A program made the translations under genes and the position numbers. This document shows, one piece after another, positions 1 through 64,000 of a stretch of 64,000 nucleotides of DNA (within the stretch, counting starts at the first letter, position 1; each line of letters begins with the position of its first letter). The notes under the pieces were generated by a model. It ran no database searches. It was not told where the DNA came from and saw nothing but the letters and a program-made list of their open reading frames with translations. The DNA comes from a virus (taxonomy: Duplodnaviria > Caudoviricetes), in the IMG/VR virus record IMGVR_UViG_3300011008_000049, positions 64,001 through 128,000 of that record, one strand, 5' to 3'.

Positions 1-2
1 GT

Positions 3-944
3 GGTAGTCATGCTCACGGGACTAATAATGAAAATTCTGATGTTGATATTCGCGGAGTAGCAACCAACACGAAAAGAAATATTCTTACCGGATATGATTT
101 TGAGCAGGTCGTTGATGTTGATACAGATACTACCGTTTATTCATTCGATAAGATTATTAAACTTCTTTGCTCTTGTAATCCAAATACTATTGAACTTCTT
201 GGATTGAAGCCAGAACATTATTTCTATTTGACTTCCGCAGGAGTCGAGCTTCTTAATCACAAAGAAATCTTTCTCTCAAAGAAAGCAGTTCATTCTTTTG
301 GTGGATATGCCAATGCACAGTTACGCAGACTTGAAAACAAATCGGCAAGGCTTGTGAGTCAGTCGCAGATGGAACAACATATTCTTAAAAGTATTGAACA
401 CGCTTCTGTTGATTTCAAAAATAGGTATTTCGATATGCCGGAAGATGCGATTAGGCTTTTCATTGATGAATCACAGCAAGAGGAATATGATACAGAAATC
501 TTTATGGACGTTTCTTTGAAACATTATCCTTTACGAGATTATAAAGGTATGCTTTCATCAATGGGTGAAATCATCAAATCGTATAGCAAAATTGGAAAGA
601 GAAATGAAAAAGCGATTAGCCATGATAAATTAGGGAAGCACATGATGCACCTTATTCGTCTGTATCTGATGTGTTTTGATATTCTTGAAAATGGTCAAAT
701 TATCACATACAGAGAAAAAGAACATGATTTCTTAATGAAAATCAGAAATGGTGGTTATCTGGACGAAAACAGACAACCAACAAAAGAATTCTATGACATT
801 GTTGATGAATACGAAAGAAAACTTGACTATTTGAAATCACATACTGATTTGCCGGACGATGTAGACACAACAAAAGTTAAAGACCTTGTTGAAAAGGTAA
901 ATGAAGCGGTAGTTTACGGAGGAATTGCGAATGACAAGAGATGA
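3..944 (+). CDS. Predicted nucleotidyltransferase (Pol-beta superfamily), 5'-truncated by the window edge
   Basis: Frame is open from base 3 and reads GSHAHGTNNENSDVDIRGV (GS..DxD motif), in frame with ORF 204..944. Confidence 0.8.
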   Translation, partial: GSHAHGTNNENSDVDIRGVATNTKRNILTGYDFEQVVDVDTDTTVYSFDKIIKLLCSCNPNTIELLGLKPEHYFYLTSAGVELLNHKEIFLSKKAVHSFGGYANAQLRRLENKSARLVSQSQMEQHILKSIEHASVDFKNRYFDMPEDAIRLFIDESQQEEYDTEIFMDVSLKHYPLRDYKGMLSSMGEIIKSYSKIGKRNEKAISHDKLGKHMMHLIRLYLMCFDILENGQIITYREKEHDFLMKIRNGGYLDENRQPTKEFYDIVDEYERKLDYLKSHTDLPDDVDTTKVKDLVEKVNEAVVYGGIANDKR

Positions 945-1890
945 CGTTCTGAATTCTATTCAGTTAAAGAAAAGATTTTGTAAAGATTGCAATTTGCCTA
1001 TTGCGGTATTTGATAATCCTTATTTCTATGAAAGACTTTCCACACTTGATATTCTGTATGGTTGTGTAGAAAAGTTCGATGATTTTTGCAACGAACTTTT
1101 GAATTTCAAAACGGAGCAGGATTATTTTGAAACGTATAATTCTATTAAAGATAGAATGATTACATATATTAAAGATAATTCTATTTATCAAGAATTCAAT
1201 AAGCAGTCATTCAATAAGCCTGATTTGGGATTAGGGAAAAGAAATCTCTATGTTGAGCAGAATGATGGCGGCACTTTTGTTTCTATTGATATGAAGAAGG
1301 CAAACTTCTCCGCCATGCGCAAGTATTCAAGATTGATTTTTGATTCTTGTAATACATGGGAAGAATTTGTTGGAAAGTTTACGGATAGTCAGCATATCAA
1401 GAATAGCAAATATATTCGTCAAGTGGTTCTTGGTGCTTGTAATCCAAAGCAGCAAATTAGGTTTGAAAACTTTCTAATGACTTATTTGTGTAAACATATT
1501 ATTGAAAAACTTGGAGACAGCGTTGATATTTATAGTCTCGGAGAAGATGAAATCATCATCACCATTCAAAATCCGAATGAACCGGTTAATTTCCCTGTTG
1601 GCGTTTCTCTGAATCAGCTTAAAGATATTGTGAATTCTTGTCCTGGCGAAATCGGAAATCTTGTAAGAGTTGAAATGTTCGACTTACATAAAATCAGTGA
1701 TATTGGCTGGATGAAGGTTATGTGTGGAAGTACGGATAAGATTGAATTTAAGTGTATTGATGCAGAAATCTTTCACCAGATTGTTAAACACTATTTCGAT
1801 TTGCGGATTACAGAAAATGACCTTGTGTTCTATCATAATGGTAGACTTGCAAGATTTCTGAAGGAGGTAGACAATCCGTGGAACGAATAA
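925..1890 (+). CDS. Hypothetical phage protein
   Basis: 321-aa ORF, GGAGG SD, overlaps both neighbours. Confidence 0.6.
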   Translation: MRMTRDDVLNSIQLKKRFCKDCNLPIAVFDNPYFYERLSTLDILYGCVEKFDDFCNELLNFKTEQDYFETYNSIKDRMITYIKDNSIYQEFNKQSFNKPDLGLGKRNLYVEQNDGGTFVSIDMKKANFSAMRKYSRLIFDSCNTWEEFVGKFTDSQHIKNSKYIRQVVLGACNPKQQIRFENFLMTYLCKHIIEKLGDSVDIYSLGEDEIIITIQNPNEPVNFPVGVSLNQLKDIVNSCPGEIGNLVRVEMFDLHKISDIGWMKVMCGSTDKIEFKCIDAEIFHQIVKHYFDLRITENDLVFYHNGRLARFLKEVDNPWNE

Positions 1891-3251
1891 ATCTTCCTAT
1901 GCAAGTTGAATTTCTTCTTAACAGATTGCAGGAAGCTGGATTTGAAGCATATGTTGTTGGCGGTTGTGTTAGAGATAGCATTATGGGGCTTACTCCGCAC
2001 GATTGGGATATATGTACTTCTGCATTGCCGGAACAAGTCATTGAGATTTTCAAAGACCAAAATGTTGTTCCAACTGGATTAAAACATGGAACGGTAACTG
2101 TTATTCTTGAACAATCCCCTATTTGTGAGAGTAATTCTTTTGAAATAACAACCTATCGTGTTGAGGGAGATTATCAAGATAATCGCCATCCGGAATATCT
2201 CGAATTTGTTTCTGACCTTTCACTTGACCTTATGCGCAGAGACTTTACAATTAACGCAATGGCATACAATTATAAAGATGGTCTGATTGATTTATACGGT
2301 GGAGTAGACGATATTAAAGACAGAGTAATCAAATGTGTCGGCAATCCGGATGATAGATTTCAAGAAGATGCTTTAAGGATTATAAGAACAATCAGATTTG
2401 CTCTGCGGTTTGGTTTTGACATTGATTTAGATACCTATAATTCAATGCAAAAATATAAACATCTTTTGAAAAATATCTCTGCGGAACGTATTAGCTCCGA
2501 ATTAACCAAAATTTTTGAAACAACAGAATTCAATTACGATGTTAAGAAGTTTTTCTCTTTTGATGGAGATGGCAGCCGTGATATTCAAGCAGAGAGTCCT
2601 ATTGTAGAATGCCTGTTAGATTTAGTAGATACTTTTCTTAACAGAAATGTAGAACGAGAAACTGATTTTATAATGTCAGGACTTGCAGAAGCAGATAAAG
2701 ATTTATCAACTTGTTTGACTATCATATTTGATGATGACAATATAGAAGATATTCTAAAAACATTGCGGTTTTCAAATGATGTTGTTGAAGCATCCGTAAA
2801 AATTCGAGAATATGGATATAAAATTTTAACAGAGTCAAATGAATGGGCGCGGTCATACATTATTAAACAATATGCGCAAAGCCATGATAGTGTTGAGCTT
2901 CGATATTATGCAAGAAAACTCTTGAACCAAGTGTCTTGTTGCCCGATAGAAAGTATTATTTCGTTTGCCAAATCGTTATGTAAAGATAATGAATATATGG
3001 AGATTGCATTGAAGGTATTGGAATCGCAGGTTTGCGATTGCAGAAATAATAACGAAGTATATAAGATTTCGTATCTTGCTATTAACGGAAACGATTTGCT
3101 CGAATTAGGATATAAAGGAAAAGAAATCGGAATTGCTCTTAACCGATTGCTTGATATGGTTATGAAAGAAGAAGTAATGAACATAAAAGCAGATTTGATT
3201 ACCGCGCTTGAAACTATAAAAGAGGATGAAAACGATGAGGTTGTGACATAA
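1878..3251 (+). CDS. cca: CCA-adding tRNA nucleotidyltransferase (class II)
   Basis: VGGCVRD, DWDICT, RRDFTINAM, EDALR and SAERI motifs. Confidence 0.9.
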   Translation: MERINLPMQVEFLLNRLQEAGFEAYVVGGCVRDSIMGLTPHDWDICTSALPEQVIEIFKDQNVVPTGLKHGTVTVILEQSPICESNSFEITTYRVEGDYQDNRHPEYLEFVSDLSLDLMRRDFTINAMAYNYKDGLIDLYGGVDDIKDRVIKCVGNPDDRFQEDALRIIRTIRFALRFGFDIDLDTYNSMQKYKHLLKNISAERISSELTKIFETTEFNYDVKKFFSFDGDGSRDIQAESPIVECLLDLVDTFLNRNVERETDFIMSGLAEADKDLSTCLTIIFDDDNIEDILKTLRFSNDVVEASVKIREYGYKILTESNEWARSYIIKQYAQSHDSVELRYYARKLLNQVSCCPIESIISFAKSLCKDNEYMEIALKVLESQVCDCRNNNEVYKISYLAINGNDLLELGYKGKEIGIALNRLLDMVMKEEVMNIKADLITALETIKEDENDEVVT

Positions 3252-3578
3252 ATGGAATTTAAGTGTACGAATTGTGGAAGCACAAAAGTCTATGCGAAAC
3301 CACAAGGAAGAAGGATGGGCGTATATTGCGCTGAATGCAATTCCTGGATTGCGTGGACTACATATTCAAAAATGAAAGACATTTATAAGCAAATTGAATC
3401 AGAAGATTTGCCGGATAATGTTGCTATGAGAAATATATTTAAGCGCAGCGGAGTTACTACAATGAAATGCTCCAAGTGCGATTGTCTATTATTCAACTCA
3501 TGCCAGCCAAAGGTAAAAGGTCAGTTTGACCTTGTAAACGCCAACTATTGCCCTAATTGTGGTAGAGAGTTGATTTAA
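3252..3578 (+). CDS. Zinc-finger protein
   Basis: Four CxxC pairs. Confidence 0.6.
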   Translation: MEFKCTNCGSTKVYAKPQGRRMGVYCAECNSWIAWTTYSKMKDIYKQIESEDLPDNVAMRNIFKRSGVTTMKCSKCDCLLFNSCQPKVKGQFDLVNANYCPNCGRELI

Positions 3579-3591
3579 TTTATATAGTTAA

Positions 3592-3610
3592 AAATAAGAC
3601 GGAATAACAC
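3592..3610 (+). promoter_or_regulatory. Dispersed motif AAATAAG-N3-GAATAAC (copy 1 of about 7)
   Basis: Related copies at 10004, 10775, 14005, 22562, 24260/24309 and 49151-49172 (-). Confidence 0.7.
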
Positions 3611-3633
3611 CGTGACAGATTGGAGGAAGAACA

Positions 3634-4242
3634 ATGATTGAACCAAGCAATGTCAAGCAGTTTTACGATGAAAATAAAGATAAGGTTTTCTATTACCTGA
3701 CATCCACCGTTAAGAATGTTGATAATTGCGAAATCAAAGAAGTTAAACCGGATTGTTATTATAACATGATTCTTTGGTATTATCCAAAAGATAATACTGA
3801 TGTAAAGAAGATTACAAAATTCAATGCAAGTTGGCTCAATATTTTTGAAACAAAAGAAGATGCTTGTAAAGCACTTGAATATTATAAATCTCTATATTCT
3901 GGTTTCCGGCGCATACCTTATCTATCAATTTCAACGCTAATTGACCATGCAGAAACTTTGCACAAAATAGAGAAAGCCATTGATGATGGATTAAAAGAAT
4001 TTGATAACTATGACGGCATTGACTTTGTAGATGTTTCAGCAAACGGAATTCAAATCAGACTCCATCATAAACAGATTAAGAACTATACATACGGAAATCA
4101 ATATACAATTCGATATGATTTTTCAAATGCTGACGAAGCTCCAAAAGCTGTAATCGAACATTTTAAGGAAATTGACAATCCGGCTGACGTTCAGCGTATG
4201 TTGAGATTTATAGCAGATGGAGAAAAATATGGATGGGATTAG
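3634..4242 (+). CDS. Hypothetical protein
   Basis: 202-aa ORF with GGAGG SD. Confidence 0.65.
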   Translation: MIEPSNVKQFYDENKDKVFYYLTSTVKNVDNCEIKEVKPDCYYNMILWYYPKDNTDVKKITKFNASWLNIFETKEDACKALEYYKSLYSGFRRIPYLSISTLIDHAETLHKIEKAIDDGLKEFDNYDGIDFVDVSANGIQIRLHHKQIKNYTYGNQYTIRYDFSNADEAPKAVIEHFKEIDNPADVQRMLRFIADGEKYGWD

Positions 4243-4507
4243 ATTTGTAGTTTGTCTATTTTATGGAGTTCTTCTTCTAATTCTTCCGATTGCTTGGATT
4301 ATTTCTCTTGCATGGATTCATTATCCGCAAGGAATTATCAAAATGATTAAAGAAAAGAAACTTAAACGCAAGAAGGGCAAATAATGGCATTTATTCAAAC
4401 AATAATTAACGAGATGATTTCCGGCAACTTTTCTTTTGCAATACTTATAGTTGGCATATTGCAATTGATAGTTATGATTATTGGTTTAATTCAGAAAGGA
4501 AAATCGA

Positions 4508-4780
4508 ATGGCAAAAATCATTAAACATACTTGCGCAAATTGTGAATACTACCATCCAACACTTATGGATATGGATGATGAAACTGATTATCACATTCAC
4601 GACTATTGCTCAATATGGGGTAAGCAAATTCCAGACTATATTCTTTTTGATAGAAATGGTTATGTGGAAGGCTATGGTGATATAGAATGCGGAGTTGCTT
4701 GTTGTTGGTGTTTTGAAGCAAGAAAAGATGGCAATTATAAGACACATTTCGCAGATATGAAAGACAATAAGAAAGAATAA
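4508..4780 (+). CDS. Cys-rich hypothetical protein
   Basis: 90-aa ORF with AAGGA SD. Confidence 0.55.
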   Translation: MAKIIKHTCANCEYYHPTLMDMDDETDYHIHDYCSIWGKQIPDYILFDRNGYVEGYGDIECGVACCWCFEARKDGNYKTHFADMKDNKKE

Positions 4781-4794
4781 AATAGAATTTTTAT
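4777..4794. promoter_or_regulatory. Palindrome ATAAAA-N6-TTTTAT (copy 1 of 6)
   Basis: Same arms and 6-bp spacer at 12526, 24386, 34307, 45970 and 63793. Confidence 0.6.
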
Positions 4795-4820
4795 TACATA
4801 GGTAAAGAAAGGATAACTAA

Positions 4821-5927
4821 ATGGAAAGAGAACAAAATACAGAGTATATCTTATCGCTTTCATACGGCAAAGATAGTATTGCTTGTCTTGAAGCCATTAA
4901 ACAACTCGGTTATCCATTAGATAGGATTGTCCACGCAGAAGTATGGGCTACTGATACAATTCCGGCTGATTTACCGCCAATGGTAGAGTTTAAGTCTTAT
5001 GCAGATAAGATTATAAAAGAAAGATACGGAATTGAAGTAGAGCATATTTGCGCTGTTCGGGGGTAAGAAACTTACCTACTCCAAAGAATTCTACCGAGTT
5101 GGCTCAAAGGGAAGATTCGCAGGTTACATATACGGATTCCCTTGCACTGTCAAGCCGTGGTGTAATTCAAGACTCAAAGTTGATGCACTCACAAGAATTG
5201 GAAAAGGTAACATACGAGAAACTGTTTTATCACATTCCGAAGCGCAGGAAACCCGCAGGGGGAAGAAAACAATCCAGTTGGATTCCTCCGACACGGAGCA
5301 TATTGCAATGCAACATCAGCACTCAAAACAAATCCACTCGAACAACTCAATCCTCGGATTCCCAATTCCAAGAGGAACTTGGTGCAACAGCGACCTCAAA
5401 ATTGCTGCCCTACGGATTTCCAATCTCAATCGGCAGAGGGAATTGGTGTACTCAACTCAAACAGAGAGTTTTCAAAGAGCGCCATTGCACAAGGCGCGAA
5501 GAAAAATATTGTGCAGTATCTCGGCATAGCAGCCGATGAACCTGAAAGAATAAAAAGACATTCTGTTCCTGGAAAGATTTTGCCTCTTGTAGACATCGGA
5601 TGGGATGAAGCATATTGCAGAAAATGGTGTGAAGAAAATAATCTTCTTTCCCCTATTTATACCGATTCATTAAGAGGTGGATGTTGGTTTTGCCACAATC
5701 AAGGCGTTGACCAGTTAAGATTATTGAGAAAGAATTATCCGGATTTGTGGGAACTTTTGCTCAAATGGGATAGCGATTCCCCAACAACGTTCAAATCTGA
5801 TGGTCATACTGTTCATGATTATGAAAAACGGTTTAAGGCAGAAGATGATGGTTTGGTAAAACCAGGAGATAGAAAATTCAGATGGAAACAGGTTTTAGAA
5901 GAAGATGACATACAAGGAACGATATAG
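4821..5927 (+). CDS. PAPS-reductase-family (PP-loop) protein split across reading frames, with an internal multi-frame cassette region
   Basis: N-terminal SLSYGKDS PP-loop (4821-5066); C-terminal YLGIAADEPER and RGGCWFCHNQ (to 5927); four GF..C..LK cassettes in three frames between them. Confidence 0.85.
5134..5461 (+). repeat. Four degenerate cassettes bounded by GGATT and CTCAAA
   Basis: 5134-5178, 5280-5327, 5356-5400 and 5414-5461 encode GFPCTVKPWCNSRLK, GFLRHGAYCNATSALK, GFPIPRGTWCNSDLK and GFPISIGRGNWCTQLK. Confidence 0.85.
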
Positions 5928-6075
5928 TCAATGTAATACGATTGATGAATTGAAACAGATAGCAATAAAAGATACGGAAATGGCAATATTCCTTGGCGCA
6001 AATCCTGACAGAATAAGAGCCATTGAAAACGCTATGAACGAAAGAGCAGATGAAATTGAAAAAAGCAACAGATAG
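5905..6075 (+). CDS. Small hypothetical protein (56 aa, MTYKERYSQC...)
   Basis: Short ORF that fills the gap and overlaps both neighbours; below the ORF-track cutoff. Confidence 0.5.
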   Translation: MTYKERYSQCNTIDELKQIAIKDTEMAIFLGANPDRIRAIENAMNERADEIEKSNR

Positions 6076-6544
6076 AAAAGCAATAACAAAACTATTAGCA
6101 GAACAATTAGAAAAACATATAAATCCTCATAATGATACGAGAATTTATACTGCAAAAGAAGTGACTTTCGATTATTCGACAGACCATCCTATTAGGGTTG
6201 ATTATATGGTGTTTAAGCCGGTTAATAATTCTGTTGGCGGCATTGAAAAAGGCGTTTTCTACTGTTATGAAATTAAGTCCTGCAAAGAAGATTTGTTGTC
6301 TGGTCATGGTTTGAATTTCATCGGAGATTATAACTATCTTGTTTTCAATAAAGGTATGTTCAAAGAATTGAAATCCTATGTTCCGTATGATGTAGGAGTA
6401 TATGAATTAACAGAATACGGATTGGATTGTGTAAAGAAAGCAAGATTAAAAACAAGAGAAAGAAGCGTTACAGAGATGCTTCTTATGATGTTTAGAAGCT
6501 CAAATAGAGATTTAATAAAACAAAAATTTGGAGGTAACAAATGA
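6050..6544 (+). CDS. PD-(D/E)XK-like / MmcB-like protein
   Basis: RVDY...YEIKSCKED nuclease-like motif. Confidence 0.55.
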   Translation: MKLKKATDRKAITKLLAEQLEKHINPHNDTRIYTAKEVTFDYSTDHPIRVDYMVFKPVNNSVGGIEKGVFYCYEIKSCKEDLLSGHGLNFIGDYNYLVFNKGMFKELKSYVPYDVGVYELTEYGLDCVKKARLKTRERSVTEMLLMMFRSSNRDLIKQKFGGNK

Positions 6545-7470
6545 GATTAACAAATAACTGGATTAACGGCGATTGCTTAAAGGAATTGAAGAAATTGCCG
6601 GATGAAAGTGTCCATCTCATTATTACATCTCCACCCTATCACAATTTGAGAGTTTATAGCAACGACCCATCAGACTTATCAAATTGTGAGACATATGAAG
6701 AATATTATTACTTACTTGGTCTTGTAATTGCCGAGTGCCAAAGAGTGCTTGTGCCAGGGGGGTAAGTTTGTAATCCAGTATGAGGATTATAATTACACAT
6801 TGGGTAGAGATGGTAGAAATGGACAGGAGAGTTTAACAGGAGATATTAACAAAATCTTTTCTGATAATGGTTTTTCGCTTTGGACGAAAGCATTTTGGAG
6901 AAAGTATTCCGCACAAAGAGCAATGTTGGCGCAGGGAAACCTTTATTACAGAAATATGAAAGCAAGAGACACTATCCTTGCCGCAAATGTAGGATTTGTT
7001 TATGTCTACAAGAAAGCCGGTGAACTTGAAGTAATTAAGGCATCTGATATTACTCTTGCTGAATGGGCTGATTGGGCGGATGGTATGTGGAATATTCCGA
7101 ACTCTGGAATTGGTCATACTACACCATTTGCAGAAGAACTTGTTAAGCGTTGCATTAAACTTTGGTCTTGTCCTGGTGATACTGTTTTAGACCCATTCGC
7201 AGGAGCAGGTACAGTTAATAAGGTAGCAATCGAAAATCATAGAAATGCAGTTGGTATCGAACTCAATAAAGAGTTCTATGACCTTGCAAATGAAAAGAGA
7301 TTTTCCGCATGGACTGATGCCGATTTGGAATGTGATGATTCTATTGAACAAATGAAAGAACGTTTTGCGGAGCAGTTGGCAATCGGTAAAGAACAGTCGG
7401 AAGCTGCAAAGGCTGAAAAGCAAGGAAGAAAGCCGAAAGAGAGGCAAAGAAAAATAATGATGGATGATAT
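6541..7470 (+). CDS. N4-C/N6-A DNA methyltransferase (beta class), interrupted by a +1 frameshift at G6-TAAG
   Basis: GDCL and ITSPPY in 6541-6765; HTTPF and VLDPFAGAGT in the +1 frame; the join restores LVPGGKF. 3' end approximate. Confidence 0.85.
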
Positions 7471-7732
7471 TCTTACAAGAAGCATGGTTGAATCAAAAGA
7501 AGAATGGCGAAAATGGTGTACTGAAATACCTGATTTACATTTTGATAGTGATTGGAATGTAAAAATTATTCCGCCATTTGCTGGTGCGCTTATTAGATTC
7601 ATTGTTTCTAAAAATAATAAACGAGTTTCGGTATATTTTGATGGCTATTCAAAACTCGGTTTTATGTATGATAGTAACGATAAACCAATTCCTTATTTTT
7701 TAAATGATATAAGGAAGGTTTTGGATGATTGA
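7457..7732 (+). CDS. Hypothetical protein, currently fused in frame to the MTase
   Basis: GAGG SD and ATG-ATG at 7457; IIPPFAGALIRF segment is unrelated to MTases. Confidence 0.5.
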   Translation: MMDDILTRSMVESKEEWRKWCTEIPDLHFDSDWNVKIIPPFAGALIRFIVSKNNKRVSVYFDGYSKLGFMYDSNDKPIPYFLNDIRKVLDD

Positions 7733-9215
7733 ATTAGCAGTACCGGTTGAACAAATACCATACATAAGAACAATTGAGGGTAGAAAATTTCACAATGGTA
7801 AGTGGCAGTTCCCGGACACAGCAATTCAGAAACTTATTCAAGTCGGTTTAATTCCTTCAGATACAAAACCAGAAGAAAAGAAGTTCGTTGATTATAATAT
7901 TTCACCGTTTTTGCGTGAGTATCAGAAGAAGATAGTTAATACAGCCTTAAATCACGGTTGCTATGGCATCTTCTCTGATACCGGCACTGGTAAGACGGTT
8001 ATGGGATTAGAAATAGCAGACCACTACAATAAAAGTCTTATTTTATGTCCGCTTTCCGTTATTGAAACCGCGTGGATTGATGATTGCCATAGATTCTATC
8101 CAAACAAAAAGATTATCAAGGTATGGAGCGATAGAGGCAAATTAGATAGACTGAAATTGCTGAATGAGCCAGCAGACATCTATGTAATGAATTATGAAAG
8201 TTACAAGATTGTGCGAAACGAAGTCAGACGTGCTGGATTTGATTGTGCAATTGTAGATGAAAGCAGCGTAATGAAGAATATGTCAAGTCAGATAACGCAG
8301 GTTATATTTGACCTTATCGGCTTTGTTCCTCATAGATTTGTTTTAAGCGGTTGCCCTACTCCGAACCATAATAGCGAAATCTTTCCGCAGATGAAATTCG
8401 TTGAACCTGATTTATTCGGCAATAACTATTACGGATTTCTCGCAAGGTATTTTCATCAGGATATGGCTAATCCTCATTATTGGTATCAGACCGATGAAGA
8501 TAAAGAAAGATACCATTCGAGATTGTCAGAAAAGTCGATTTTCTTGAAGAAAGAAGATTGTATTGACTTACCGGAAAAGGTATTTGAAGTTAGACGATTT
8601 GATATGGCTAAAAAGCAGAGGCAGTATTACGATGATATTGTTGATGATATAAAAGCCAATATCAATCAGTGGAGCAAGTTTGAGTTTACTGCAAAGTTGA
8701 TGAAACTTCGGGAAGTTGCAAGTGGGTTTGTTATCAACAAAGACGAGAGCATAACTACTTTTGACAATAATAAGGATAAATTACTTGAAGAAGTTTTATC
8801 TGAATTAGGGAATAAACAAATTATCGTTTGGTGTCAATTTCAGCATGAGATTGAATCTCTTGCTAAAAAGTTTAATGGTGTTGGATTGACTTCAAAAACA
8901 AAGAATAGAGATGATATTATCCGGGATTTCAAAAGTGGAAATATTAAACTTCTCTTTACACATCCGAAGTTGATAGGAAAAGGACTCACATTCACAGGTT
9001 GCACATATAACATCTATTATTCTTTAAGTTTTAGTTATGAGGAATTCAAACAAAGTCAAGACCGCATACACCGCATTGGTCAGAATAATAAATGTACTTA
9101 CATAATCCTTCAGGCAAAAGATTCAATTGAAGAAAAGATGTATGATTGTGTTCAAAGAAAAGGAAATACAGTTGATGAATTATATTTGGAGATGGGTAGA
9201 ATAAATGAGCAATAA
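7725..9215 (+). CDS. SNF2-family helicase
   Basis: DTGTGKT, DESS, SGCP and QSQDRIHRIGQ motifs. Confidence 0.9.
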   Translation: MIELAVPVEQIPYIRTIEGRKFHNGKWQFPDTAIQKLIQVGLIPSDTKPEEKKFVDYNISPFLREYQKKIVNTALNHGCYGIFSDTGTGKTVMGLEIADHYNKSLILCPLSVIETAWIDDCHRFYPNKKIIKVWSDRGKLDRLKLLNEPADIYVMNYESYKIVRNEVRRAGFDCAIVDESSVMKNMSSQITQVIFDLIGFVPHRFVLSGCPTPNHNSEIFPQMKFVEPDLFGNNYYGFLARYFHQDMANPHYWYQTDEDKERYHSRLSEKSIFLKKEDCIDLPEKVFEVRRFDMAKKQRQYYDDIVDDIKANINQWSKFEFTAKLMKLREVASGFVINKDESITTFDNNKDKLLEEVLSELGNKQIIVWCQFQHEIESLAKKFNGVGLTSKTKNRDDIIRDFKSGNIKLLFTHPKLIGKGLTFTGCTYNIYYSLSFSYEEFKQSQDRIHRIGQNNKCTYIILQAKDSIEEKMYDCVQRKGNTVDELYLEMGRINEQ

Positions 9216-9465
9216 GAATGTAACAACTGCGGAATATAAGATAGATGATAATACTATTATTGTCGGAACATTTAAGAACGGTTCTCTTGCAAGAAGCGAA
9301 CTATATAATATTTTTAAGGCAATGAAAATCGCAGTTCCAAACAAACCGGTTATTTTTGTTCCAGATGAAATATCCGTTAAAACAATGACAATTGAAAACC
9401 TCATATCATTAAGAGATAACCTATCAAAAATTATTGATGATTATAATAAGGAACTTAACAAATGA
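9205..9465 (+). CDS. Hypothetical protein
   Basis: 86-aa coupled ORF. Confidence 0.55.
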   Translation: MSNKNVTTAEYKIDDNTIIVGTFKNGSLARSELYNIFKAMKIAVPNKPVIFVPDEISVKTMTIENLISLRDNLSKIIDDYNKELNK

Positions 9466-10019
9466 AAAATAGTTTTACTATTCTAATAGATATAGATGAT
9501 ACAATTGAGAATCTTTGCGAAGAATGGTGTAATTATCTTAATAAGAAATATGGTTGCAGCGTTCATTATCAAGAAGTGACGGAATGGGATATAAGCAAAT
9601 TCTTTCCGGAACTTACGAAAGAGCAGGTCTATGAGCCGTTGCATACGCCGGAAATCTGGTATCAACTGAAACCAAAAGATGAAGCCGTGAAATATGTTAA
9701 GCAGCTTATGGACGATGGACACAATGTTTATCTTTGCACCTCCACCGATTATCGAAATGTAAGACCGAAATTTGAGGGAGTTATTCAAAAATATTTCCCA
9801 TACATCAAATGGTCACAGGTGATTATTGCAAGTCACAAACAGATGATTAAAGCCGATTTTCTTGTTGATGATGGAGTACATAACCTTGAAAATGGTGATT
9901 ACATCAAAATTCTGATGACCGCTCCGCACAACAAAGATTACGATGCTGAAGGCAACGGAATGTATCGGGCGGATAATTGGGAGACTATTTACAAAATTAT
10001 TATAAATAAGACGGAATAA
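9462..10019 (+). CDS. 5'(3')-deoxyribonucleotidase (HAD, NT5C family)
   Basis: DIDDT motif I and LVDD motif. Confidence 0.85.
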   Translation: MKNSFTILIDIDDTIENLCEEWCNYLNKKYGCSVHYQEVTEWDISKFFPELTKEQVYEPLHTPEIWYQLKPKDEAVKYVKQLMDDGHNVYLCTSTDYRNVRPKFEGVIQKYFPYIKWSQVIIASHKQMIKADFLVDDGVHNLENGDYIKILMTAPHNKDYDAEGNGMYRADNWETIYKIIINKTE

Positions 10020-10023
10020 CCTC

Positions 10024-10052
10024 TTGACAGATTAAAAGAAATGTGGTATAAT
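10024..10052 (+). promoter_or_regulatory. Sigma-A promoter with extended -10
   Basis: TTGACA-17bp-TATAAT with TG; directly preceded by the AATAAGACGGAATAAC motif. Confidence 0.85.
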
Positions 10053-10067
10053 GTAGGAGATAGTGAA

Positions 10068-10640
10068 ATGAGAATAAATATCTATGACACAGACAAACGA
10101 TATGATTTGATTTTGGCAGACCCGCCGTGGAAGCAAGCAAAAGGCGGAAAGAAGAATGTTAGACCGGTGAGCAGCGGAACGGAACTTGATTATCCGGTGT
10201 GTTCACTCGATGAAATTAAAGAACATTTGCGACAAGCTACAAGTCTTGCTTCGGGGGATAACACAATATTATTCTTATGGACTATCGACAAATACTTATT
10301 TGAAGCACAACAGATAGCAGAGGAATTAGGATATAAACTTCATGCCAGAATGATATGGAATAAGGTAACTGGTATTCCAGCAGCATTTACAGTAAGATAT
10401 GGTCATGAATATCTGCTCTATATGTATAAATGTAAATTGATTCCTGTGGCTATCGAAGAAAGAGGAAAGATACATACCGTGTTTACTGAAAAGGTTCAGA
10501 GGCATAGTCAGAAGCCAGAGATTTCATATGAGATTATCAATAGGTTATATCCAGACTTAAAGAAATTGGAACTCTATGCTCGGCAGGAACACGATGGATT
10601 TGATGTTTGGGGCAACGAAGTTCCAGTAATGGAGGATTAA
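10068..10640 (+). CDS. MT-A70-family adenine methyltransferase
   Basis: ADPPW, LFLWT, HSQKP, ELYAR and WGNE; GGAG SD before ATG 10068. Confidence 0.9.
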   Translation: MRINIYDTDKRYDLILADPPWKQAKGGKKNVRPVSSGTELDYPVCSLDEIKEHLRQATSLASGDNTILFLWTIDKYLFEAQQIAEELGYKLHARMIWNKVTGIPAAFTVRYGHEYLLYMYKCKLIPVAIEERGKIHTVFTEKVQRHSQKPEISYEIINRLYPDLKKLELYARQEHDGFDVWGNEVPVMED

Positions 10641-10641
10641 A

Positions 10642-10833
10642 ATGTTTTGCAAACACTGTAATTCATTGATGAAACGTGTATTAAGATTTGAGAACGGCAA
10701 ATCATATCGTCTATATAAGTGTCCTAAATGTTATATGGAAACAAAACCGATTCCATATTTTTTTAAGGATGAACAAATAAGACGGAATAACAGCAAAACT
10801 GCAAATAAACCAACAAAGAAAAGAGGTAAGTAA
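10642..10833 (+). CDS. Zinc-ribbon protein
   Basis: CKHC...CPKC. Confidence 0.55.
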   Translation: MFCKHCNSLMKRVLRFENGKSYRLYKCPKCYMETKPIPYFFKDEQIRRNNSKTANKPTKKRGK

Positions 10834-12153
10834 ATGTATTGCGCATATGTCACTACGATTAAAGAACTACGAAAGCATAGCAACGCTGATAGACTTCTTT
10901 GCGCAACGATTTTCGGCAATAACGTTATTGTCGATTTGAGTTATAAGGAAGGTCAGAAAGTTGTGTATTTCCCTGTTGACGGTCAACTCGGAGAAGAATT
11001 CGCAAAAGAAAATAATCTTGTCAGAGTCAAGGATGAGAACGGAAATAATACTGGTGGTTATCTTGACCCGGATAAGAGAAATATCAAAGCATTGAAGTTA
11101 AGAGGTGAACAGTCCGATGGGCTTGTACTCCCTATCGAAGTTTTGAGTAAATACACCGACATTGAGAAACTTACTGATGGAGAGCAAATTACTGTTCTTA
11201 ACGGATATGAGATTTGTAAAAAGTATATTCCGAAGTGCAACAGAAGCAGAAGAACTTCTACCAATGTCAGCAAAACGAGAAAGAATCACAAAGAATCCAA
11301 TCAGAAAGTTACATATCCTTTCTTTGTTGAACACATTGATACTGCGCAGCTTGCATACAACGAAAAGGCATTTAAGCCCGGAGACACTTGCTACATCACT
11401 CTAAAAATGCACGGTACTTCCGCAAGAACGATGAATGCCGTTGAGGTCACTACGAAGAAGCCAAACAGAGTATTGAAAAAGGTTTTCAAATTGAAAGACA
11501 AAACCACCAGACAATACAAGTTTGTTAGTGGTACTCGCCGGACTACATTGAGAGATTTCGGAGATGGTGGATGGTACGGCAGTAACGCCTTCAGAGAGAA
11601 GTATCATAATTTCTTCAAAGAGAGACTTCCAAAGGGCGCAGAAATCTTTTATGAGATTGTCGGTTGGGTTAGCGAAAATACAACCATCATGGGAAGATGC
11701 TCTAATAAGCTCGTCAAAGATAAAGAATTCTCCAAGCAATATGGTGACGAAACGATTTTCTCCTACGGTTGCGAACCTGGACAGAATGATTGTTATGTCT
11801 ATCGCATGACCTTGACAAATGAAGATGGCTTTGCCGTAGAAATTCCGTGGGAGCAGGTTCAGATTGAATGTGAGAAAATGGGCGTTAAGTGTGTTCCTAC
11901 TTTTGAAAAGTTTACATATACGACATGGGATGACCTGCTTGCACGTGTTGAAAAGTATTATGACGGTATTGACCCTATCGGCAAGAACCATATTCGAGAG
12001 GGGGTAGTTGTCCGTATTGACAACAGACCATCATTTACTGCATACAAGCATAAGAACTTTTATTTCAAGTGCCTTGAAGGGATTATTAAAGATACTTCTG
12101 ATGCTCCTGATATGGAAGAAGCAGAAGAATTGATTATCGAAGAAGCAAATTAA
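10834..12153 (+). CDS. ATP-dependent RNA ligase (Rnl2/DRB0094-like) with N-terminal OB-like domain
   Basis: HSNADRL N-terminus; motif I KMHGTS; YEIVG; EGVVVR; YKHKN. Confidence 0.8.
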   Translation: MYCAYVTTIKELRKHSNADRLLCATIFGNNVIVDLSYKEGQKVVYFPVDGQLGEEFAKENNLVRVKDENGNNTGGYLDPDKRNIKALKLRGEQSDGLVLPIEVLSKYTDIEKLTDGEQITVLNGYEICKKYIPKCNRSRRTSTNVSKTRKNHKESNQKVTYPFFVEHIDTAQLAYNEKAFKPGDTCYITLKMHGTSARTMNAVEVTTKKPNRVLKKVFKLKDKTTRQYKFVSGTRRTTLRDFGDGGWYGSNAFREKYHNFFKERLPKGAEIFYEIVGWVSENTTIMGRCSNKLVKDKEFSKQYGDETIFSYGCEPGQNDCYVYRMTLTNEDGFAVEIPWEQVQIECEKMGVKCVPTFEKFTYTTWDDLLARVEKYYDGIDPIGKNHIREGVVVRIDNRPSFTAYKHKNFYFKCLEGIIKDTSDAPDMEEAEELIIEEAN

Positions 12154-12168
12154 AGGAGAAATTATTCT

Positions 12169-12501
12169 ATGGCTATGACAGAAGAACAGAACACTAAATT
12201 AGAGGAACTTTTCAAAGAGAAGTTACAAGAACAGTATAATCGCGGAATCCGAGTTGGTATTCTCACGGTTAGTAAAATCGTTTCCGACAAACTGAATGAC
12301 AGTTCTATTCCGTTTGCAAAGCGAATTGATGAAGTTAAGCGTTTTTGTAAGATTGCACCTGGTATTGAGCAAAAGTTCAATGAGATTGCTGCGAAGTCAG
12401 ATGAAACCGCAGAAGTTCCGGCAGAAACCGTTGAACAGACTGATGATAGCGAAAATGCTGTAACACCAGAATCAGAACCCTCTGAACCTACCAATGATTG
12501 A
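12169..12501 (+). CDS. Hypothetical protein with acidic tail
   Basis: 110-aa ORF with AGGAG SD. Confidence 0.6.
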   Translation: MAMTEEQNTKLEELFKEKLQEQYNRGIRVGILTVSKIVSDKLNDSSIPFAKRIDEVKRFCKIAPGIEQKFNEIAAKSDETAEVPAETVEQTDDSENAVTPESEPSEPTND

Positions 12502-12566
12502 GGACTTTGTGAGACATAAATGACAATAAAAGAGCAATTTTATTTGCGGAAGTGAGGTGATAATAT

Positions 12567-13586
12567 ATGGATTACTATTCCACGACAATTAAAGGACATC
12601 CTTTATATGCAAGGAAGCATATTGATATGCCATTGTTAATTATGATGTGCGGATTGCCCGGAAGTGGTAAAAGTAGATATGCAGATAGTATCTATGTTGC
12701 TACTCCGCTTGTTGTAAAACCAATAATTCATTCTTCCGATAAATTGAGAGAAGAAATGTTTGGAAACGAAGCTACACAAGGAGATAACAACAAACTATTT
12801 TGCGAGTTACATAGAAGAATTAAAAACGATTTGCTTGATGGCAAGGATGTTATATATGATGCAACCAATATTAAGAAAAAGGAACGTGTTCAGTTTTTAT
12901 CCGAACTCCGCAATATTCGTTGCTTCCCGATTTGTGTTGTAATCGCTACCGAATATGAGGCTTGTTTATACAACAACAGAAATAGAGAAAGAGTCGTTCC
13001 GGCAGATGTAATTAAAAGAATGCAATGTAATTGGACACCACCACATTATAATGAGGGATTTGAATACATTCATTACATTTTCTCTTACATAAATGAAAGC
13101 AACGAAATCGTAACAGAACCAAAAGACAAGTATATCCTCGGTAAATTCTTTGAGATTGCAAACGATTTTGACCAGGAAAACGAACATCATGAATTGAGTC
13201 TTGGAGAGCATTGCGCGAAAGCCGGAACATACATTCAAGAGCATAGACCAAACAACTATAATCTTCTGTATGCTGCAATGCTCCATGATAATGGTAAGTT
13301 ATATACCAAAACAAGAACAAATGCCAAAGGTGAAATAGATGGTAATTGTCATTATTATCAACATCATTGTGTTGGAGCATATAACAGTATGTTCTATATG
13401 CACCGTGCCGGACATTTCACGAATGAAGATATGGTTTACATCTCAAATCTGATTTATTATCATATGCACCCATATAATCAGTGGAAACAATCAGAAAAAT
13501 CGTTGAAGCGAGATAAAGGACTTATCGGAGAAAAACTTTATAATGACATTATGGTGCTTCATCAGGCAGATTTAGAAGCACATTAA
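12567..13586 (+). CDS. Polynucleotide kinase-like P-loop domain fused to an HD phosphohydrolase
   Basis: GLPGSGKS, SSDKLR, YDATN; HH...LHDNGK...YHM...D. Confidence 0.85.
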   Translation: MDYYSTTIKGHPLYARKHIDMPLLIMMCGLPGSGKSRYADSIYVATPLVVKPIIHSSDKLREEMFGNEATQGDNNKLFCELHRRIKNDLLDGKDVIYDATNIKKKERVQFLSELRNIRCFPICVVIATEYEACLYNNRNRERVVPADVIKRMQCNWTPPHYNEGFEYIHYIFSYINESNEIVTEPKDKYILGKFFEIANDFDQENEHHELSLGEHCAKAGTYIQEHRPNNYNLLYAAMLHDNGKLYTKTRTNAKGEIDGNCHYYQHHCVGAYNSMFYMHRAGHFTNEDMVYISNLIYYHMHPYNQWKQSEKSLKRDKGLIGEKLYNDIMVLHQADLEAH

Positions 13587-13601
13587 ATTGGAGTTGGTTA
13601 T

Positions 13602-13925
13602 ATGAGAAAACCTTGCAATAGTTGTGTAAAAGCTAATACATATAAATATCCAAGTGGTAAGGTAAGATACTATTGTGGAAGTACATCTTATCGTTATTGC
13701 GATAAGTACCAAATGTATGATGAATTTTTGGAGAGCAAACGCCAATACATAAGAGGAAAACAGATAAAAAGCGTTCAAGAATACTTAAAACTAAAAGAAA
13801 GTGGTCAAACACTATTTTATTGGCGTGATTGTATTCGTCATATTGGATGGCTTGAAAGTTTGCAGTTTAGGGTTTTTGTTGACAGCATTCAGCAAGGTCA
13901 TATTTATAATGCCATTAAAAAGTAA
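13602..13925 (+). CDS. Hypothetical protein
   Basis: 107-aa ORF with GGAG SD. Confidence 0.55.
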   Translation: MRKPCNSCVKANTYKYPSGKVRYYCGSTSYRYCDKYQMYDEFLESKRQYIRGKQIKSVQEYLKLKESGQTLFYWRDCIRHIGWLESLQFRVFVDSIQQGHIYNAIKK

Positions 13926-14063
13926 AAATACAATTACACTCTTTGAGTGATGATATAGATACCTTTATTTGAAAGGTCGGTGGTTCAATTGATTGTATCT
14001 AACTAAATAAGCAGGAATAACACTATAATTATTTAATATCAAAATAAGGAGAAACATATAGAA

Positions 14064-14693
14064 ATGCCAGACAAAAGTATTTTTGAAACACTCAACAATG
14101 TTGATGTGAGTAACAAGGTAAAAGAAAAGGGCGGTTTGACATATCTTTCATGGTCATCTGCTTGGGCGGAAGTTAAAAAGAAATACCCGGAGGCTACATA
14201 TAAGATTATTCCCCAAACAGATGAAAGTGGAAACACAAGATTTTGGCATGACGATGGAAAGACAGGTTGGGTTGAAGTGTGTGTAACTATCGAAGATATT
14301 TCACATACCGAAGTTCTTGCAATTATGGACTTTAAGAACAAGTCTATTCCAGCAGAAAACATTACTTCTGTTGATGCGAACAAGTCATTGAAGCGTTGCT
14401 TGGTTAAAGCTCTTGCTATGCACGGTCTTGGTCTTTATATCTATGAGGGCGAAGATTTGCCGGAAGAAGCATCGAAACTGCTTGATTTACAGAATGAAGT
14501 TGCCGAACTTGCCAAGAAGAAATCATCTCTTTCGGATAAAGCGAAAGATGAATCAATCACCTGCTGCAAGGAAGCCGAAAAGGAAGCAAATCCTGATGTA
14601 GATGATGAGTTAATTACAGGCAAGATTGCAAACATCAATGATGTAACCATTCTTGAAAATTTGAAAAAGAGACTGTTAAAGGTCAGAAAGTAA
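14064..14693 (+). CDS. Sak-type single-strand annealing protein (DUF1071)
   Basis: LTYLSWSSAW...RCLVKALAMHGLGLYIYEGED. Confidence 0.85.
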   Translation: MPDKSIFETLNNVDVSNKVKEKGGLTYLSWSSAWAEVKKKYPEATYKIIPQTDESGNTRFWHDDGKTGWVEVCVTIEDISHTEVLAIMDFKNKSIPAENITSVDANKSLKRCLVKALAMHGLGLYIYEGEDLPEEASKLLDLQNEVAELAKKKSSLSDKAKDESITCCKEAEKEANPDVDDELITGKIANINDVTILENLKKRLLKVRK

Positions 14694-14703
14694 AGGTGAA
14701 AAT

Positions 14704-15150
14704 ATGGGATTTAGACAGGCTGATAGCGAAGGACGTGGCGGATTCGCCCGAATCTGGTCTATCGAGGACAAAGGGAATTACTCTGTCGCAAAGATTAGTA
14801 CCAGCAAGAAGCGCAAGGATGATGATGGATATGAAACTGACTTTCAGGATGGATTTGTCCGCCTGATTGGTTCTGCTCACACCAAAGCAAAGGAACTTAA
14901 TGTTACCGACAAAGGTGTAGCAATCCAGATTACTTCTTGCGAGGTAACTACTCCGTATAATGCGGAAACCAAAAAGGGATATACAAATTATGCAATCTTC
15001 GCATTTAACATCCCCGATAGCAATGGAACTACCAGTAATGCTTCCGCTGGTTCAAAGAAAGCCACGAAGTCAGCTTCAAAATCCAAGGCAAAGGCGAAGG
15101 CTGCTCCTGAAACCGATGTTGAGGATTCTGACGATGACCTTCCATTTTAA
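14704..15150 (+). CDS. ssb: Single-stranded DNA-binding protein
   Basis: Acidic DDDLPF C-terminus; follows Sak. Confidence 0.75.
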   Translation: MGFRQADSEGRGGFARIWSIEDKGNYSVAKISTSKKRKDDDGYETDFQDGFVRLIGSAHTKAKELNVTDKGVAIQITSCEVTTPYNAETKKGYTNYAIFAFNIPDSNGTTSNASAGSKKATKSASKSKAKAKAAPETDVEDSDDDLPF

Positions 15151-15153
15151 TTG

Positions 15154-15765
15154 ATGGCGGAAAATCAGAACGTTGAACGGTTTGAACAATTATTGAGAAG
15201 CACAAAAAGGGACGGTATAGAAGGACTGATTGATTTTATTAGGAAATCAGACTTCTATACTGCACCGGCATCAACAAGATACCATTCATGCCATGAAGGT
15301 GGATTGTTAGAGCATTCTCTTAATGTTTATGACTGTCTTAACGCAAAGTGTAAAAGTGAATTATGGAGTGAAATGAATGTTACGGAAGCAAACATTATTA
15401 TAACCGCTTTGCTCCATGATTTGTGTAAGAGTTATTATTACGGAACTGAAATCAAAAATAAAAAGGTTTATAGCGAACACGGAACAAAGTCTGATAGCAA
15501 TGGAAGATTTGATTGGGTATCTGCTCCTGCATATGTAGTTGACGATAAGATTCCATATGGTCATGGTGAAAAATCTGTCATGATGATTGAGGAATTTATT
15601 AAGTTAGAACCGGTTGAACGGTATGCTATTCGTTGGCACATGGGATTTACAGAACCAAAAGAAAGTTGGAATACGCTCGGTGTTGCAATTCGTAAATACC
15701 CGCTTGTTCTTGCTATGCACACTTCTGATTTGGAGGCTACATACCTGTTAGAAAAGGAAGAATAA
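15154..15765 (+). CDS. HD-domain hydrolase
   Basis: APASTRYH..GGLLEHS..LLHDLCK..GHGEKS..IRWHMG. Confidence 0.85.
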   Translation: MAENQNVERFEQLLRSTKRDGIEGLIDFIRKSDFYTAPASTRYHSCHEGGLLEHSLNVYDCLNAKCKSELWSEMNVTEANIIITALLHDLCKSYYYGTEIKNKKVYSEHGTKSDSNGRFDWVSAPAYVVDDKIPYGHGEKSVMMIEEFIKLEPVERYAIRWHMGFTEPKESWNTLGVAIRKYPLVLAMHTSDLEATYLLEKEE

Positions 15766-15766
15766 A

Positions 15767-16294
15767 ATGGGAAAACAGACTGACATTAAAACTTGTAGAT
15801 ATATAAATTGTAAACATCCAGATAAGAAGATTGATATTACAAAAGATGATTATAAACTTGTCGGCAAAACCGCGTATTATCATTCTGATTGCCTTAAAGA
15901 AAAGAAAAAAGGCGAATGGAAAGATGAGCAGACAAAGAATGACTTGCAGTATATCAAGAATCAATGGGTTTTACATATAAGCAAAACAGTTGTTTATAGT
16001 CAGTTGTTCAGTTGCCTCAACGAGCTTCTTGCTCGTGGTGTTTCCTCCGATTATCTTGTATTTGTTTTTGACTATATTGTTAAGAACAATTTGAATTTAA
16101 GGCATCCTCTCGGCTTCAAATATTTTGTGGATAAACCAAATATCAAGGATGCCTATGAGAAACAGCAGAAAGCGAAGAATGGAATTAAGAAACAATCTGA
16201 TTTTACTGCTGATGATAGTTCAGATGCTCCGACATTCAAACTAAATCAGAAGCCATTTGGATTTAAGAGCATTTTAGGAGGAGGTAAGCAGTGA
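15767..16294 (+). CDS. Hypothetical protein in the replication module
   Basis: 175-aa ORF coupled to the helicase gene. Confidence 0.55.
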   Translation: MGKQTDIKTCRYINCKHPDKKIDITKDDYKLVGKTAYYHSDCLKEKKKGEWKDEQTKNDLQYIKNQWVLHISKTVVYSQLFSCLNELLARGVSSDYLVFVFDYIVKNNLNLRHPLGFKYFVDKPNIKDAYEKQQKAKNGIKKQSDFTADDSSDAPTFKLNQKPFGFKSILGGGKQ

Positions 16295-17637
16295 TGGATG
16301 TATCAGAACTTTCAGATATTCAATCAGAGAGCGGAGTAATTGGAACGCTGATTTATCATCCCGAATTCGTGCTACATACTGATTATCTCCACCCAGGCTA
16401 TTTCTACGGTGTAGAAAATGGCTGCATATATTGGGCGATTCAAGACCTCTATAAAGATGGGATTACAAACATTGATGCCTACAATGTTTCAAACAAATTA
16501 CAAAGTCATCCGGGAGTAGCAAAAACAATAGACAAGTACAATATGCCATCTGTTCAGGAGTTCATGGAACTTTATAAAGAAACGGCTCGGCATAGTCTTG
16601 AAGAATATAAAATGCTTGCAGACAACATTGTAACTCTTGCATTTAAGCGTGATTTGGTCAAAGTCTTAAACAAAATATCAGACGATTGTTTTCATAAGGA
16701 TTGCGACCTTGATGTATTGAGTAACAACGTATATGACGAGCTTGATAAACTAACTCAAAAATTTATATCTTCAAAAGAAGTACATACTATCGGAAATGAC
16801 ATTGATGATATTTGGAACGAAATATGTAGTAGAAGAACGGAAGATGGTTTATATGGAATTCCGTCTAAATACCGAATATTCAATGAGTATTTCACATTTG
16901 AAACCGGAGAGTTGGTTGTTGTTCAGGCGAAATATAAACGCGGCAAGTCTGTTCTGCTCATGAATGAGGTTGTTCATAAACTGAAAAATGGTGTTCCGAC
17001 TCTTGTTATTGATACAGAGATGAAAACAAGACTTTACACTGAAAGACTTATATCTCATTTGACCGGAATTGAAATCAAGAGAATAAAAAACGGTCAATAT
17101 TCAGAAGCAGAGGCAGATAAAATTAAATCTTGCATTGGCTGGCTGAAGGAACAACCATTCGTGCATATCTATGACCCAAACATCACGAATGAAAAGATGT
17201 ATTCGATATGTAAAATGCTCAAATACAAAATCGGATTAACATTCGTTGTATTTGACTACATAAAATCAAACGAAACATCTACAAGCGACAACTATAACAT
17301 TCTTGGTGCAAAATGTGATTTCCTCAAAAACAAAATCGCCGGAGAACTCGATTTAGCTGTTTTATCTGCTTGCCAGTTAAATCGAAGCGGAGAGGTTGCA
17401 GATAGCGACAAAATCAATAGGTATCTTTCTGTCGGGATTAAATGGGATTACAAGTCCCAGGAAATGATAGCAAAAGACGGGATGGAATGTGGAAACACAT
17501 ATGCAAAGATATATGTTAATCGTCTTGGGGAACAAATGCAGGAAGATGATGAAGAAGATTATATTGACTTTGTGTTTGCGGGCGACACAATGACAATTAT
17601 CGAAGCACAGCAGCACGATAGAGATAGCAAATTTTAA
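16291..17637 (+). CDS. dnaB: DnaB-like replicative helicase
   Basis: Walker A-like AKYKRGKS, IDTEM, VFDYIK and CQLNR. Confidence 0.85.
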   Translation: MMDVSELSDIQSESGVIGTLIYHPEFVLHTDYLHPGYFYGVENGCIYWAIQDLYKDGITNIDAYNVSNKLQSHPGVAKTIDKYNMPSVQEFMELYKETARHSLEEYKMLADNIVTLAFKRDLVKVLNKISDDCFHKDCDLDVLSNNVYDELDKLTQKFISSKEVHTIGNDIDDIWNEICSRRTEDGLYGIPSKYRIFNEYFTFETGELVVVQAKYKRGKSVLLMNEVVHKLKNGVPTLVIDTEMKTRLYTERLISHLTGIEIKRIKNGQYSEAEADKIKSCIGWLKEQPFVHIYDPNITNEKMYSICKMLKYKIGLTFVVFDYIKSNETSTSDNYNILGAKCDFLKNKIAGELDLAVLSACQLNRSGEVADSDKINRYLSVGIKWDYKSQEMIAKDGMECGNTYAKIYVNRLGEQMQEDDEEDYIDFVFAGDTMTIIEAQQHDRDSKF

Positions 17638-17657
17638 CGAATAGGAGGCAAGGTTGG

Positions 17658-18668
17658 ATGAATTATGATGACGATACATTAAAAGAAATCAATGATAATG
17701 CCGACCTTTTATCCTATGTTCAGCAAACATTAGACCTTGAACAGCGTGGCAATGACTATTTTGCTCATTGCCCGCTGCATGAGGATAAAACCCCTTCTCT
17801 ATCATTTACTCCATCAAAAAACTCATATTACTGCTTTTCGTGCGGTAAATCTGGAGGAATGATTGGTTATTTGATGGATTTTGAGGGAATGGAGTTTGAA
17901 GATGCTGTTGCAAAAGCAGCGGCTCTTGCAGATGTTGACCTCGGCAAAATGTGTCAATCTAAAACAATGACATTGCTCAAAAGATTGAGAGTATTTAATG
18001 CTGCACAAAGCGTTAAAGAAAAATATATACATGATATTCTTCCAAGTTCTGAACTAACCAAATATCAGAAAGGCAAAGTTGATGAATGGTTAGAAGAAGG
18101 AATAGAGCAAGATGTAATGGATTTATTTGATGTTAGAATTGACACAATCGGTAACAGAATTGTTTACCCTGTTTATGATATTGATGGGAATTTAATTAAT
18201 ATCAAAGGAAGAACAAGATATAGCAATTATAAGGCGTTGAAGTTGCCAAAATACATTAATTACTACAAAGTCGGAGTAATGGATTACTTTCAGGGATTGA
18301 ACATAACTCTCCCATATGTTCAAGAAGAAAACGAAATTATTATTTTTGAATCAATTAAATCGGTAATGAAAGCATACGGATGGGGTTATAAAAATTGTGC
18401 TTCTGCCGAAAAGCACACATTAACTCCCGAACAAATTGATTTGCTTGTAAAGTTAAAGGTCAATGTTGTTCTTGCTTATGATTCAGATGTTAATTACAAA
18501 AAAGATGAAGTAAAACAAAATCTTGATATTTTGCGCAGAGTGACAAATGTTTATATTGTTGATGACCCGCAAAAGTTACTTGGTGGTGCAAAAGCAAAGA
18601 ACGCTCCGGCTGACTGTGGTTTAGATATATGGGAAGAATTATATTTCAATAAAAGAAAGGTGGTGTAA
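17658..18668 (+). CDS. dnaG: DNA primase (CHC2 zinc finger + TOPRIM)
   Basis: CPLHEDKTPS..CFSCG; FES..; AYDSD. Confidence 0.9.
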   Translation: MNYDDDTLKEINDNADLLSYVQQTLDLEQRGNDYFAHCPLHEDKTPSLSFTPSKNSYYCFSCGKSGGMIGYLMDFEGMEFEDAVAKAAALADVDLGKMCQSKTMTLLKRLRVFNAAQSVKEKYIHDILPSSELTKYQKGKVDEWLEEGIEQDVMDLFDVRIDTIGNRIVYPVYDIDGNLINIKGRTRYSNYKALKLPKYINYYKVGVMDYFQGLNITLPYVQEENEIIIFESIKSVMKAYGWGYKNCASAEKHTLTPEQIDLLVKLKVNVVLAYDSDVNYKKDEVKQNLDILRRVTNVYIVDDPQKLLGGAKAKNAPADCGLDIWEELYFNKRKVV

Positions 18669-18672
18669 GGAT

Positions 18673-19479
18673 ATGGATGAAGTGCAAAATAATGAACACA
18701 AAACTCGTTGGTCATATTCTCGTACCACCTGTTTTGGTCATTGCAAGTATGAATTTTATTTAGATTACATTATCAATGATGACAAACAATATCTTTCTGA
18801 AGGTAACTACTATGCAGAAGTAGGCAGTTATGTTCATGAGATATTGGCAATGATTTTCTCCGGAGAATTGAAAGTTGAAGATGCTCTCGATTACTACATA
18901 GACCATTATGATGACTATGTTTGCTATAAGGTCAAAAAATCAACAATGGACAAAACATTTGAATTGATTGCAGACTATTTCGCCAGCCTCGATATTGATT
19001 GGTTAAAAGACTATGAGATTCTTGGAGTTGAACTTGAAACAAAATTCAAATTAGACAAATATGATTTCATTGGCTATATTGACCTGTTGTTAAGAGATAA
19101 AAGGGATGGGAAGATAGTTGTTCTTGACCACAAGAGTGCTGAATATCCTTTCAAGTTAAATGGTGATGTAAAGAAAAATTCGCAGCATAGTTTTGAATTA
19201 TATAAAAAGCAGATGTACTTATACTGCCATGCAATCCATCAGATTTATGGCGAATATCCAAAAGAAATCACATGGAATCATTTTAAGGATGGCGGCAAGT
19301 TTGCCACAATTCCGTTCATCAAAGACGAATACGATGAAACCATAAAATGGTTTAGGGACACCTTACAAACAATCGAAAAAGAAAAGGATTATGAACCGTC
19401 AGAAGATTTCTTTTACTGCCATAATTTGTGCAATTTCCGAAACAGTTGTGAGTATAAGATAGCTTCAAGTAAAAGGTGA
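18673..19479 (+). CDS. PD-(D/E)XK / Cas4-like exonuclease
   Basis: SYSR, GSYVHE, GYIDL, LDHKS, QMYLY and C-terminal CxxxC..C. Confidence 0.85.
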   Translation: MDEVQNNEHKTRWSYSRTTCFGHCKYEFYLDYIINDDKQYLSEGNYYAEVGSYVHEILAMIFSGELKVEDALDYYIDHYDDYVCYKVKKSTMDKTFELIADYFASLDIDWLKDYEILGVELETKFKLDKYDFIGYIDLLLRDKRDGKIVVLDHKSAEYPFKLNGDVKKNSQHSFELYKKQMYLYCHAIHQIYGEYPKEITWNHFKDGGKFATIPFIKDEYDETIKWFRDTLQTIEKEKDYEPSEDFFYCHNLCNFRNSCEYKIASSKR

Positions 19480-19482
19480 AAT

Positions 19483-22400
19483 ATGTATAAGAATTACCAT
19501 AAACATGACCACTACGGCAATCCGTGGGCTATGGATGTTGTAGTAAAACCAGAAGAATATTGTAAACGTGCTATTGAACTTGGTCATGATTCTGTATTTA
19601 CTGTCAATCATGGTGTTACAGGAAATATATTTGAATGGATGGAATTATCCAAACAATATGGCTTGAAAATGCACTATGGCACAGAAGCATATTATGTCAA
19701 GGATAGGTTTGAAAAAGATAGAAGCAATAAACACTTAATTGTTATTGCCAAGAACAATGACGGTGTAATGCAATTAAATGACATTATGACAGAAGCACAC
19801 TCTACGGGTTTCTATTACAAGCCAAGAATTGACTATGAACTTTTATGTTCATTGAATCCAAGCAACTTTGTTATTACAACTGCCTGTGTTGCTGGTATCT
19901 GGAATGAACCGGAATTGATACTTGCCTTACATAGAAAGTTTGGTAAGAATTTTTTCCTTGAAGTACAAGCGCATCCGATTGATATTCAGGTTGAGGTAAA
20001 TAAAGAAATTCTACGATTAAGTAAAGAAGCAAAAATACCTATTATCCACGCAAATGATAGCCATTACATATATCCAGAAGATTCGAGATATAGAGAGATT
20101 CTTCAAAAAGCAAAAGAAATGAATTACGAATATGAAGATGAAATGGTTTTGGATTATCCGGATGAAGATGAAATATATCACAGATATGAGAAACAGGGTG
20201 TTCTTACAAGAGAGCAAGTGAAAGCAGCATTAGATAATACTATGATATTTGATGAATGCGAACCAATCACTCTCATAAATGATGATATTAAGTTACCATC
20301 TGTTTCTGCTCAACCAATGGAGGACTTAAAAACCATTATCCGAGAACAATGGAAAATTGAAAGAAATAGCATTCCAAAGGAATTATGGAAGAAATACACA
20401 GATGCTATTTCCTATGAATTGGATATTGTTGACAGAACAAATATGGCAAATTATTTCCTTATTGATTATAAGGTGGCGAAAGACGGTCAAGAAAAATATG
20501 ATGGTCGTTTAACGAACACGGGGCGTGGTTCTGCCCCATCATTCTATATTACTAAACTTCTCGGACTAACAGATATTGATAGAGTATCAGCACCAATTAC
20601 TCTATTCCCGACAAGGTTTATGTCTGTTGAAAGAATTCTCGGAACAAGAAGTTTGCCAGATATTGACCTTAATACAACAGATAGAGTTCCATTTATTAAA
20701 GCAACAGAAGATTTGCTTGGGGCAGAAAATTGTGCATGGATGCTTGCTTGGAAACCACTTCAAGATGCTTCTGCATTCAGAACATATTGCAAGGGAATTG
20801 GAAAAGACATTTCAGAATATGATAATGTTGCTAAAAACCTTGAATTGTATGAAAACGATAATAAATGGAAAGACATCATTAAAGAAAGTAAACGCTTTGT
20901 TGGTGTTATCGAGAGCATAAGCGAATCTCCATGTTCAATGCTTTTGTATGATAAGCCAGTTAGAAAAGAACTCGGATTGGTAAGAACCAGTAAAGATAAA
21001 CTGTGCTGCTTACTTGATGGTTATAATTGCGATAAATATAAATATCTGAAAAACGATTATTTAACCGTAACTGTATGGGCGATAATCAGAGACGTATGTA
21101 AACTCGCAAATATTCCGATTCCGACAATCAAAGAGATTGATGAACTGTTTGATGATAAAACTTTTGATATTTATAGAAAAGGTTTAACCAGTACAATCAA
21201 TCAGGCAGATAGTGATTTTGCAACTGGTCTTGTAACAAAGTATTGTCCGAAAAGTGTTTCAGAAATGTCTGCTTTTGTTGCGATTATCAGACCAGGATGC
21301 GCAAGTCTTTTACAAGACTTCATTGATAGAAAACCATACACAACCGGTGTGCCGGAACTCGATGAAATTCTTGTTGAGGGTAAGCACAGAATGATTTATC
21401 AGGAATTGATTATGAAATATCTGATTTGGCTTGGTATTCCAGAAACCGGCTCATACGATATTATCAAAAAGATTGCAAAAAAGAAATTCAAAGAAGAAGA
21501 ACTTGCAGACCTTAAAAAGAAGCTCCTTGTTGGTTGGAAGAACAGAGTAGGCAAAGAAGAAGGATTCATTGAAACGTGGACTGTTGTTGAACAGGCTGCA
21601 AAGTATTCCTTTAACGCATCTCACTCTTTATCCTACGCCTATGATAGTTTGTATGGGGCGTACCTGAAATCGCATTATCCGCTTGAATACTACACGGTTG
21701 CGCTTAACTATTATAATGGCGATTCAGATAGAACTCTAAAACTTACGAATGAATTATCAAACTTTGGAATTCAACTTAAACCCATTAAGTTTAGATTCTC
21801 AAAAAGTAACTATGCACCATCGAAAGATGACAACAGCATATATAAGGGTATAGAGAGTATTAAAAATATGAACGCCAAAGTTGCAGATGAAATCTATACT
21901 CTGAAAGACAATAAATATGATACTTTCATTGACTTATTAGAGGACATTTGCAGTAAGACCGGTACAAAGAAAAATCAAATAAGAATTCTGATTGAATTGG
22001 ATTTCTTTGCGGAATTTGGTGATGCGAATTTGCTTATGGCTCAATATGATTTCTTTGATAAATTTAATGACAGAAGCCAATTCAAAAAAGATGAGCTTCA
22101 AAAACTTAATATTCCTTTGGACTTAATAAGAAAATATTCTGGCAAAGAAACAGAAAAAATGTTTACAAGTGTTGATTTTGAATCTTTCGTTAGGGTTGCC
22201 ATTAACTATTTAACAGCGCCTCCGAGAAAACTTTCAGAGCAGATAAATGCTCAAACAGAATACCTCGGATATATAACAATTGCCGATGATAGATACAGTA
22301 GAATGGCGGCTGTTCTTTCAGTAGATACAAAATATTCTCCGAGATTAAAAATGTATTCTCTGAAAAACGGAACAACATTAGATTGCAAAATTGATAAAAA

Positions 22401-22563
22401 AACATTCAACAAAGAAAAACTTGCTGTTGGTAATATAGTCAGAATAAATGGAACAAAACAAAAGCCAAAGGTTAAGAAAAATGAAGAAACCGGTGAATGG
22501 GAAGCCATTCCTGGTACAAGCGAATTGTGGATTACAACATATCATAAACTTAACGATTTATAA
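19483..22563 (+). CDS. dnaE: DNA polymerase III alpha subunit
   Basis: PHP domain HKHDH; GRGSA; PDIDL; KYSFNASH. Confidence 0.95.
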   Translation: MYKNYHKHDHYGNPWAMDVVVKPEEYCKRAIELGHDSVFTVNHGVTGNIFEWMELSKQYGLKMHYGTEAYYVKDRFEKDRSNKHLIVIAKNNDGVMQLNDIMTEAHSTGFYYKPRIDYELLCSLNPSNFVITTACVAGIWNEPELILALHRKFGKNFFLEVQAHPIDIQVEVNKEILRLSKEAKIPIIHANDSHYIYPEDSRYREILQKAKEMNYEYEDEMVLDYPDEDEIYHRYEKQGVLTREQVKAALDNTMIFDECEPITLINDDIKLPSVSAQPMEDLKTIIREQWKIERNSIPKELWKKYTDAISYELDIVDRTNMANYFLIDYKVAKDGQEKYDGRLTNTGRGSAPSFYITKLLGLTDIDRVSAPITLFPTRFMSVERILGTRSLPDIDLNTTDRVPFIKATEDLLGAENCAWMLAWKPLQDASAFRTYCKGIGKDISEYDNVAKNLELYENDNKWKDIIKESKRFVGVIESISESPCSMLLYDKPVRKELGLVRTSKDKLCCLLDGYNCDKYKYLKNDYLTVTVWAIIRDVCKLANIPIPTIKEIDELFDDKTFDIYRKGLTSTINQADSDFATGLVTKYCPKSVSEMSAFVAIIRPGCASLLQDFIDRKPYTTGVPELDEILVEGKHRMIYQELIMKYLIWLGIPETGSYDIIKKIAKKKFKEEELADLKKKLLVGWKNRVGKEEGFIETWTVVEQAAKYSFNASHSLSYAYDSLYGAYLKSHYPLEYYTVALNYYNGDSDRTLKLTNELSNFGIQLKPIKFRFSKSNYAPSKDDNSIYKGIESIKNMNAKVADEIYTLKDNKYDTFIDLLEDICSKTGTKKNQIRILIELDFFAEFGDANLLMAQYDFFDKFNDRSQFKKDELQKLNIPLDLIRKYSGKETEKMFTSVDFESFVRVAINYLTAPPRKLSEQINAQTEYLGYITIADDRYSRMAAVLSVDTKYSPRLKMYSLKNGTTLDCKIDKKTFNKEKLAVGNIVRINGTKQKPKVKKNEETGEWEAIPGTSELWITTYHKLNDL

Positions 22564-22596
22564 TAAGGGTGAATAACACTATAACGGAGGAACAAA

Positions 22597-23034
22597 ATGA
22601 TTATTAACGAAATTACACAAGATTTATTTACTGTACCGCAAGGGTATTATCTTGCTCACTGTATTAGCGGTGATTATGCTCTTGGTGCTGGAATTGCAAA
22701 GAAATTTGATGAAGTTTATAACATGAAGTTTAAGCTCCATCGTAATTATGCAATCCCTGACGGAGAGAAATATGCGAATGTTGGTAGAGCATTGCTCGTT
22801 GACAATGTTTTTAATCTTGTAACAAAAGCAAGATGTTTCCATAAACCAACATATGATACGCTTTACGACACTCTCATTGATATGAGAGAACAATGCGAGG
22901 ACTATGACATCACAAAACTTGCAATGCCTCTTATTGGCTGCGGACTTGATAAACTCGATTGGGAGCAGGTCAGAGATGTAATCGAAGATGTGTTTGGAGA
23001 ATCAGACATTGAAATTTTAATTTGTAGACTTTGA
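22597..23034 (+). CDS. Macrodomain ADP-ribosylhydrolase (TARG1/DarG-like)
   Basis: AHCISGD.ALGAGIA, FNLVTK and MPLIGCGLDKLDW. Confidence 0.9.
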   Translation: MIINEITQDLFTVPQGYYLAHCISGDYALGAGIAKKFDEVYNMKFKLHRNYAIPDGEKYANVGRALLVDNVFNLVTKARCFHKPTYDTLYDTLIDMREQCEDYDITKLAMPLIGCGLDKLDWEQVRDVIEDVFGESDIEILICRL

Positions 23035-23035
23035 G

Positions 23036-24259
23036 GTGAATACTATGCCGGAAATCACACCACGTCATTTGGTTATGGTTACGGCTGGTGCTAACAACAA
23101 TAAGTATTATGATATGACACCACATGGAGATAGCTGGACTGCTACTTATGGAAGGATAGGTAGCAGTTCACAAACCAGAACTTATCCTATTAGCCAGTGG
23201 AATTCAAAATATAATGAAAAGGTCAAAAAGGGATATGTTGACCAAACAGACCTTGTTCAAGATTTAATTAGCACAGAAAAGCCGACACAATCAGAATATA
23301 AGGATATTGAAAATAAAGTTATTGCCGATATTGTTGATAGATTACAAAGTATGGCAAGGAAAGTCATTAGTGAAAACTATACAGTATCGTCAAACAAAGT
23401 AACACAGGCAATGGTTGACGAAGCGCAATCTATTATTACCGGATTACTTGATATAACGCAAGTTGATGAGTTTAATAATACTTTATTAAAACTGTTTACA
23501 ACCATTCCGAGAAAAATGTCATCTGTCGGAAATTACATAGCAAAAGATAGCAATGAATTTAACAAGATTATTAGCAGAGAGCAAGACCTTCTTGATGTTA
23601 TGAAAGGTCAGGTTGTTCAAAAACAGACAATAGATGAAGTCAAAAATGATAATCCTGTAAATGATAAAACAATTCTTGAACATCTTGGACTTGTCTTTGA
23701 GGAATGCTCATCTGATGATGTTGCAAAAATTAAAGTTGCTCTTGGTTCTTGCTCCGATAAGTTCCATAAAGCATGGAAAGTTACAAATCTTCGTACACAA
23801 GAGAGATTTGATAAATTTGTTAAAGACAATGATATTAAAGATGTAAGACTCTTATTCCACGGAAGCAGAAACGAGAATTGGTGGTCGATTATTCAAAGCG
23901 GTTTGGTTCTTCGTCCAACAAATGCAGTTATAACCGGAAAGATGTTCGGATATGGAATCTATTATGCACCAAAAGCAAGAAAGTCATTAGGATATACAAG
24001 TCTGGACGGTAGTTATTGGGCGAGAGGAAATTCAAACTCTGGATTTATGGCTTTGATGGATGTGGCATACGGAAAGCCATATGACGTGTATTCATTTGAT
24101 AGTAAATACTACGGATTTAATTATGATGCCTTGCAAAGAAATTGTCCGGGAGCAAACTGTTTACACGCACATGAAGGCAGTATGCTGCGCAATGATGAAA
24201 TAATCGTTTATAAAGAAGAACAGTGTACGATTAAATATTTGGTCGAATTAAGAAATTAA
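23036..24259 (+). CDS. PARP-like ADP-ribosyltransferase (WGR + helical regulatory + catalytic domains)
   Basis: NNNKYY..YGRIG..KVKKGY (WGR); FTTIPR; FHGSR, GKMFGYGIYYA and NDEIIVY (H-Y-E triad). Confidence 0.9.
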   Translation: MNTMPEITPRHLVMVTAGANNNKYYDMTPHGDSWTATYGRIGSSSQTRTYPISQWNSKYNEKVKKGYVDQTDLVQDLISTEKPTQSEYKDIENKVIADIVDRLQSMARKVISENYTVSSNKVTQAMVDEAQSIITGLLDITQVDEFNNTLLKLFTTIPRKMSSVGNYIAKDSNEFNKIISREQDLLDVMKGQVVQKQTIDEVKNDNPVNDKTILEHLGLVFEECSSDDVAKIKVALGSCSDKFHKAWKVTNLRTQERFDKFVKDNDIKDVRLLFHGSRNENWWSIIQSGLVLRPTNAVITGKMFGYGIYYAPKARKSLGYTSLDGSYWARGNSNSGFMALMDVAYGKPYDVYSFDSKYYGFNYDALQRNCPGANCLHAHEGSMLRNDEIIVYKEEQCTIKYLVELRN

Positions 24260-24279
24260 AAATAATTTGGAATAACCTC

Positions 24280-24308
24280 TTGACATTACTTATGTAAAGT
24301 GATATAAT
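24280..24308 (+). promoter_or_regulatory. Sigma-A promoter flanked by AATAA..GGAATAAC motifs
   Basis: TTGACA-17bp-TATAAT with extended TG. Confidence 0.85.
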
Positions 24309-24422
24309 AAATAAGACGGAAAAAGACCAAATTAAATGGTATCGCAAAGCCCATCCTATTTGGGTTTACCAGTACATCTATAATGATAAAACTATGATTT
24401 TATTTACATTTTTAATGAAAGG

Positions 24423-24893
24423 ATGGAATTCATGACAATTGAAGAATGTCAGCTTGCAACATATAAGCATATTGAAAAAGTTCGTGAGTTTATTCAATTC
24501 TTCATAAACAGATTAACAATCAGAGGAATAGAACACGACAAAACAAAATTAGAAAGTCCAGAAGTTGAGGTATTTGCTGAATATACTCCAAAACTTGCAG
24601 AGACAACATACGGCAGCGAAGAATACTTGAACTGTCTAAAAGAAATGAATGGCGCATTGCAGCACCATTATGCAAATTATAGACATCATCCAGAACACTT
24701 CGATAAAGGTATCAATGATATGAACCTTGTAGATATTGTTGAAATGTTTTGCGATTGGAAGGCTTCTTCTCTCCGGCAAATAGACGGTAATTTATTGAAA
24801 AGTATTGAGGCAAACGCAAGTAGATTCAATATGAACACACAATTAAAACAAATACTTATCAATACAGCAAAAATGTATGACGAGCAATTATAA
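24423..24893 (+). CDS. DUF5662-like HD-related protein
   Basis: HDKTKL..HHY..RHHPEH..EMFCDW. Confidence 0.75.
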   Translation: MEFMTIEECQLATYKHIEKVREFIQFFINRLTIRGIEHDKTKLESPEVEVFAEYTPKLAETTYGSEEYLNCLKEMNGALQHHYANYRHHPEHFDKGINDMNLVDIVEMFCDWKASSLRQIDGNLLKSIEANASRFNMNTQLKQILINTAKMYDEQL

Positions 24894-24895
24894 CT

Positions 24896-25177
24896 ATGAT
24901 ATTTGAAGAAATGGAATTATATGTCTGTACTTTTGAAATAGAGAACGGACAACAGAAAACAACACAAACAATTAAAGCACCAAGATTTGTTTTACAACAG
25001 CAGTTTATTTCATGTGTGCAAGAAGCATCCCAATCAAGCACTCCAATCAAAATAAAGATGAGTCGTAAAGTTCCTATTTATGATAATTTCGATAATAAAT
25101 GGATTGAGCGTGAAGTAAGCATAACATTTGAAAATAAGTCTTATGAGGCTAAAAACAGAGGTGGTACAAGTGGTTGA
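24896..25177 (+). CDS. Hypothetical protein
   Basis: 93-aa ORF. Confidence 0.55.
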   Translation: MIFEEMELYVCTFEIENGQQKTTQTIKAPRFVLQQQFISCVQEASQSSTPIKIKMSRKVPIYDNFDNKWIEREVSITFENKSYEAKNRGGTSG

Positions 25178-25673
25178 GATATTGGGTGGAGATGAATTGC
25201 GCAATTCTTTTCCGGCGTTAGGCATACAAGCCAAAAACACATATAGAGATTCAAGATATGAAGTTTGGGAATTATCAGATGACGATTTTGAAAAAATCTG
25301 TAATGTTCCCGATGAAGAATGGAGAGAAGATTGGGGTTGGTGGAGATGTGCAGAAGGTTGCAATCTTGACAGTTGCCCAACGCATTCCTTTAAGGTAAAT
25401 AATGAAGAAATGACTGGTTGGTATGATGAATATGCCCTTGATGAATTCATCGAATCAGAAAAAGAAATCAGAGAAGATGAACAAATATCAGATGAGGAAT
25501 TAACAAAAGAATTTTTGTCTACTGAATATTCTAATTTAACTGATTATCTTTCTCAAATGTTTGGTGCAAGCACAGAAAGGAATATATGCGCTATAAGCAT
25601 TGGTCTGGCAAAACTCAACGGTATTACACTCGGACAATTATTTGAAAAATATCAAGGAGGTCAAAATGGGTAA
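25170..25673 (+). CDS. Acidic hypothetical protein
   Basis: GAGG SD and GTG start at 25170. Confidence 0.55.
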   Translation: MVEILGGDELRNSFPALGIQAKNTYRDSRYEVWELSDDDFEKICNVPDEEWREDWGWWRCAEGCNLDSCPTHSFKVNNEEMTGWYDEYALDEFIESEKEIREDEQISDEELTKEFLSTEYSNLTDYLSQMFGASTERNICAISIGLAKLNGITLGQLFEKYQGGQNG

Positions 25674-26346
25674 AGTTATTATTCTTCCGGAAACCACAAA
25701 AAATCCAATTTCACTCATTGGTGCAAGAGCGGGAGTTTGTTGGGGCGCAGATACGGAAGATGCAGAAAAGAATTACAAGCGCGGTCTTGATTGTATTGAA
25801 TCAAATCACGGAAGAACACTCGAATATGTAAATGTTGAACTTGTTCTTGATGGTTATTCCGCAAGAGTTATCAGAGAATGGTACACACATCTCGGTGGCT
25901 CTCCAACTCGCTTACAAGCATCCACAAGGTATATCAATTATAAAGATTTTGAGTATATAACTCCCGATACAATTAAAAACAACGAAACGGCTGAAAAGAT
26001 TTATAGAGACATCATGAATGAGATTTCGATAGCCGGTCAAAGACTTGAAGCACTCGGAATTCCGAGAGAAGATAGTGCATTAGTGCTTCCTCTTGGAATG
26101 ACAACAAAGATTGTAGATAAAAGAAATTTGCGCAATCTTATTGATATGTCAAAGCAAAGAATGTGTACTCGCGCTTATTGGGAATATCGAAGAATGTTCA
26201 ACGATATTTTAACAGCATTATCAAATTATTCTGATGAATGGGCGTACATAATTAAAAATCAGATGATGCCGAAATGTGAATATCTTGGGTATTGCCCGGA
26301 GAAGCATAGTTGCGGCAGAAAGCAAAAGAAAAATGAAACGAACTGA
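25666..26346 (+). CDS. thyX: Flavin-dependent thymidylate synthase
   Basis: HGRTLEY, QASTRY, GIPREDS and RMCTRAYWE; AGGAGG SD. Confidence 0.85.
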   Translation: MGKVIILPETTKNPISLIGARAGVCWGADTEDAEKNYKRGLDCIESNHGRTLEYVNVELVLDGYSARVIREWYTHLGGSPTRLQASTRYINYKDFEYITPDTIKNNETAEKIYRDIMNEISIAGQRLEALGIPREDSALVLPLGMTTKIVDKRNLRNLIDMSKQRMCTRAYWEYRRMFNDILTALSNYSDEWAYIIKNQMMPKCEYLGYCPEKHSCGRKQKKNETN

Positions 26347-26575
26347 AAACCACTGTGTAGACTGCGGTTTGCCTTGTCTTGGTAGAAGCTGTCCATACAG
26401 TCACGTTACAGTTTATTATTGTGACATATGCGGAGATGAAGGAGCGGAATATACAATAGACGGAGAGGACTATTGTGAGGAATGTGCAAAAGAATATTTG
26501 AAAGACACATTTAATGATTTAACTATATCAGAGCAAGCAGAAGCTCTTAACATAGATATAAGTTCAATTAATTAG
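26333..26575 (+). CDS. Cys-rich zinc-binding protein
   Basis: Multiple CxxC motifs. Confidence 0.55.
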   Translation: MKRTENHCVDCGLPCLGRSCPYSHVTVYYCDICGDEGAEYTIDGEDYCEECAKEYLKDTFNDLTISEQAEALNIDISSIN

Positions 26576-26580
26576 GAGGA

Positions 26581-27144
26581 ATGATAATGATTGTGGTTTT
26601 AGTTGGAGAAAGTGCAAGCGGCAAATCAACAATCGAAAAACTCATAAAAGAAAGAGACAGTTCTTTCACTAAAATTGTTTCGTACACAACAAGACCGATG
26701 AGAGATAAAGAGCAAAACGGTATTGATTACCACTTTATTTCTGATGATGAATTTACCGATATGGTTTCCGCAAATGCTTTTATCGAAAGCGCACAATATA
26801 GAGGTTGGAATTATGGCTCTGCAAAAAAAGATTATGATGATGGTAATAATCATGTTGTTGTTTTAACTCCGCATGGTTGCCGTTCATTAAAGAGATGGGC
26901 TAAAACCAATCCTGGAACAAAGGTTATTTCAATCTACTTTGATGTAGATAGGCGTTCAAGAATGATTAAGATTCTCCGGCGTGGAGATGACATTGATGAA
27001 GCATACAGAAGAAACATTTCAGATGTTGGTCAATTCGATGGATTTGCTGATGAAGCAGATTATGTTATTAAGAATAATGGCTATGAAAAATCAATCGAAG
27101 ATGTTTACTCGGAAATAAGAAAAATAATTGACGGTGAATTATGA
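26581..27144 (+). CDS. gmk: Guanylate kinase-like protein
   Basis: GESASGKS, SYTTRPMR..E.NGIDYHF. Confidence 0.9.
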   Translation: MIMIVVLVGESASGKSTIEKLIKERDSSFTKIVSYTTRPMRDKEQNGIDYHFISDDEFTDMVSANAFIESAQYRGWNYGSAKKDYDDGNNHVVVLTPHGCRSLKRWAKTNPGTKVISIYFDVDRRSRMIKILRRGDDIDEAYRRNISDVGQFDGFADEADYVIKNNGYEKSIEDVYSEIRKIIDGEL

Positions 27145-27578
27145 AAACTTTCAAGATATTCACTGCCGGAAAGATGGGCGGACTTGATTATAAAAGTCAA
27201 ATGAATTGGAGAAAAGAAATAGAAAACTTAATTACTTCTGTTTCTGACAAATCTATATCTTTTGTTCATCCGCCCTTATATTATCAATATAAAGAAAATG
27301 ACATCAAAAATGATGTCGAATCAAGAACATGGGAAATTAACCAACTCATAGATAGCGATATTGTAATAGTTGATTTATCATCAATATCAGACAGTATAGG
27401 AACACATATTGAACTTGGTATAGTCGAAGCTATTAACAGAATGTCAAATAAAAACATCTATGTTGTTGGAGTTGGAAAACCTAATGTTAATCATCCGTGG
27501 ATTTCTCTCGGTATATTCCATCAGGAAGATACATTGGAAGAAGCAGCGGATTACATAATAAATTATCTTTTGGTGTAA
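27141..27578 (+). CDS. Nucleoside 2-deoxyribosyltransferase-like protein
   Basis: IFTAGKM..WR..SDIVIV..SIGTHIELG. Confidence 0.7.
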   Translation: MKTFKIFTAGKMGGLDYKSQMNWRKEIENLITSVSDKSISFVHPPLYYQYKENDIKNDVESRTWEINQLIDSDIVIVDLSSISDSIGTHIELGIVEAINRMSNKNIYVVGVGKPNVNHPWISLGIFHQEDTLEEAADYIINYLLV

Positions 27579-27589
27579 AGGAGAAGAAA

Positions 27590-27802
27590 ATGAATATTAT
27601 TTTATATTCAACAGGTTGTCCAAAGTGTAATGTTCTAAAAAAGAAACTTGCGGATAAGAACATAAAATACACAGAAAACAACGATGTCGATACAATGGTG
27701 TCTCTCGGCATTGACCAAGTTCCCGTGCTTTCAGTAGACGGTAAACTGTTGCAATTCTCGGAGGCTAATAACTGGATTAACGAAAGTGAGGAAAAGAATT
27801 GA
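27590..27802 (+). CDS. Glutaredoxin/NrdH-like redoxin
   Basis: YSTGCPKC and cis-Pro VPVL. Confidence 0.85.
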   Translation: MNIILYSTGCPKCNVLKKKLADKNIKYTENNDVDTMVSLGIDQVPVLSVDGKLLQFSEANNWINESEEKN

Positions 27803-29763
27803 ACATACCGATTAAAGTAAATAGAGACTTTGAAAAATCTCTTTTATCATTGAGCGATAAATACGGAGAAGATTTTGAAATCCTCAATGGGATTCACGAA
27901 TCACAACTTAATTTCTCCGATTTCATTGATGGGTTTATTGACAGAAATATTGCAGATGTAACCATTGATGCTAATGCAAACGCTTCAAATAAAGACATTC
28001 GCAGTCTGTTAAGCGAAAAAGGTAAATCAGAAGATAAACTTTTTGCACTCAATAAAATCTTCTACGAACTGAAAAAGAAATATAATTTAAGAACTGCAAA
28101 AGAATGGCTTGAAACAGAATATAACGGTGGATTTTATCTGCATGATGCACCGACTTCTACATACTTACCATATTGTTACGCTTATGACCTTACTCGTCTG
28201 GCTACTGAAGGTTTGTTCTTTTTGAAAAACTACAACAATCAGCCGCCAAAACATCTCACCACATTTATTGATGATGTAATTGAGTTCATCAGTTATATGT
28301 CAAATCGAAGTTCCGGCGCAGTTGGAATTCCAAACATTTTGATTTGGACATATTATTTTTGGAAAAAGGATTGTGAAACAGGCTATCCAATTAAGAATGA
28401 TGATTATTATTTGAGACAGTCATTCCAAAAGTTAATCTATCGTTTGAATCAGCCATTCATGAGAATTGACCAAACTGCATTCGTTAATGTTTCAATCTTC
28501 GATAGAAACTATATCGAATCTCTGTTCGGCGGAATGGAATATCCAGATGGAACATTCGTTATTGACAATATTGAAGAACTTATTGAACATCAAAAAACCT
28601 TTATGGAAGTTGTATCAAGTATCAGAAGCGAGAATATGTTTACATTCCCGGTATTAACATATTCGCTCCTGAAAAGAAACGACATTTCAGAAGATGAAGC
28701 AAATGAAATGATTAAAAATAAAAACTACAATGTTTTTGTTGATAATGAGTTTGCAAGATGGTGTTCAGACCACAATATGAAATGGAACGATAGTAATTTC
28801 TTCATTAGTGAAGATGTCACAACACTTTCAAACTGTTGCAGGCTTTTATCAGACACTACAAAATTAAGTGGATTTATTAATTCAATTGGTGGTACGGCAC
28901 TTTCCATTGGCTCTGTAAAGGTAAATACAATCAATCTTATGCGTATTGCATTAGAGACTGAATGTGATGAAAAGAAATATCTTGCATTGCTCCGCAAAAG
29001 AACACTTCTTTGTTGCAAGACACTCGAAACTATTCGCCATATCATTAAAAGAAATGTAGAAAAAGGACTTTTGCCAAACTACCAAGATGGCGCAGTTGAA
29101 ATGAGCAAGCAGTATTGCACCATCGGTATTCTCGGTTTGTATGAAGTGATTGAGGCTTTTGGTTATACGAAAACAGATGAATTCGGCTATATTTCATATA
29201 CAGATGAAGGTATCGGATTCGCAAGCAAGATTTTTGATGTTTTGAATGATGTAAAAGACACATTTACAAACGACTTTTCATTTAACATCGAAAGTGTTCC
29301 AGCAGAAAGGGCTGCGGTTATTCTTTGCCAGAAAGATAATCAACTCTATAACCTGAATGAAAAGTTTATCTATTCAAATCAATGGATTCCTCTTTCAGCG
29401 AAATGTACCATAAAAGAGAAATTAAGATTGAGTTCTATTCTTGATATTAAATGCTCTGGCGGTTCAATCAGTCATATCAATCTTGAATCTAATTTCCCGA
29501 ACTCCGATGCAGCGTGGGATGTTCTGAACAAAATCGCATTATCAAATGTAATCTATTTTGCGTTTAACACACGAATCAATGAATGCAAAAACCATCACGG
29601 ATTTGTTGGAACTGATATTTGTCCTGTTTGCGGAGAACCTGTATTTGATACATACCAAAGAATTGTTGGCTATCTTGTTCCGACAAGAAGTTATTCAAAA
29701 GATAGATTCAGAGAATTTAACACAAGAAAATGGTATGAATACGCCGAAATGGTTGGTGAATAA
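27799..29763 (+). CDS. nrdD: Anaerobic (class III) ribonucleoside-triphosphate reductase
   Basis: SNCCRL finger loop, ESVPAE, zinc site and glycyl-radical QRIVGYL. Confidence 0.92.
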   Translation: MNIPIKVNRDFEKSLLSLSDKYGEDFEILNGIHESQLNFSDFIDGFIDRNIADVTIDANANASNKDIRSLLSEKGKSEDKLFALNKIFYELKKKYNLRTAKEWLETEYNGGFYLHDAPTSTYLPYCYAYDLTRLATEGLFFLKNYNNQPPKHLTTFIDDVIEFISYMSNRSSGAVGIPNILIWTYYFWKKDCETGYPIKNDDYYLRQSFQKLIYRLNQPFMRIDQTAFVNVSIFDRNYIESLFGGMEYPDGTFVIDNIEELIEHQKTFMEVVSSIRSENMFTFPVLTYSLLKRNDISEDEANEMIKNKNYNVFVDNEFARWCSDHNMKWNDSNFFISEDVTTLSNCCRLLSDTTKLSGFINSIGGTALSIGSVKVNTINLMRIALETECDEKKYLALLRKRTLLCCKTLETIRHIIKRNVEKGLLPNYQDGAVEMSKQYCTIGILGLYEVIEAFGYTKTDEFGYISYTDEGIGFASKIFDVLNDVKDTFTNDFSFNIESVPAERAAVILCQKDNQLYNLNEKFIYSNQWIPLSAKCTIKEKLRLSSILDIKCSGGSISHINLESNFPNSDAAWDVLNKIALSNVIYFAFNTRINECKNHHGFVGTDICPVCGEPVFDTYQRIVGYLVPTRSYSKDRFREFNTRKWYEYAEMVGE

Positions 29764-30252
29764 ATGCTTATCAAAAACTTAATAGATGAGGATTTTGTAA
29801 ATTATAAACTTCCATCAATGTTTATTGGATGCCATTCTTGTTCTTTTAAGTGCGATAAATTACATGGTAGGCAAGTGTGTCAAAATGGCGCACTTGCCAA
29901 CTCCCCGGATATTGAAATATCAGTTGAAAGTCTTGTCGAAAGATATATCGACAATAATATCTCTATGGCTGTTGTTTTCGGCGGATTAGAACCATTTGAT
30001 GACATTGATAATGTAATGTTGTTCATTGAATTCCTACGAAACAAAAACAACAACGATGATATTATTATATACACCGGATATACGGAAGAAGAAATTACAA
30101 GCAATTATTATAACTATTATAATTTACTTAAAAAATATCCTAACATCATCATAAAATACGGAAGATATATTCCAGACCAAAAACCGCATATGGATAGTGT
30201 TTTGGGAGTTAAATTACAAAGCGATAACCAATATGCGAAAAGGATTTCATAG
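29764..30252 (+). CDS. nrdG: Class III RNR activase (radical SAM)
   Basis: CSFKC...CQN, GGLEP, IYTGY and KYGRY. Confidence 0.85.
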   Translation: MLIKNLIDEDFVNYKLPSMFIGCHSCSFKCDKLHGRQVCQNGALANSPDIEISVESLVERYIDNNISMAVVFGGLEPFDDIDNVMLFIEFLRNKNNNDDIIIYTGYTEEEITSNYYNYYNLLKKYPNIIIKYGRYIPDQKPHMDSVLGVKLQSDNQYAKRIS

Positions 30253-30265
30253 GGAGGGTTTTACA

Positions 30266-30466
30266 ATGAGAATAAAAACAAATCCCAATAGCGAAATAGT
30301 AAACGAAATCAGAATGAAATTAAAAGATAATGATGGATATTGCCCTTGTAGGCTTTCAAAAACTCCCGATACAAAATGTATGTGTAAGGAATTCAGAGAA
30401 ATGATAGAACGCGGAGAAAGCGGAGAATGTCATTGTGGTCTTTATGTATTGGAGCAAGATGAATAA
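30266..30466 (+). CDS. Ferredoxin:thioredoxin reductase catalytic-subunit-like protein
   Basis: GYCPCR..CMC..CHCGLY cysteine pattern. Confidence 0.8.
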   Translation: MRIKTNPNSEIVNEIRMKLKDNDGYCPCRLSKTPDTKCMCKEFREMIERGESGECHCGLYVLEQDE

Positions 30467-30943
30467 ATGACATACTTTATTTTGTTCGTTATTAAGATTT
30501 TAGATAATATCATTACAACGGCAAAATCAATATTACAGTATCGTGGAGCAAAAATCGTTTCGTCTATTTTGGTTGTTATATCTCAATTATTATTCTACTT
30601 AATCATATCAAAGGTCGTTAAAGACGATTCAATTATTACTATTATCATTATTTCAATTGCATCCGGCATAGGCAATTTGATTGCTTTTCCGGTTTTAGAG
30701 AAATTTAGAAAAGATGATAAATGGCAATTCCATTTAACAAGTAGCGATATGGATGATGTTCTTAACCTTTGTAACTATCTTGTTGAACATAATATAAAAT
30801 ATCTTGCAAATCACGGGATTAATAGAAAAGGTAAAGAAACCATCAATGTAATTGCATATAGCAAAACAAAAGACCAAAGTAGACTTATCGAAAAATATTT
30901 GGCAGAAACCAAAAGTAAATATCTTAAAGAAATAAACAGGTGA
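30467..30943 (+). CDS. Membrane protein (DUF2179/DUF5698-like)
   Basis: Three hydrophobic helices followed by a soluble domain. Confidence 0.55.
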
Positions 30944-30950
30944 GGTAAAA

Positions 30951-31382
30951 ATGGAACAAATCAAGATTAAATATCATAATTCAAATTTGACTAAAATCGA
31001 GAAAATTGCAATTGGAGATTGGATTGACCTGCGTGCAGCAGAAAATATAACTCTTAAAGCAGGAGAATTCAAATTGATTAGTCTCGGCGTATCAATGAAA
31101 TTGCCAGATGGTTATGAGGCTCATATTGTACCACGCAGTTCTACATTCAAGACTTGGGGAATCATTCAGACAAATCATATGGGCGTTGTAGATAATTCGT
31201 ATTCTGGCAACAACGATATTTGGCGCTTCCCGGCATATGCGGTTCGTGACACAGAAATTAAAGAAAACGATAGAGTATGTCAATTTAGAATTGTCAAGAA
31301 GCAACCACAGATTGAATTCATTGAGACGGAGCAACTTGATGATGTTGACCGTGGTGGGTTTGGAAGTACCGGCAAAAATTAA
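30951..31382 (+). CDS. dut: Trimeric dUTPase
   Basis: DLRA, PRSS, GVVDNSY and RGGFGSTG. Confidence 0.95.
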
Positions 31383-31792
31383 TGAATGAGATAATCGAAG
31401 AAATAAAAAGAAAGATAGACATTGAAAGTAGTTCTTTACATATGACACCAGAACAAGAGCAATATGTTGTTGGATTGGCAGATGCGTTACAAATTATAGA
31501 AGAACACTGCGCAAATCAACTTGTTATCGGGAAGAAATATTATGTTTTAACTTATTCAAAATATGAAAGATGTGTAAACGTTGAAGAAATGACCTTATAT
31601 CGAATAAATAATAAGAAAAAGAGGTCATATTGTTTTACGAAAAACAATAATAATCCTGTTCCTGATTTGGTTTTATATAGTAAATCCGGCTTAAAAATGA
31701 GGGTGTTTAATACGATTGAAGAAGCTCAAAATGGTAAATCTCTCTTTCTTTCAAGTTTGCAAGAGGGCAATTGGAGGAAAAGGCGTTTATGA
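31382..31792 (+). CDS. Hypothetical protein
   Basis: 136-aa coupled ORF. Confidence 0.55.
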   Translation: MNEIIEEIKRKIDIESSSLHMTPEQEQYVVGLADALQIIEEHCANQLVIGKKYYVLTYSKYERCVNVEEMTLYRINNKKKRSYCFTKNNNNPVPDLVLYSKSGLKMRVFNTIEEAQNGKSLFLSSLQEGNWRKRRL

Positions 31793-31956
31793 CAGATAAA
31801 AAACAAGATAAAGAATATTTCTTACATAACAATACTCGAATTATTATTACTGAACATTTTCAGAATAAGGGTAAAACAATAACCGAAATTATCAAAGAAG
31901 CCGTTGCAAAGGAAGCAAAATTAACACCTTCACAAAAAGTTATAATTTCGGTATAA
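31789..31956 (+). CDS. TnpW-like small protein (possible recombination directionality factor)
   Basis: IIITEHFQNKGKTITEII pattern, located just upstream of a large serine recombinase. Confidence 0.55.
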   Translation: MTDKKQDKEYFLHNNTRIIITEHFQNKGKTITEIIKEAVAKEAKLTPSQKVIISV

Positions 31957-31975
31957 AAATAATTTAGAAAAACAC

Positions 31976-32004
31976 TTGAACAAAACCCGTACTTATGGTA
32001 TAAT
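31976..32004 (+). promoter_or_regulatory. Recombinase promoter overlapping an imperfect inverted repeat
   Basis: TTGAAC-17bp-TATAAT; arms AAACCCGTACTTA and TGAGTGCGGGTTT. Confidence 0.65.
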
Positions 32005-32057
32005 GTCAGTTAGGCAGAATATTGTGAGTGCGGGTTTGAACTATAAGGAGGTAGTTT

Positions 32058-33671
32058 ATGATAGAACCCACTTACGATGCTGGTCTATATTTACGATTAA
32101 GTAGGGACGATGAACTTCAAGGTGATAGTTCAAGTATCATTACACAGAGACAGATGTTGCGAAAATATGCGACAGACCACAATATCAATATTTATGATGA
32201 ATATGTAGATGATGGATGGTCTGGAACTAATTTTGACAGACCTGATTTTCAGAGGATGATACAAGACATTGAGGACAAGAAGATTAATTGTGTAATAGTA
32301 AAAGACCTTTCAAGATTAGGTAGAAACTATATTTTAACAGGTCAATATACAGAATTATATTTTCCAAGCCACAATGTTAGATTTATTGCCATCAATGACA
32401 GTGTTGACAGTATCAACGGAGACAACGAATTTGCCCCATTCAAAAATATAATAAATGAATGGTACGCAAGAGATATAAGCAAAAAGGTTCATGCTGCATT
32501 GCAAACTAAATTCGCAATGGGAGAAAGATACTCTGCTTATGCTCCGCTTGGTTATAAAAAGAATCCTGACAATCCTGGGAAACTCATCATTGATGAAGAA
32601 ACTCGTTGGATAATCGAAAAAATATATGACTATGCTTCCAGAGGAATGGGAGCAGGAAGAATTACAAAAGCACTTATCCAAGAACAAGTTCCAACATCTT
32701 CATGGATTAACTATCAACGAAACGGTACATTCGCACATATTTTTGAAGGACAGCCGGAAGAAAAGAAATATCTTTGGACTGTTGCACAGGTCAAACACAT
32801 CCTTAAAGACGAAACTTATATTGGCAATAGCATTCATAATCAACAAACAACATTGTCATTTAAGAGCAAAAAGAAAGTGCGTAAACCAGAAAGCGAATGG
32901 TTAAGAATTGAAGATACGCATGAAGCAATTATCGACAAAGAACTATTCAAAACAGTTCAAGAGATGATAAAATCACGGCGCAGACCAACCAAGGATAATG
33001 GCACACAATTATTTTCCGGATTGGTCAAATGCCCTGATTGCGGATGGTCATTAAGGTTTGGAACTAACAAAGCCAACAAAAATCCTTTCAGTTACTATTC
33101 ATGCAGTAAATATGGTCAAATGGGTAAAGTATTCTGTTCAATGCACTATATAAGATATGATACTCTATATGAGTATGTTCTATCTCGTATTAAGTATTGG
33201 GCTTCGTTAGCGCAAAACGATGAAGAAGAACTTATATCATATTTGACGAAGAACGGAGACAAAGAATTTGCATCATCTCAACAAAGAGCAATTTCAGATA
33301 TTAAGAAGTCAGAAAAACGTCTGAATGAACTCGATGTGTTATTTGGAAAACTGTATGAAGATAGGCTACAAAACAAAATCAATGAAAGAAACTTCAATAT
33401 GCTCACAATGAAATATCAGCAAGAGCAGGATGAATTACAATCGTTGATTGAGACTCTTTCCGCAAAATTAAAAGAAGAAAGAGAAGAAGCCGTAGGTAAA
33501 GAAAAGTGGATTGAACTTATTAAATCTTTTACTGACCCGCAAGAATTAACAGCTCCTTTGTTAAATGCGCTAATTGAAAAAATACTTGTTCATGAAGCGA
33601 CAATTGCAGATGACGGAGTAAAAGAACAAGAGGTCGAAATCTACTATCGTTTTGTTGGCAAAATTGATTGA
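32058..33671 (+). CDS. Large serine recombinase/integrase (resolvase + recombinase + zinc ribbon + DUF4368)
   Basis: YLRLSRDD, DDGWSGT, KDLSRLGR, CPDCG and IEKILVHE..EIYYRFVG. Confidence 0.95.
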   Translation: MIEPTYDAGLYLRLSRDDELQGDSSSIITQRQMLRKYATDHNINIYDEYVDDGWSGTNFDRPDFQRMIQDIEDKKINCVIVKDLSRLGRNYILTGQYTELYFPSHNVRFIAINDSVDSINGDNEFAPFKNIINEWYARDISKKVHAALQTKFAMGERYSAYAPLGYKKNPDNPGKLIIDEETRWIIEKIYDYASRGMGAGRITKALIQEQVPTSSWINYQRNGTFAHIFEGQPEEKKYLWTVAQVKHILKDETYIGNSIHNQQTTLSFKSKKKVRKPESEWLRIEDTHEAIIDKELFKTVQEMIKSRRRPTKDNGTQLFSGLVKCPDCGWSLRFGTNKANKNPFSYYSCSKYGQMGKVFCSMHYIRYDTLYEYVLSRIKYWASLAQNDEEELISYLTKNGDKEFASSQQRAISDIKKSEKRLNELDVLFGKLYEDRLQNKINERNFNMLTMKYQQEQDELQSLIETLSAKLKEEREEAVGKEKWIELIKSFTDPQELTAPLLNALIEKILVHEATIADDGVKEQEVEIYYRFVGKID

Positions 33672-33692
33672 TTTTTTTTATACCAAGCAATA

Positions 33693-33732
33693 TCCTTAAC
33701 TATGGGAAACCGGTGTCTCACATAATTAAGGA
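33693..33732. other. Putative attP site
   Basis: 18-bp imperfect inverted arms (15/18) TCCTTAACTATGGGAAAC and GTCTCACATAATTAAGGA around CGGT, about 20 bp after the integrase stop. Confidence 0.65.
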
Positions 33733-33849
33733 GACTGAAAAAGCATTACAATATTCTGCCTACCTACATATTGTAATCGCAAATGGCATTCTTTTATAAA
33801 ATCTCCTATAACACGATAGAATACTTTATAAGCGAATGGCGAAAAATTT

Positions 33850-33884
33850 AAGGGCTATAAGACAGTAAATATCTTATAGCCCTT
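33850..33884. terminator. Bidirectional terminator between the convergent arms
   Basis: 13-bp perfect stem AAGGGCTATAAGA/TCTTATAGCCCTT. Confidence 0.8.
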
Positions 33885-33887
33885 TTA

Positions 33888-34337
33888 TTATTTTTCTTTG
33901 AATCTTAAAATTGTTCTACCAAACAACTTATAGTATGGGATTTCATCTTCTCCGAGTATGTAATAATTTATGGCATCTGCAAGCATTATTGCCCCTATTG
34001 ATAATGCAAGCCAAGCCAAACTAAACGGTAAACAAATAATGCCTTTATAGTTTAATGGCATATTTGAATAATCCCACATTTTCGGCAATATTCCTTTGAT
34101 GGACAGCGTTCCAATTATATATTCAAAAATTGTGATTAATAAACTTCCGAGAGTTCCTTGAAGTAGAATATCAACATTCCATGATATTTTATTATTTATT
34201 TGGTCAAGCAAAAGAATTGCAACACCACCACAAACTCCCATAAGAGGATAGGTATATCCACGCCATAACAGTTCTATTCCGCAATAGGTTATAAAACCAA
34301 CTGTAAATAAAAACAGGATTTTATAAACCTTTTTCAT
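33888..34337 (-). CDS. Membrane protein (ABC_trans_CmpB-like)
   Basis: IELLWRG..GG..EY..G..WDYSNMPLNYKGIICL. Confidence 0.75.
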   Translation of the reverse strand: MKKVYKILFLFTVGFITYCGIELLWRGYTYPLMGVCGGVAILLLDQINNKISWNVDILLQGTLGSLLITIFEYIIGTLSIKGILPKMWDYSNMPLNYKGIICLPFSLAWLALSIGAIMLADAINYYILGEDEIPYYKLFGRTILRFKEK

Positions 34338-34338
34338 A

Positions 34339-35094
34339 TTAATTACCACCGTTCTGTAACAATGCCTTCAGAACATCTGATTGATACTCAACCGGTATAG
34401 AAACACCATATGTTATTGCTGTTACATCAGACATACTTTCTAATGCGTTAATATATACCTTTAACGAATTAAAATAAGTAATATGATATGTCTTAAAAGC
34501 AGTTGCAGTATTAATTATTGTATTTATATCCTCTGCGGAGAACATTTTACAAAGTTCACCATCTGCATGATATGGTATAAGTGTTTCACCAGCAGAAGCC
34601 ATAGCGGAAAGAGTAATCAGATTTAATTGGTCTTGTACCGTAAGAGAAAAATGATGAGTTTCATTATCGCTTAACACAGTATCGAATCCAGCAACAATAA
34701 TATTATTGCATATTGTACTCATTTCCTGGATTTTCTTTTCTTTCAAAAAATCAACCGTAACTTCTTCTATTGGGTCAACAATTTCATCTTCCTGCTGTTG
34801 TGGTTCATCGTTATCATCAAATTCAATTTCTTCTCCTGTTTCAATAGCCTCCAACAGTGTCTCGTATTCTTCTTGATTTATTTGAATTACCTGAACATTC
34901 CTATACTCTACTTTATTAGTTATTGTTGGCAGCATCCAATTATCTCTATAAAAATCATCGTTTAATTGAACATATTGAGCTTGTGCTTCATCACAGGCAA
35001 GTATAATGTTATGCTTCGTCTGATAGCGCCTCATATCCAGAGATGTAGCTATCCCAAGAAAAGTCGTTCCATCTATCAGCTTGTAATAATTCAT
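34339..35094 (-). CDS. Tail-associated protein (DUF4376-like C-terminus)
   Basis: HFSLTVQDQLNL..YHADGELC..YHITYFNSLK; AGGAGG SD; 5' end overlaps the RT 3' end. Confidence 0.65.
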   Translation of the reverse strand: MNYYKLIDGTTFLGIATSLDMRRYQTKHNIILACDEAQAQYVQLNDDFYRDNWMLPTITNKVEYRNVQVIQINQEEYETLLEAIETGEEIEFDDNDEPQQQEDEIVDPIEEVTVDFLKEKKIQEMSTICNNIIVAGFDTVLSDNETHHFSLTVQDQLNLITLSAMASAGETLIPYHADGELCKMFSAEDINTIINTATAFKTYHITYFNSLKVYINALESMSDVTAITYGVSIPVEYQSDVLKALLQNGGN

Positions 35095-36325
35095 TAGTTC
35101 TACCTCCTTTACAATGTTCATATTTCTTTGTTATTTTATAACCATCATATAATTGATTATATAGTTTTAGCATTGTCTTTTGTGTATTATAAGACATTGC
35201 TATTTTAGCGTGTGCAAGCCATGATTGCATTGAATTATAAACGTCATCATAGCTTAACTCACCGTTATCAACCATCTTTCTAAATTTCTTTAACTTAACT
35301 CTCATTCTTGTTATTCCTGGTCTTGTAAGTGTTTTCAATATTTTGCCGCTCGGAGTAATAGAATAATGAACTTTCATAAATACAAATCCATTTGACATTT
35401 TTGTTATCCTGGTTTTCTTATCATTAAATCTCAACCCAAGTTCATCAATTACCTTTCTCATATCTTTTAATAATTGATTAAGAAACTCCTTGCTATCAGA
35501 GAAAATAACTCCATCATCCATATATCGAATGTAATGCTTTACACTTCTATCATCTTTGATATAGTGGTCTAATTTATTCGGGACTGCAAGAGCCATTATT
35601 TGAGATACTTGACTGCCGAGACAAATTCCATTTGAGCCATTGTTTTCAAGGATTCTCAATTTTTCCGCCCTTTCGGGAGTGTCCGGCTCTTTCATCAATG
35701 TAACTCTTTGATAGGATTTTATAATATCCATAGCAATATTTACAATTCTTTCATCATTAAAATTATGAGATAGAACATCATAACAAGTTCTATGTGGAAT
35801 GCTGTCAAAGAAACTTTTGAAATCAAAAACGAGAGCATAGAACTCTGTTCCATACTCCCGCAATGCAGATATTAAATGTTCTTCAAGTCTATTTCGTGTA
35901 AATTCAACACCTTTGCCGGATAAACTCGCACCATTATCATAAATGAGTGTTTTTCTTAATACCGGGACTAATGCGTAATCGCATAACACTCTTTGTGTCA
36001 TTCTATCCCAAATTGTAATTGGAACTATAATTCTTGCTTTCCCTCGTTCCATTATTACTATTTGTTTCGTACTTGTGTATCTCGGCAAAGAGCCTTCTCT
36101 TAATTTTTCTAATGTATTTGTTATTTCAGTAATGGCGTGTTGGTCATATTTTTGAACGCTGTTTTTCCAATTAACACCCTTTTTACATTTTTTAAGTGCT
36201 TCAAAGAAATGCTGATATGTAAATACATTATCAAAATTATCATATTCAGTATTATTAACGAACTTATGATTTCTGCGATTATCATAGTTCTTTTTAGCGT
36301 TTTTAACCTTTTGTGATTTGTTCAT
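35009..36325 (-). CDS. DGR reverse transcriptase
   Basis: YIRYMDD, GICLGSQVSQ (DGR-type SQ), DFKSFFDSI and GKGV. Confidence 0.95.
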   Translation of the reverse strand: MNKSQKVKNAKKNYDNRRNHKFVNNTEYDNFDNVFTYQHFFEALKKCKKGVNWKNSVQKYDQHAITEITNTLEKLREGSLPRYTSTKQIVIMERGKARIIVPITIWDRMTQRVLCDYALVPVLRKTLIYDNGASLSGKGVEFTRNRLEEHLISALREYGTEFYALVFDFKSFFDSIPHRTCYDVLSHNFNDERIVNIAMDIIKSYQRVTLMKEPDTPERAEKLRILENNGSNGICLGSQVSQIMALAVPNKLDHYIKDDRSVKHYIRYMDDGVIFSDSKEFLNQLLKDMRKVIDELGLRFNDKKTRITKMSNGFVFMKVHYSITPSGKILKTLTRPGITRMRVKLKKFRKMVDNGELSYDDVYNSMQSWLAHAKIAMSYNTQKTMLKLYNQLYDGYKITKKYEHCKGGRTNELLQADRWNDFSWDSYISGYEALSDEA

Positions 36326-36618
36326 TGTATTATATCCTTTTCATTTAATCACAATTGAATTTTCCTCTGTATAGCCAAAAATATTTTTGCCTGTTATGGC
36401 TATTAGATTATGAGTATCTTATTAATGTAGGCAACCATTAACAGATGTCCTATGGACGCACCGCTCACTTTCACAGAACGCTTTTATAGCGTACTTTCCT
36501 TAAATCAGGAAAATGTATTGTTTATCATATCTTCATATGAAAGGTCATATTCTCCTTCTCATATATCATTCCTATAAAGAAACCCTTTCACCCTTATTCA
36601 TGGTTACTCAATATATGG

Positions 36619-36745
36619 GAATCAGGGGCAAACTCCATTCGTGTTGTTCGCGTTGTTGTTGTTCGTGTTGCCGTTGTTGTTCACATTCCAGAAGTTCGTA
36701 GAGTTGCCAGTATTCGGGGAACGCAACCACCAGTTGTTGGCAGAT
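36619..36745 (-). ncRNA. DGR template repeat (TR)
   Basis: 127-bp copy of the VR with 17 AAY codons; all 21 mismatches are at TR adenines. Confidence 0.95.
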
Positions 36746-36792
36746 TTCAGAATACAACCTATATATAAATTAAATTGAAATTATAATTGTAA

Positions 36793-37590
36793 TTATTTCA
36801 GTTTTGCAAATCGTTCCTTATCATTCTTTTGTAAACGAACAAGCATTTTAATTTCATTGTTTAGCATTGTTGAAATATCTTTTATCGTATTTTCGCTATA
36901 TTCCATAATGTTAAAGAATGATACAAGTGGTCTTTGCATTTTATATAAATCCGAAATAGCTTCGGAAATACGGGTACGCCTTTTCTCGTAATCATCTTTT
37001 GTGCGAGGATATTTTTCGTTAGCTTTTAGTAGATTATACCAAGCATCATCAACGCAATGAATCAAAATGTTTGTATCAAAACTATCGTATGCGTTTGGAA
37101 TGTGAATGGCTTTACCGTGAACAACTTTATGCAACCGCGACATATTGCTCAAAAATGAGGCAGATTCTACACGCCTCCAATCAATAGTCATTATTTTATT
37201 CATATCGACAACAACGTTTTCTCCTTTGACAAGATTATTGAGCAAGGAAACTTCTTTATCTACTAAATTAGACCATTGCTTCATTTTATCTTCTGGATAT
37301 TTTTCAATATTCCATAATACTAACAATGGCTTTTCTAACTTTCCCAAGCATTTTATTGCGTGTGTAACTAACTTAATTTTCTTTGCAGTATCTTTTTTAT
37401 CATATTCTTCTGTAATTGAAAGAATATCACTAAAAGCACTGTTTAAGTATTTTTCAATATTAGCACATACCCATTTCTGTTTTCTTTTTGATACTTTAAT
37501 TGTACCGTCTCGAATTGTTCTATATAAATCTTTGAATGTTCTCTCATATTCGCATTCGGCAATATTTCTTTTATTCTTTAATACCGACAT
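36793..37590 (-). CDS. avd: Avd-like accessory protein with two tandem four-helix-bundle domains
   Basis: Lies between VR and TR; MSVLKNKR N-terminus; ANEKYP..KRR and KNDKERF in the second half; internal duplication. Confidence 0.8.
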   Translation of the reverse strand: MSVLKNKRNIAECEYERTFKDLYRTIRDGTIKVSKRKQKWVCANIEKYLNSAFSDILSITEEYDKKDTAKKIKLVTHAIKCLGKLEKPLLVLWNIEKYPEDKMKQWSNLVDKEVSLLNNLVKGENVVVDMNKIMTIDWRRVESASFLSNMSRLHKVVHGKAIHIPNAYDSFDTNILIHCVDDAWYNLLKANEKYPRTKDDYEKRRTRISEAISDLYKMQRPLVSFFNIMEYSENTIKDISTMLNNEIKMLVRLQKNDKERFAKLK

Positions 37591-37609
37591 ATTATCTTCC
37601 TCATTCTTT

Positions 37610-37675
37610 TGGCGGGCGAAGCCGCCAGATAATTAAAACACCAGCCTCTCCTTACTGAAATAAAGAGAGACTGGT
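37610..37675 (-). other. Two hairpins downstream of the VR (candidate DGR target-recognition and terminator structures)
   Basis: 37640-37675: 15-bp stem with G:U pairs; 37610-37627: TGGCG-G-GCGAAGC-CGCCA. Confidence 0.55.
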
Positions 37676-37700
37676 ATATTTGTGTGAATAGTTTCATTTT

Positions 37701-40700
37701 TTAGATAGAGAAGCAGGGGCAAACTCCAAACGTGCTGGTCGCGTTGCCGTAGCTCGTGCTGCCGCCGTAGTTCACAAGCCAGAAGTGCGCAGAGTTGCCA
37801 GTAAACGGGGAACGCAACCACCAGTAGCTGGCAGATACCCAACCACCGACATCTGTTGCAGTCCCATAAACAGTTAAACCACAACGGGCAATCTGTTCGT
37901 TAGATACAAAGATGTAATTTGTATTGTTACCGCCATTTGGTTGCCATACATCCCCGATTGCAACCGTAACTCCATCTATCGTATTTGGGTCTGATGATTG
38001 AGTATAGTATGATACAGTATCAGGTATAATTAAACCTCTGAATTTTGCTCTGCGATTGTTTGCAGAAAACCAACCAATATAACTTCCTTCAGAAACATAA
38101 ACTGAACTTGTTTGGCTATTATCAACTTCTTTGATTGCCGCAAGATATACATAATCTTCTGAAATAAGAATTTCACTTGATTGACTTCCAGCAGATGCAC
38201 TTACTTTAATCTTCTTAATCATAGACTGCCATACAGTTGGTAACGCCTTATACAAACGAGGCATAAAGTTTGTCCTCATCTGACAACCATTCCAACCACC
38301 AGCATTTGTGTTAGTTGCATTCATAACATGACCTCTATCACCAAGCAAATTGTTAGCAATAAATGAAGCAGAAGTTCTTTGAGAAGTATTTCCGGCTAAA
38401 CGATAAAGGTTATTACCGGTATATTCAATCCTTAATGGTTCATGACACCATGCAGCAAGTTGTCTTGCGTTGGCATCTCCAATATCATCATGCCACAGTT
38501 TACACCAGTAAATAGTTCCTGTACCATAATCATCATATCCACCATCTCCAAGGAATCTAACAGCGCCAATTGATAATGTTGATTCTGTATCTGTAACACG
38601 ATTTCTTGTAGATTCAATTCTCGTAATTGCATCAGAGAATGCAGATGAAGAACCAGTAGCATTTGAAGCATAGATATAAAGTTTCGCTTCGCCCTTCTTA
38701 TGACGAAGAACAACAATATCTCTGAATTTGGCATTACCAAAACTATGGTTCATATTGCCCCACTGAATATTAGGATTGCTGTTATATCTCAATCTAAATC
38801 CTTCAGAACCATCTTCCTCAAAACAAGAAACCAACGTATTATTTGTCGTTGTACTTGCAAATCTGAAATCAATAGCAAGAGTGAATGATTCTTCGTTTTC
38901 ACCAAACAGTTTAATTCCAGTATTATATGCTGTCGAACCATCAAGATACAATTCAGAAGAACTTAATGTTCCGTTCTCTCCAACAAATGTTGTGCTTTCA
39001 ACGTTGGCAAAATCAAAATCATGTCCAAGTCTAATATCGTAATAGTCTTTTGATTCAAAATAGTTCGTTGCACGACCAGATTGAGCAACTGCATAAATTT
39101 CTCCCTCTGTCATATCTTCTAATGACTTGCTTGTATCAGGAAGCGCAGCCCTCTCCCAAATAGCATATACATCGGTATCTCCCTTGATAAATCCTGTACT
39201 CTTATTCCAACCAGCAAAGACATTATAAACATAAGTTCCTTCTTCTGATGTGTTTGTTGGAATATCACCATCATAAGTAACATCGTCACCATAGTTTGCG
39301 GTTACAGAACCCAAAGAAAGACCTGCTCTTGAATACCATGTTACCGTATATGTTCTTACAGTTTGAGTATAAACAACAGTTATAGTTCTCGGATTAAGCA
39401 TTGCGCTTGTAATATCATCCCAACCATTATAAGTAAATGTATATTGTGCGTTTGCTTCTTGTGTTGGGGTATCAATATATCCAAGAGAAACGGGGTCAGG
39501 AGGAACAGAACCACGGTCAACATAGCAGGAATAAAGGGGCGTGCCATCAGCATTAACATATGTTGCAAGATATTGCGTGACAAGATTTGCCGAGTCATAT
39601 GTTACTTCTAAATCACTCCACGCATTTTCGTAGTTAAGCAATTCCTGATTTCTGATTTGACCACTAATATACGCTTCTCCGGAAAGGAATGAATTGTTCA
39701 TTGCTAAAATTGAATTAAGCAATGTTGTATCACTTAATGTCCAGTCGATTCCAACTAAACGTAAGAATTGTAATGTGTCAATTGCATCAAGAACAATAGC
39801 GTATTCATTGATGTCCGAATTCTCTATTGTAAGAGATTCGAGATTGTCAAATGAAACATCTAAATCGGAAAGATGATGCAAATTCTTCATTGATAAAGTG
39901 TTAATAGTGTCCGGTAAGTGCGCAGTAGCAATCTTTCCGTAGTTTGCAAATGTAACAGCCGTTAATGCAGTTCCTTCTGCTCTCAATGTAGTCAAATTAA
40001 CACAACTTGACAAATTAAGAGAACCAGTCAGATTTGGACAGTTTCTAATATCAAGCGATTCAAGCAATGGAGAAGAACCGAGGTTTAATGTTGTTAAGAA
40101 AGAGTTTTCATAACCAACTGCTGTATTACCGATAATCAACGTTTGCAATTTACTTGCAGATGAAAAATCATTGTCGTGAATATAGCAAGCAGAAATATCA
40201 TTTAACGCCTGAATTCTTGAAGCGCAATAAATAACGAACATAGTATCATCCATTGTTCCATCAATTGGACAATTGACAACATATGAATTTCCTGCCTTTG
40301 CGCGAATTTGAACAGGATTTGTATTACCGAACTTAACAGATAAATACATATCAGAATAAGGAACAATTGTTAAATCATAATTCGGCGTGATAACAGCATC
40401 AAGAGGCGTATTACAACGGAATTCAATCTTATCCGCCATAATTGAACTTGATAAATATTTTGTTCCCATATAGGCTGCCTGGTCACGTTCAAATTGCCTA
40501 CGTTGGTATTTCTTTCTACCATTCATCATTTCTTGTAAATATCTCGGAGTTGGGGACGGAGTAGCGCCAGCATTTAATCCTTCTCCACGATAAGTACGAT
40601 AATATTTACGTTCAATATCTAATCTCCACAATTCTTCTGGGAATTGAGATTGCCAAGCATCATACTCATTGATTAACGAATCAGATGACCAACAGTTTGA

Positions 40701-43700
40701 ACTGTCAAGAGTTTGATACATTGAACGAAGTTGCGAATTCATTAAAAGACGAATTCTGCGCCAGAAAACATTATCTGCTGCGTTGAATATATAACCAGAT
40801 GAAGCATTTCCATCCGTTCTATAATCAACATCTTCCTTACCGTATGCCATTGTCAACTCACCGCTATTGTTAATGCCAAGCGCCGTATCGTTGTCATAAT
40901 CCCACATTTCAAAGGCATATTTCCAATAATAAGTTTTGCTTGAATTAACGCTTACATCGGAAGTCAGAGTATAAACATCTTCGCCATTAACCGTACTCTT
41001 TTCATAGTAGTAATCCATAAATGTTGATGAAGGAGACGGAACAGGGCGATAAGTACCAATATCTCCAAAATGCCAAAATGTATTCTTTGAGCGGTTATCA
41101 ATCATTGTGTATCTCTCTGTAAACAGATACCAATACAAAGCTGATTCTGGAATAAACCATCCGCTTAATTGGCTTACAAAGTCAGAATCCGATGCTGTAA
41201 TAACCCATTTATAGAAGTCTCTAAATATTTGTTTATTACGCTCTCTTTGAGCAGTTTGTTCAGCAGAAGATAATCCAGTAGTATCACCGTCTCTTGTTTC
41301 TCCACCCATATCATATCTAAACTCAAATGATTCCTTATAATCATCAGTTCCATCACCATCAAACGAATAATCAAGATTAATTCTTTTAACGTTATTGGCA
41401 TTATTCCATTGAGAAGAAGTAATTGGGTAAATCATTGTTCCTGTGCCGTTATAATTTATGCTTCCTCTTGTATAATAAGTCTTGCCATCAACTATTGTTG
41501 TATCGGAAGTTTTCTTATAAATACTTCCATCAAGGTCGTAATATGAACCGAGATTCACTGCTGATGGTTCTGCGACCGGTGTATATTCTGCATAAACACC
41601 AGTTTGAAATGCGGCGTTTGGAAGTGTATTATCTGAAATTTCAACACAAAATTCTTTCATATCATCGGGGTCATTTACACGAGTAGAGTCTGTCTTTTTA
41701 CTATCTCCGATATTTCCGATAGCATAGAAGTGCCAATCGCCATCCGTAAACTCTCTACGGCTGACGGTTGTTCCGTTAGAGTTTCCTGTCTCTTTAACGA
41801 AAACAACACAGTTAAAGAATTCCATATCATTCTTTGCATATTGGTCACGAGCTTTTGCGGCAGGAGTATAGGGCAGATAATCGTTATATCTCTTTTGTAA
41901 TAAAGCGTTATTTGCGTTTTCCGATGATGCGATATTAACCTTAATGTTAAACCAGTTATTTGGCACAGATGTTCTTGAAAGCGCAACTTTTCCAGTTCCG
42001 TTTTCGTATCTTGTACCATCACCAAGAACAAGGGTTGTCTTATAGTTTTCATCAAAGGTGATTTTACTTGAATATTGATGAACGCCATCCATACAACATA
42101 TAATATCAATGTTTCTTCCGGAATAGCCATATTCGTTTGAAGTTGTACCCTGACCACTATGATAGCAGTTTGTAAATGTCCAGTTATCGAGTACGGGGTC
42201 GCCATTCTTATGAATACAGCGAACATTTGTATATTTAACAAAATTAGATTTGTTATTTGTAAATTGAGGACATTCAATCATAATGATTTTCAAATCCGGG
42301 CAAGCATTTGCCAATGCCTCTGGCGTAAGATTATTGTTCTCATCATAAATTTGGTTTCTGTTATAACGAGCAATCATTTCATCTGCATCGGGAGCATCCG
42401 CTATAAAGTTTGAAAGAATATTACTGTCGGTAAGAGAAGAAGTATAAGCCTTCATTCTATAAATGTGAACATCACAATTTGCAGAACCAACAATAATCGC
42501 AGATGGTGTATATTGATATAATCTGTGAGCAGAGTCATAAATCATTGGGCGCATACCAACGCCATCTTCATAAGACATAATCACGGATGTCGCATCAACA
42601 TTCTCCTGGTCTAATGGATTGATATTGAACTCAAACTCAATCTTATCTTCTTCACTGTATGGGATATACAAGGAGTCAGAACTTGAACGCAAATAAGCCT
42701 CATGTGTATTCATTTGCAAGCCAACATTGCTTCCGGCATATCCATCAACACAAGATAAGAACTGTGCATCTGCGCTTTTAACATTTGTTGTTCTGAAAAT
42801 AAGTTTGAATTCCATTCCCTGTGTTTTTGGGTCAGTTCCAAACAAATTATAATTAAATGTTGCAGTTGTTCCTGCTTTAACACAGAAATATTGTGTTCCT
42901 GAATTATCTATTTGATAACCACCACTTGACCAGTCAAAATTATTAGATACTGACATATTGATACTGTCATTATTTGAATCAGTCCAAAGTCTATTCTCGC
43001 TGCTATTTGACAATCCGGTTGGATTAAAGTCAAATGCCAAATTTGCGGTAACAGGAGCAACATCAATGTCGAGTTCAGAAACTCCTAATGTAATAGTAAC
43101 GCTTGTAACTCCGCAAGCAATAACAAGGTTTCTGCTTCCTGTCGTAGCAGTTTTATAAGCCCATGTGTCTGAATTCGAGGTTAAGGTTTGCGTTGAAGTC
43201 GTTCCATCTGCCGTTCTCGTAACGGTAGGCATACTGGTGTTAGGATTGAAAACATAATACTGAATATTTGTCGTATCATATTGTTTTGCATATATGCTAT
43301 GGCTATAATATGAAACACCATCTGTAACTTCTTTAATGTAATATGTTTTACTATTATTTATCGCAACATCGGTTGTATAGATATATGTTCTACCAGACAA
43401 TTCGTAATATGTAGATATATCCTCAACCGTTGGATTTGCGACAACTTTATATGGTGCTTTTGAATATTCACCATTATCAAGAATGTAATATTCATCAAGG
43501 TTTTCACTAATTGGATTCTGTACGATATGGAAATAATCATTCCGATAGATACAACCAATAACAGGGACATCGGATGATTCATCATACCAAACAATATCCT
43601 TGTAAATGTGTTCGGTTTCAACAGAGATATTATTAATTGTCGCCGTGATGAAACATTCAAGCAAATGTGCGCCATGAGTTTGTGCTGGAAGTGTATATGA

Positions 43701-45845
43701 CTGTAATGTACCAGAGGCACTTGTAGTCACGCTATTTAATTCAACACCATCGAGAATAAAATGTACTGTTTTTGAAACAGAACCATAAGGCGTATATGTG
43801 AAATTAACAGCATTTCCCGCTGGATATGTAATTCTATCGCTAAAAGATGATTCAAGTCTCACATCGACAACCTGAACCGTCCATGTTTTAACAACTACAC
43901 TTCCGCCTTCATCGGTAACGGTTAAGGTAAATTTCTGTGTTCCGATATTGCAATAATCGGTCATATCGAAAGTATTCACACCCTGAACCAAAGCGCCAGT
44001 TGAAATAGTAGTGCTTCCGTTTCTCCAAGTATAAGTTCCATCTACTGCTTCTCCATCTCCATCTGTTGACGAGAACAAAAATTTGATTTCGATTTTATCA
44101 GTAGGAGTTGCAACAATTGGAGAGTTGGTAATACGCTCAACAACGAGATTTGTTGTAGAACTTTGACCACCACCGCCTCCGCCACCTTGAATGGTGAACT
44201 GGCTCTTTATTGTTTCTACGCCATCTTCAACCTCATATAAAGTAAAGATGTTATCTGTATCGTAGGTTGCATAATAAGTTGCTCCCTCAATATCAAGGTT
44301 ATTTACATCTTGTTGAACCCTATTAATGGCGTTACTCAAAGACGAGATATTGGTTTCGTTTGCTCCAACTCTACTATTCAAAGCGGAGACATTGTTATTT
44401 GTAGAAGCAATTTCATCATTGATTAAACCAATCATAGTATTGATTTGGTCTTGCGTGAATGTATCAGAACCAATTTGTCTAAATGCTCCGTTAATATAAC
44501 GATAGTGTGCATATGCTCCGCTTGCATTCAAAACATAATAATCAGTGAAATCATTTCCCGTTGATGGTAATGATGCTAAAATTTCAGCTTTTGAACCACC
44601 AACCATCCACCAATCAGAATCAATCCATTTGTAATACAAACATCCACCGTTTGATTTAAGGATATAATCGGTATCTTCATCACCGGTTTCAGGCAATTCA
44701 GTTACAACAACTGTTGTTGCACTTCCGAAACAATCCCACATTGATGTATTCGTAGAAGCATTAGTAATCCACCAATATTTATCATATCCACTTCCGTTTG
44801 GAACAAGATAAAATGTCATCGGTTCTCCGACAAGCGGAAGTTCATTCACTATGGTAATGGTAAACGCCTTATAATCGGCAAGTAACGCCTGTGCATATGT
44901 TCTTGAAAGAGCAACAGCGCCTCTAATGGCATCACCAATACTTGTATATACAACTGTTTCAGTGAGCCTATAAGCATCTTGAATCTCGTTTTTAACAGTG
45001 TTCAAATTATTTTGAACAATATCTGCACGACCTTGTGCATAAGAGAAAATATCAACTCTTAAATTCTGTGGGTCATAGACAGATGGTTGCATAGCGTTAT
45101 CTGCTTTTGTTAATGTCTCATTGAACGAAGAATCTACCTTTGAACGAGTAATGCTGCCATCTGCAATTGTTAAGTTTGACAAAGTACCATTGCTTAAAAA
45201 GTCAGCCATTTCAGCGGCAACAGCACTTTCTATCAACTGTGCAACAACTTCATTGTTTTCCAACTGCGTAACTTTAATTGACAATTCATCAACAGATGAT
45301 TGACTTGCCTTTGTAGCAATTGCGTTTGCATTAGCCACCTCTGCCTGTTGCGCTCTTAATATTTCAGCAGATAAGTCCGTGGCTGCCGCCTTTGTGTTTA
45401 TTTGTCTTTGTAAATCTCTATCAACAGCAATAAGGTCGGCGGCATTCTGTTCATTCCATGTCAGGAGTGTATTAACCCTTGTTACAAGTTGATTATATAA
45501 AGTTTGTGATATTTCTGTACTTTGAGCATCGGAAACGAGAATGTTTTCATCAATGGTCAAAGTTAAATAGTTCGTTGTAGCAATTGTGTTCTCGTTGCTA
45601 CCATAAAGCATAAGAGTACAAGTACCTACTCCAATTTCAGCAGGTAAGTATGCGCTTTTGTTTTCGTCAAGGTATTGGTTATAAGATACACCATTTTGAC
45701 TAAACTGTGCGAAGGTCATTAAATCATCCCAATCGCCGGTAAGATTGAACACGAACCTTACAAATTCTTGTGTTCCGGCGACAAGAGATTTTAGATTTGT
45801 TGCAATTTTCAATTTCTGATTAGCAACATTGACTAATATATCCAT
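37701..45845 (-). CDS. Giant multidomain tail/adhesin protein, the DGR target (C-terminal CLec-type WWLRSP domain)
   Basis: 2714 aa; BppU-like N-terminus, LamG-like segments, CotH-like DNRSKN/DYDND motifs, LRR-like repeats, VR at the C-terminus. Confidence 0.85.
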   Translation of the reverse strand: MDILVNVANQKLKIATNLKSLVAGTQEFVRFVFNLTGDWDDLMTFAQFSQNGVSYNQYLDENKSAYLPAEIGVGTCTLMLYGSNENTIATTNYLTLTIDENILVSDAQSTEISQTLYNQLVTRVNTLLTWNEQNAADLIAVDRDLQRQINTKAAATDLSAEILRAQQAEVANANAIATKASQSSVDELSIKVTQLENNEVVAQLIESAVAAEMADFLSNGTLSNLTIADGSITRSKVDSSFNETLTKADNAMQPSVYDPQNLRVDIFSYAQGRADIVQNNLNTVKNEIQDAYRLTETVVYTSIGDAIRGAVALSRTYAQALLADYKAFTITIVNELPLVGEPMTFYLVPNGSGYDKYWWITNASTNTSMWDCFGSATTVVVTELPETGDEDTDYILKSNGGCLYYKWIDSDWWMVGGSKAEILASLPSTGNDFTDYYVLNASGAYAHYRYINGAFRQIGSDTFTQDQINTMIGLINDEIASTNNNVSALNSRVGANETNISSLSNAINRVQQDVNNLDIEGATYYATYDTDNIFTLYEVEDGVETIKSQFTIQGGGGGGGQSSTTNLVVERITNSPIVATPTDKIEIKFLFSSTDGDGEAVDGTYTWRNGSTTISTGALVQGVNTFDMTDYCNIGTQKFTLTVTDEGGSVVVKTWTVQVVDVRLESSFSDRITYPAGNAVNFTYTPYGSVSKTVHFILDGVELNSVTTSASGTLQSYTLPAQTHGAHLLECFITATINNISVETEHIYKDIVWYDESSDVPVIGCIYRNDYFHIVQNPISENLDEYYILDNGEYSKAPYKVVANPTVEDISTYYELSGRTYIYTTDVAINNSKTYYIKEVTDGVSYYSHSIYAKQYDTTNIQYYVFNPNTSMPTVTRTADGTTSTQTLTSNSDTWAYKTATTGSRNLVIACGVTSVTITLGVSELDIDVAPVTANLAFDFNPTGLSNSSENRLWTDSNNDSINMSVSNNFDWSSGGYQIDNSGTQYFCVKAGTTATFNYNLFGTDPKTQGMEFKLIFRTTNVKSADAQFLSCVDGYAGSNVGLQMNTHEAYLRSSSDSLYIPYSEEDKIEFEFNINPLDQENVDATSVIMSYEDGVGMRPMIYDSAHRLYQYTPSAIIVGSANCDVHIYRMKAYTSSLTDSNILSNFIADAPDADEMIARYNRNQIYDENNNLTPEALANACPDLKIIMIECPQFTNNKSNFVKYTNVRCIHKNGDPVLDNWTFTNCYHSGQGTTSNEYGYSGRNIDIICCMDGVHQYSSKITFDENYKTTLVLGDGTRYENGTGKVALSRTSVPNNWFNIKVNIASSENANNALLQKRYNDYLPYTPAAKARDQYAKNDMEFFNCVVFVKETGNSNGTTVSRREFTDGDWHFYAIGNIGDSKKTDSTRVNDPDDMKEFCVEISDNTLPNAAFQTGVYAEYTPVAEPSAVNLGSYYDLDGSIYKKTSDTTIVDGKTYYTRGSINYNGTGTMIYPITSSQWNNANNVKRINLDYSFDGDGTDDYKESFEFRYDMGGETRDGDTTGLSSAEQTAQRERNKQIFRDFYKWVITASDSDFVSQLSGWFIPESALYWYLFTERYTMIDNRSKNTFWHFGDIGTYRPVPSPSSTFMDYYYEKSTVNGEDVYTLTSDVSVNSSKTYYWKYAFEMWDYDNDTALGINNSGELTMAYGKEDVDYRTDGNASSGYIFNAADNVFWRRIRLLMNSQLRSMYQTLDSSNCWSSDSLINEYDAWQSQFPEELWRLDIERKYYRTYRGEGLNAGATPSPTPRYLQEMMNGRKKYQRRQFERDQAAYMGTKYLSSSIMADKIEFRCNTPLDAVITPNYDLTIVPYSDMYLSVKFGNTNPVQIRAKAGNSYVVNCPIDGTMDDTMFVIYCASRIQALNDISACYIHDNDFSSASKLQTLIIGNTAVGYENSFLTTLNLGSSPLLESLDIRNCPNLTGSLNLSSCVNLTTLRAEGTALTAVTFANYGKIATAHLPDTINTLSMKNLHHLSDLDVSFDNLESLTIENSDINEYAIVLDAIDTLQFLRLVGIDWTLSDTTLLNSILAMNNSFLSGEAYISGQIRNQELLNYENAWSDLEVTYDSANLVTQYLATYVNADGTPLYSCYVDRGSVPPDPVSLGYIDTPTQEANAQYTFTYNGWDDITSAMLNPRTITVVYTQTVRTYTVTWYSRAGLSLGSVTANYGDDVTYDGDIPTNTSEEGTYVYNVFAGWNKSTGFIKGDTDVYAIWERAALPDTSKSLEDMTEGEIYAVAQSGRATNYFESKDYYDIRLGHDFDFANVESTTFVGENGTLSSSELYLDGSTAYNTGIKLFGENEESFTLAIDFRFASTTTNNTLVSCFEEDGSEGFRLRYNSNPNIQWGNMNHSFGNAKFRDIVVLRHKKGEAKLYIYASNATGSSSAFSDAITRIESTRNRVTDTESTLSIGAVRFLGDGGYDDYGTGTIYWCKLWHDDIGDANARQLAAWCHEPLRIEYTGNNLYRLAGNTSQRTSASFIANNLLGDRGHVMNATNTNAGGWNGCQMRTNFMPRLYKALPTVWQSMIKKIKVSASAGSQSSEILISEDYVYLAAIKEVDNSQTSSVYVSEGSYIGWFSANNRRAKFRGLIIPDTVSYYTQSSDPNTIDGVTVAIGDVWQPNGGNNTNYIFVSNEQIARCGLTVYGTATDVGGWVSASYWWLRSPFTGNSAHFWLVNYGGSTSYGNATSTFGVCPCFSI
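37710..37836 (-). repeat. DGR variable repeat (VR)
   Basis: Encodes the C-terminal SASYWWLRSP...GVCPCF; aligns without gaps to the TR. Confidence 0.95.
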
Positions 45846-45879
45846 ATATGTCCTCCATAAAAATACAATTTAATAAAGA

Positions 45880-45902
45880 CGGTGCGAGATTAACTCGCAC
45901 CG
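45880..45902 (-). terminator. GC-rich hairpin upstream of the giant tail gene
   Basis: CGGTGCGAG/CTCGCACCG stem followed by TCTTTATT on the - strand. Confidence 0.5.
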
Positions 45903-45997
45903 CCAAAACAACTACTATATATTGATATTGCATTTACAACTAAACGCAATATATAGTTATAAAATGACAATAAAATTAGAGTTTTATCATCAAAACA

Positions 45998-46437
45998 TTA
46001 ATCATCGAGCTTTCCGATGATTTTGAGTTTTCTTACCCTTGTTACAAGGGTCTTAACATAACCATTTCCGTGGAATATCTCTACATACTCATCATACATT
46101 TCTTCAAGGGAACGCAGTTTGTTAATCGAGATTTCTCCCTTATCAAGATCGTATGACGAATTTGTTTAAGATTAACTTCCTTTTGTTCTGCAAGAGATTT
46201 TTGAATAGCAATAAGAGACTTCTCAATTTCTTTTAATGTCTCATCATGACTTTCAATAACCTTCTGTTGCTTCTCGTCTTTATCTTTTGCCTCTTTGTAC
46301 TTTGTAAAAATTTTATAAAGTTTAATTGTACCAGCACAAAGGGCAGAGATAATGGCGCAGATTACAATAACCCACGCCACTATTGTGCCAATCGGTATGC
46401 CGGACAAAAACTCCCAAACTGATTGAGTGTCCTGCAT
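45998..46437 (-). pseudogene. Holin-like membrane protein with an internal frameshift near 46149
   Basis: N-terminal TM helix plus coiled coil; a plausible C-terminus LDKGEIS..EEMYDEY..FHGNGYV lies in another frame. Confidence 0.6.
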
Positions 46438-46453
46438 AATAATATCTCCTTAC

Positions 46454-49099
46454 TTAAATTTTCTTTGTATAGTCACTTGCTATCCAACCTGCGCCGCTCT
46501 TTAATTTCAGCCATTTTGTAGCGCCAGAACCAGATGATTCTGCAACAATTGTGTAAACACCCTGGTCTTTAATCTGACCTGTCGTTGGATAGTTAGTTCC
46601 TGCTCCTTTTCTAATATTAAGAACGCTTGCAGTAACCTTGACTTTATATGGTGTGAATGAAGCAGTTGAACCGGAATTAGAACCATTAGAAACAGCAGTA
46701 ACATATTTGATGTTTACAGGACTCATGATTGAATTCTTTCCATCCTGCGATTTATCAATTACAACTCTGTCTCCTGAAATAGAATGAACAATCCAGTTCT
46801 TCGCTTTTACCCAATCAGGCATAGCCTGTCCACCATAATAAACGGCATTTGAAGCCAGCTTGACTACTGCTCCGGCTTTTACTGTTGCGGCAGGTGTTGT
46901 AGTTGTCGTTCCACCAGAACTCGAACCACCGCTTGTAGAGCCACCAGAAACAAGCGTGAGATATTTAATGTTGACAGGACTCATAATAGAGTTTTGTCCA
47001 TCTTGTGACTTGTCGATAACGACTCTATCTCCACTAACGGAATTGACAATCCAATTCTTTGCCTTAACCCACGATGGCATTGACTGACCGCCGTAATATG
47101 TAGCATTGGAAGCGATTTTTACAACCGAACCAGCCTTGATTGAACTATTAGATGATGTACTTCCGCCAGAACTTGAACCACCTGACGAACCGCCAGATGA
47201 ACCACCAGAAGAACTACCGCCGAGTTGAGCAGTAACCTTTGTTGCGAGGTCGCCCATTCTTGAATACATCCAATCTCCTGGACAAGACTTATTCGCATAA
47301 AATCTATGCGCTGTCAAAATCATTTCATCAGCCTTTGGAGAATAATTTTCACAAGCTGCTTTATCTGCTGCTGTACTTCCTTTTCCACCAAGCCAAAGCA
47401 ATTTCTTTTTGCCGTTTCTCTTGCAAATGTCAACACAAAGAGCAATAAGTTTCTGATAAACTACATCCTTAAAAGCATATGGATGCTCTGTATCTGATGC
47501 ACACTCAATAGTAATAGCACGCTGGTCATTAGCATTAGAAGAAGAACACCATGAGCGGTTCTTTTCTTCTACATACATACCAACTCTGCCATCTACACCA
47601 ATACCATACTGACATGATGCCTGTCTTGACTGTGGATAGAAAATATCTCCAAGTCTTTCGACACTACATTGACCAACAACGCAGTGTGGCGTAATTCTGT
47701 CAATACTATGAGTTCTTTGACCTGAATGATTTGGGCTTAATTTCGTATAAGAAACCAATGGACTATTAGTATATCCCATGTTCGTTTCCTCCTTTTTTGT
47801 TTCTGTTTTATGAAGTCCGGAAATTGTATTCACATCAACCCATCCATAAACAGTAGAACCTCCGCCACTTTCTCTGACGAGGTGATATGGATGTTTTGCA
47901 GTTTTAGCAATAGAAGTAATCTTTGCAACTCCTGGTTTACAAGAAACACCATTTGTATCAGTGCTACTCTTGTAATGAACCTGTCCGATAAAATCTACAA
48001 TATTTCCGACAACATATTTAATTTCTGTTGTTGAACTATTTCCACCGTTTTCAACTGGCTTTGCGTTATCCGAAACGGCGGGATTATAGATAAAGCCAAG
48101 GAACTTATAAGAAGAACCTTGACCCCAATTTCCTGTACCTTTCTTTCTTGTTTCTGTCCAGAATGGAGTAGAAGAACCCCATCCACTCTCTGATGTGATA
48201 ACCTCTGTATCACTTATAACTTTCTCTACTATTGCGACATGACCAGCACCATCAGAATCGGAGAGGGCAGAACCTTTCTGCCATACCATACAAGCGCCAA
48301 GTTTTGGAGTTTGACCAACTTCAAGACTTCCTTTGTACTGAATAAAATTCTCCGCATTAACAGGACTTAAATATTTGCAAGAGCCATATCCGCCGATTTC
48401 ATTAAACCGACCATAGGCATATCCAACACAATTGCTTAATACATCACAATCTTTGTCTGTTGGTTTGCCTTGAATTGCGTTAGAATATCCGCCATTTGCC
48501 TTTGTGATATAATACTTGTTTCCTTTTTCCGGCTTTGTCGTTCTCATAACAAATTTTGAACTGCCAGATGTAGTAGATTGAGAAACGGCGTATTTGTCGT
48601 AATATGTCTGTCCGTATGCAGCACGCTTTTTCTGAACCGCTTCGCTTTGGTCTGCTGGTCTTTCAAATTTCAAAAGAACCACATTTGATGCTTCTAAAAC
48701 ACTTGTTGCATTTACAAGAGCGTTCCAAACAGCAGAATATTGCTCTTTGAATTGGGTACAAACGCATTCAAGTTGCATTTCTAAATCTCCGATGCTCTTG
48801 CCTTTCTTTTTGGCAAAATTCAAGAGATATTCTTTAAGACTCCAATAAGTCCATTGAACAAGACCATACCCGGCAGAGTCATGAACAAAATTCGTATATG
48901 TACCATCATCAACCGCCTTTGTATATGATTCGTCTGTATATCCAAGTTTGTTTTCATATGAATTCTGAAGGTTATTTGGTTTTAGTCCGCTTTCTGCGTT
49001 CATATTCCCCATTAAACCAGCGACACCATATGGGTTCTTAATCTTATCAATAAGATAATTCCAAATCTTCTGTTCGTTATTTGAACCAGTTAAAGACAT
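46454..49099 (-). CDS. Multi-catalytic endolysin: phage-tail-lysozyme-like + CHAP + Amidase_2 + two wall-binding repeats + SH3b
   Basis: GNMNAESGL..GYGLVQWT; NCVGYA..GHVAIVE; ITPHCVVG..IECAS..HR..KSCPG; LNIRKGAGT..GWI. Confidence 0.9.
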   Translation of the reverse strand: MSLTGSNNEQKIWNYLIDKIKNPYGVAGLMGNMNAESGLKPNNLQNSYENKLGYTDESYTKAVDDGTYTNFVHDSAGYGLVQWTYWSLKEYLLNFAKKKGKSIGDLEMQLECVCTQFKEQYSAVWNALVNATSVLEASNVVLLKFERPADQSEAVQKKRAAYGQTYYDKYAVSQSTTSGSSKFVMRTTKPEKGNKYYITKANGGYSNAIQGKPTDKDCDVLSNCVGYAYGRFNEIGGYGSCKYLSPVNAENFIQYKGSLEVGQTPKLGACMVWQKGSALSDSDGAGHVAIVEKVISDTEVITSESGWGSSTPFWTETRKKGTGNWGQGSSYKFLGFIYNPAVSDNAKPVENGGNSSTTEIKYVVGNIVDFIGQVHYKSSTDTNGVSCKPGVAKITSIAKTAKHPYHLVRESGGGSTVYGWVDVNTISGLHKTETKKEETNMGYTNSPLVSYTKLSPNHSGQRTHSIDRITPHCVVGQCSVERLGDIFYPQSRQASCQYGIGVDGRVGMYVEEKNRSWCSSSNANDQRAITIECASDTEHPYAFKDVVYQKLIALCVDICKRNGKKKLLWLGGKGSTAADKAACENYSPKADEMILTAHRFYANKSCPGDWMYSRMGDLATKVTAQLGGSSSGGSSGGSSGGSSSGGSTSSNSSIKAGSVVKIASNATYYGGQSMPSWVKAKNWIVNSVSGDRVVIDKSQDGQNSIMSPVNIKYLTLVSGGSTSGGSSSGGTTTTTPAATVKAGAVVKLASNAVYYGGQAMPDWVKAKNWIVHSISGDRVVIDKSQDGKNSIMSPVNIKYVTAVSNGSNSGSTASFTPYKVKVTASVLNIRKGAGTNYPTTGQIKDQGVYTIVAESSGSGATKWLKLKSGAGWIASDYTKKI

Positions 49100-49170
49100 C
49101 TTGTATCTCCTTTCATATAAAAATAGGGCAGTGCATTAAAGCACCACCCATTAGTGTTATCCCATCTTAT

Positions 49171-49569
49171 TTATTCTTCTATTTCTGGTGTTGTTTCTTG
49201 ATTTTCAGCAAAAATCTTTCTCATTTCTTTCAAGGCATCATTAATTGCGTTGTCAATAAACTCAACAATCTCGTCCTGATTAGAAACCTTTGACAGAATT
49301 GGATATTCAGCAAAAATCTTCTGAATAACCTGCGCCCTCTTAATAGAGCCAGCTTTTTCCCAAGAACTATAATCAACTTCGGCATCCGTAATAAGTTTCA
49401 AAACAATCTGCTTAATCTGTGCTTTTGCGGATTCAACCTTTTCTTTATTAGACTTTGAGAAATAACTTCTTGCTTTCTGAACAATAGCAATCACCAAAGA
49501 AATAATAATGATAATTGAAGTCCAATTATCATTGATAAACTGTAAAAAATTCTGAATACCGTTTAACAT
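49171..49569 (-). CDS. Putative holin (LL-H-like)
   Basis: Single N-terminal TM helix; adjacent to the lysin. Confidence 0.6.
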   Translation of the reverse strand: MLNGIQNFLQFINDNWTSIIIIISLVIAIVQKARSYFSKSNKEKVESAKAQIKQIVLKLITDAEVDYSSWEKAGSIKRAQVIQKIFAEYPILSKVSNQDEIVEFIDNAINDALKEMRKIFAENQETTPEIEE

Positions 49570-49591
49570 ATTTCATCCTCAACTTTCTAAA

Positions 49592-50098
49592 TTAACCAAC
49601 CGAATCACTATAATCACAATCTGTGTTGGTTGTATATGTTTCTACATTTCCAGTTGTTGTCGGAACAGGTTCATTGCTTTCTGCTCCGGCTTTCAAAAGT
49701 TCGTCAAGAGAATGTTTATCTCTTTGAAACTTCAAATCTTCCTCTGATTTCTTTGCCTTATATGCCTTTAAGCAGTAAATCCCATAAATCAGGATTTGCG
49801 CCGCAATATCGGTAATAAGAACTCCAAGATAGGAGAGGTCTGCGAATTTCCACATTGAAACCATTGCATATATCACAATAGCATTTAATAATGCGAACAG
49901 ATACACTGCAAGCAATTTGCTTGTCTCAAAATGAACTCTCTTTTTATACTTGTTCTTTTCTGATTTGATTTCTTCTTTATACTTTCTTGACTGACTTTCT
50001 TTCTTCGCTTTCTCTAATTCTTGACGGTATTGTGTTTCTGTCATTTTTCTCATAACAAGTACCGCCTTTCTTATAAGATTAGTTTTCTTCATCCTCAC
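49592..50098 (-). CDS. Two-TM membrane protein in the lysis module
   Basis: Two hydrophobic helices followed by KAYKAKK. Confidence 0.55.
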   Translation of the reverse strand: MRMKKTNLIRKAVLVMRKMTETQYRQELEKAKKESQSRKYKEEIKSEKNKYKKRVHFETSKLLAVYLFALLNAIVIYAMVSMWKFADLSYLGVLITDIAAQILIYGIYCLKAYKAKKSEEDLKFQRDKHSLDELLKAGAESNEPVPTTTGNVETYTTNTDCDYSDSVG

Positions 50099-50303
50099 TC
50101 TTATTCTTGGAAAGCATTTCGTTATATCGCCTCATGTCATTTTCTAACTGCTTTTGAGATAATATTTTCAAATCACTTTGAACATCATTCAAAATCGGTT
50201 CAATGACAAAAGGCGGCAACTTTGTGTTTTTAATTAAATCCGCAAGAGCAGCAATAAATTCTGCTCTTTCAACGGACATTGGTTTCATAACTTCATTTCC
50301 CAT
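50079..50303 (-). CDS. Hypothetical protein
   Basis: 74-aa ORF with AGGAG SD. Confidence 0.55.
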   Translation of the reverse strand: MGNEVMKPMSVERAEFIAALADLIKNTKLPPFVIEPILNDVQSDLKILSQKQLENDMRRYNEMLSKNKSEDEEN

Positions 50304-50375
50304 ATCTATCTCCTTATAATAAAAATAGCAACCGAAAACGGTTGCGTTTTAGAAAAGCAACTAAATATGGTTGCT

Positions 50376-51881
50376 TTATGTGTATGTGCCATCCATTACA
50401 CCTTTAATATAATTCATTAGTGTAATATCAGAACTACCTATTCGTATCTTAACACTATCCATAAAAATGGCTGGTAAAGCAACTTCAAGTGAATTTGATT
50501 CCGCAATTTTTCCGATACCAAGACCTTGACCACCTGCTCTAAAATCCATCAAAACAGCAACGGTTGAAACAAATTCTTCTTCTTGAACTTTATTTCCGAG
50601 AGCATCCGTAACCTCAACCTTGAAATTGTAAGAATAAGCATCATTAAATGTAACTCCGCTTAAAGTAAGGTTTGTATTCCTTGATGATGTAATATCGCCA
50701 TAATTAGTCCAAGATGAAGCCGTTGACCTCTTATAATAGAGTTTCGCCGTTGCGCTATTTTTGCTGTTTACACTTGCGTAACTCCAATTTGCTTTAACTA
50801 CTACCTGTTGCGAATTTGAAGAACTTCGTGCAGCAGTAAAAGAGGATATACTTGGCTTTGAATAAGCATAATATGTAACTGCGGACGATGTAACACCTGC
50901 GGACTCTCTACTACGGCTATCTTTTGCTTTTACTGTAAATGTTTTACTTCCGGAAGTTGTAATAACACCACCAGTGTATGAAAGTGAAGTTCCATCCTGT
51001 GTTGTACTATAACCGCCAGAAATCGTAAAACTCTTAATTGTAGAACTTTGCGCTCCACTTGCGCTTGCAGTCACTTTAACTTTTGTATATCCAGCGACAG
51101 CAACGCCCCAACCATTTATTGTTGTATTAGAATTAACTAACGAAACGGAAACCGAACTAACAGTGGGAATTACAGTTGATGGAACGGTTACGGTAAATGT
51201 TTTGCTCGCGGTAGAACCAACTTGTGTTGTTCCATTATAAGTGTACAAATATGCAGTCATAGTTCCGGTTGTAGCATTAGTAATTTGTGCAGATACACTT
51301 ACTGGTATAGTATAACCAGTATATGTATAAGAAGTTGTTTTATTTGGACTTATATAATCCGTTGTATAACTCCAACTTCCAAGTGCAAGTTTAACCTTGT
51401 ATTTGAAAGATGATGATGCAGGTGTCCATGAAACACTACAAGCATTTCCAAGTGTTACATTTGATGCACTCGTAATACTTGAAGCACGAGCAATAGTATT
51501 TAATGTTACTGTCGTGCTTCCAGTTATATTTCCATGATAAGTTCCGGAAATGGTTGCATTCATAGCAAAACTTACAGACATACTTATAGATTTTGTTCCA
51601 TCATTATTGTGACTAATCGCATTTGATGTAATTGTTGCTAATGTATGAGTACCAGTGGTGTTGATTGCACTTGTAGAAAAATTATATGTTGTACCATTTA
51701 TCACAATCCAATTTTGTGATGCCGACCTTCCACTAATACTTAATGACCAATCGTTTATTAAATAAATGGTTGCTGTTATAGTTGATGTATTGTTCGCAAC
51801 AGATTGAGAAGCAGACCAATTTACCTGAACTTTATAATGTCCATCGTGAACACTGCCACTAAAAGAACCAGAATTAGCCAT
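50376..51881 (-). CDS. Siphovirus minor structural protein (DUF859-like)
   Basis: QSVANNTS..HNNDGTK..TIARAS; C-terminal GLGIGKIAE. Confidence 0.75.
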   Translation of the reverse strand: MANSGSFSGSVHDGHYKVQVNWSASQSVANNTSTITATIYLINDWSLSISGRSASQNWIVINGTTYNFSTSAINTTGTHTLATITSNAISHNNDGTKSISMSVSFAMNATISGTYHGNITGSTTVTLNTIARASSITSASNVTLGNACSVSWTPASSSFKYKVKLALGSWSYTTDYISPNKTTSYTYTGYTIPVSVSAQITNATTGTMTAYLYTYNGTTQVGSTASKTFTVTVPSTVIPTVSSVSVSLVNSNTTINGWGVAVAGYTKVKVTASASGAQSSTIKSFTISGGYSTTQDGTSLSYTGGVITTSGSKTFTVKAKDSRSRESAGVTSSAVTYYAYSKPSISSFTAARSSSNSQQVVVKANWSYASVNSKNSATAKLYYKRSTASSWTNYGDITSSRNTNLTLSGVTFNDAYSYNFKVEVTDALGNKVQEEEFVSTVAVLMDFRAGGQGLGIGKIAESNSLEVALPAIFMDSVKIRIGSSDITLMNYIKGVMDGTYT

Positions 51882-51989
51882 ATGCAACCACCTCCTTGTA
51901 TTAACCTTCCTTTTAACTTCTAATAATTATGACATATCTTCAAGTATCAGAAATATATTAACAAACTTTATTCGTTATAATCAAAACAA

Positions 51990-54900
51990 TTAATCTCCTT
52001 GCCATGTTAATGAAACTCCGCCATCAGTTCTTGGAGAAAAATAGAATTTTCCAAGAGTTAATATTTTTTCGATAACCGCATTTGGAATATATAATTGGCT
52101 ATTGCTGATGTAAGCTGCAACTGTATTCCCATCCCAAAATGCCATTCTCATATTATCAATAACAGTTCTAAATGTACTTCCTGTTGCACCAAGGGTTAAT
52201 CCATTTTCGCTATCAAAAGTCATATATTGTGAGACTTCTGCTTGATACTTATTCAACATATATTGAGTATAAGCAACAGAATTATTGTATTGAGCATCAA
52301 TTTTGCTATATAATCCACTAACCGTTGATTCTTGCATTATCGGATTTCCGTTTGCATCGAACTGAATATCGCCATTTGAATCGGTTACAAACACCATAAC
52401 ATTTTCGTCATTTGTGTTTAATACACGATAAATAGAACTATTTATTTCGCCAGTAAATCTATTAACATCCGTTAATTCATCCAATGTTGAAATTCCATTA
52501 TCGGCAGAAGTATTAATATTAATAGAGCCATTAAGAACAAGATTTCCATTTGAATCAATATACATTATTTGTGTAATATACTCATTATCCTCACCATCAA
52601 GGGACTTTCTCTGAATTGTAAAAGCCATTTGGTTTTCGCCAGTATGCGTGTTATCTGTTGTTATAATCAAGCCATTTTCTCCGAGTACAATACTATTTTT
52701 CATATTGTAAACTCCGACCTTTTCAGACAACACAAGATTACCAACAAGAGTATCAGCAATAACGCCATATGCTTCTTCCATATCTCCGGTTTCCGGATTA
52801 TAAAAAGCAAAATTACCGATGCCAGCCCTTGAAGTAAGCCAATTATCATCGGTAAGATATAATCCTTTATTTATGATTTTTAATTGCTTATCATCGTAAC
52901 TATCTGTAATTGGCAGATATTCCGTGCAAAGTATTCCGTGAGAATCCCAAGTAATATTCTGATTATCGGCATTGTCGATAATCTTCATTTTAGTAAGCGC
53001 AAGACCTTTATCAACCCAAGCGTTAAGTCTATCATTGCTCTTTTTACCTTTGTCTGCTTGTCTTGAAATAGAGCCGTAAGAAGAAGCCATAGTTTTTGCT
53101 TGTTCCTGAATACTTGCAACATCGGTTATTCCGTCTTTTATGATTTTAACATCCGAGAATGTCACAGAGAGATTATTTAGGTTATCAAAATCTATGCTAT
53201 ACTCTATAAGCCGCAACATATAAACTTGATTATCTACTCTGATTCTCAACCAATTTCCGACCTCGAAATAATCAACCAATGGAGCAAATTCCTGCATTAC
53301 AAGAAGATTTTTCAAACTTGAAGAAATCGAATGCTGCATTGTAGCAGACTTATAAATATCTTTCTTCGCAACTTCAACAAACTTCAAGGCATTATCAAAC
53401 AACTCCGCATTATCCAATCCGTCAGAGATATAGTTTCCATTGCTATATGTATCTTCTCTACGATAAGCAACAAATTCGAGCCAAAGTTCATCTCCAAGAT
53501 ATTTCTCAAAATTCAAAGTATCTTGAATAGCCTCTTGTTCCGCAAGAAGAATTGTTTGAATACCATCTGTTGCCAAATCGCCATCAGAATCATATGTGCC
53601 GGTCAAAACAGCAATTTCCTGTTCTCTAACTTTAATTTCGTCAGTTATTAAACCGAGTTTAGTATAATATGGAGTATATAAATCTCTATATAAATCTGGA
53701 TTCTGATTAGCCCAAGTTTCTCTGTCAGCAATTCCTTGTTCAATGAGTATATCAATACAACTTTGACAACATTCCTGGAAAGTATTTAATCTTGATAAGC
53801 AATATCTTCTCAATTCGATAGTAAAATCGGCAGCATTCAATTTGAATAAGCCAACAATATCAGTCACTTCCTCTGACTGTTTACTCAAAATCTTATCAAT
53901 CTTTTGCTTAACAAATTTTTCATAGTCATCTGTTATTGAAACATAAACCGAACCTGTATTATAAGTATCTTCTTCGTCAGAATAGTTTGTAACAGTGAAA
54001 ATACCAATCCAAGTAGTTTCGTCAAGCAAACTCTCTTTGACCTTTACTTGATACCTGCTATCAACAATGGTTTTCGCCATTTGCAAAACGGCATTTGTAG
54101 CGGTTGCCAGAGAGAATCTTGTTATATCTTGAACAGCGACAGGAGAGAGGTTTAATGTATTGAGCTTTGCAGCTTCCAATCCTGCGGTTGTTCTTGATAT
54201 TTCAACGCTCGGCATTAAGGTATCATTTAATAACAAATAGAAATCAATTGTGTTATAGTATTCTTTCATCAAGTTTGGATAACCTACAATTGATGCTGGC
54301 ATATGAGAATAACCAGTTACCATTTCGCTATATTTATCTATCAAATCGTTATAATCTGACAGCAAATCAGTATCTACTGATATTGTGTATTCGCTCTGAT
54401 AATAGTTATATTCTTCGTCATATTCGTTCAACTTTGTGACGAGGGCAGTAGTCATATCACTTTTAACTTCATCAGAAACATACCAAATATACGGAGAACC
54501 GTTTGGATTGCAGTTCGCTATCGTTGCTGTCATTAAATCATCTCCGGCTTCTAACTTAAAACAATTCTTTACAGAGCCGGTATCTGTTGTAAAGGTTATG
54601 TCATTAGCAAGATTCTCGCTTGAAACAAAAATGGTTGTATCTTCACCATAACCAGTTAAAATATTGTCACTATGACATTCCTCACAAACTTCCGAAAATT
54701 CTCCACGATGTCCGCAATCAAGACAATTAGATTCAAGGTCATATGCACTTATTTCTCTTACAATGTTTCCGTTTTCGTCTGAATAACACTTAATAACAAA
54801 CAGGCAATTTATTTCTTCTGCTATTTCCTGCAAAGAGTCATAAATGCTCTTATTATCGAATGTAAATGTTCGTTGAATATTCGCTATTGTAAAATCAACA

Positions 54901-55760
54901 TGAGAAATAATATAATGTGGCGCTTTTTCTAAAATTCTATTAAGCAATGATGCCTTGGGATTGTTCTCATTAAACAAAACAGTTGGCACATAATCTTCGC
55001 GCTCAATGTCTGTTTCGGTATTTACTTCATAATTGTAAAGATTGATTTGCGACAATTCCGCCTCACCAAGAGATGTTGCAGATACGGTCTTTGTAATTGC
55101 TCCGTTTTCTGCGGTATCAACCTTTAATTCAAACCAAGTATTCCATTCACGAACCCATGCCAACTTGAAATCTTTTATTTGTTCCCACAATTTATTTGAA
55201 ACAACAGAAGCGGGAACATCGAATGAAAATGCGACCTTAATATAATCTCCGGAAGAATGACCGAAACTTGCGGCATTATACAAATACACATATCCGCTGT
55301 TTGTAATAGTAATGATTGTATTATCAGAAGAATCTGCAACAACCAAATTATAATCGGATATGCTTAATTTCAAATCCTTATATTTAACCTCATTATTATC
55401 CTTTCTGATTTTCAATACAGGATTTGTAATTCTTTCTGCATTTTCAAAATATCGTGTCAATTCATATACTTTGTTTTCTGATACTTCACCTAATCTATAA
55501 GAAGTATTAGGATTATTAACTTCACTATAAAAGTCGAAGGCAGACACATGAACGGTTTCTCCGGTGGTTTCATTATCTGAAACATCGACCTTGTTCACGT
55601 CAAAACGAGCGGTTGAAGCGGAGTTCAAAGCATCTTTGAATTGTAAATTGTTTATTGGCAGTTTGCCAAGTAATCTACCTTTTCTCGTTGCCAAAACAAA
55701 GGTAGGCTGTTCTGCGTTATGAGCAGAATCAAATTTTATTCTAACCGCCAAACCGTCCAC
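51990..55760 (-). CDS. Tail-tip/Tal-like protein
   Basis: 1256 aa directly after the Dit-like gene; YGVIADTLVG motif. Confidence 0.7.
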   Translation of the reverse strand: MDGLAVRIKFDSAHNAEQPTFVLATRKGRLLGKLPINNLQFKDALNSASTARFDVNKVDVSDNETTGETVHVSAFDFYSEVNNPNTSYRLGEVSENKVYELTRYFENAERITNPVLKIRKDNNEVKYKDLKLSISDYNLVVADSSDNTIITITNSGYVYLYNAASFGHSSGDYIKVAFSFDVPASVVSNKLWEQIKDFKLAWVREWNTWFELKVDTAENGAITKTVSATSLGEAELSQINLYNYEVNTETDIEREDYVPTVLFNENNPKASLLNRILEKAPHYIISHVDFTIANIQRTFTFDNKSIYDSLQEIAEEINCLFVIKCYSDENGNIVREISAYDLESNCLDCGHRGEFSEVCEECHSDNILTGYGEDTTIFVSSENLANDITFTTDTGSVKNCFKLEAGDDLMTATIANCNPNGSPYIWYVSDEVKSDMTTALVTKLNEYDEEYNYYQSEYTISVDTDLLSDYNDLIDKYSEMVTGYSHMPASIVGYPNLMKEYYNTIDFYLLLNDTLMPSVEISRTTAGLEAAKLNTLNLSPVAVQDITRFSLATATNAVLQMAKTIVDSRYQVKVKESLLDETTWIGIFTVTNYSDEEDTYNTGSVYVSITDDYEKFVKQKIDKILSKQSEEVTDIVGLFKLNAADFTIELRRYCLSRLNTFQECCQSCIDILIEQGIADRETWANQNPDLYRDLYTPYYTKLGLITDEIKVREQEIAVLTGTYDSDGDLATDGIQTILLAEQEAIQDTLNFEKYLGDELWLEFVAYRREDTYSNGNYISDGLDNAELFDNALKFVEVAKKDIYKSATMQHSISSSLKNLLVMQEFAPLVDYFEVGNWLRIRVDNQVYMLRLIEYSIDFDNLNNLSVTFSDVKIIKDGITDVASIQEQAKTMASSYGSISRQADKGKKSNDRLNAWVDKGLALTKMKIIDNADNQNITWDSHGILCTEYLPITDSYDDKQLKIINKGLYLTDDNWLTSRAGIGNFAFYNPETGDMEEAYGVIADTLVGNLVLSEKVGVYNMKNSIVLGENGLIITTDNTHTGENQMAFTIQRKSLDGEDNEYITQIMYIDSNGNLVLNGSININTSADNGISTLDELTDVNRFTGEINSSIYRVLNTNDENVMVFVTDSNGDIQFDANGNPIMQESTVSGLYSKIDAQYNNSVAYTQYMLNKYQAEVSQYMTFDSENGLTLGATGSTFRTVIDNMRMAFWDGNTVAAYISNSQLYIPNAVIEKILTLGKFYFSPRTDGGVSLTWQGD

Positions 55761-55769
55761 CTCCTCTCG

Positions 55770-56594
55770 TTATGGCGTGTCTTTAATAATAGGAGAGTAT
55801 GTAATTACGATTGAGCAAGGTTTTGAAACAGAGATTCTGTTATTTCTGTTATCAATCGTATTACCAATTTTGAAAAACTCCCAATTGAAGTCATTACAAA
55901 TATCATGGCTGTCATAAGAAGTAGAGATTATCTGCTCATTGCCTTTAATCGTTATAACTTCACCGACAGAACAATTTTTAATCAATGTTGTGCAGTTTTC
56001 AAGTTCATTATAGATTGATAAATCTCCTGCCTGATTACAAGTAATTGTCATGTCCGGATATACATATCCGATTTCATCAGACATATCACTCAATATTTTA
56101 GAAACCGACACATCAGAAAAATTCCAAGAGGTAGTTAATTCCTGACCATATCCAAATGGTTTGTCGCTTTCCAGTGTCAACCTTAATCCATATAACCTTT
56201 CTGCGATTTTTACTTTTTCAACATTAAAACTTACATTAAAATAACAGGTGTCTCTTTCCTTATCGTCCTCATCAAACGCTTGAAATTTCAAAAACTCTCT
56301 ACGGTTAAGCCAACGCATTAAATCTCTATACTCATCATTGCTTATCTGTCTTTCCTCATAATCATAAAGTTCGGGGTTTTTGCAAATGTCGAATGTCGTT
56401 GTAACACACTCATCATACTTCGCATTAGTTAAACTAAACTTTTTACCCCTGTTTCGAGAAACTTTTTCAAATGTAATCTTTGAACCTGCATCGGCTACAT
56501 TCGCTCCCGTAGAAAAATCAAAATGACATATGATAAATCCATAATCCGAAAGATATTGACCATCATATTCAAAATCTATGGCATACACTTGCAA
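55770..56594 (-). CDS. Distal tail protein (Dit-like)
   Basis: FEYDGQYLSDYG..WLNR..ESDKPFGY; follows the tape measure gene. Confidence 0.7.
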   Translation of the reverse strand: MQVYAIDFEYDGQYLSDYGFIICHFDFSTGANVADAGSKITFEKVSRNRGKKFSLTNAKYDECVTTTFDICKNPELYDYEERQISNDEYRDLMRWLNRREFLKFQAFDEDDKERDTCYFNVSFNVEKVKIAERLYGLRLTLESDKPFGYGQELTTSWNFSDVSVSKILSDMSDEIGYVYPDMTITCNQAGDLSIYNELENCTTLIKNCSVGEVITIKGNEQIISTSYDSHDICNDFNWEFFKIGNTIDNRNNRISVSKPCSIVITYSPIIKDTP

Positions 56595-56608
56595 AAGCCT
56601 CCTTTCGA

Positions 56609-56929
56609 TTATTTTTGCCGTTTAATTCTTTTGATTTCTTTACACATTGCTTTTGTATATTTTTCTCTCAAATCTTTAACCTGTAATAATGCCGTATTAT
56701 ACTCTTTTTGTGTATCTCTTAATTGAGCAATAGTCTCATTAAATGTTCTTTGCGCTTTTTCTAATTCTTTTTCCTTTTCATCAAGCGCATTTTCCCTTGA
56801 TAAAATTGCCGTTTTATTCATTTCAATTTGAGATTCGAGAGCCGAATTTTCTTCTTCCAACTCCTTAATCCTTTTTTCTAAATCAGCGATTCTTTTACGC
56901 TGAAATTCAATCTTTCTTTCATTTCGCAT
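56609..56929 (-). CDS. Coiled-coil protein
   Basis: Heptad-rich 106 aa; GGAGG SD. Confidence 0.55.
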   Translation of the reverse strand: MRNERKIEFQRKRIADLEKRIKELEEENSALESQIEMNKTAILSRENALDEKEKELEKAQRTFNETIAQLRDTQKEYNTALLQVKDLREKYTKAMCKEIKRIKRQK

Positions 56930-56950
56930 ATTTGCCTCCGTTATATAGAA

Positions 56951-56978
56951 AGGAGAGGTGGTATTTCACACCTCTCCT
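56951..56978 (-). terminator. Hairpin after the tape measure gene
   Basis: AGGAGAGGTG/CACCTCTCCT 10-bp stem. Confidence 0.55.
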
Positions 56979-56988
56979 GACTGATTTA

Positions 56989-59900
56989 TTACCAACGATA
57001 TTTATACTTTTCAAGAGAACTCTTTCCGGCAATTCTATCAACAGTCATTGACAAAATCATCTTTTCAAATTGGTCATCCCTTTGAAGCTGTCTTACAAAA
57101 TCATTGTAATCCTCGACCTTTTCAATCGGAATGTTAATCTCAAAGTCACCGAATGTTGTTCCCATATTTCCGTTGGATGTTCTCATGGTAGCAAGAATAC
57201 CAGAAATATCAGATATTCCTTTCAAACTTGGAGTAGAACCGAAGTTATAAGAACCACCAAGAGTAATTGCCTGTGCAGACATAGCACGAAGAATATCTCT
57301 TAATGCAATGAAATTTTCAGTATCTTCCGAATTAAGAACCAATTCAGGCTTATTCGGTGTACCGTCAAGTTGAGCAAGACCAGTATAGTCAACAAGACCG
57401 CCCAACTTAAATTTCTTTATGCTATATGGAGATAAATCTTTTATGCCGTAATATCTACCAACCCACGCGCCGGAATTGACATATCCCTCTTTAATCAGTT
57501 TATTGACAATTCCTTGAACCGTATTATAATCAAATCCTTTGGCTTGTAAATTCTTCTTCCTCGTATCGCCAGTACCCCAACCGTAATTACCATTGATTAT
57601 TGCAAGTGCAACACCATAGTTTTCTTTATCGGTTCTTTTTGGAGCAGAAGATGAACTTGAACTTGAAGAACTCGGCTTGCTCGGAGTAGAAGAAGATGAT
57701 GACGGTTTGGACGGAGTTGTAGTTGAAGTAGCACTGCTCGTTGTACTTGTTGCTTCCTTATCGCTTGCAGCAACCATAGAAGCCACATTTGTTTGAATAG
57801 AATCAAGTACAGCCTTAACAGCGGTATTCTGTTCATCGAATTTATCTCCGTATTTCTGAATAGTACCATCAAGTGCGCCTGTCGAGCCATCCCAAATTGC
57901 TTGCATTTGCGGAGTTAAAGTATATCCGACATCTGCTGCTATATTTCCAAGAGTGGTGTTTATCGTATCGGAATTTGCATTTACAGTATCAATCATGTCG
58001 CCAATTAAAGCATTAACATCATCGAGTCTCTGATTAAGGATTTCCTCATATTCAGTATAAAGTTCATCAAGTAACTTCTTTTGGTCACTGATAAATTGCT
58101 CATATTCTGTTTTAGCTAAATCCTCTTGGGCTTTCGACAAATCAACCTGCAACTTCTGAACCGTTGCTCTTGTTTCTTCCGAAGTATCGCCGGAATATGC
58201 CGATAATTGTTTTTGTAAAGAAGCAATTTCTTTTGATTTATCAGCAACTTTACTTTGATAATCATATAAACTCTTTGCATTATCAAGAGATTCTTTATAG
58301 GCATCAATAAGTTCCTTCAATGCAGAAAGTTCAATCTCAATACCATTTCTAACCATATCAACAATGGCTTGTTTTTCATCCTCTGCTGATTTGATTGAAT
58401 CTTGCTGTAATCCGAGAAGTTCTTCTCTGCGGGCAATAAGGTCAGTATTATATGGGTCGTTTGCAATCTCTTTATCCAATTTCAGAATTTCTTGCGCATA
58501 CTTGTCTGCTTGCGACATATACACATTATAGTTTGCCGCGTGCAATCCCATTGTTGCAAGACCATTATTACTCAATTGACCTCTATCATCATAAAGGTCA
58601 GAATTGCTCATAAGGTCAATTAAGAAATCTGCTTCTTTTGTGATTTGAGAAATCCTGTCTTGAACATAATCGAAACGCTCCCAATTGATTTCTCTCATGG
58701 TCTTTTCGTATTCGACAAGTTGAACATTTGCTTCGGCAATACTTTCTTTGACCTCATTGATTGCCTGTTGCATTTCATACCACGCTTCGCTTCCTTCTTC
58801 AATTTCTCCGGAAGCCATTGCCTCCGAGAATTTTTGTTCAAGGGAAGAAAGTTCTTTATTCATAACAGAAATGTTTTGCTTTGTAACTTTCTGCAAAGCC
58901 TTGTAGTATTCCGTGCTTGCCATATAACCTTTGGCTTCGAGCATATCTATGCCTGTGTTATATGTATTAGTCAAATGCTCCAACAAAGATAATTGATTGT
59001 CAAAATCATCTTTAACATTATTAAAATTATCTTCATAAAGGCTTGCAAGGTTTTCATGGAGTTCCTGAATAGCATCAGCGCAATCAAGAGCCTTTTCATA
59101 CCAGTCTTGATAATCGCTTATAAGTTCAGCAGTTTCAGAATCATATTCAGAAATATCAATCGTTCCATCTTGAACCTTTTTGGCTAAATCAGAAGAAAGC
59201 CCAACAGAATTTGCTTGCTGCATATAGCGGTCATGCGCCTTTTGCTGCAAAGACAACTCTTGATTAACTTTTGTTATTTCATCATATGTAGCGCCAAGTC
59301 TCTTTTTAAGAGATTTATATGTACTTTCCGCCGTGGTTTTAAGCCTATCAATTGCACGTTCAATTCTATTGATTGCAACTTCAATCCAGTCAATAACTTT
59401 TGGTTCATCTTCTTTTGAACTATCGGACGAACCACCACTTGATGAGCCTCCGGATGAACCACCGCTCGGAGTTGTAATAACTGAACCGCTTCCTGTAATT
59501 CTTCCAGAACCTCCGGAGAATGCAGTACCTTGTGCATATGTTACGCCACGTTTCTTTCCATTAGCAATTTTGCCATTAGCAAGAATTTGTCTTGTCTGTT
59601 CTGCGTTAAAGATAATATCGTCTTTCTTATATTGGAACATTTCTGCTCCGTTGTCTCCAACAGTAAAGAATTTACCATCTCTAACAACAAGTTCTTGACC
59701 AACTTCCCCGCCTAATGCAATTCCACTATTACGAGTACCCCAATAACCACTTGAAAAAGCAGTCCCTTGCGCACGTCCACCACCAGACCAATTGATTGTT
59801 CCAGAAGCCGTAAAATGAGTTTTAACATTATATGTATTGTTATACCATTTTACTTCTCCGCGTGCAGTGTGAGATTGATTAATCCATGAAGTAACTTTAT

Positions 59901-62900
59901 CAATATTATTATCCCAAATTACAGTACCATCGGCTGTGTGTTCTTCTGCTTGATAACCCTCAATAAGAGATGCATCAAGTCCGGCTTTTACCATAAGTTC
60001 AGGAGTTATACTGTTTATGGATTCATTTAATGTGTCAACGGATGTGGCATCAATTCCAAGAGTAGCAAGTATTTCGGCATCCAACCCGGAAATTTCGGTA
60101 AGCAAACCATCACAAGCTGTTTTTGCCTCTGTTGTATCTGCACCAATAGCAGTTTGAACTTCAAGATTGTTATATGATGATTTGAATTCCTGCAACTTAC
60201 TAATGATGTTTGTAATATCATTATCGGCATTTGACGTATCTACTTTCAAAATTGCAGCATCATCAAGAGACTGTTTTCTATAAATAAGTCTTTCAATAAT
60301 AGCAATAGCATTTTCAACGTCATCTTCGTTGTATTTAACGTTTAACTCACCGTTGTCATCATATAAACTATCAAGTAAATCTTTTGCTTGACCAATTTGC
60401 TCATTTAGACTATCTAAATCTTCTGTGCCAAAATTGAAAACAATATCAGTAGCACCAATTTTAATTAATGCTTCATTTGCTTCCTCTGCGCGACTCTGAA
60501 GGTGGTCTAATTGACTGAAAATAGAATCAAGGTTAATGTCAAATCCATAATCAGACAATTTTCTCATAATCGCCTGAACAGATTCAACGTTTATTCCAAG
60601 GGCATCGGCTATTTCTTGGTCGTTGCCAACACCAAAATTAATCTCCCATGAACCATCCTCATTCATGTGCGCCCATTCAGAATTCAAGTTCTGAACATCA
60701 TGTAAGAAATTCAAACAACCATCAGAACTATCCTGGAAGTAACGAGTCATTAAACCATAACCGCTCTGGTATGCCGCTAATAATTCATCAATGTTTGCAG
60801 TTGATAAATCTTCATTGCTCATTAACTGAACGGCTGCTCTAAACTCATTAGTACCTATAAGACCTTCATCATAAAGTTCTTTGATATGTTCGAGTCCATC
60901 GGCAAGGCTGTCATACATATCACCTTCTTCACCAATGCTTTGGGCTTCTTCCCAACGCTTAAATGCGGAAGTTAAACCATCATACATTGATGCAAGTTCT
61001 GCGGTATCATTGATTTGGTCAAGAATATCTGAACGTTTCTTATATAATTCAGCACGAGAAGCCTCATCACTTGCTCCCTCGATTTGCTTTGTCAAATCAT
61101 TATATTGTTCAATAAGGTCATCAAGTGTATTTTTTATGTTGGCTTTTTCTTGCTTTTCGTAAGCAGCTTCAAGTTCTCTTAACGCTTTTGTATTAAGGTG
61201 AATACCGTTTGCTGTCTTTTCAAATAAAGTGGCTGCATCATAGTTTTCGAGGTCTTGATAGCGTGATTTAAGGTTTTTAATTGATTCTGCGGTTAAACCA
61301 GTAGAAGATACAGATTCCTTCATTGCGGAATAGAGTTTATCCATTCCATCTGTTTCTGCCTCTATATCAATTGCAAATTGAGTATTACCAACGACTTTGC
61401 CAAGTTCTAAAACAGCATCTTGGAAATTTTTAAGTGCGGTAACATCTTCATCAGTTTCCATATGACCGAATTGAGAAGCAAATGATGAAGCCATATCATT
61501 ATTCATACTTGATAACAATGATACTATTCCACTTTCTAAATTGTCGGCTTCACTTGCTAATTGTGGAAATACCTTTACGAGTTCAACAAAATCCTCGTTA
61601 CTAAAATCGCCTTTCTTTAACTTGTTTAGCGCATCTTGCAATTTACCAACATTATCAATATAATTATCAACAGAATCGGAAAATGTTTCATTATCTAATA
61701 AATCTGAAAAATTAAACTTAACTTGTGTATTTTCTACTTCTCCCTGTGCTTCTTCAACTGTTCCTCTAATATCATTGACCAAAGCATCAACAGAATCATA
61801 TTCATTTGTAAAAGATAATTGATATGCAAGATTTAATTCGTCATCTGTCAATTTATATGATTTTAGTGCATCGAAAACTAACGAAATGCCATTATCAACA
61901 TCTGGGTATATGCTTTCTGCAATCTTACTTGACAAAGATGCTAATTTTTCTTTTTCTGTTGATACAACATAATTATTATAATCATCTACCATATTACGGA
62001 GATAAGAATATAAATCATCTACATTATCAAATTGGTCATAAAAATTAGCATCAAATGTATCAATAATGGCTTTAATTTGCTTTTGAATTTCAGGCGTAAG
62101 ATTTTTATAATTATCACTTAAAAATAAATTGCTCAAATAAGCATCTACAACTGGTTTAAGGTCTGACATGGCATCATTCATTTGAGATTTGAAATCTGTT
62201 ACAATAGCTTGAACAACACCACGATTTTCTTGAATAGACCTTTTAATATAATCAAAACCACTTTCCCATGAGTCTTGCTCTAATCCAGCTTCACGAAGTG
62301 CATTAACAATCTGAACCATATAAGTAGTTCCGGTTGACGCATATTGTTGTATTGCAGCATCAAGGTCATTTGATTTAAGAATTTTTTCAAGATGATTAAT
62401 TGTTCCAGTAGTCATCTCATTACCCTTAAAGTTTGATTCTTTAAGGTCTTTCGCTTTATCCTTGAAATCTTCAAATAATGTTTTACCTTGAACCAAAACA
62501 GCACTATTGGCTGCCGCAACCATATCATTATATGCCTGCGTTAATTCTTCAACATTGCCTTTTACGGTTAATATAGCATTTCCTTGGTTGTCATATCCCT
62601 TTATTAATGATGGGAACATTTCTGCAATTTGATTACAAATATCTAAATATTCTTCATATTCATCATTTGAAAGAGATACTTCGCCAGTTGTTCTATTAAC
62701 ACCTTTTGACAATTCCTCAAATCTCGGAGCAATATCATCAAGTTTATCTTTTGTTTCATTTAATTTATCAACATTTCCTTGATAAGCCTGTGCAGCATCT
62801 CTCGCAGCTTGAAGCGCTTCTTCTTTTGCTTGCTTAATAGCAGATACAATTCGTGATATAAGTGTTATAGCAGTTAAAGCAACTGTAATAATTGCCGTAA

Positions 62901-63207
62901 TCGGATTACTTAAAAATGCAGCTTTAAGACCATTGAGGGCTGCTTTTAATGAAAGCGTAGATGTTGTTAATAATCCAGTTGATGTCGCAGCAACACCATT
63001 CGCAGCAGCATAATTGGCAGTTTGAACCATGGCAGCAGCTTGTTCTTGGCTTAACCCTCTCAACATCAAAAGCCTAATTTGTTCAGCCTCACTTAATCCT
63101 GTGGTTGCAAGTGCGGCAGCCATTTCCTCTAATTCCAAACCCTTTGTGGCTGTCGTAATGAGTTGTATATTTGTAGCGCCTTCAATTCCCAGAACTTTTA
63201 ATCGCAT
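56989..63207 (-). CDS. Tape measure protein (probable 3' exon)
   Basis: At least 2072 aa, helical and Ala-rich with a TM-like LSNPITAII segment; no SD, and in-frame stops 16-21 nt upstream of the ATG. Confidence 0.85.
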   Translation of the reverse strand: MRLKVLGIEGATNIQLITTATKGLELEEMAAALATTGLSEAEQIRLLMLRGLSQEQAAAMVQTANYAAANGVAATSTGLLTTSTLSLKAALNGLKAAFLSNPITAIITVALTAITLISRIVSAIKQAKEEALQAARDAAQAYQGNVDKLNETKDKLDDIAPRFEELSKGVNRTTGEVSLSNDEYEEYLDICNQIAEMFPSLIKGYDNQGNAILTVKGNVEELTQAYNDMVAAANSAVLVQGKTLFEDFKDKAKDLKESNFKGNEMTTGTINHLEKILKSNDLDAAIQQYASTGTTYMVQIVNALREAGLEQDSWESGFDYIKRSIQENRGVVQAIVTDFKSQMNDAMSDLKPVVDAYLSNLFLSDNYKNLTPEIQKQIKAIIDTFDANFYDQFDNVDDLYSYLRNMVDDYNNYVVSTEKEKLASLSSKIAESIYPDVDNGISLVFDALKSYKLTDDELNLAYQLSFTNEYDSVDALVNDIRGTVEEAQGEVENTQVKFNFSDLLDNETFSDSVDNYIDNVGKLQDALNKLKKGDFSNEDFVELVKVFPQLASEADNLESGIVSLLSSMNNDMASSFASQFGHMETDEDVTALKNFQDAVLELGKVVGNTQFAIDIEAETDGMDKLYSAMKESVSSTGLTAESIKNLKSRYQDLENYDAATLFEKTANGIHLNTKALRELEAAYEKQEKANIKNTLDDLIEQYNDLTKQIEGASDEASRAELYKKRSDILDQINDTAELASMYDGLTSAFKRWEEAQSIGEEGDMYDSLADGLEHIKELYDEGLIGTNEFRAAVQLMSNEDLSTANIDELLAAYQSGYGLMTRYFQDSSDGCLNFLHDVQNLNSEWAHMNEDGSWEINFGVGNDQEIADALGINVESVQAIMRKLSDYGFDINLDSIFSQLDHLQSRAEEANEALIKIGATDIVFNFGTEDLDSLNEQIGQAKDLLDSLYDDNGELNVKYNEDDVENAIAIIERLIYRKQSLDDAAILKVDTSNADNDITNIISKLQEFKSSYNNLEVQTAIGADTTEAKTACDGLLTEISGLDAEILATLGIDATSVDTLNESINSITPELMVKAGLDASLIEGYQAEEHTADGTVIWDNNIDKVTSWINQSHTARGEVKWYNNTYNVKTHFTASGTINWSGGGRAQGTAFSSGYWGTRNSGIALGGEVGQELVVRDGKFFTVGDNGAEMFQYKKDDIIFNAEQTRQILANGKIANGKKRGVTYAQGTAFSGGSGRITGSGSVITTPSGGSSGGSSSGGSSDSSKEDEPKVIDWIEVAINRIERAIDRLKTTAESTYKSLKKRLGATYDEITKVNQELSLQQKAHDRYMQQANSVGLSSDLAKKVQDGTIDISEYDSETAELISDYQDWYEKALDCADAIQELHENLASLYEDNFNNVKDDFDNQLSLLEHLTNTYNTGIDMLEAKGYMASTEYYKALQKVTKQNISVMNKELSSLEQKFSEAMASGEIEEGSEAWYEMQQAINEVKESIAEANVQLVEYEKTMREINWERFDYVQDRISQITKEADFLIDLMSNSDLYDDRGQLSNNGLATMGLHAANYNVYMSQADKYAQEILKLDKEIANDPYNTDLIARREELLGLQQDSIKSAEDEKQAIVDMVRNGIEIELSALKELIDAYKESLDNAKSLYDYQSKVADKSKEIASLQKQLSAYSGDTSEETRATVQKLQVDLSKAQEDLAKTEYEQFISDQKKLLDELYTEYEEILNQRLDDVNALIGDMIDTVNANSDTINTTLGNIAADVGYTLTPQMQAIWDGSTGALDGTIQKYGDKFDEQNTAVKAVLDSIQTNVASMVAASDKEATSTTSSATSTTTPSKPSSSSSTPSKPSSSSSSSSSAPKRTDKENYGVALAIINGNYGWGTGDTRKKNLQAKGFDYNTVQGIVNKLIKEGYVNSGAWVGRYYGIKDLSPYSIKKFKLGGLVDYTGLAQLDGTPNKPELVLNSEDTENFIALRDILRAMSAQAITLGGSYNFGSTPSLKGISDISGILATMRTSNGNMGTTFGDFEINIPIEKVEDYNDFVRQLQRDDQFEKMILSMTVDRIAGKSSLEKYKYRW

Positions 63208-63249
63208 ACAATATAAATGGCACTACTAAAAATAATTATGAAAAACCGC

Positions 63250-63278
63250 TTGACATAACATAAGAAATATGTTATAAT
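63250..63278 (+). promoter_or_regulatory. Consensus sigma-A promoter of the antisense cargo gene
   Basis: TTGACA-17bp-TATAAT with extended TG. Confidence 0.85.
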
Positions 63279-63308
63279 AAAGAAAAATCAGTATAGAGGC
63301 AGATTACA

Positions 63309-63722
63309 ATGAAAAAATACAAATGCACAAATTGCGGAAAGCAAATTGACCCTCGAAATTATCAATGTCAATTTTGTAATACTGTGCAACCATTTGAAGA
63401 TAGAGCAGTTGCATTAGGTAGGGGTCTTGTCAATATCAAATGTAATGAATGTGGATGTGATAAATCATTTTTATCACAATCAGATTATTTTGACATGACT
63501 TATTGTGCAAAATGTGGGAAAGAAACTTCATATAATGACGATGGCAAAATTAAACCACCAACGCCAACTACAAATTCTATCCAATGCCCTTACTGTAAAT
63601 CATTTAATACAAAAAAGATTCCTGGCATTTCAAAAGCCGCTGGAATTGCAACATTTGGATTATTTGCATTACCAAAAGCATCAAAACAATGGCATTGTAA
63701 TCATTGTAAAAGCGATTTTTAA
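63309..63722 (+). CDS. Multi-zinc-ribbon protein with a hydrophobic hairpin (intron cargo, moron-like)
   Basis: Six CxxC pairs; KAAGIATFGLFAL between the last two. Confidence 0.75.
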   Translation: MKKYKCTNCGKQIDPRNYQCQFCNTVQPFEDRAVALGRGLVNIKCNECGCDKSFLSQSDYFDMTYCAKCGKETSYNDDGKIKPPTPTTNSIQCPYCKSFNTKKIPGISKAAGIATFGLFALPKASKQWHCNHCKSDF

Positions 63723-64000
63723 TAAGTTATTTGTTGTACCGTCAACTTTTGGCGGTACTTTTTGTACTAATTGGAACATACATTAACAGCAAATAAAATA
63801 TAGCTTTTATTTACTGCAAGGAATGGTGTCCTCTGAACGTTCCTATCATTAAGACTTTTATCCCGACATTGCTTGCACAATTGCTACTATCGGATTATAT
63901 AGTCAAATCTTTCGACTGATAGGTGCGCTGCTCGTTATCAATTGTATATCTGTCCGGCATTATTTTTTAGCCGTAGAAATCCCACTCCCGCGTACAAAGC

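Follow-up and report, generated by a model that had tools for sequence, protein, structure and literature searches.

The gene at 4821–5927 on the plus strand of the window (the whole stretch of 64,000 nucleotides of phage DNA that was analysed) encodes a PP-loop ("PAPS-reductase-like") enzyme. It raises the question of how this enzyme could be made at all: the N- and C-terminal parts both lie in frame 0 (frames are numbered as coordinate modulo 3), so that a net zero shift is needed and not a single one, and several copies of one internal segment are spread over three frames between them. An earlier note had proposed that G-tract slippage, ribosomal frameshifting, or recombination between short sequence boxes selects which copy is read. 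According to our comparison with related loci, the gene is probably a repeat-driven contingency locus of a phage enzyme that would be either switched OFF or made in one of several versions, with a putative return to the C-terminal frame.

Gene Architecture

The features of the gene are listed in Table 1. The N-terminal ORF ends at CGG-GGG-TAA, a second G5 tract follows, and four copies of the GFP..WC..LK segment begin with GGATT and end with CTCAAA, all as the earlier note had described. Its statement that there is exactly one copy per frame holds for the three copies located 3′ of the second tract (frames 0, 1, and 2). Each cassette measures 45 or 48 nt, a length divisible by three. Three of them are intact, and one (c1) is degenerate: it lacks the family-invariant Pro as well as the nearly invariant Trp, and its Cys-to-LK spacing is off. 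The counterpart of c1 is intact in one group of relatives (L002-type). In its strict form the motif occurs three times in the six frames of the 64-kb window, each time within this gene, of which no other copies were found in the 152.6-kb genome. The lack of TAA, TAG, and TGA from all forward frames over 316 nt also proved correct; the next longest stop-free run of the window measures 123 nt, that of the plus strand of the 152.6-kb genome 162 nt, and none of 20,000 shuffles of positions 5067–5530 reached the observed length. Locally, the GC content is 0.43–0.47 as opposed to approximately 0.33 nearby.

Table 1. Features of the PP-loop gene, in coordinates of the window.
Feature	Position	Strand	Remarks
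N-terminal part with PP-loop SLSYGKDS (4854–4877)	4821..5066	+	81 aa, frame 0; TAA at 5064–5066
SSR1, G5, directly followed by TAA	5059..5063	+	sets the frame entering the first tier
Unit 0: LTY..FY motif (5071–5094) and cassette c0 (5134–5178)	5065..5206	+	frame 1
Frame-2 path: stop-free filler, second LTY..FY motif (5207–5230), basic tail to SSR2	5067..5257	+	
Stretch without stop trinucleotide in the three forward frames	5211..5526	+	316 nt
SSR2, G5	5258..5262	+	sets the frame entering the three-cassette tier
Cassette c1, degenerate	5280..5327	+	frame 0
Cassette c2, intact GFP..WC..LK	5356..5400	+	frame 1
Cassette c3, intact GFP..WC..LK	5414..5461	+	frame 2; followed by Q-R-V-F, Phe codon inside TTTT
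TTTT(C), proposed frame-return (slippery) site	5469..5473	+	Phe read in all three frames
Hairpin, 6 nt 3′ of TTTT; core stem 5479–5483/5493–5497	5479..5497	+	optional A-U pairs 5485–5486 with 5491–5492
C-terminal domain (IVQYLGIAADE..; CWFC 5682–5693)	5490..5927	+	frame 0; stop at 5925–5927

The N-terminal part matches phrog_424/15238 and shares 72–93% identity with the N-termini of 70 or more loci; the C-terminal domain matches phrog_28782 (1.6e-27) and phrog_424 (7e-20). Unit 0, which is matched by the family query, is a whole extra module, and a +1 change brings the N-terminal part into its frame. Beyond c1, the frame of this cassette encodes an unconstrained linker that leads on to the C-terminal domain, and past TTTT(C) frame 0 is the sole frame to continue there.

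Repeat Tracts and Frame-Specific Selection

Among 151 related loci, which formed the comparison set, 81 carry cassettes in at least two frames, and this multi-frame arrangement co-occurs with long repeats: G6–G10, C8–C10, or (GA)5–17 tracts are found in 76 of these 81 loci and TTTT in 78, while 61 of the 70 loci lacking multi-frame cassettes have neither a long repeat nor TTTT. Near-identical contigs (99.6–99.8% over 2.7–4 kb) show indels solely at the repeats, with G5/G6 at both tracts and (AG)8/9/10, and hence a frame-changing length polymorphism among near-identical genomes. SSR1 occurs as G5, G6, G7, or G9 in the relatives, and the place homologous to SSR2 is occupied by G5, G6, G7, G9, (GA)14, or (AG)4. 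The SSR1/SSR2 lengths of window-type contigs are 5/5, 5/6, 6/6, 5/7, and 7/6, the last of which (L174, G7/G6) forms an uninterrupted ORF of 375 aa. When tract lengths were simulated in the window, the predicted products were obtained; at SSR1, G4 or G7 leads into unit 0, G6 into the filler and the second LTY motif, and G5 to the stop. The comparison of relatives thus supports the proposal that tract length sets the frame and that each frame offers a different copy of the active-site segment.

The phage represented by the window was recovered in four independent assemblies, which are identical, G5/G5, and in the OFF configuration, and exact-match searches for the same phage with other tract lengths returned G5/G5 copies only. 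Consequently, the evidence for active switching comes from the relatives and not from the window genome. In the relatives, slippage-prone repeats lie within the coding region, as is typical of a contingency locus, and the window's G5 tracts are borderline in this respect; switching of its gene copy may be infrequent, or the OFF state may be stable. States of the OFF type are the commonest in several lineages, which fits a contingency gene and also fits decay.

Purifying selection acts on each cassette in the frame that encodes it. Along the cassettes, low pN/pS passes from frame 0 to 1 to 2 and back to 0, with values above 1 in the other frames. In the c2 region, pN/pS in frame 1 is 0.27–0.5, and for c3 it is 0.12–0.3 in frame 2 (window-type loci, set S2). 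For unit 0 the ratio is lowest in frame 1 (0.40 and 0.34), and positions 5204–5245, which contain the second LTY motif, reach 0.09 in frame 2 (both in window-type loci). Moreover, a c3-type cassette is conserved across many lineages. Cassette-bearing frames are open from the repeat to beyond TTTT, and in two-unit loci the frame without a cassette is full of stops. In three-cassette loci, all three frames of the N-terminus occur at similar frequency. In the AlphaFold2 model of an intact ORF (L052), the frame-0 read-through of c2 and c3 is predicted to be disordered (pLDDT <50), and the core has values above 90.

The Putative Junction Signal and the Proposed Mechanism

The routes via c2 and c3 end in frames 1 and 2, and for two routes the earlier note had postulated a third shift near 5463–5506, at AGAGAG, TTTT, or A5. 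This proposed shift can now be pinned to TTTT (5469–5472) beside a covarying hairpin, while A5 and AGAGAG show no conservation as shift sites. TTTT is invariant in all 35 aligned junctions and absent from 66 of the 70 loci without multi-frame cassettes, and single-cassette relatives have neither TTTT nor the stem. The variable pair of the stem is U-A in 17, C-G in 12, A-U in three, and G-C in three junctions, and it is unpaired in none of the 35. Its covariation score is 0.229 compared to 0.093 in shuffles (0 of 500 shuffles reached 0.229), and the same stem was obtained from RNAalifold and from the single-sequence fold. With a 6-nt spacer and a core of 5 bp, this covariation-backed structure lies within the 5–9 nt expected of a −1 frameshift signal; the stem is short (5–7 bp). 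The last cassette always ends in ..LK-x-R-[V/C]-F with the Phe within TTTT, in frame 1 and frame 2 alike, and selection switches to frame 0 after TTTT. Multi-frame loci lacking TTTT have a second repeat at the junction instead, and in one locus (L142) a c3-type cassette is fused in frame across the junction. Taken together, TTTT and the covarying stem resemble a −1 frameshift signal, and ribosomes might return to the C-terminal frame here. U_UUU would permit perfect re-pairing of tRNA-Phe from frame 1 (−1) and from frame 2 (−2). The canonical heptamer G_GGU_UUU (frame 1) is present in a subset of loci and absent from the window, and a −2 shift from frame 2 would be unusual. Two other routes were considered and rejected. 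An internal start for separate translation of the C-terminal domain would lack a conserved start codon, and the Shine–Dalgarno-like AAGGAG that some loci contain is the stem's 3′ arm, with a central base that covaries rather than being conserved. A bypass with take-off at the GGG preceding TAA and landing at the second G tract would omit the LTY motif and lead to the degenerate cassette.

The favored mechanism would combine these elements as follows. Simple sequence repeats would act as frame selectors, poly-G in the window and poly-G, poly-C, or (GA)n in the relatives. Changes of repeat length by slipped-strand mispairing during phage DNA replication would bring the N-terminal half into register with any of the three frames. 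A usable frame would contribute its own version of the segment that bears GFP..WC..LK, and the remaining frames would be kept stop-free to serve solely as unstructured filler. SSR1 would pick the complete extra unit with c0, the filler path, or an immediate stop; SSR2 would pick c2, c3, or the degenerate c1, which leads straight into the C-terminal domain. From frames 1 and 2, frame 0 might then be rejoined by slippage of tRNA-Phe on TTTT(C), by −1 and −2, respectively, aided by the hairpin 6 nt downstream. The result would be a phage population in which the enzyme is either switched OFF or made in one of several isoforms; such populations may switch at some rate, and the isoforms may differ in function. 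Some states of the two tracts would yield proteins with two cassettes, which counts against this explanation.

Plain ON/OFF phase variation is a first alternative. Here only the frame-0 route would make enzyme, the products of frames 1 and 2 would be truncated and useless, and the out-of-frame cassettes would be silent recombination donors or leftovers of non-triplet tandem duplications. Frame 0 indeed is the only one to reach the C-terminal domain without a further shift, OFF-type states are common, and in-frame tandem duplications of units in three loci (L105, L107, L130) reveal a tendency to duplicate. However, each cassette, read in its own frame, has a pN/pS well below 1, and distinct cassette types persist in diverged lineages. 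Filler frames are stop-free only where a cassette lies downstream, and TTTT with its stem, or a second repeat, is situated exactly at the rejoining point and missing from single-cassette genes. The similar frequency of the three N-terminal frames in three-cassette loci also speaks against a single productive frame, and we regard this explanation as rather unlikely. Improbable, in our view, is a second alternative, in which the G tracts cause slippage of RNA polymerase or ribosomes and all isoforms arise from one genome without any change in the DNA; in the window this would take the form of a "shifty stop," with tRNA-Gly slipping on G5 while TAA occupies the A site. At least four diverged lineages have kept G5 followed by TAA, the four assemblies of the window phage are identical in it, a junction of G run and TAA also splits a nearby methyltransferase gene (6757–6765), and compensatory frameshifting on G runs as well as three-frame use by G insertion are known from viruses (PMC5009743). 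On the other hand, length variants are documented at the DNA level and give an intact ORF in L174, and no conserved stimulatory element was detected beside SSR1. Furthermore, (GA)n tracts are frequent at the same sites, and neither RNA polymerase nor ribosomes are known to slip on them. Slippage during expression could coexist with slippage of the DNA.

Selection of a cassette by DNA rearrangement, with the GGATT and CTCAAA boxes as sites of deletion or gene conversion, the third possibility raised by the earlier note, gained nothing from the comparison and appears very improbable. All four copies do have these ends in common and lengths of 45 or 48 nt, and one locus (L100) has suffered a deletion inside the array, but the homology extends over only 5–6 nt, the boxes simply encode two residue pairs of the conserved motif (Gly-Phe and Leu-Lys), near-identical contigs differ by repeat length and never by loss or exchange of a cassette, and the repeats, the open filler frames, and the junction signal would be left unexplained. 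An artefact, either by homopolymer sequencing errors or by chimeric assembly of strain variants, might be suspected from frame breaks at homopolymers and from the raised GC content, and a self-splicing intron or structured RNA in place of coding sequence was considered as well. This last group of explanations is effectively refuted by the comparative data: the sequence is identical in four independent assemblies, the same architecture recurs in more than 80 contigs from many projects, the length also varies in 2-nt steps at (GA)n, and selection acts at the codon level in each frame. Consistently, an Rfam scan of positions 4000–7000 (E ≤ 1) yielded a chance snoRNA-like match only and no intron or ribozyme.

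Known Systems and the Enzyme Family

We found no published description of a multi-frame cassette architecture in the literature, but its components have counterparts. Bacterial contingency loci and phasevarions, such as Type III mod, Type I hsdS, and the poly-G genes of Campylobacter, likewise use hypermutable homopolymer or dinucleotide tracts within ORFs (modal G8–G10) whose length sets the frame and differs between near-identical genomes, and they often encode DNA-modification enzymes (PMC7383803, PMC3401435). Whereas those loci switch ON/OFF or alter a terminus, versions of an internal active-site segment are offered here and the frames rejoin. Among phages, slippage-prone tracts used for bet-hedging comprise the poly-G contingency tracts of Campylobacter Fletchervirus phages (Sorensen 2021, Cell Rep 35:109214, as cited in PMC12823448) and the A-tracts in T2 agt and T4 rIIA; T2 agt is a DNA-modification contingency gene, toggled to escape modification-dependent or modification-sensitive defenses (bioRxiv 10.1101/2025.10.21.683753). 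These are single ON/OFF tracts without multi-frame cassettes or a frame-return signal. Repeat-driven switching in Helicobacter canadensis (PMC2823697) and Neisseria gonorrhoeae (PMC5320596) goes beyond mere truncation, as repeat length decides the frame and the peptide 3′ of the tract, yet it affects the C-terminal tail only, in contrast to the exchange of an internal module followed by recovery of a common C-terminal domain. In the P gene of the paramyxovirus bovine parainfluenza virus 3, a single N-terminal module continues, by way of a G tract, into any of three overlapping frames, and approximately 300 nt are stop-free and translated in all three after G insertion (PMC5009743). There the RNA polymerase slips during transcription, the C-termini are unrelated, and neither paralogous cassettes nor a frame return exist. 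The combination of a hypermutable tract with a downstream translational signal able to restore the frame is what we propose for the gene in the window and its multi-frame relatives. A similar pairing, of a poly-C tract and a dnaX-like −1 frameshift cassette, reportedly exists in Helicobacter pylori futC, which is said to have one product, no alternative cassettes, and the slippery site A_AAA_AAG in place of a U tract.

Phase variation usually has two states, whereas repeat slippage appears to select among three or more positions at these loci and an internal catalytic segment is apparently exchanged with both protein ends kept. Such an exchange demands approximately 300 nt that are readable in three frames and a device that restores the frame. 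It is quite conceivable, although we would stop short of calling it probable, that the locus is a "frame multiplexer," in which the repeat splits translation into three frames with functionally distinct cassettes, U-tract and hairpin funnel both off-frames (−1 and −2) into the C-terminal frame, and the phage thereby varies a nucleic acid-modifying enzyme in its specificity as well as in its presence. If the return shift is true, it would represent a new use of programmed frameshifting, for convergence of frames rather than divergence, and a compact natural solution by which a single gene encodes several enzyme variants. The identity of the substrate could show how phages hedge between defenses against unmodified and modified nucleic acids.

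The motif SLSYGKDS corresponds to the S-x-S-G-G-K-D-S-type motif of the PP-loop superfamily, and its S, G, K, D, and S are conserved in at least 90% of 31 relatives. The AlphaFold2 model of a full-length relative (L075; pLDDT 92.7) was aligned by Foldseek to MnmA, TtuA, APS/PAPS reductase, LarE, and TilS (probability 0.97–1.0, E ~1e-4, TM ~0.4), and a Rossmann-like α/β fold of PP-loop ATP pyrophosphatases is thus predicted, the match being at superfamily level only. No Pfam family, including PF01507, was detected at E ≤ 0.1–1 in the window pieces or in three full-length relatives (L075, L052, L067), NCBIfam gave no match, and PDB searches by sequence returned chance matches only. The C-terminal Cys motif of PAPS reductases (ECG[LI]H-type) is absent from the window's C-terminal translation and from the family alignment, where R.GCWFC.NQ and the cassette Cys are conserved in its place. 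The family name "PAPS reductase" is supported only by the PP-loop fold and the PHROG label. As the GFP..WC..LK loop holds one of three conserved cysteines, it probably supplies an Fe-S or catalytic ligand. The DndC model of NCBIfam did not match, and no dnd genes are among the neighbors. These include DNA polymerase, primase, RtcB, or Erf in relatives and methyltransferases in the window, and homologs of the latter are not linked to the gene in relatives. No conserved neighbors are common to the window and its closest relatives, so that no partner gene emerges from the context. Annotated phages gave no blastn match to the gene, and tblastn retrieved distant relatives only, mostly single-ORF genes labeled hypothetical or PAPS reductase. 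The family comprises 1729 representative clusters and is common in phages and prophages of gut Clostridia; its genes are split by gene callers, and the fragments are treated as separate families in current databases. In the similarly split methyltransferase gene near the locus, the protein is continued in the +1 frame.

Layout of the window gene

The window gene combines, in two tiers, both layouts found among its relatives: it carries four cassettes (c0 to c3, 5' to 3'), three copies of which are intact, and with only short tracts, G5/G5, at its first and second simple-sequence repeats (SSR1 and SSR2) the locus is OFF. The earlier note had described multi-frame cassettes and G tracts inside this gene, and its description is correct save for c1. 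The strict GFP..WC..LK motif is confined to the gene in all six frames of the 64-kb window, and the + strand is free of stop trinucleotides from 5211 to 5526. The longest other such run measures 123 nt within the window, and 162 nt when the + strand of the full 152.6-kb genome is considered; 0 of 20000 shuffles matched the run at 5211-5526. The frame-0 copy, c1, is degenerate: two residues of the family alignment, an invariant Pro and a conserved Trp, are missing from it. The gene is not an artefact such as the assembly chimera that the same note had considered: exact look-ups located an identical (100%) 3.2-kb stretch, again with G5/G5, in three further independent assemblies.

Features of the gene and its junction in the window (frame = coordinate mod 3)
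Feature	Position	Strand	Basis
Whole gene, in three pieces	4821-5927	+	
N-terminal part, 81 codons, frame 0, with PP-loop	from 4821, ends CGG-GGG-TAA	+	translation
SSR1, G5, in the CGG-GGG-TAA end	5059-5063	+	
LTY..FY motif, upstream copy, frame 1	5071-5094	+	
c0, GFP..WC..LK copy, frame 1	5134-5178	+	
LTY..FY motif, second copy, frame 2	5207-5230	+	
SSR2, G5	5258-5262	+	
c1, GFP..WC..LK copy, degenerate, frame 0	5280-5327	+	
c2, GFP..WC..LK copy, frame 1	5356-5400	+	
c3, GFP..WC..LK copy, frame 2	5414-5461	+	
Invariant TTTT, mostly then C	5469-5473	+	junction alignment
Stem GCNCC/GGN'GC, six bases past TTTT	5479-5483 with 5493-5497	+	covariation, RNAalifold, single-sequence fold
C-terminal domain, frame 0	~5490 to stop 5925-5927	+	

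Repeats, reading frames and selection among relatives

Scanning with the C-terminal domain retrieved 236 relatives from viral contigs and 145 from prokaryote genomes and MAGs, of which 80 each were fetched; their records name gut Clostridia as hosts (Oscillospiraceae, Ruminococcus, Faecalibacterium, Christensenella). The distance between the N- and C-terminal parts of the fetched relatives falls into classes of ~135-175, 260-340, and 390-460 nt, and every frame relation between the two parts occurs in the longer classes. Where the gap is short, the locus is an ordinary ORF with a single cassette. Loci with a long gap contain 2-4 cassettes in differing frames and long simple repeats where the modules join (G6-G10, C8-C10 or (GA)5-17), with different repeat types at homologous positions in different lineages. 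The earlier note had proposed a search of homologues for multi-frame cassettes and G tracts, and both recur: cassettes lie in at least two frames at 81 of 151 loci, 76 of these 81 have a long repeat and 78 have TTTT at the C-terminal junction, and 61 of the remaining 70 loci have none of multi-frame cassettes, repeat or TTTT. The arrangement is real, widespread, and unusual. In one layout the LTY motif is followed by the repeat and three cassettes (f0, f1, f2, the three frames at relatives' loci); in the other the repeat immediately follows the N-terminal part and precedes two whole units (f0, f1), and f2 has no cassette and is full of stops. Several loci from Oscillospiraceae MAGs (L105, L107, L130, and also L108-L110 and L157) encode, within one intact ORF, a same-frame tandem of two complete units, each consisting of an LTY motif and a cassette. 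Repeat, TTTT, and hairpin are all absent from these loci and the Trp is gone from the second cassette; the multi-frame arrangement may have arisen from such a precursor, or these loci may be a frozen form of it.

Length variation at the tracts, also among the checks that the note set for homologues, was found in contigs that are 99.6-99.8% identical over 2.7-4 kb and have indels at repeats only: loci L002, L003, and L005 differ by G5 vs G6 at either tract, and L013, L015, and L016 contain (AG)9, (AG)10, and (AG)8, respectively. A pattern search of several collections recovered contigs with the window's layout in five SSR1/SSR2 states (5/5, 5/6, 6/6, 5/7, 7/6). The 7/6 contig, L174, has an uninterrupted 375-aa ORF that passes through unit 0 (upstream LTY motif plus c0) and on into the C-terminal domain, and its only indel relative to a 98%-identical contig is at SSR1. 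When the tract lengths of the window were varied in silico, G5 at SSR1 led to a stop after 81 aa, and G4 or G7 at SSR1 with G6 at SSR2 to a full-length ORF of 368-369 aa via c0. With G6 at SSR1, the second LTY motif would be joined to c3 (SSR2 G5) or c2 (G6), and G4 or G7 at SSR2 would open a route via the degenerate c1. All three N-frames occur at three-cassette loci (5, 7, and 4 contigs), and the OFF frame is the most frequent at two-unit loci. Repeat length demonstrably sets the frame in this family. Flanking genes of L069-L071 (+1445 and +1613 from the region start) and L048/L056 (-353) also contain poly-G/poly-C tracts of 7-10 nt whose length varies among near-identical contigs, and therefore several genes of these phages may be phase-variable.

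According to sliding Nei-Gojobori estimates on ungapped sequence sets, the frame with low pN/pS shifts along the region, from f0 in the first cassette (0.00) to f1 in the second and f2 in the third (0.0-0.3 each); low f0 values resume ~30 nt ahead of the C-terminal domain, and the non-selected frames exceed 1. Between the tracts of loci with the window's layout, pN/pS is 0.34-0.40 for unit 0 in frame 1 and 0.09 for the second LTY motif in frame 2. Distinct cassette types are kept in diverged lineages. This pattern indicates that each cassette is coding in its own frame. Read in f0, the c2/c3 DNA is filler: when the intact L052 ORF was modeled with AF2, the core had pLDDT >90 and residues 138-181 fell below 50-60.

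The junction with the C-terminal domain

The C-terminal half of the fold is encoded in frame 0 only. At the junction the window has a signal, TTTT plus stem, that is shared by multi-frame loci and absent from single-cassette genes. Among 35 distinct sequences the N/N' pair of the stem is U-A in 17, C-G in 12, A-U in 3, and G-C in 3, and is never unpaired; it couples a non-synonymous first codon position with a synonymous third position 14 nt apart. The covariation score is 0.229 vs 0.093 in shuffles (0 of 500 as high), slid registers are paired in only 35-55%, and both RNAalifold and single-sequence folding return the stem. Cassette-bearing frames are open as far as TTTT, with frequent stops within few codons after it, and the last cassette always reads LK-x-R-[V/C]-F with the Phe within TTTT, in f1 and f2 alike. 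TTTT(C) encodes Phe in each of the three frames; tRNA-Phe could re-pair perfectly by slipping -1 from f1 or -2 from f2, and from f0 no further 5' slip would be available. The canonical heptamer G_GGU_UUU occurs in f1 at many loci but not in the window. We infer a putative frameshift at TTTT and the short stem that would return frames 1 and 2 to frame 0. The open cassette-bearing frames, the fixed place of the Phe, locus L142, and the few multi-frame loci that lack TTTT support it indirectly. In locus L142 a c3-type cassette at -69 from the C-domain start is in frame 0 and runs directly into the C-terminal domain (LK-L-F-S-E-S..), a naturally occurring in-frame counterpart of the junction this frameshift would make. 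The few multi-frame loci without TTTT (L061, L095, L120, L124) have a second repeat, (AG)6-8 or C8, at the C-domain entry; cassettes of L061 and L095 are clearly in two frames.

Repeat-driven phase variation is textbook knowledge in bacteria. For phages it was shown for Campylobacter phage poly-G tracts (Cell Rep 35:109214, cited in PMC12823448) and for T2 agt and T4 rIIA (bioRxiv 10.1101/2025.10.21.683753), and repeats are known to drive C-terminal switching (PMC2823697). Unlike the system proposed here, phase variation in bacteria, the Campylobacter phage case as cited, the T2 and T4 genes, and C-terminal switching involve no internal exchange of paralogous modules with later frame restoration. 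A paramyxovirus P gene uses ~300 nt in three frames through G insertion (PMC5009743), but with neither module exchange nor frame restoration. No publication describing internal-module exchange with frame restoration was found in the literature searched.

Enzyme identity and genomic context

Pfam and NCBIfam contain no family for the window gene, and PHROGs labeled PAPS reductase are its sole family matches; a relationship to DndC was not supported. L075, a single-cassette relative, gave a high-confidence model (pLDDT 92.7) whose Foldseek matches (E ~1e-4, TM ~0.4) are, at the level of the superfamily, PP-loop enzymes: MnmA, the [4Fe-4S] enzyme TtuA, APS/PAPS reductases, LarE, and TilS. The PP-loop, the cassette residues G/P/W/C/L/K, and R.GCWFC.NQ are (nearly) invariant across the family. 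Three cysteines are conserved, one of them within the cassette, which may point to an Fe-S or catalytic site resembling those of TtuA or APS reductases. The family comprises 1729 representative clusters (E<=1e-3), many being N- or C-terminal fragments. Many of the best 150 representative proteins are N-only or C-only. The N-terminal and C-terminal pieces of the window gene fit the separate phrog_15238 and phrog_28782 ("unknown function"), respectively, better than the full-length family; these two PHROGs are probably fragment collections made by gene callers from repeat-split genes.

The gene is placed in replication and nucleic-acid modules with non-conserved neighbors. In relatives these are DNA polymerase, primase, RtcB, and Erf/RecE; in the window they are methyltransferases, RNA ligase, and PNK. 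The RNA ligase (phrog_968) lies near a polynucleotide kinase/phosphatase-like gene (10834-13586) in a tRNA-repair-type pair; the target of the PP-loop enzyme may be RNA rather than DNA. A Cys-rich 90-aa ORF immediately upstream of the gene (4508-4780) matches no family and is not kept beside it in relatives.

The downstream N6/N4-type DNA methyltransferase gene (6541-7732) is split at a G6 tract (6757-6762) that TAA (6763-6765) immediately follows, in the G-run+TAAG context also seen at SSR1. Its protein continues in the +1 frame (..VPGG then KFVIQ..), and the gene therefore resembles another phase-variable or shifty-stop gene, OFF in this assembly. The window has only five G>=5 tracts, and SSR1, SSR2, and this G6 account for three of them. 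The genome as a whole shows no enrichment of G/C>=5 tracts (30 observed vs ~48 expected from composition), and the clustering of seven G5-G7 tracts within 1.6 kb at C1:53671-55236 of the same genome, ~8.8-10.3 kb ahead of the window start, is therefore local. In contrast to the gene at 4821-5927, that region has stops in every frame.

Follow-up and report, generated by a model that had tools for sequence, protein, structure and literature searches.

A tape-measure gene in two reading frames

The window analysed here is a stretch of 64,000 nucleotides, bases 64001-128000 of a 152,621-bp virus record that is estimated to be 99% complete. Its host phage is a large SPbeta-like temperate siphophage of Clostridia, with a 152-kb genome and of gut or rumen origin. 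At the right end of the window a minus-strand tape-measure gene is divided between two long open reading frames, the upstream of which lies past the window end in the neighbouring DNA (L001, G000 120001-136000; a window coordinate is the L001 coordinate plus 56000). This upstream frame encodes 655 residues (L001 8188-10155, corresponding to G000 128188-130155) with the C-terminus ...AAFIKNFD-stop, and it carries the tape-measure core domain (PF10145 PhageMin_Tail, E 1e-27; phrog_4211, E 5e-71). The second frame (56989-63207, minus strand) encodes 2072 aa, starts with MRLKVLGIEG and lies 980 nt downstream of the first. The first-pass annotation, for which only the window was at hand, had read the 2072-aa frame as the 3' exon of an intron-split tape-measure gene and expected a 5' exon beyond the window; the PhageMin_Tail frame is located there. 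The two coding segments are as follows.

G000 128191-130155, minus strand: predicted exon 1 of the tape-measure gene, the 655-aa frame beyond the window
56989-63204, minus strand: predicted exon 2 of the tape-measure gene, which supplies codons R656 to W2726 and the stop of the joined open frame

The 655-aa product is related to the tape-measure proteins of large temperate phages, SPbeta-like and other, that infect Bacillus, Brevibacillus, Enterocloster and Clostridioides, and in these the homologous region continues within one ORF. Among 40 related IMG/VR loci some have a single unbroken gene of 2000-3700 codons, and many end at the same residue as here. The break falls between two hydrophobic segments of a region that is unbroken in uninterrupted homologues, and IRFSNTLKSVN of the uninterrupted locus L010 aligns gaplessly to FIKNFD plus RLKVLG. 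Excision of G000 127205-128190 yields a single open frame of 2726 aa with no stop, reading GIGIAAFIKNFD-RLKVLGIEGATNIQ across the join. The ligated exons are predicted to meet at AAGAACTTCGAT/CGATTAAAAGTT, which is ...TTCGAT/CGATTA... in the DNA and ...FIKNFD-RLKVLG... in the protein. No Shine-Dalgarno sequence precedes exon 2 in the window, and an in-frame TAG TAG stands 15 nt upstream, both of which had already given the downstream frame the look of a 3' exon. We note that the 2072-aa frame as listed opens 3 nt before exon 2, at the AUG with which the intervening sequence terminates.

The split frame, together with the covarying fold and the splice-site pairings described below, argues that the gene is very probably interrupted by a 986-nt self-splicing group I type intron, as had been proposed. 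The tape measure sets tail length, and its annotation in this phage group would accordingly change from two genes and a stray ORF to one protein of about 2700 aa. Viral contigs were searched for an intron-less allele with the ligated-junction pattern ATAAARAACTTCGRTCRAYTWAA, which is a narrow pattern, and none was found; megablast and blastn searches of the region against 50,697 phage records gave no match.

Predicted ribozyme fold and splice sites

The full intron extends on the minus strand to the window equivalent of position 64190, and its first 418 nt form the putative ribozyme. The elements that fall within the window are listed here in their 5' to 3' order on the minus strand, after the intron itself.

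63205-64000, minus strand: in-window part (intron nt 191-986) of the group I type intron predicted from conservation, fold and junction mapping
63937-63986, minus strand: 3' side of the P5 domain (helices 7-9), with the P5 3' strand UGAU at 63937-63940, a hairpin CGGC...GCCG at 63955-63973 and the P5a 3' strand AGUGGG at 63981-63986
63926-63933, minus strand: Q element GAGCAGCG, the P4 3' strand (AGC) followed by the P6 5' strand (AGCG) (helix 6)
63836-63929, minus strand: P6 and its extension, three nested helices with a GNRA-type loop (helices 10-13)
63827-63838, minus strand: R element GUUCAGAGGACA, with the P7 5' strand G-A(bulge)-GGACA at 63827-63833 (core covariation)
63818-63822, minus strand: P3 3' strand UCCUU, which pairs with AAGGA past the window end and forms a pseudoknot with P7
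63786-63817, minus strand: P8 hairpin of 13 pairs (97.9% paired, four compensatory pairs)
63773-63784, minus strand: S element AAUGUAUGUUCC, with the P7 3' strand UGUUCC at 63773-63778 (helix 14, 100% paired)
63205-63205, minus strand: terminal G (omega-G), with the predicted 3' splice site between 63205 and 63204

The Q element, R with P7, the P3 3' strand, P8, S and a hairpin in the P9 position had all been recognized from the window sequence and stand at these minus-strand coordinates. The P element is AAAUUGCUUGAA and the R element reads GUUCAGAG-GACA; we take P, Q, R and S to resemble the classical group I consensus elements. P7 has a bulged base, and where the classical G-binding pair would stand it has G-C.

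The ribozyme is better conserved among relatives than the flanking coding DNA. Between the window copy and L017, for example, the ribozyme is 82% identical, as against 58% over the final 600 nt of exon 1, and other pairs behave alike. For 11 copies RNAalifold predicts a fold of 76 pairs, and compensatory changes are seen in 30. A manual group I assignment (P1-P10, including the P3/P7 pseudoknot) has 84 pairs in which 96.3% of cells are paired, compared with 37-46% when partners are slid; compensatory changes occur in 35 of the 84, a number reached by none of 500 shuffles, and some 7 to 10 independent lineages contribute to this covariation. The P6-P7-P8 core is 98.4% paired in the 11 related copies (36-45% with partners slid) and has 14 compensatory pairs. 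P3, P7 and P8 are 98-100% paired with compensatory changes in each: one pair of P3 (helix 5, 100% paired) is G-C in six sequences and A-U in five, and the closing pair of P7 (helix 14) is G-C in seven and A-U in four. P4 is GCU/AGC, and its helix is 100% paired, with U-A in seven sequences and C-G in four; P6 is 97% paired and covaries, and across helices 10-13 pairing is 95-100% with compensatory changes at nine pairs. P5 is short and has a branched extension; compensatory changes guided its assignment by eye, and in the MAFFT alignment just 59% of its cells are paired.

Between the P7 5' strand and the P3 3' strand there are just the three bases CCA. The ribozyme is thus not of the IA1 or IA2 class, the usual phage type, because there is no space for P7.1/P7.2. 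A group II intron was rejected: the intervening sequence starts with UAACUU and not GUGYG, there is no match to domain V, and there is no reverse transcriptase.

The support from a covariance model that had been hoped for was not obtained with Rfam. The group I model RF00028 finds no match in 531 nt around the ribozyme, even at E 10, and searches of the window end, the extended locus, 11 related loci and the whole window with Rfam return no group I or group II match. In a control on T4, however, the td intron scores 40.3 bits, under the 50-bit threshold, and the nrdB intron goes unreported up to E 1. The model is thus insensitive to phage introns and its negative result here is weak; Rfam-based pipelines will not flag this intron.

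The 5' splice site appears to be specified by two guide segments. The 5' exon always ends in U, and a U.G at the junction is invariant (11 of 11 sequences). The partner of the last three bases of the 5' exon is G(U/C/G)(C/A), some 37 nt inside the intron, and triplet and guide covary (GAU/GUC, GGU/GCC, GCU/GGC and UCU/GGA); the pair beside the U.G (helix 2, 11 sequences) is A-U in eight sequences, G-C in two and G-U in one. This P1 is short at the splice site, with 3 bp. A second guide segment, just ahead of the A-rich joiner that leads to P3, has its partner at -11 to -5 of the exon; it is in the same place in 14 of 14 sequences and also covaries (AGAACUU/AAGUUCU, AAAACUU/GAGUUUU, AGAGC/GCUCU and AAAAAUUUA/UGAAUUUUU). 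Between the two guide segments lies a P2-like hairpin with five covarying pairs. Such bipartite exon binding is unusual.

At the other end, the 3' junction was mapped in ten relatives, and in every one the intron closes with G. The two bases before it vary, such that the intron ends in AUG, UAG, UUG, ACG or AGG (AUG in the window copy and six of the ten relatives). The first-pass annotation had offered 63209 and 63205 as candidates for the terminal G; the invariant G is 63205, and P10 starts at the next base. P10 forms in its canonical position, between the start of exon 2 and the bases that adjoin the P1 guide on its 5' side. There are four contiguous pairs in the window copy (CGAU/GUCG), formed across a 570-nt tail, and 7-10 in L005, L020, L067, L064 and L068. 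This pairing also covaries (CGAU/GUCG, CAACUUAA/UUAAGUUG and CAAUUAA/UUAAUUG), and it holds though the intron ranges from 864 to 4416 nt among relatives. A single P1 with GAUGAAAGUUC and a 100-nt loop was replaced by P1 (GAU/GUC), P10 and the second segment AAGUUCU. We prefer the bipartite-guide model because it is the sole arrangement with a canonical guide order and covariation at both junctions.

Two other readings of the locus can be set against splicing. The two frames might encode separate tape-measure proteins, with the C-terminal one starting at AUG 63207 and the RNA being a non-splicing intron relic or a structure with another role. Both frames are indeed long and intact, and in six relatives, as in the window copy, the last three bases of the intervening sequence are the AUG. 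This AUG, however, has no Shine-Dalgarno sequence ahead of it, and the corresponding codon is TAG in L017, ACG in L034 and AGG in L035, so that exon 2 of these three could not start translation alone. The position of the break, within a region that is continuous in uninterrupted homologues and between its two hydrophobic segments, likewise speaks against separate proteins. So does the covariation of the guide pairings to both exons, because it matters only if the RNA acts on those junctions. We regard two separate proteins as very unlikely.

Removal or insertion at the level of DNA is scarcely credible. Here the element would be transposon-like, or excised by a recombinase through flanking CGATTAA sequences, and the phage copy would be interrupted and defective. 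CGATTAA does occur at both borders of the window copy, and the next gene upstream of the tape measure encodes a tyrosine recombinase, but the recombinase also adjoins the uninterrupted tape-measure gene of Brevibacillus phage Sundance and there is no transposase within the element. Deletion between the repeats leaves ...TTC GAT TAA AAG..., in which the stop stays in frame, and the repeat is absent in relatives (in L035, for example, CGATTGG versus GGCAACTT). Excision through CGATTAA is rejected because it does not restore the frame and because relatives lack the repeat; the covariation of the RNA would also be left unexplained. A spliced group I type intron is the reading that we adopt in what follows.

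An antisense gene in the tail of the proposed intron

The intron contains an independent gene on the opposite strand, at intron nt 469-882, between the end of the ribozyme at nt 418 and the 3' splice site at nt 986. Its parts are these.

63250-63278, plus strand: cargo promoter TTGACA-17-TATAAT (12/12 match; TG ahead of the -10), the sole perfect site in the region
63309-63722, plus strand: cargo gene of 137 aa with three CxxC...CxxC zinc ribbons, GAGG 9 nt before its ATG
63736-63758, plus strand: intrinsic terminator, a 10-bp stem followed by TTTTTGT; on the minus strand it is in the P9 position after P7

The antisense orientation and the perfect sigma-A promoter of its own accord with the first-pass annotation, as does the finding that the gene does not encode a homing nuclease. 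The hairpin in the P9 position, which had been suggested to double as the terminator of this gene, has the 10-bp stem and T tail of one and is 15 nt from the P7 strand of the ribozyme; relatives have a hairpin of other sequence at this position, preceded by a run of A on the intron strand. In the same annotation antisense transcription was thought capable of gating splicing. This is disfavoured, because the expected transcript (about 63285 to 63758) overlaps the intron tail only, and neither the core nor the splice sites.

The conserved part of the cargo protein is its last zinc ribbon (CPYCxSxNxKKI...FGxF...KQWHCNNCKSDF). An AlphaFold2 model has a pLDDT of 80, and in it a single hydrophobic stretch of about 17 residues, inside the third ribbon, is a helix of low confidence. 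A membrane hairpin had been ascribed to this protein, but its one hydrophobic stretch cannot form a transmembrane hairpin, given that the two zinc knuckles need to share one side. The N-terminus (MKKYKCTNCGK) has no signal or lipobox. Database comparisons of the protein gave only sub-threshold zinc-ribbon matches in Pfam, PHROGs of unknown function at E above 1e-3, and no match to a nuclease or RNA-binding family. Foldseek found nothing below E 0.01 among viral models, and the ESM Atlas gave generic zinc-ribbon clusters. A search of 5.8 billion proteins identified 11 relatives, none of which is named. PADLOC reported no defence family, and neither it, Pfam nor PHROG supplies a function in support of the earlier suggestion of defence or superinfection exclusion.

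Comparison of the cargo among relatives reveals both variety and constancy. The tails of L020 and L067 accommodate additional genes totalling 3.4-3.9 kb (NYN, a Zn-ribbon-YbjQ protein, a lipoprotein and unknowns). A homologous antisense zinc-ribbon gene adjoins the 3' splice site in most members, very diverged ones included, and in the metagenomic relative P0009 a homologue is again antisense between two tape-measure halves. The proposal that the intron is a neutral landing pad is partly supported, by the range of intron lengths and the extra genes that some introns carry, but not for the zinc-ribbon gene, which is not opportunistic and is retained beside the 3' splice site in most members. 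No homing endonuclease (LAGLIDADG, GIY-YIG, HNH or His-Cys box) or transposase was found in the intron, in the window copy or in the relatives examined.

This constancy, which extends even to L064, L068 and L014, raises the question of whether the zinc-ribbon protein is a partner of the intron, such as a splicing or mobility cofactor, and not an accessory gene expressed in lysogeny. The arrangement in P0009 fits such a partnership, and so does the lack of a homing endonuclease that might account for the persistence of the intron. We nevertheless think it unlikely. The gene is on the opposite strand with a host-type promoter, and its product has no match to a nuclease or RNA-binding family. Members of the family also occur outside tape-measure genes (P0011 adjoins a resolvase, and L035 has two paralogues upstream of its tape-measure gene), and in L020 it is a lipoprotein gene, in place of the zinc-ribbon gene, that adjoins the splice site.

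Known systems, proposed mechanism and distribution

Group I introns have been described in tape-measure genes of Bacillus cereus group prophages, where TMP-IVS1, IVS2 and IVS3a/b are phage-inherited, mostly without a functional homing endonuclease, and located at the best-conserved nucleotides of the host gene (Tourasse and Kolsto 2008, PMC2504315). They share with the present intron the self-splicing type and a location inside the tape-measure gene of temperate Firmicutes phages. They are assigned there to IA1 or IA2 (PMC2504315), whereas the present ribozyme lacks space for P7.1/P7.2, carries large extensions on P5 and P6, and has a two-part exon guide. The section consulted makes no mention of an independent antisense gene of the kind found here (PMC2504315).

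A similar overall layout is found in the IStrons CdISt1 of Clostridioides difficile and BcISt1 of Bacillus cereus, which have a ribozyme at the 5' end and an IS after P9, and in which splicing renders a large insertion harmless (Tourasse et al. 2014, PMC4227781). The present element is like an IStron in its 5' ribozyme, its foreign genes after P9, its distant 3' splice site and its occurrence in Firmicutes (PMC4227781). IStron ribozymes are IA2 and the cargo is an IS200/605-type or other transposase, or TnpB, by which the element moves (PMC4227781), whereas the cargo here is antisense and self-promoted, there is no transposase, and the element is fixed at one site in one gene. The present element thus combines the host gene of the Bacillus cereus TMP introns with the architecture of an IStron.

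The td, nrdB and nrdD introns of T4 are comparable in that a group I ribozyme in an essential phage gene carries a coding insert with its own expression signals. The T4 intron ORFs, though, are on the sense strand, are located in a peripheral loop and encode GIY-YIG or HNH homing nucleases, none of which occurs in the present intron or the relatives examined.

Morons are accessory genes of temperate phages that have their own promoter and terminator and are inserted between late genes. The cargo resembles them in being a single gene in the late structural region with a host-type promoter and an intrinsic terminator, oriented independently of late transcription, and by these sequence features it is a candidate moron. 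It differs in being placed inside a gene and not between genes, a position that would be tolerable in the tape-measure gene only because of the ribozyme. A literature search found no paper describing such a cargo-carrying tape-measure intron.

The favoured scenario, drawn from the sequence and its relatives, is that late in infection the tape-measure gene would be transcribed as one precursor, in which the first 418 nt of the intron would fold into the ribozyme. The two guides would hold the 5' exon, GUC pairing with GAU to place the U.G at the splice site and AAGUUCU binding the exon at -11 to -5. Once the first step is complete, the bases 5' of GUC would pair with the start of exon 2 as P10, the terminal G at 63205 would dock in the P7 pocket, and ligation of the exons would give one tape-measure protein of 2726 aa. 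The prophage may express the cargo at times when its tail genes are off, a possibility that arises because this independent opposite-strand gene has a sigma-A promoter, a Shine-Dalgarno sequence and a terminator; splicing would then remove it from the tape-measure mRNA. Both the splicing itself and the timing of expression are predictions of this scenario.

A broader and more speculative version, which we consider unlikely, is that large Clostridia phages have long kept the intron as a dedicated cargo bay. It would hold self-promoted genes, always including the zinc-ribbon gene and in some cases 3-4 kb more, that are expressed from the prophage, silenced by late tape-measure transcription and removed by splicing, and the targets of the zinc-ribbon protein would be incoming phages or else the function of the tail or tape measure. 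If so, the cargo bay would be a switch between lysogeny and lysis made from an intron, and not a selfish homing element. Whatever the role of the cargo, this appears to be a group I ribozyme lineage that persists without a homing nuclease and in which genes with promoters of their own, 0.4 to 4 kb in all, can separate the core from a 3' splice site that is nonetheless chosen exactly by P10. It would then be of use in studying intron-host mutualism, and could serve as a natural scaffold in which expression cassettes are concealed inside essential genes.

A model built from the core in this analysis (R1) finds a single copy of the ribozyme in this genome, and its matches elsewhere, in viral contigs, prophages and several Lachnospiraceae MAGs, are always at the same tape-measure site. 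The ribozymes of L064, L068 and L014 are diverged and score 42-50 bits against the model built here. Prophages bearing the ribozyme are present in Ruminococcus sp. YE282, Enterocloster lavalensis KCTC 15153, [Clostridium] asparagiforme DSM 15981 and Lacrimispora sp. HJ-01, and because these are cultured strains both splicing and the role of the cargo are directly testable.

Intervening sequences in the tape-measure gene

In several related loci the tape-measure gene carries additional interruptions within its N-terminal half, at about residues 413-504 of the query:

L006, 2554-3998
L014, 6750-8093
L022, 6381-6920
L040/L041, 4220-6001
L042, 6678-10030
L047, 6486-7873

Several of these contain sense-strand ORFs, some of which encode domains that homing endonucleases typically have (NUMOD1, I-HmuI-like) and others different DNA-binding and zinc-finger domains (DUF723/CapR, zf-FCS/TRASH). 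The tape-measure gene is thus a hot spot at which intervening elements of several kinds occur.

At the position of the group I type intron itself, the exon 1 homologue also ends, after ...GGT, in further relatives, as follows:

L009, 7887
L012, 7929
L018, 7878
L022, 7462
L028-L033, about 7240-7380
L038, 7794

The sequence that follows is different in each and has a hairpin at its start, and none matches Rfam or R1, the covariance model built from the ribozyme core of this intron lineage. Because these distinct, hairpin-opening sequences are unmatched by either, they may represent further unrecognised intron lineages that share an insertion site. With the group I model of Rfam 15, the nrdB intron of phage T4 (L078 17956-19720), which is proven by experiment, goes unreported at E up to 1, and T4 td scores below the model's gathering threshold; these misses are a caution for any scan relying on that model.

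Possible exon pairing and a probably rearranged or decaying locus

Exon 2 of this phage and its closest relatives contains AAGUUCU (within window 63185-63204), the same heptamer as the second guide segment of the intron; in more distant relatives exon 2 does not have it. Since exon 2 duplicates this heptamer, the end of exon 1 (beyond the window) and exon 2 could also pair with each other (AGAACUU/AAGUUCU).

In related locus L016 (7560-12600) what comes after the ribozyme core is not exon 2 but a gene for a tail-collar-domain protein and an IS66 transposase, and the locus has the look of a prophage that has been rearranged or is decaying.

Tape-measure C-terminal part and upstream recombinase

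Two other features were identified:

Window 57490-57610, CW_7 cell-wall-binding repeat (E 7e-12), residues 1866-1904 of the 2072-aa ORF
G000 (whole record) 130235-131296, equivalent to L001 10235-11296, minus strand, just outside the window, tyrosine recombinase gene (Phage_integrase, SAM-like N domain)

The CW_7 repeat lies towards the C terminus of the tape-measure protein and follows a long Ser/Thr/Pro-rich linker. The recombinase gene is directly upstream of the tape-measure gene, an odd location for an integrase, and Brevibacillus phage Sundance shares this arrangement.
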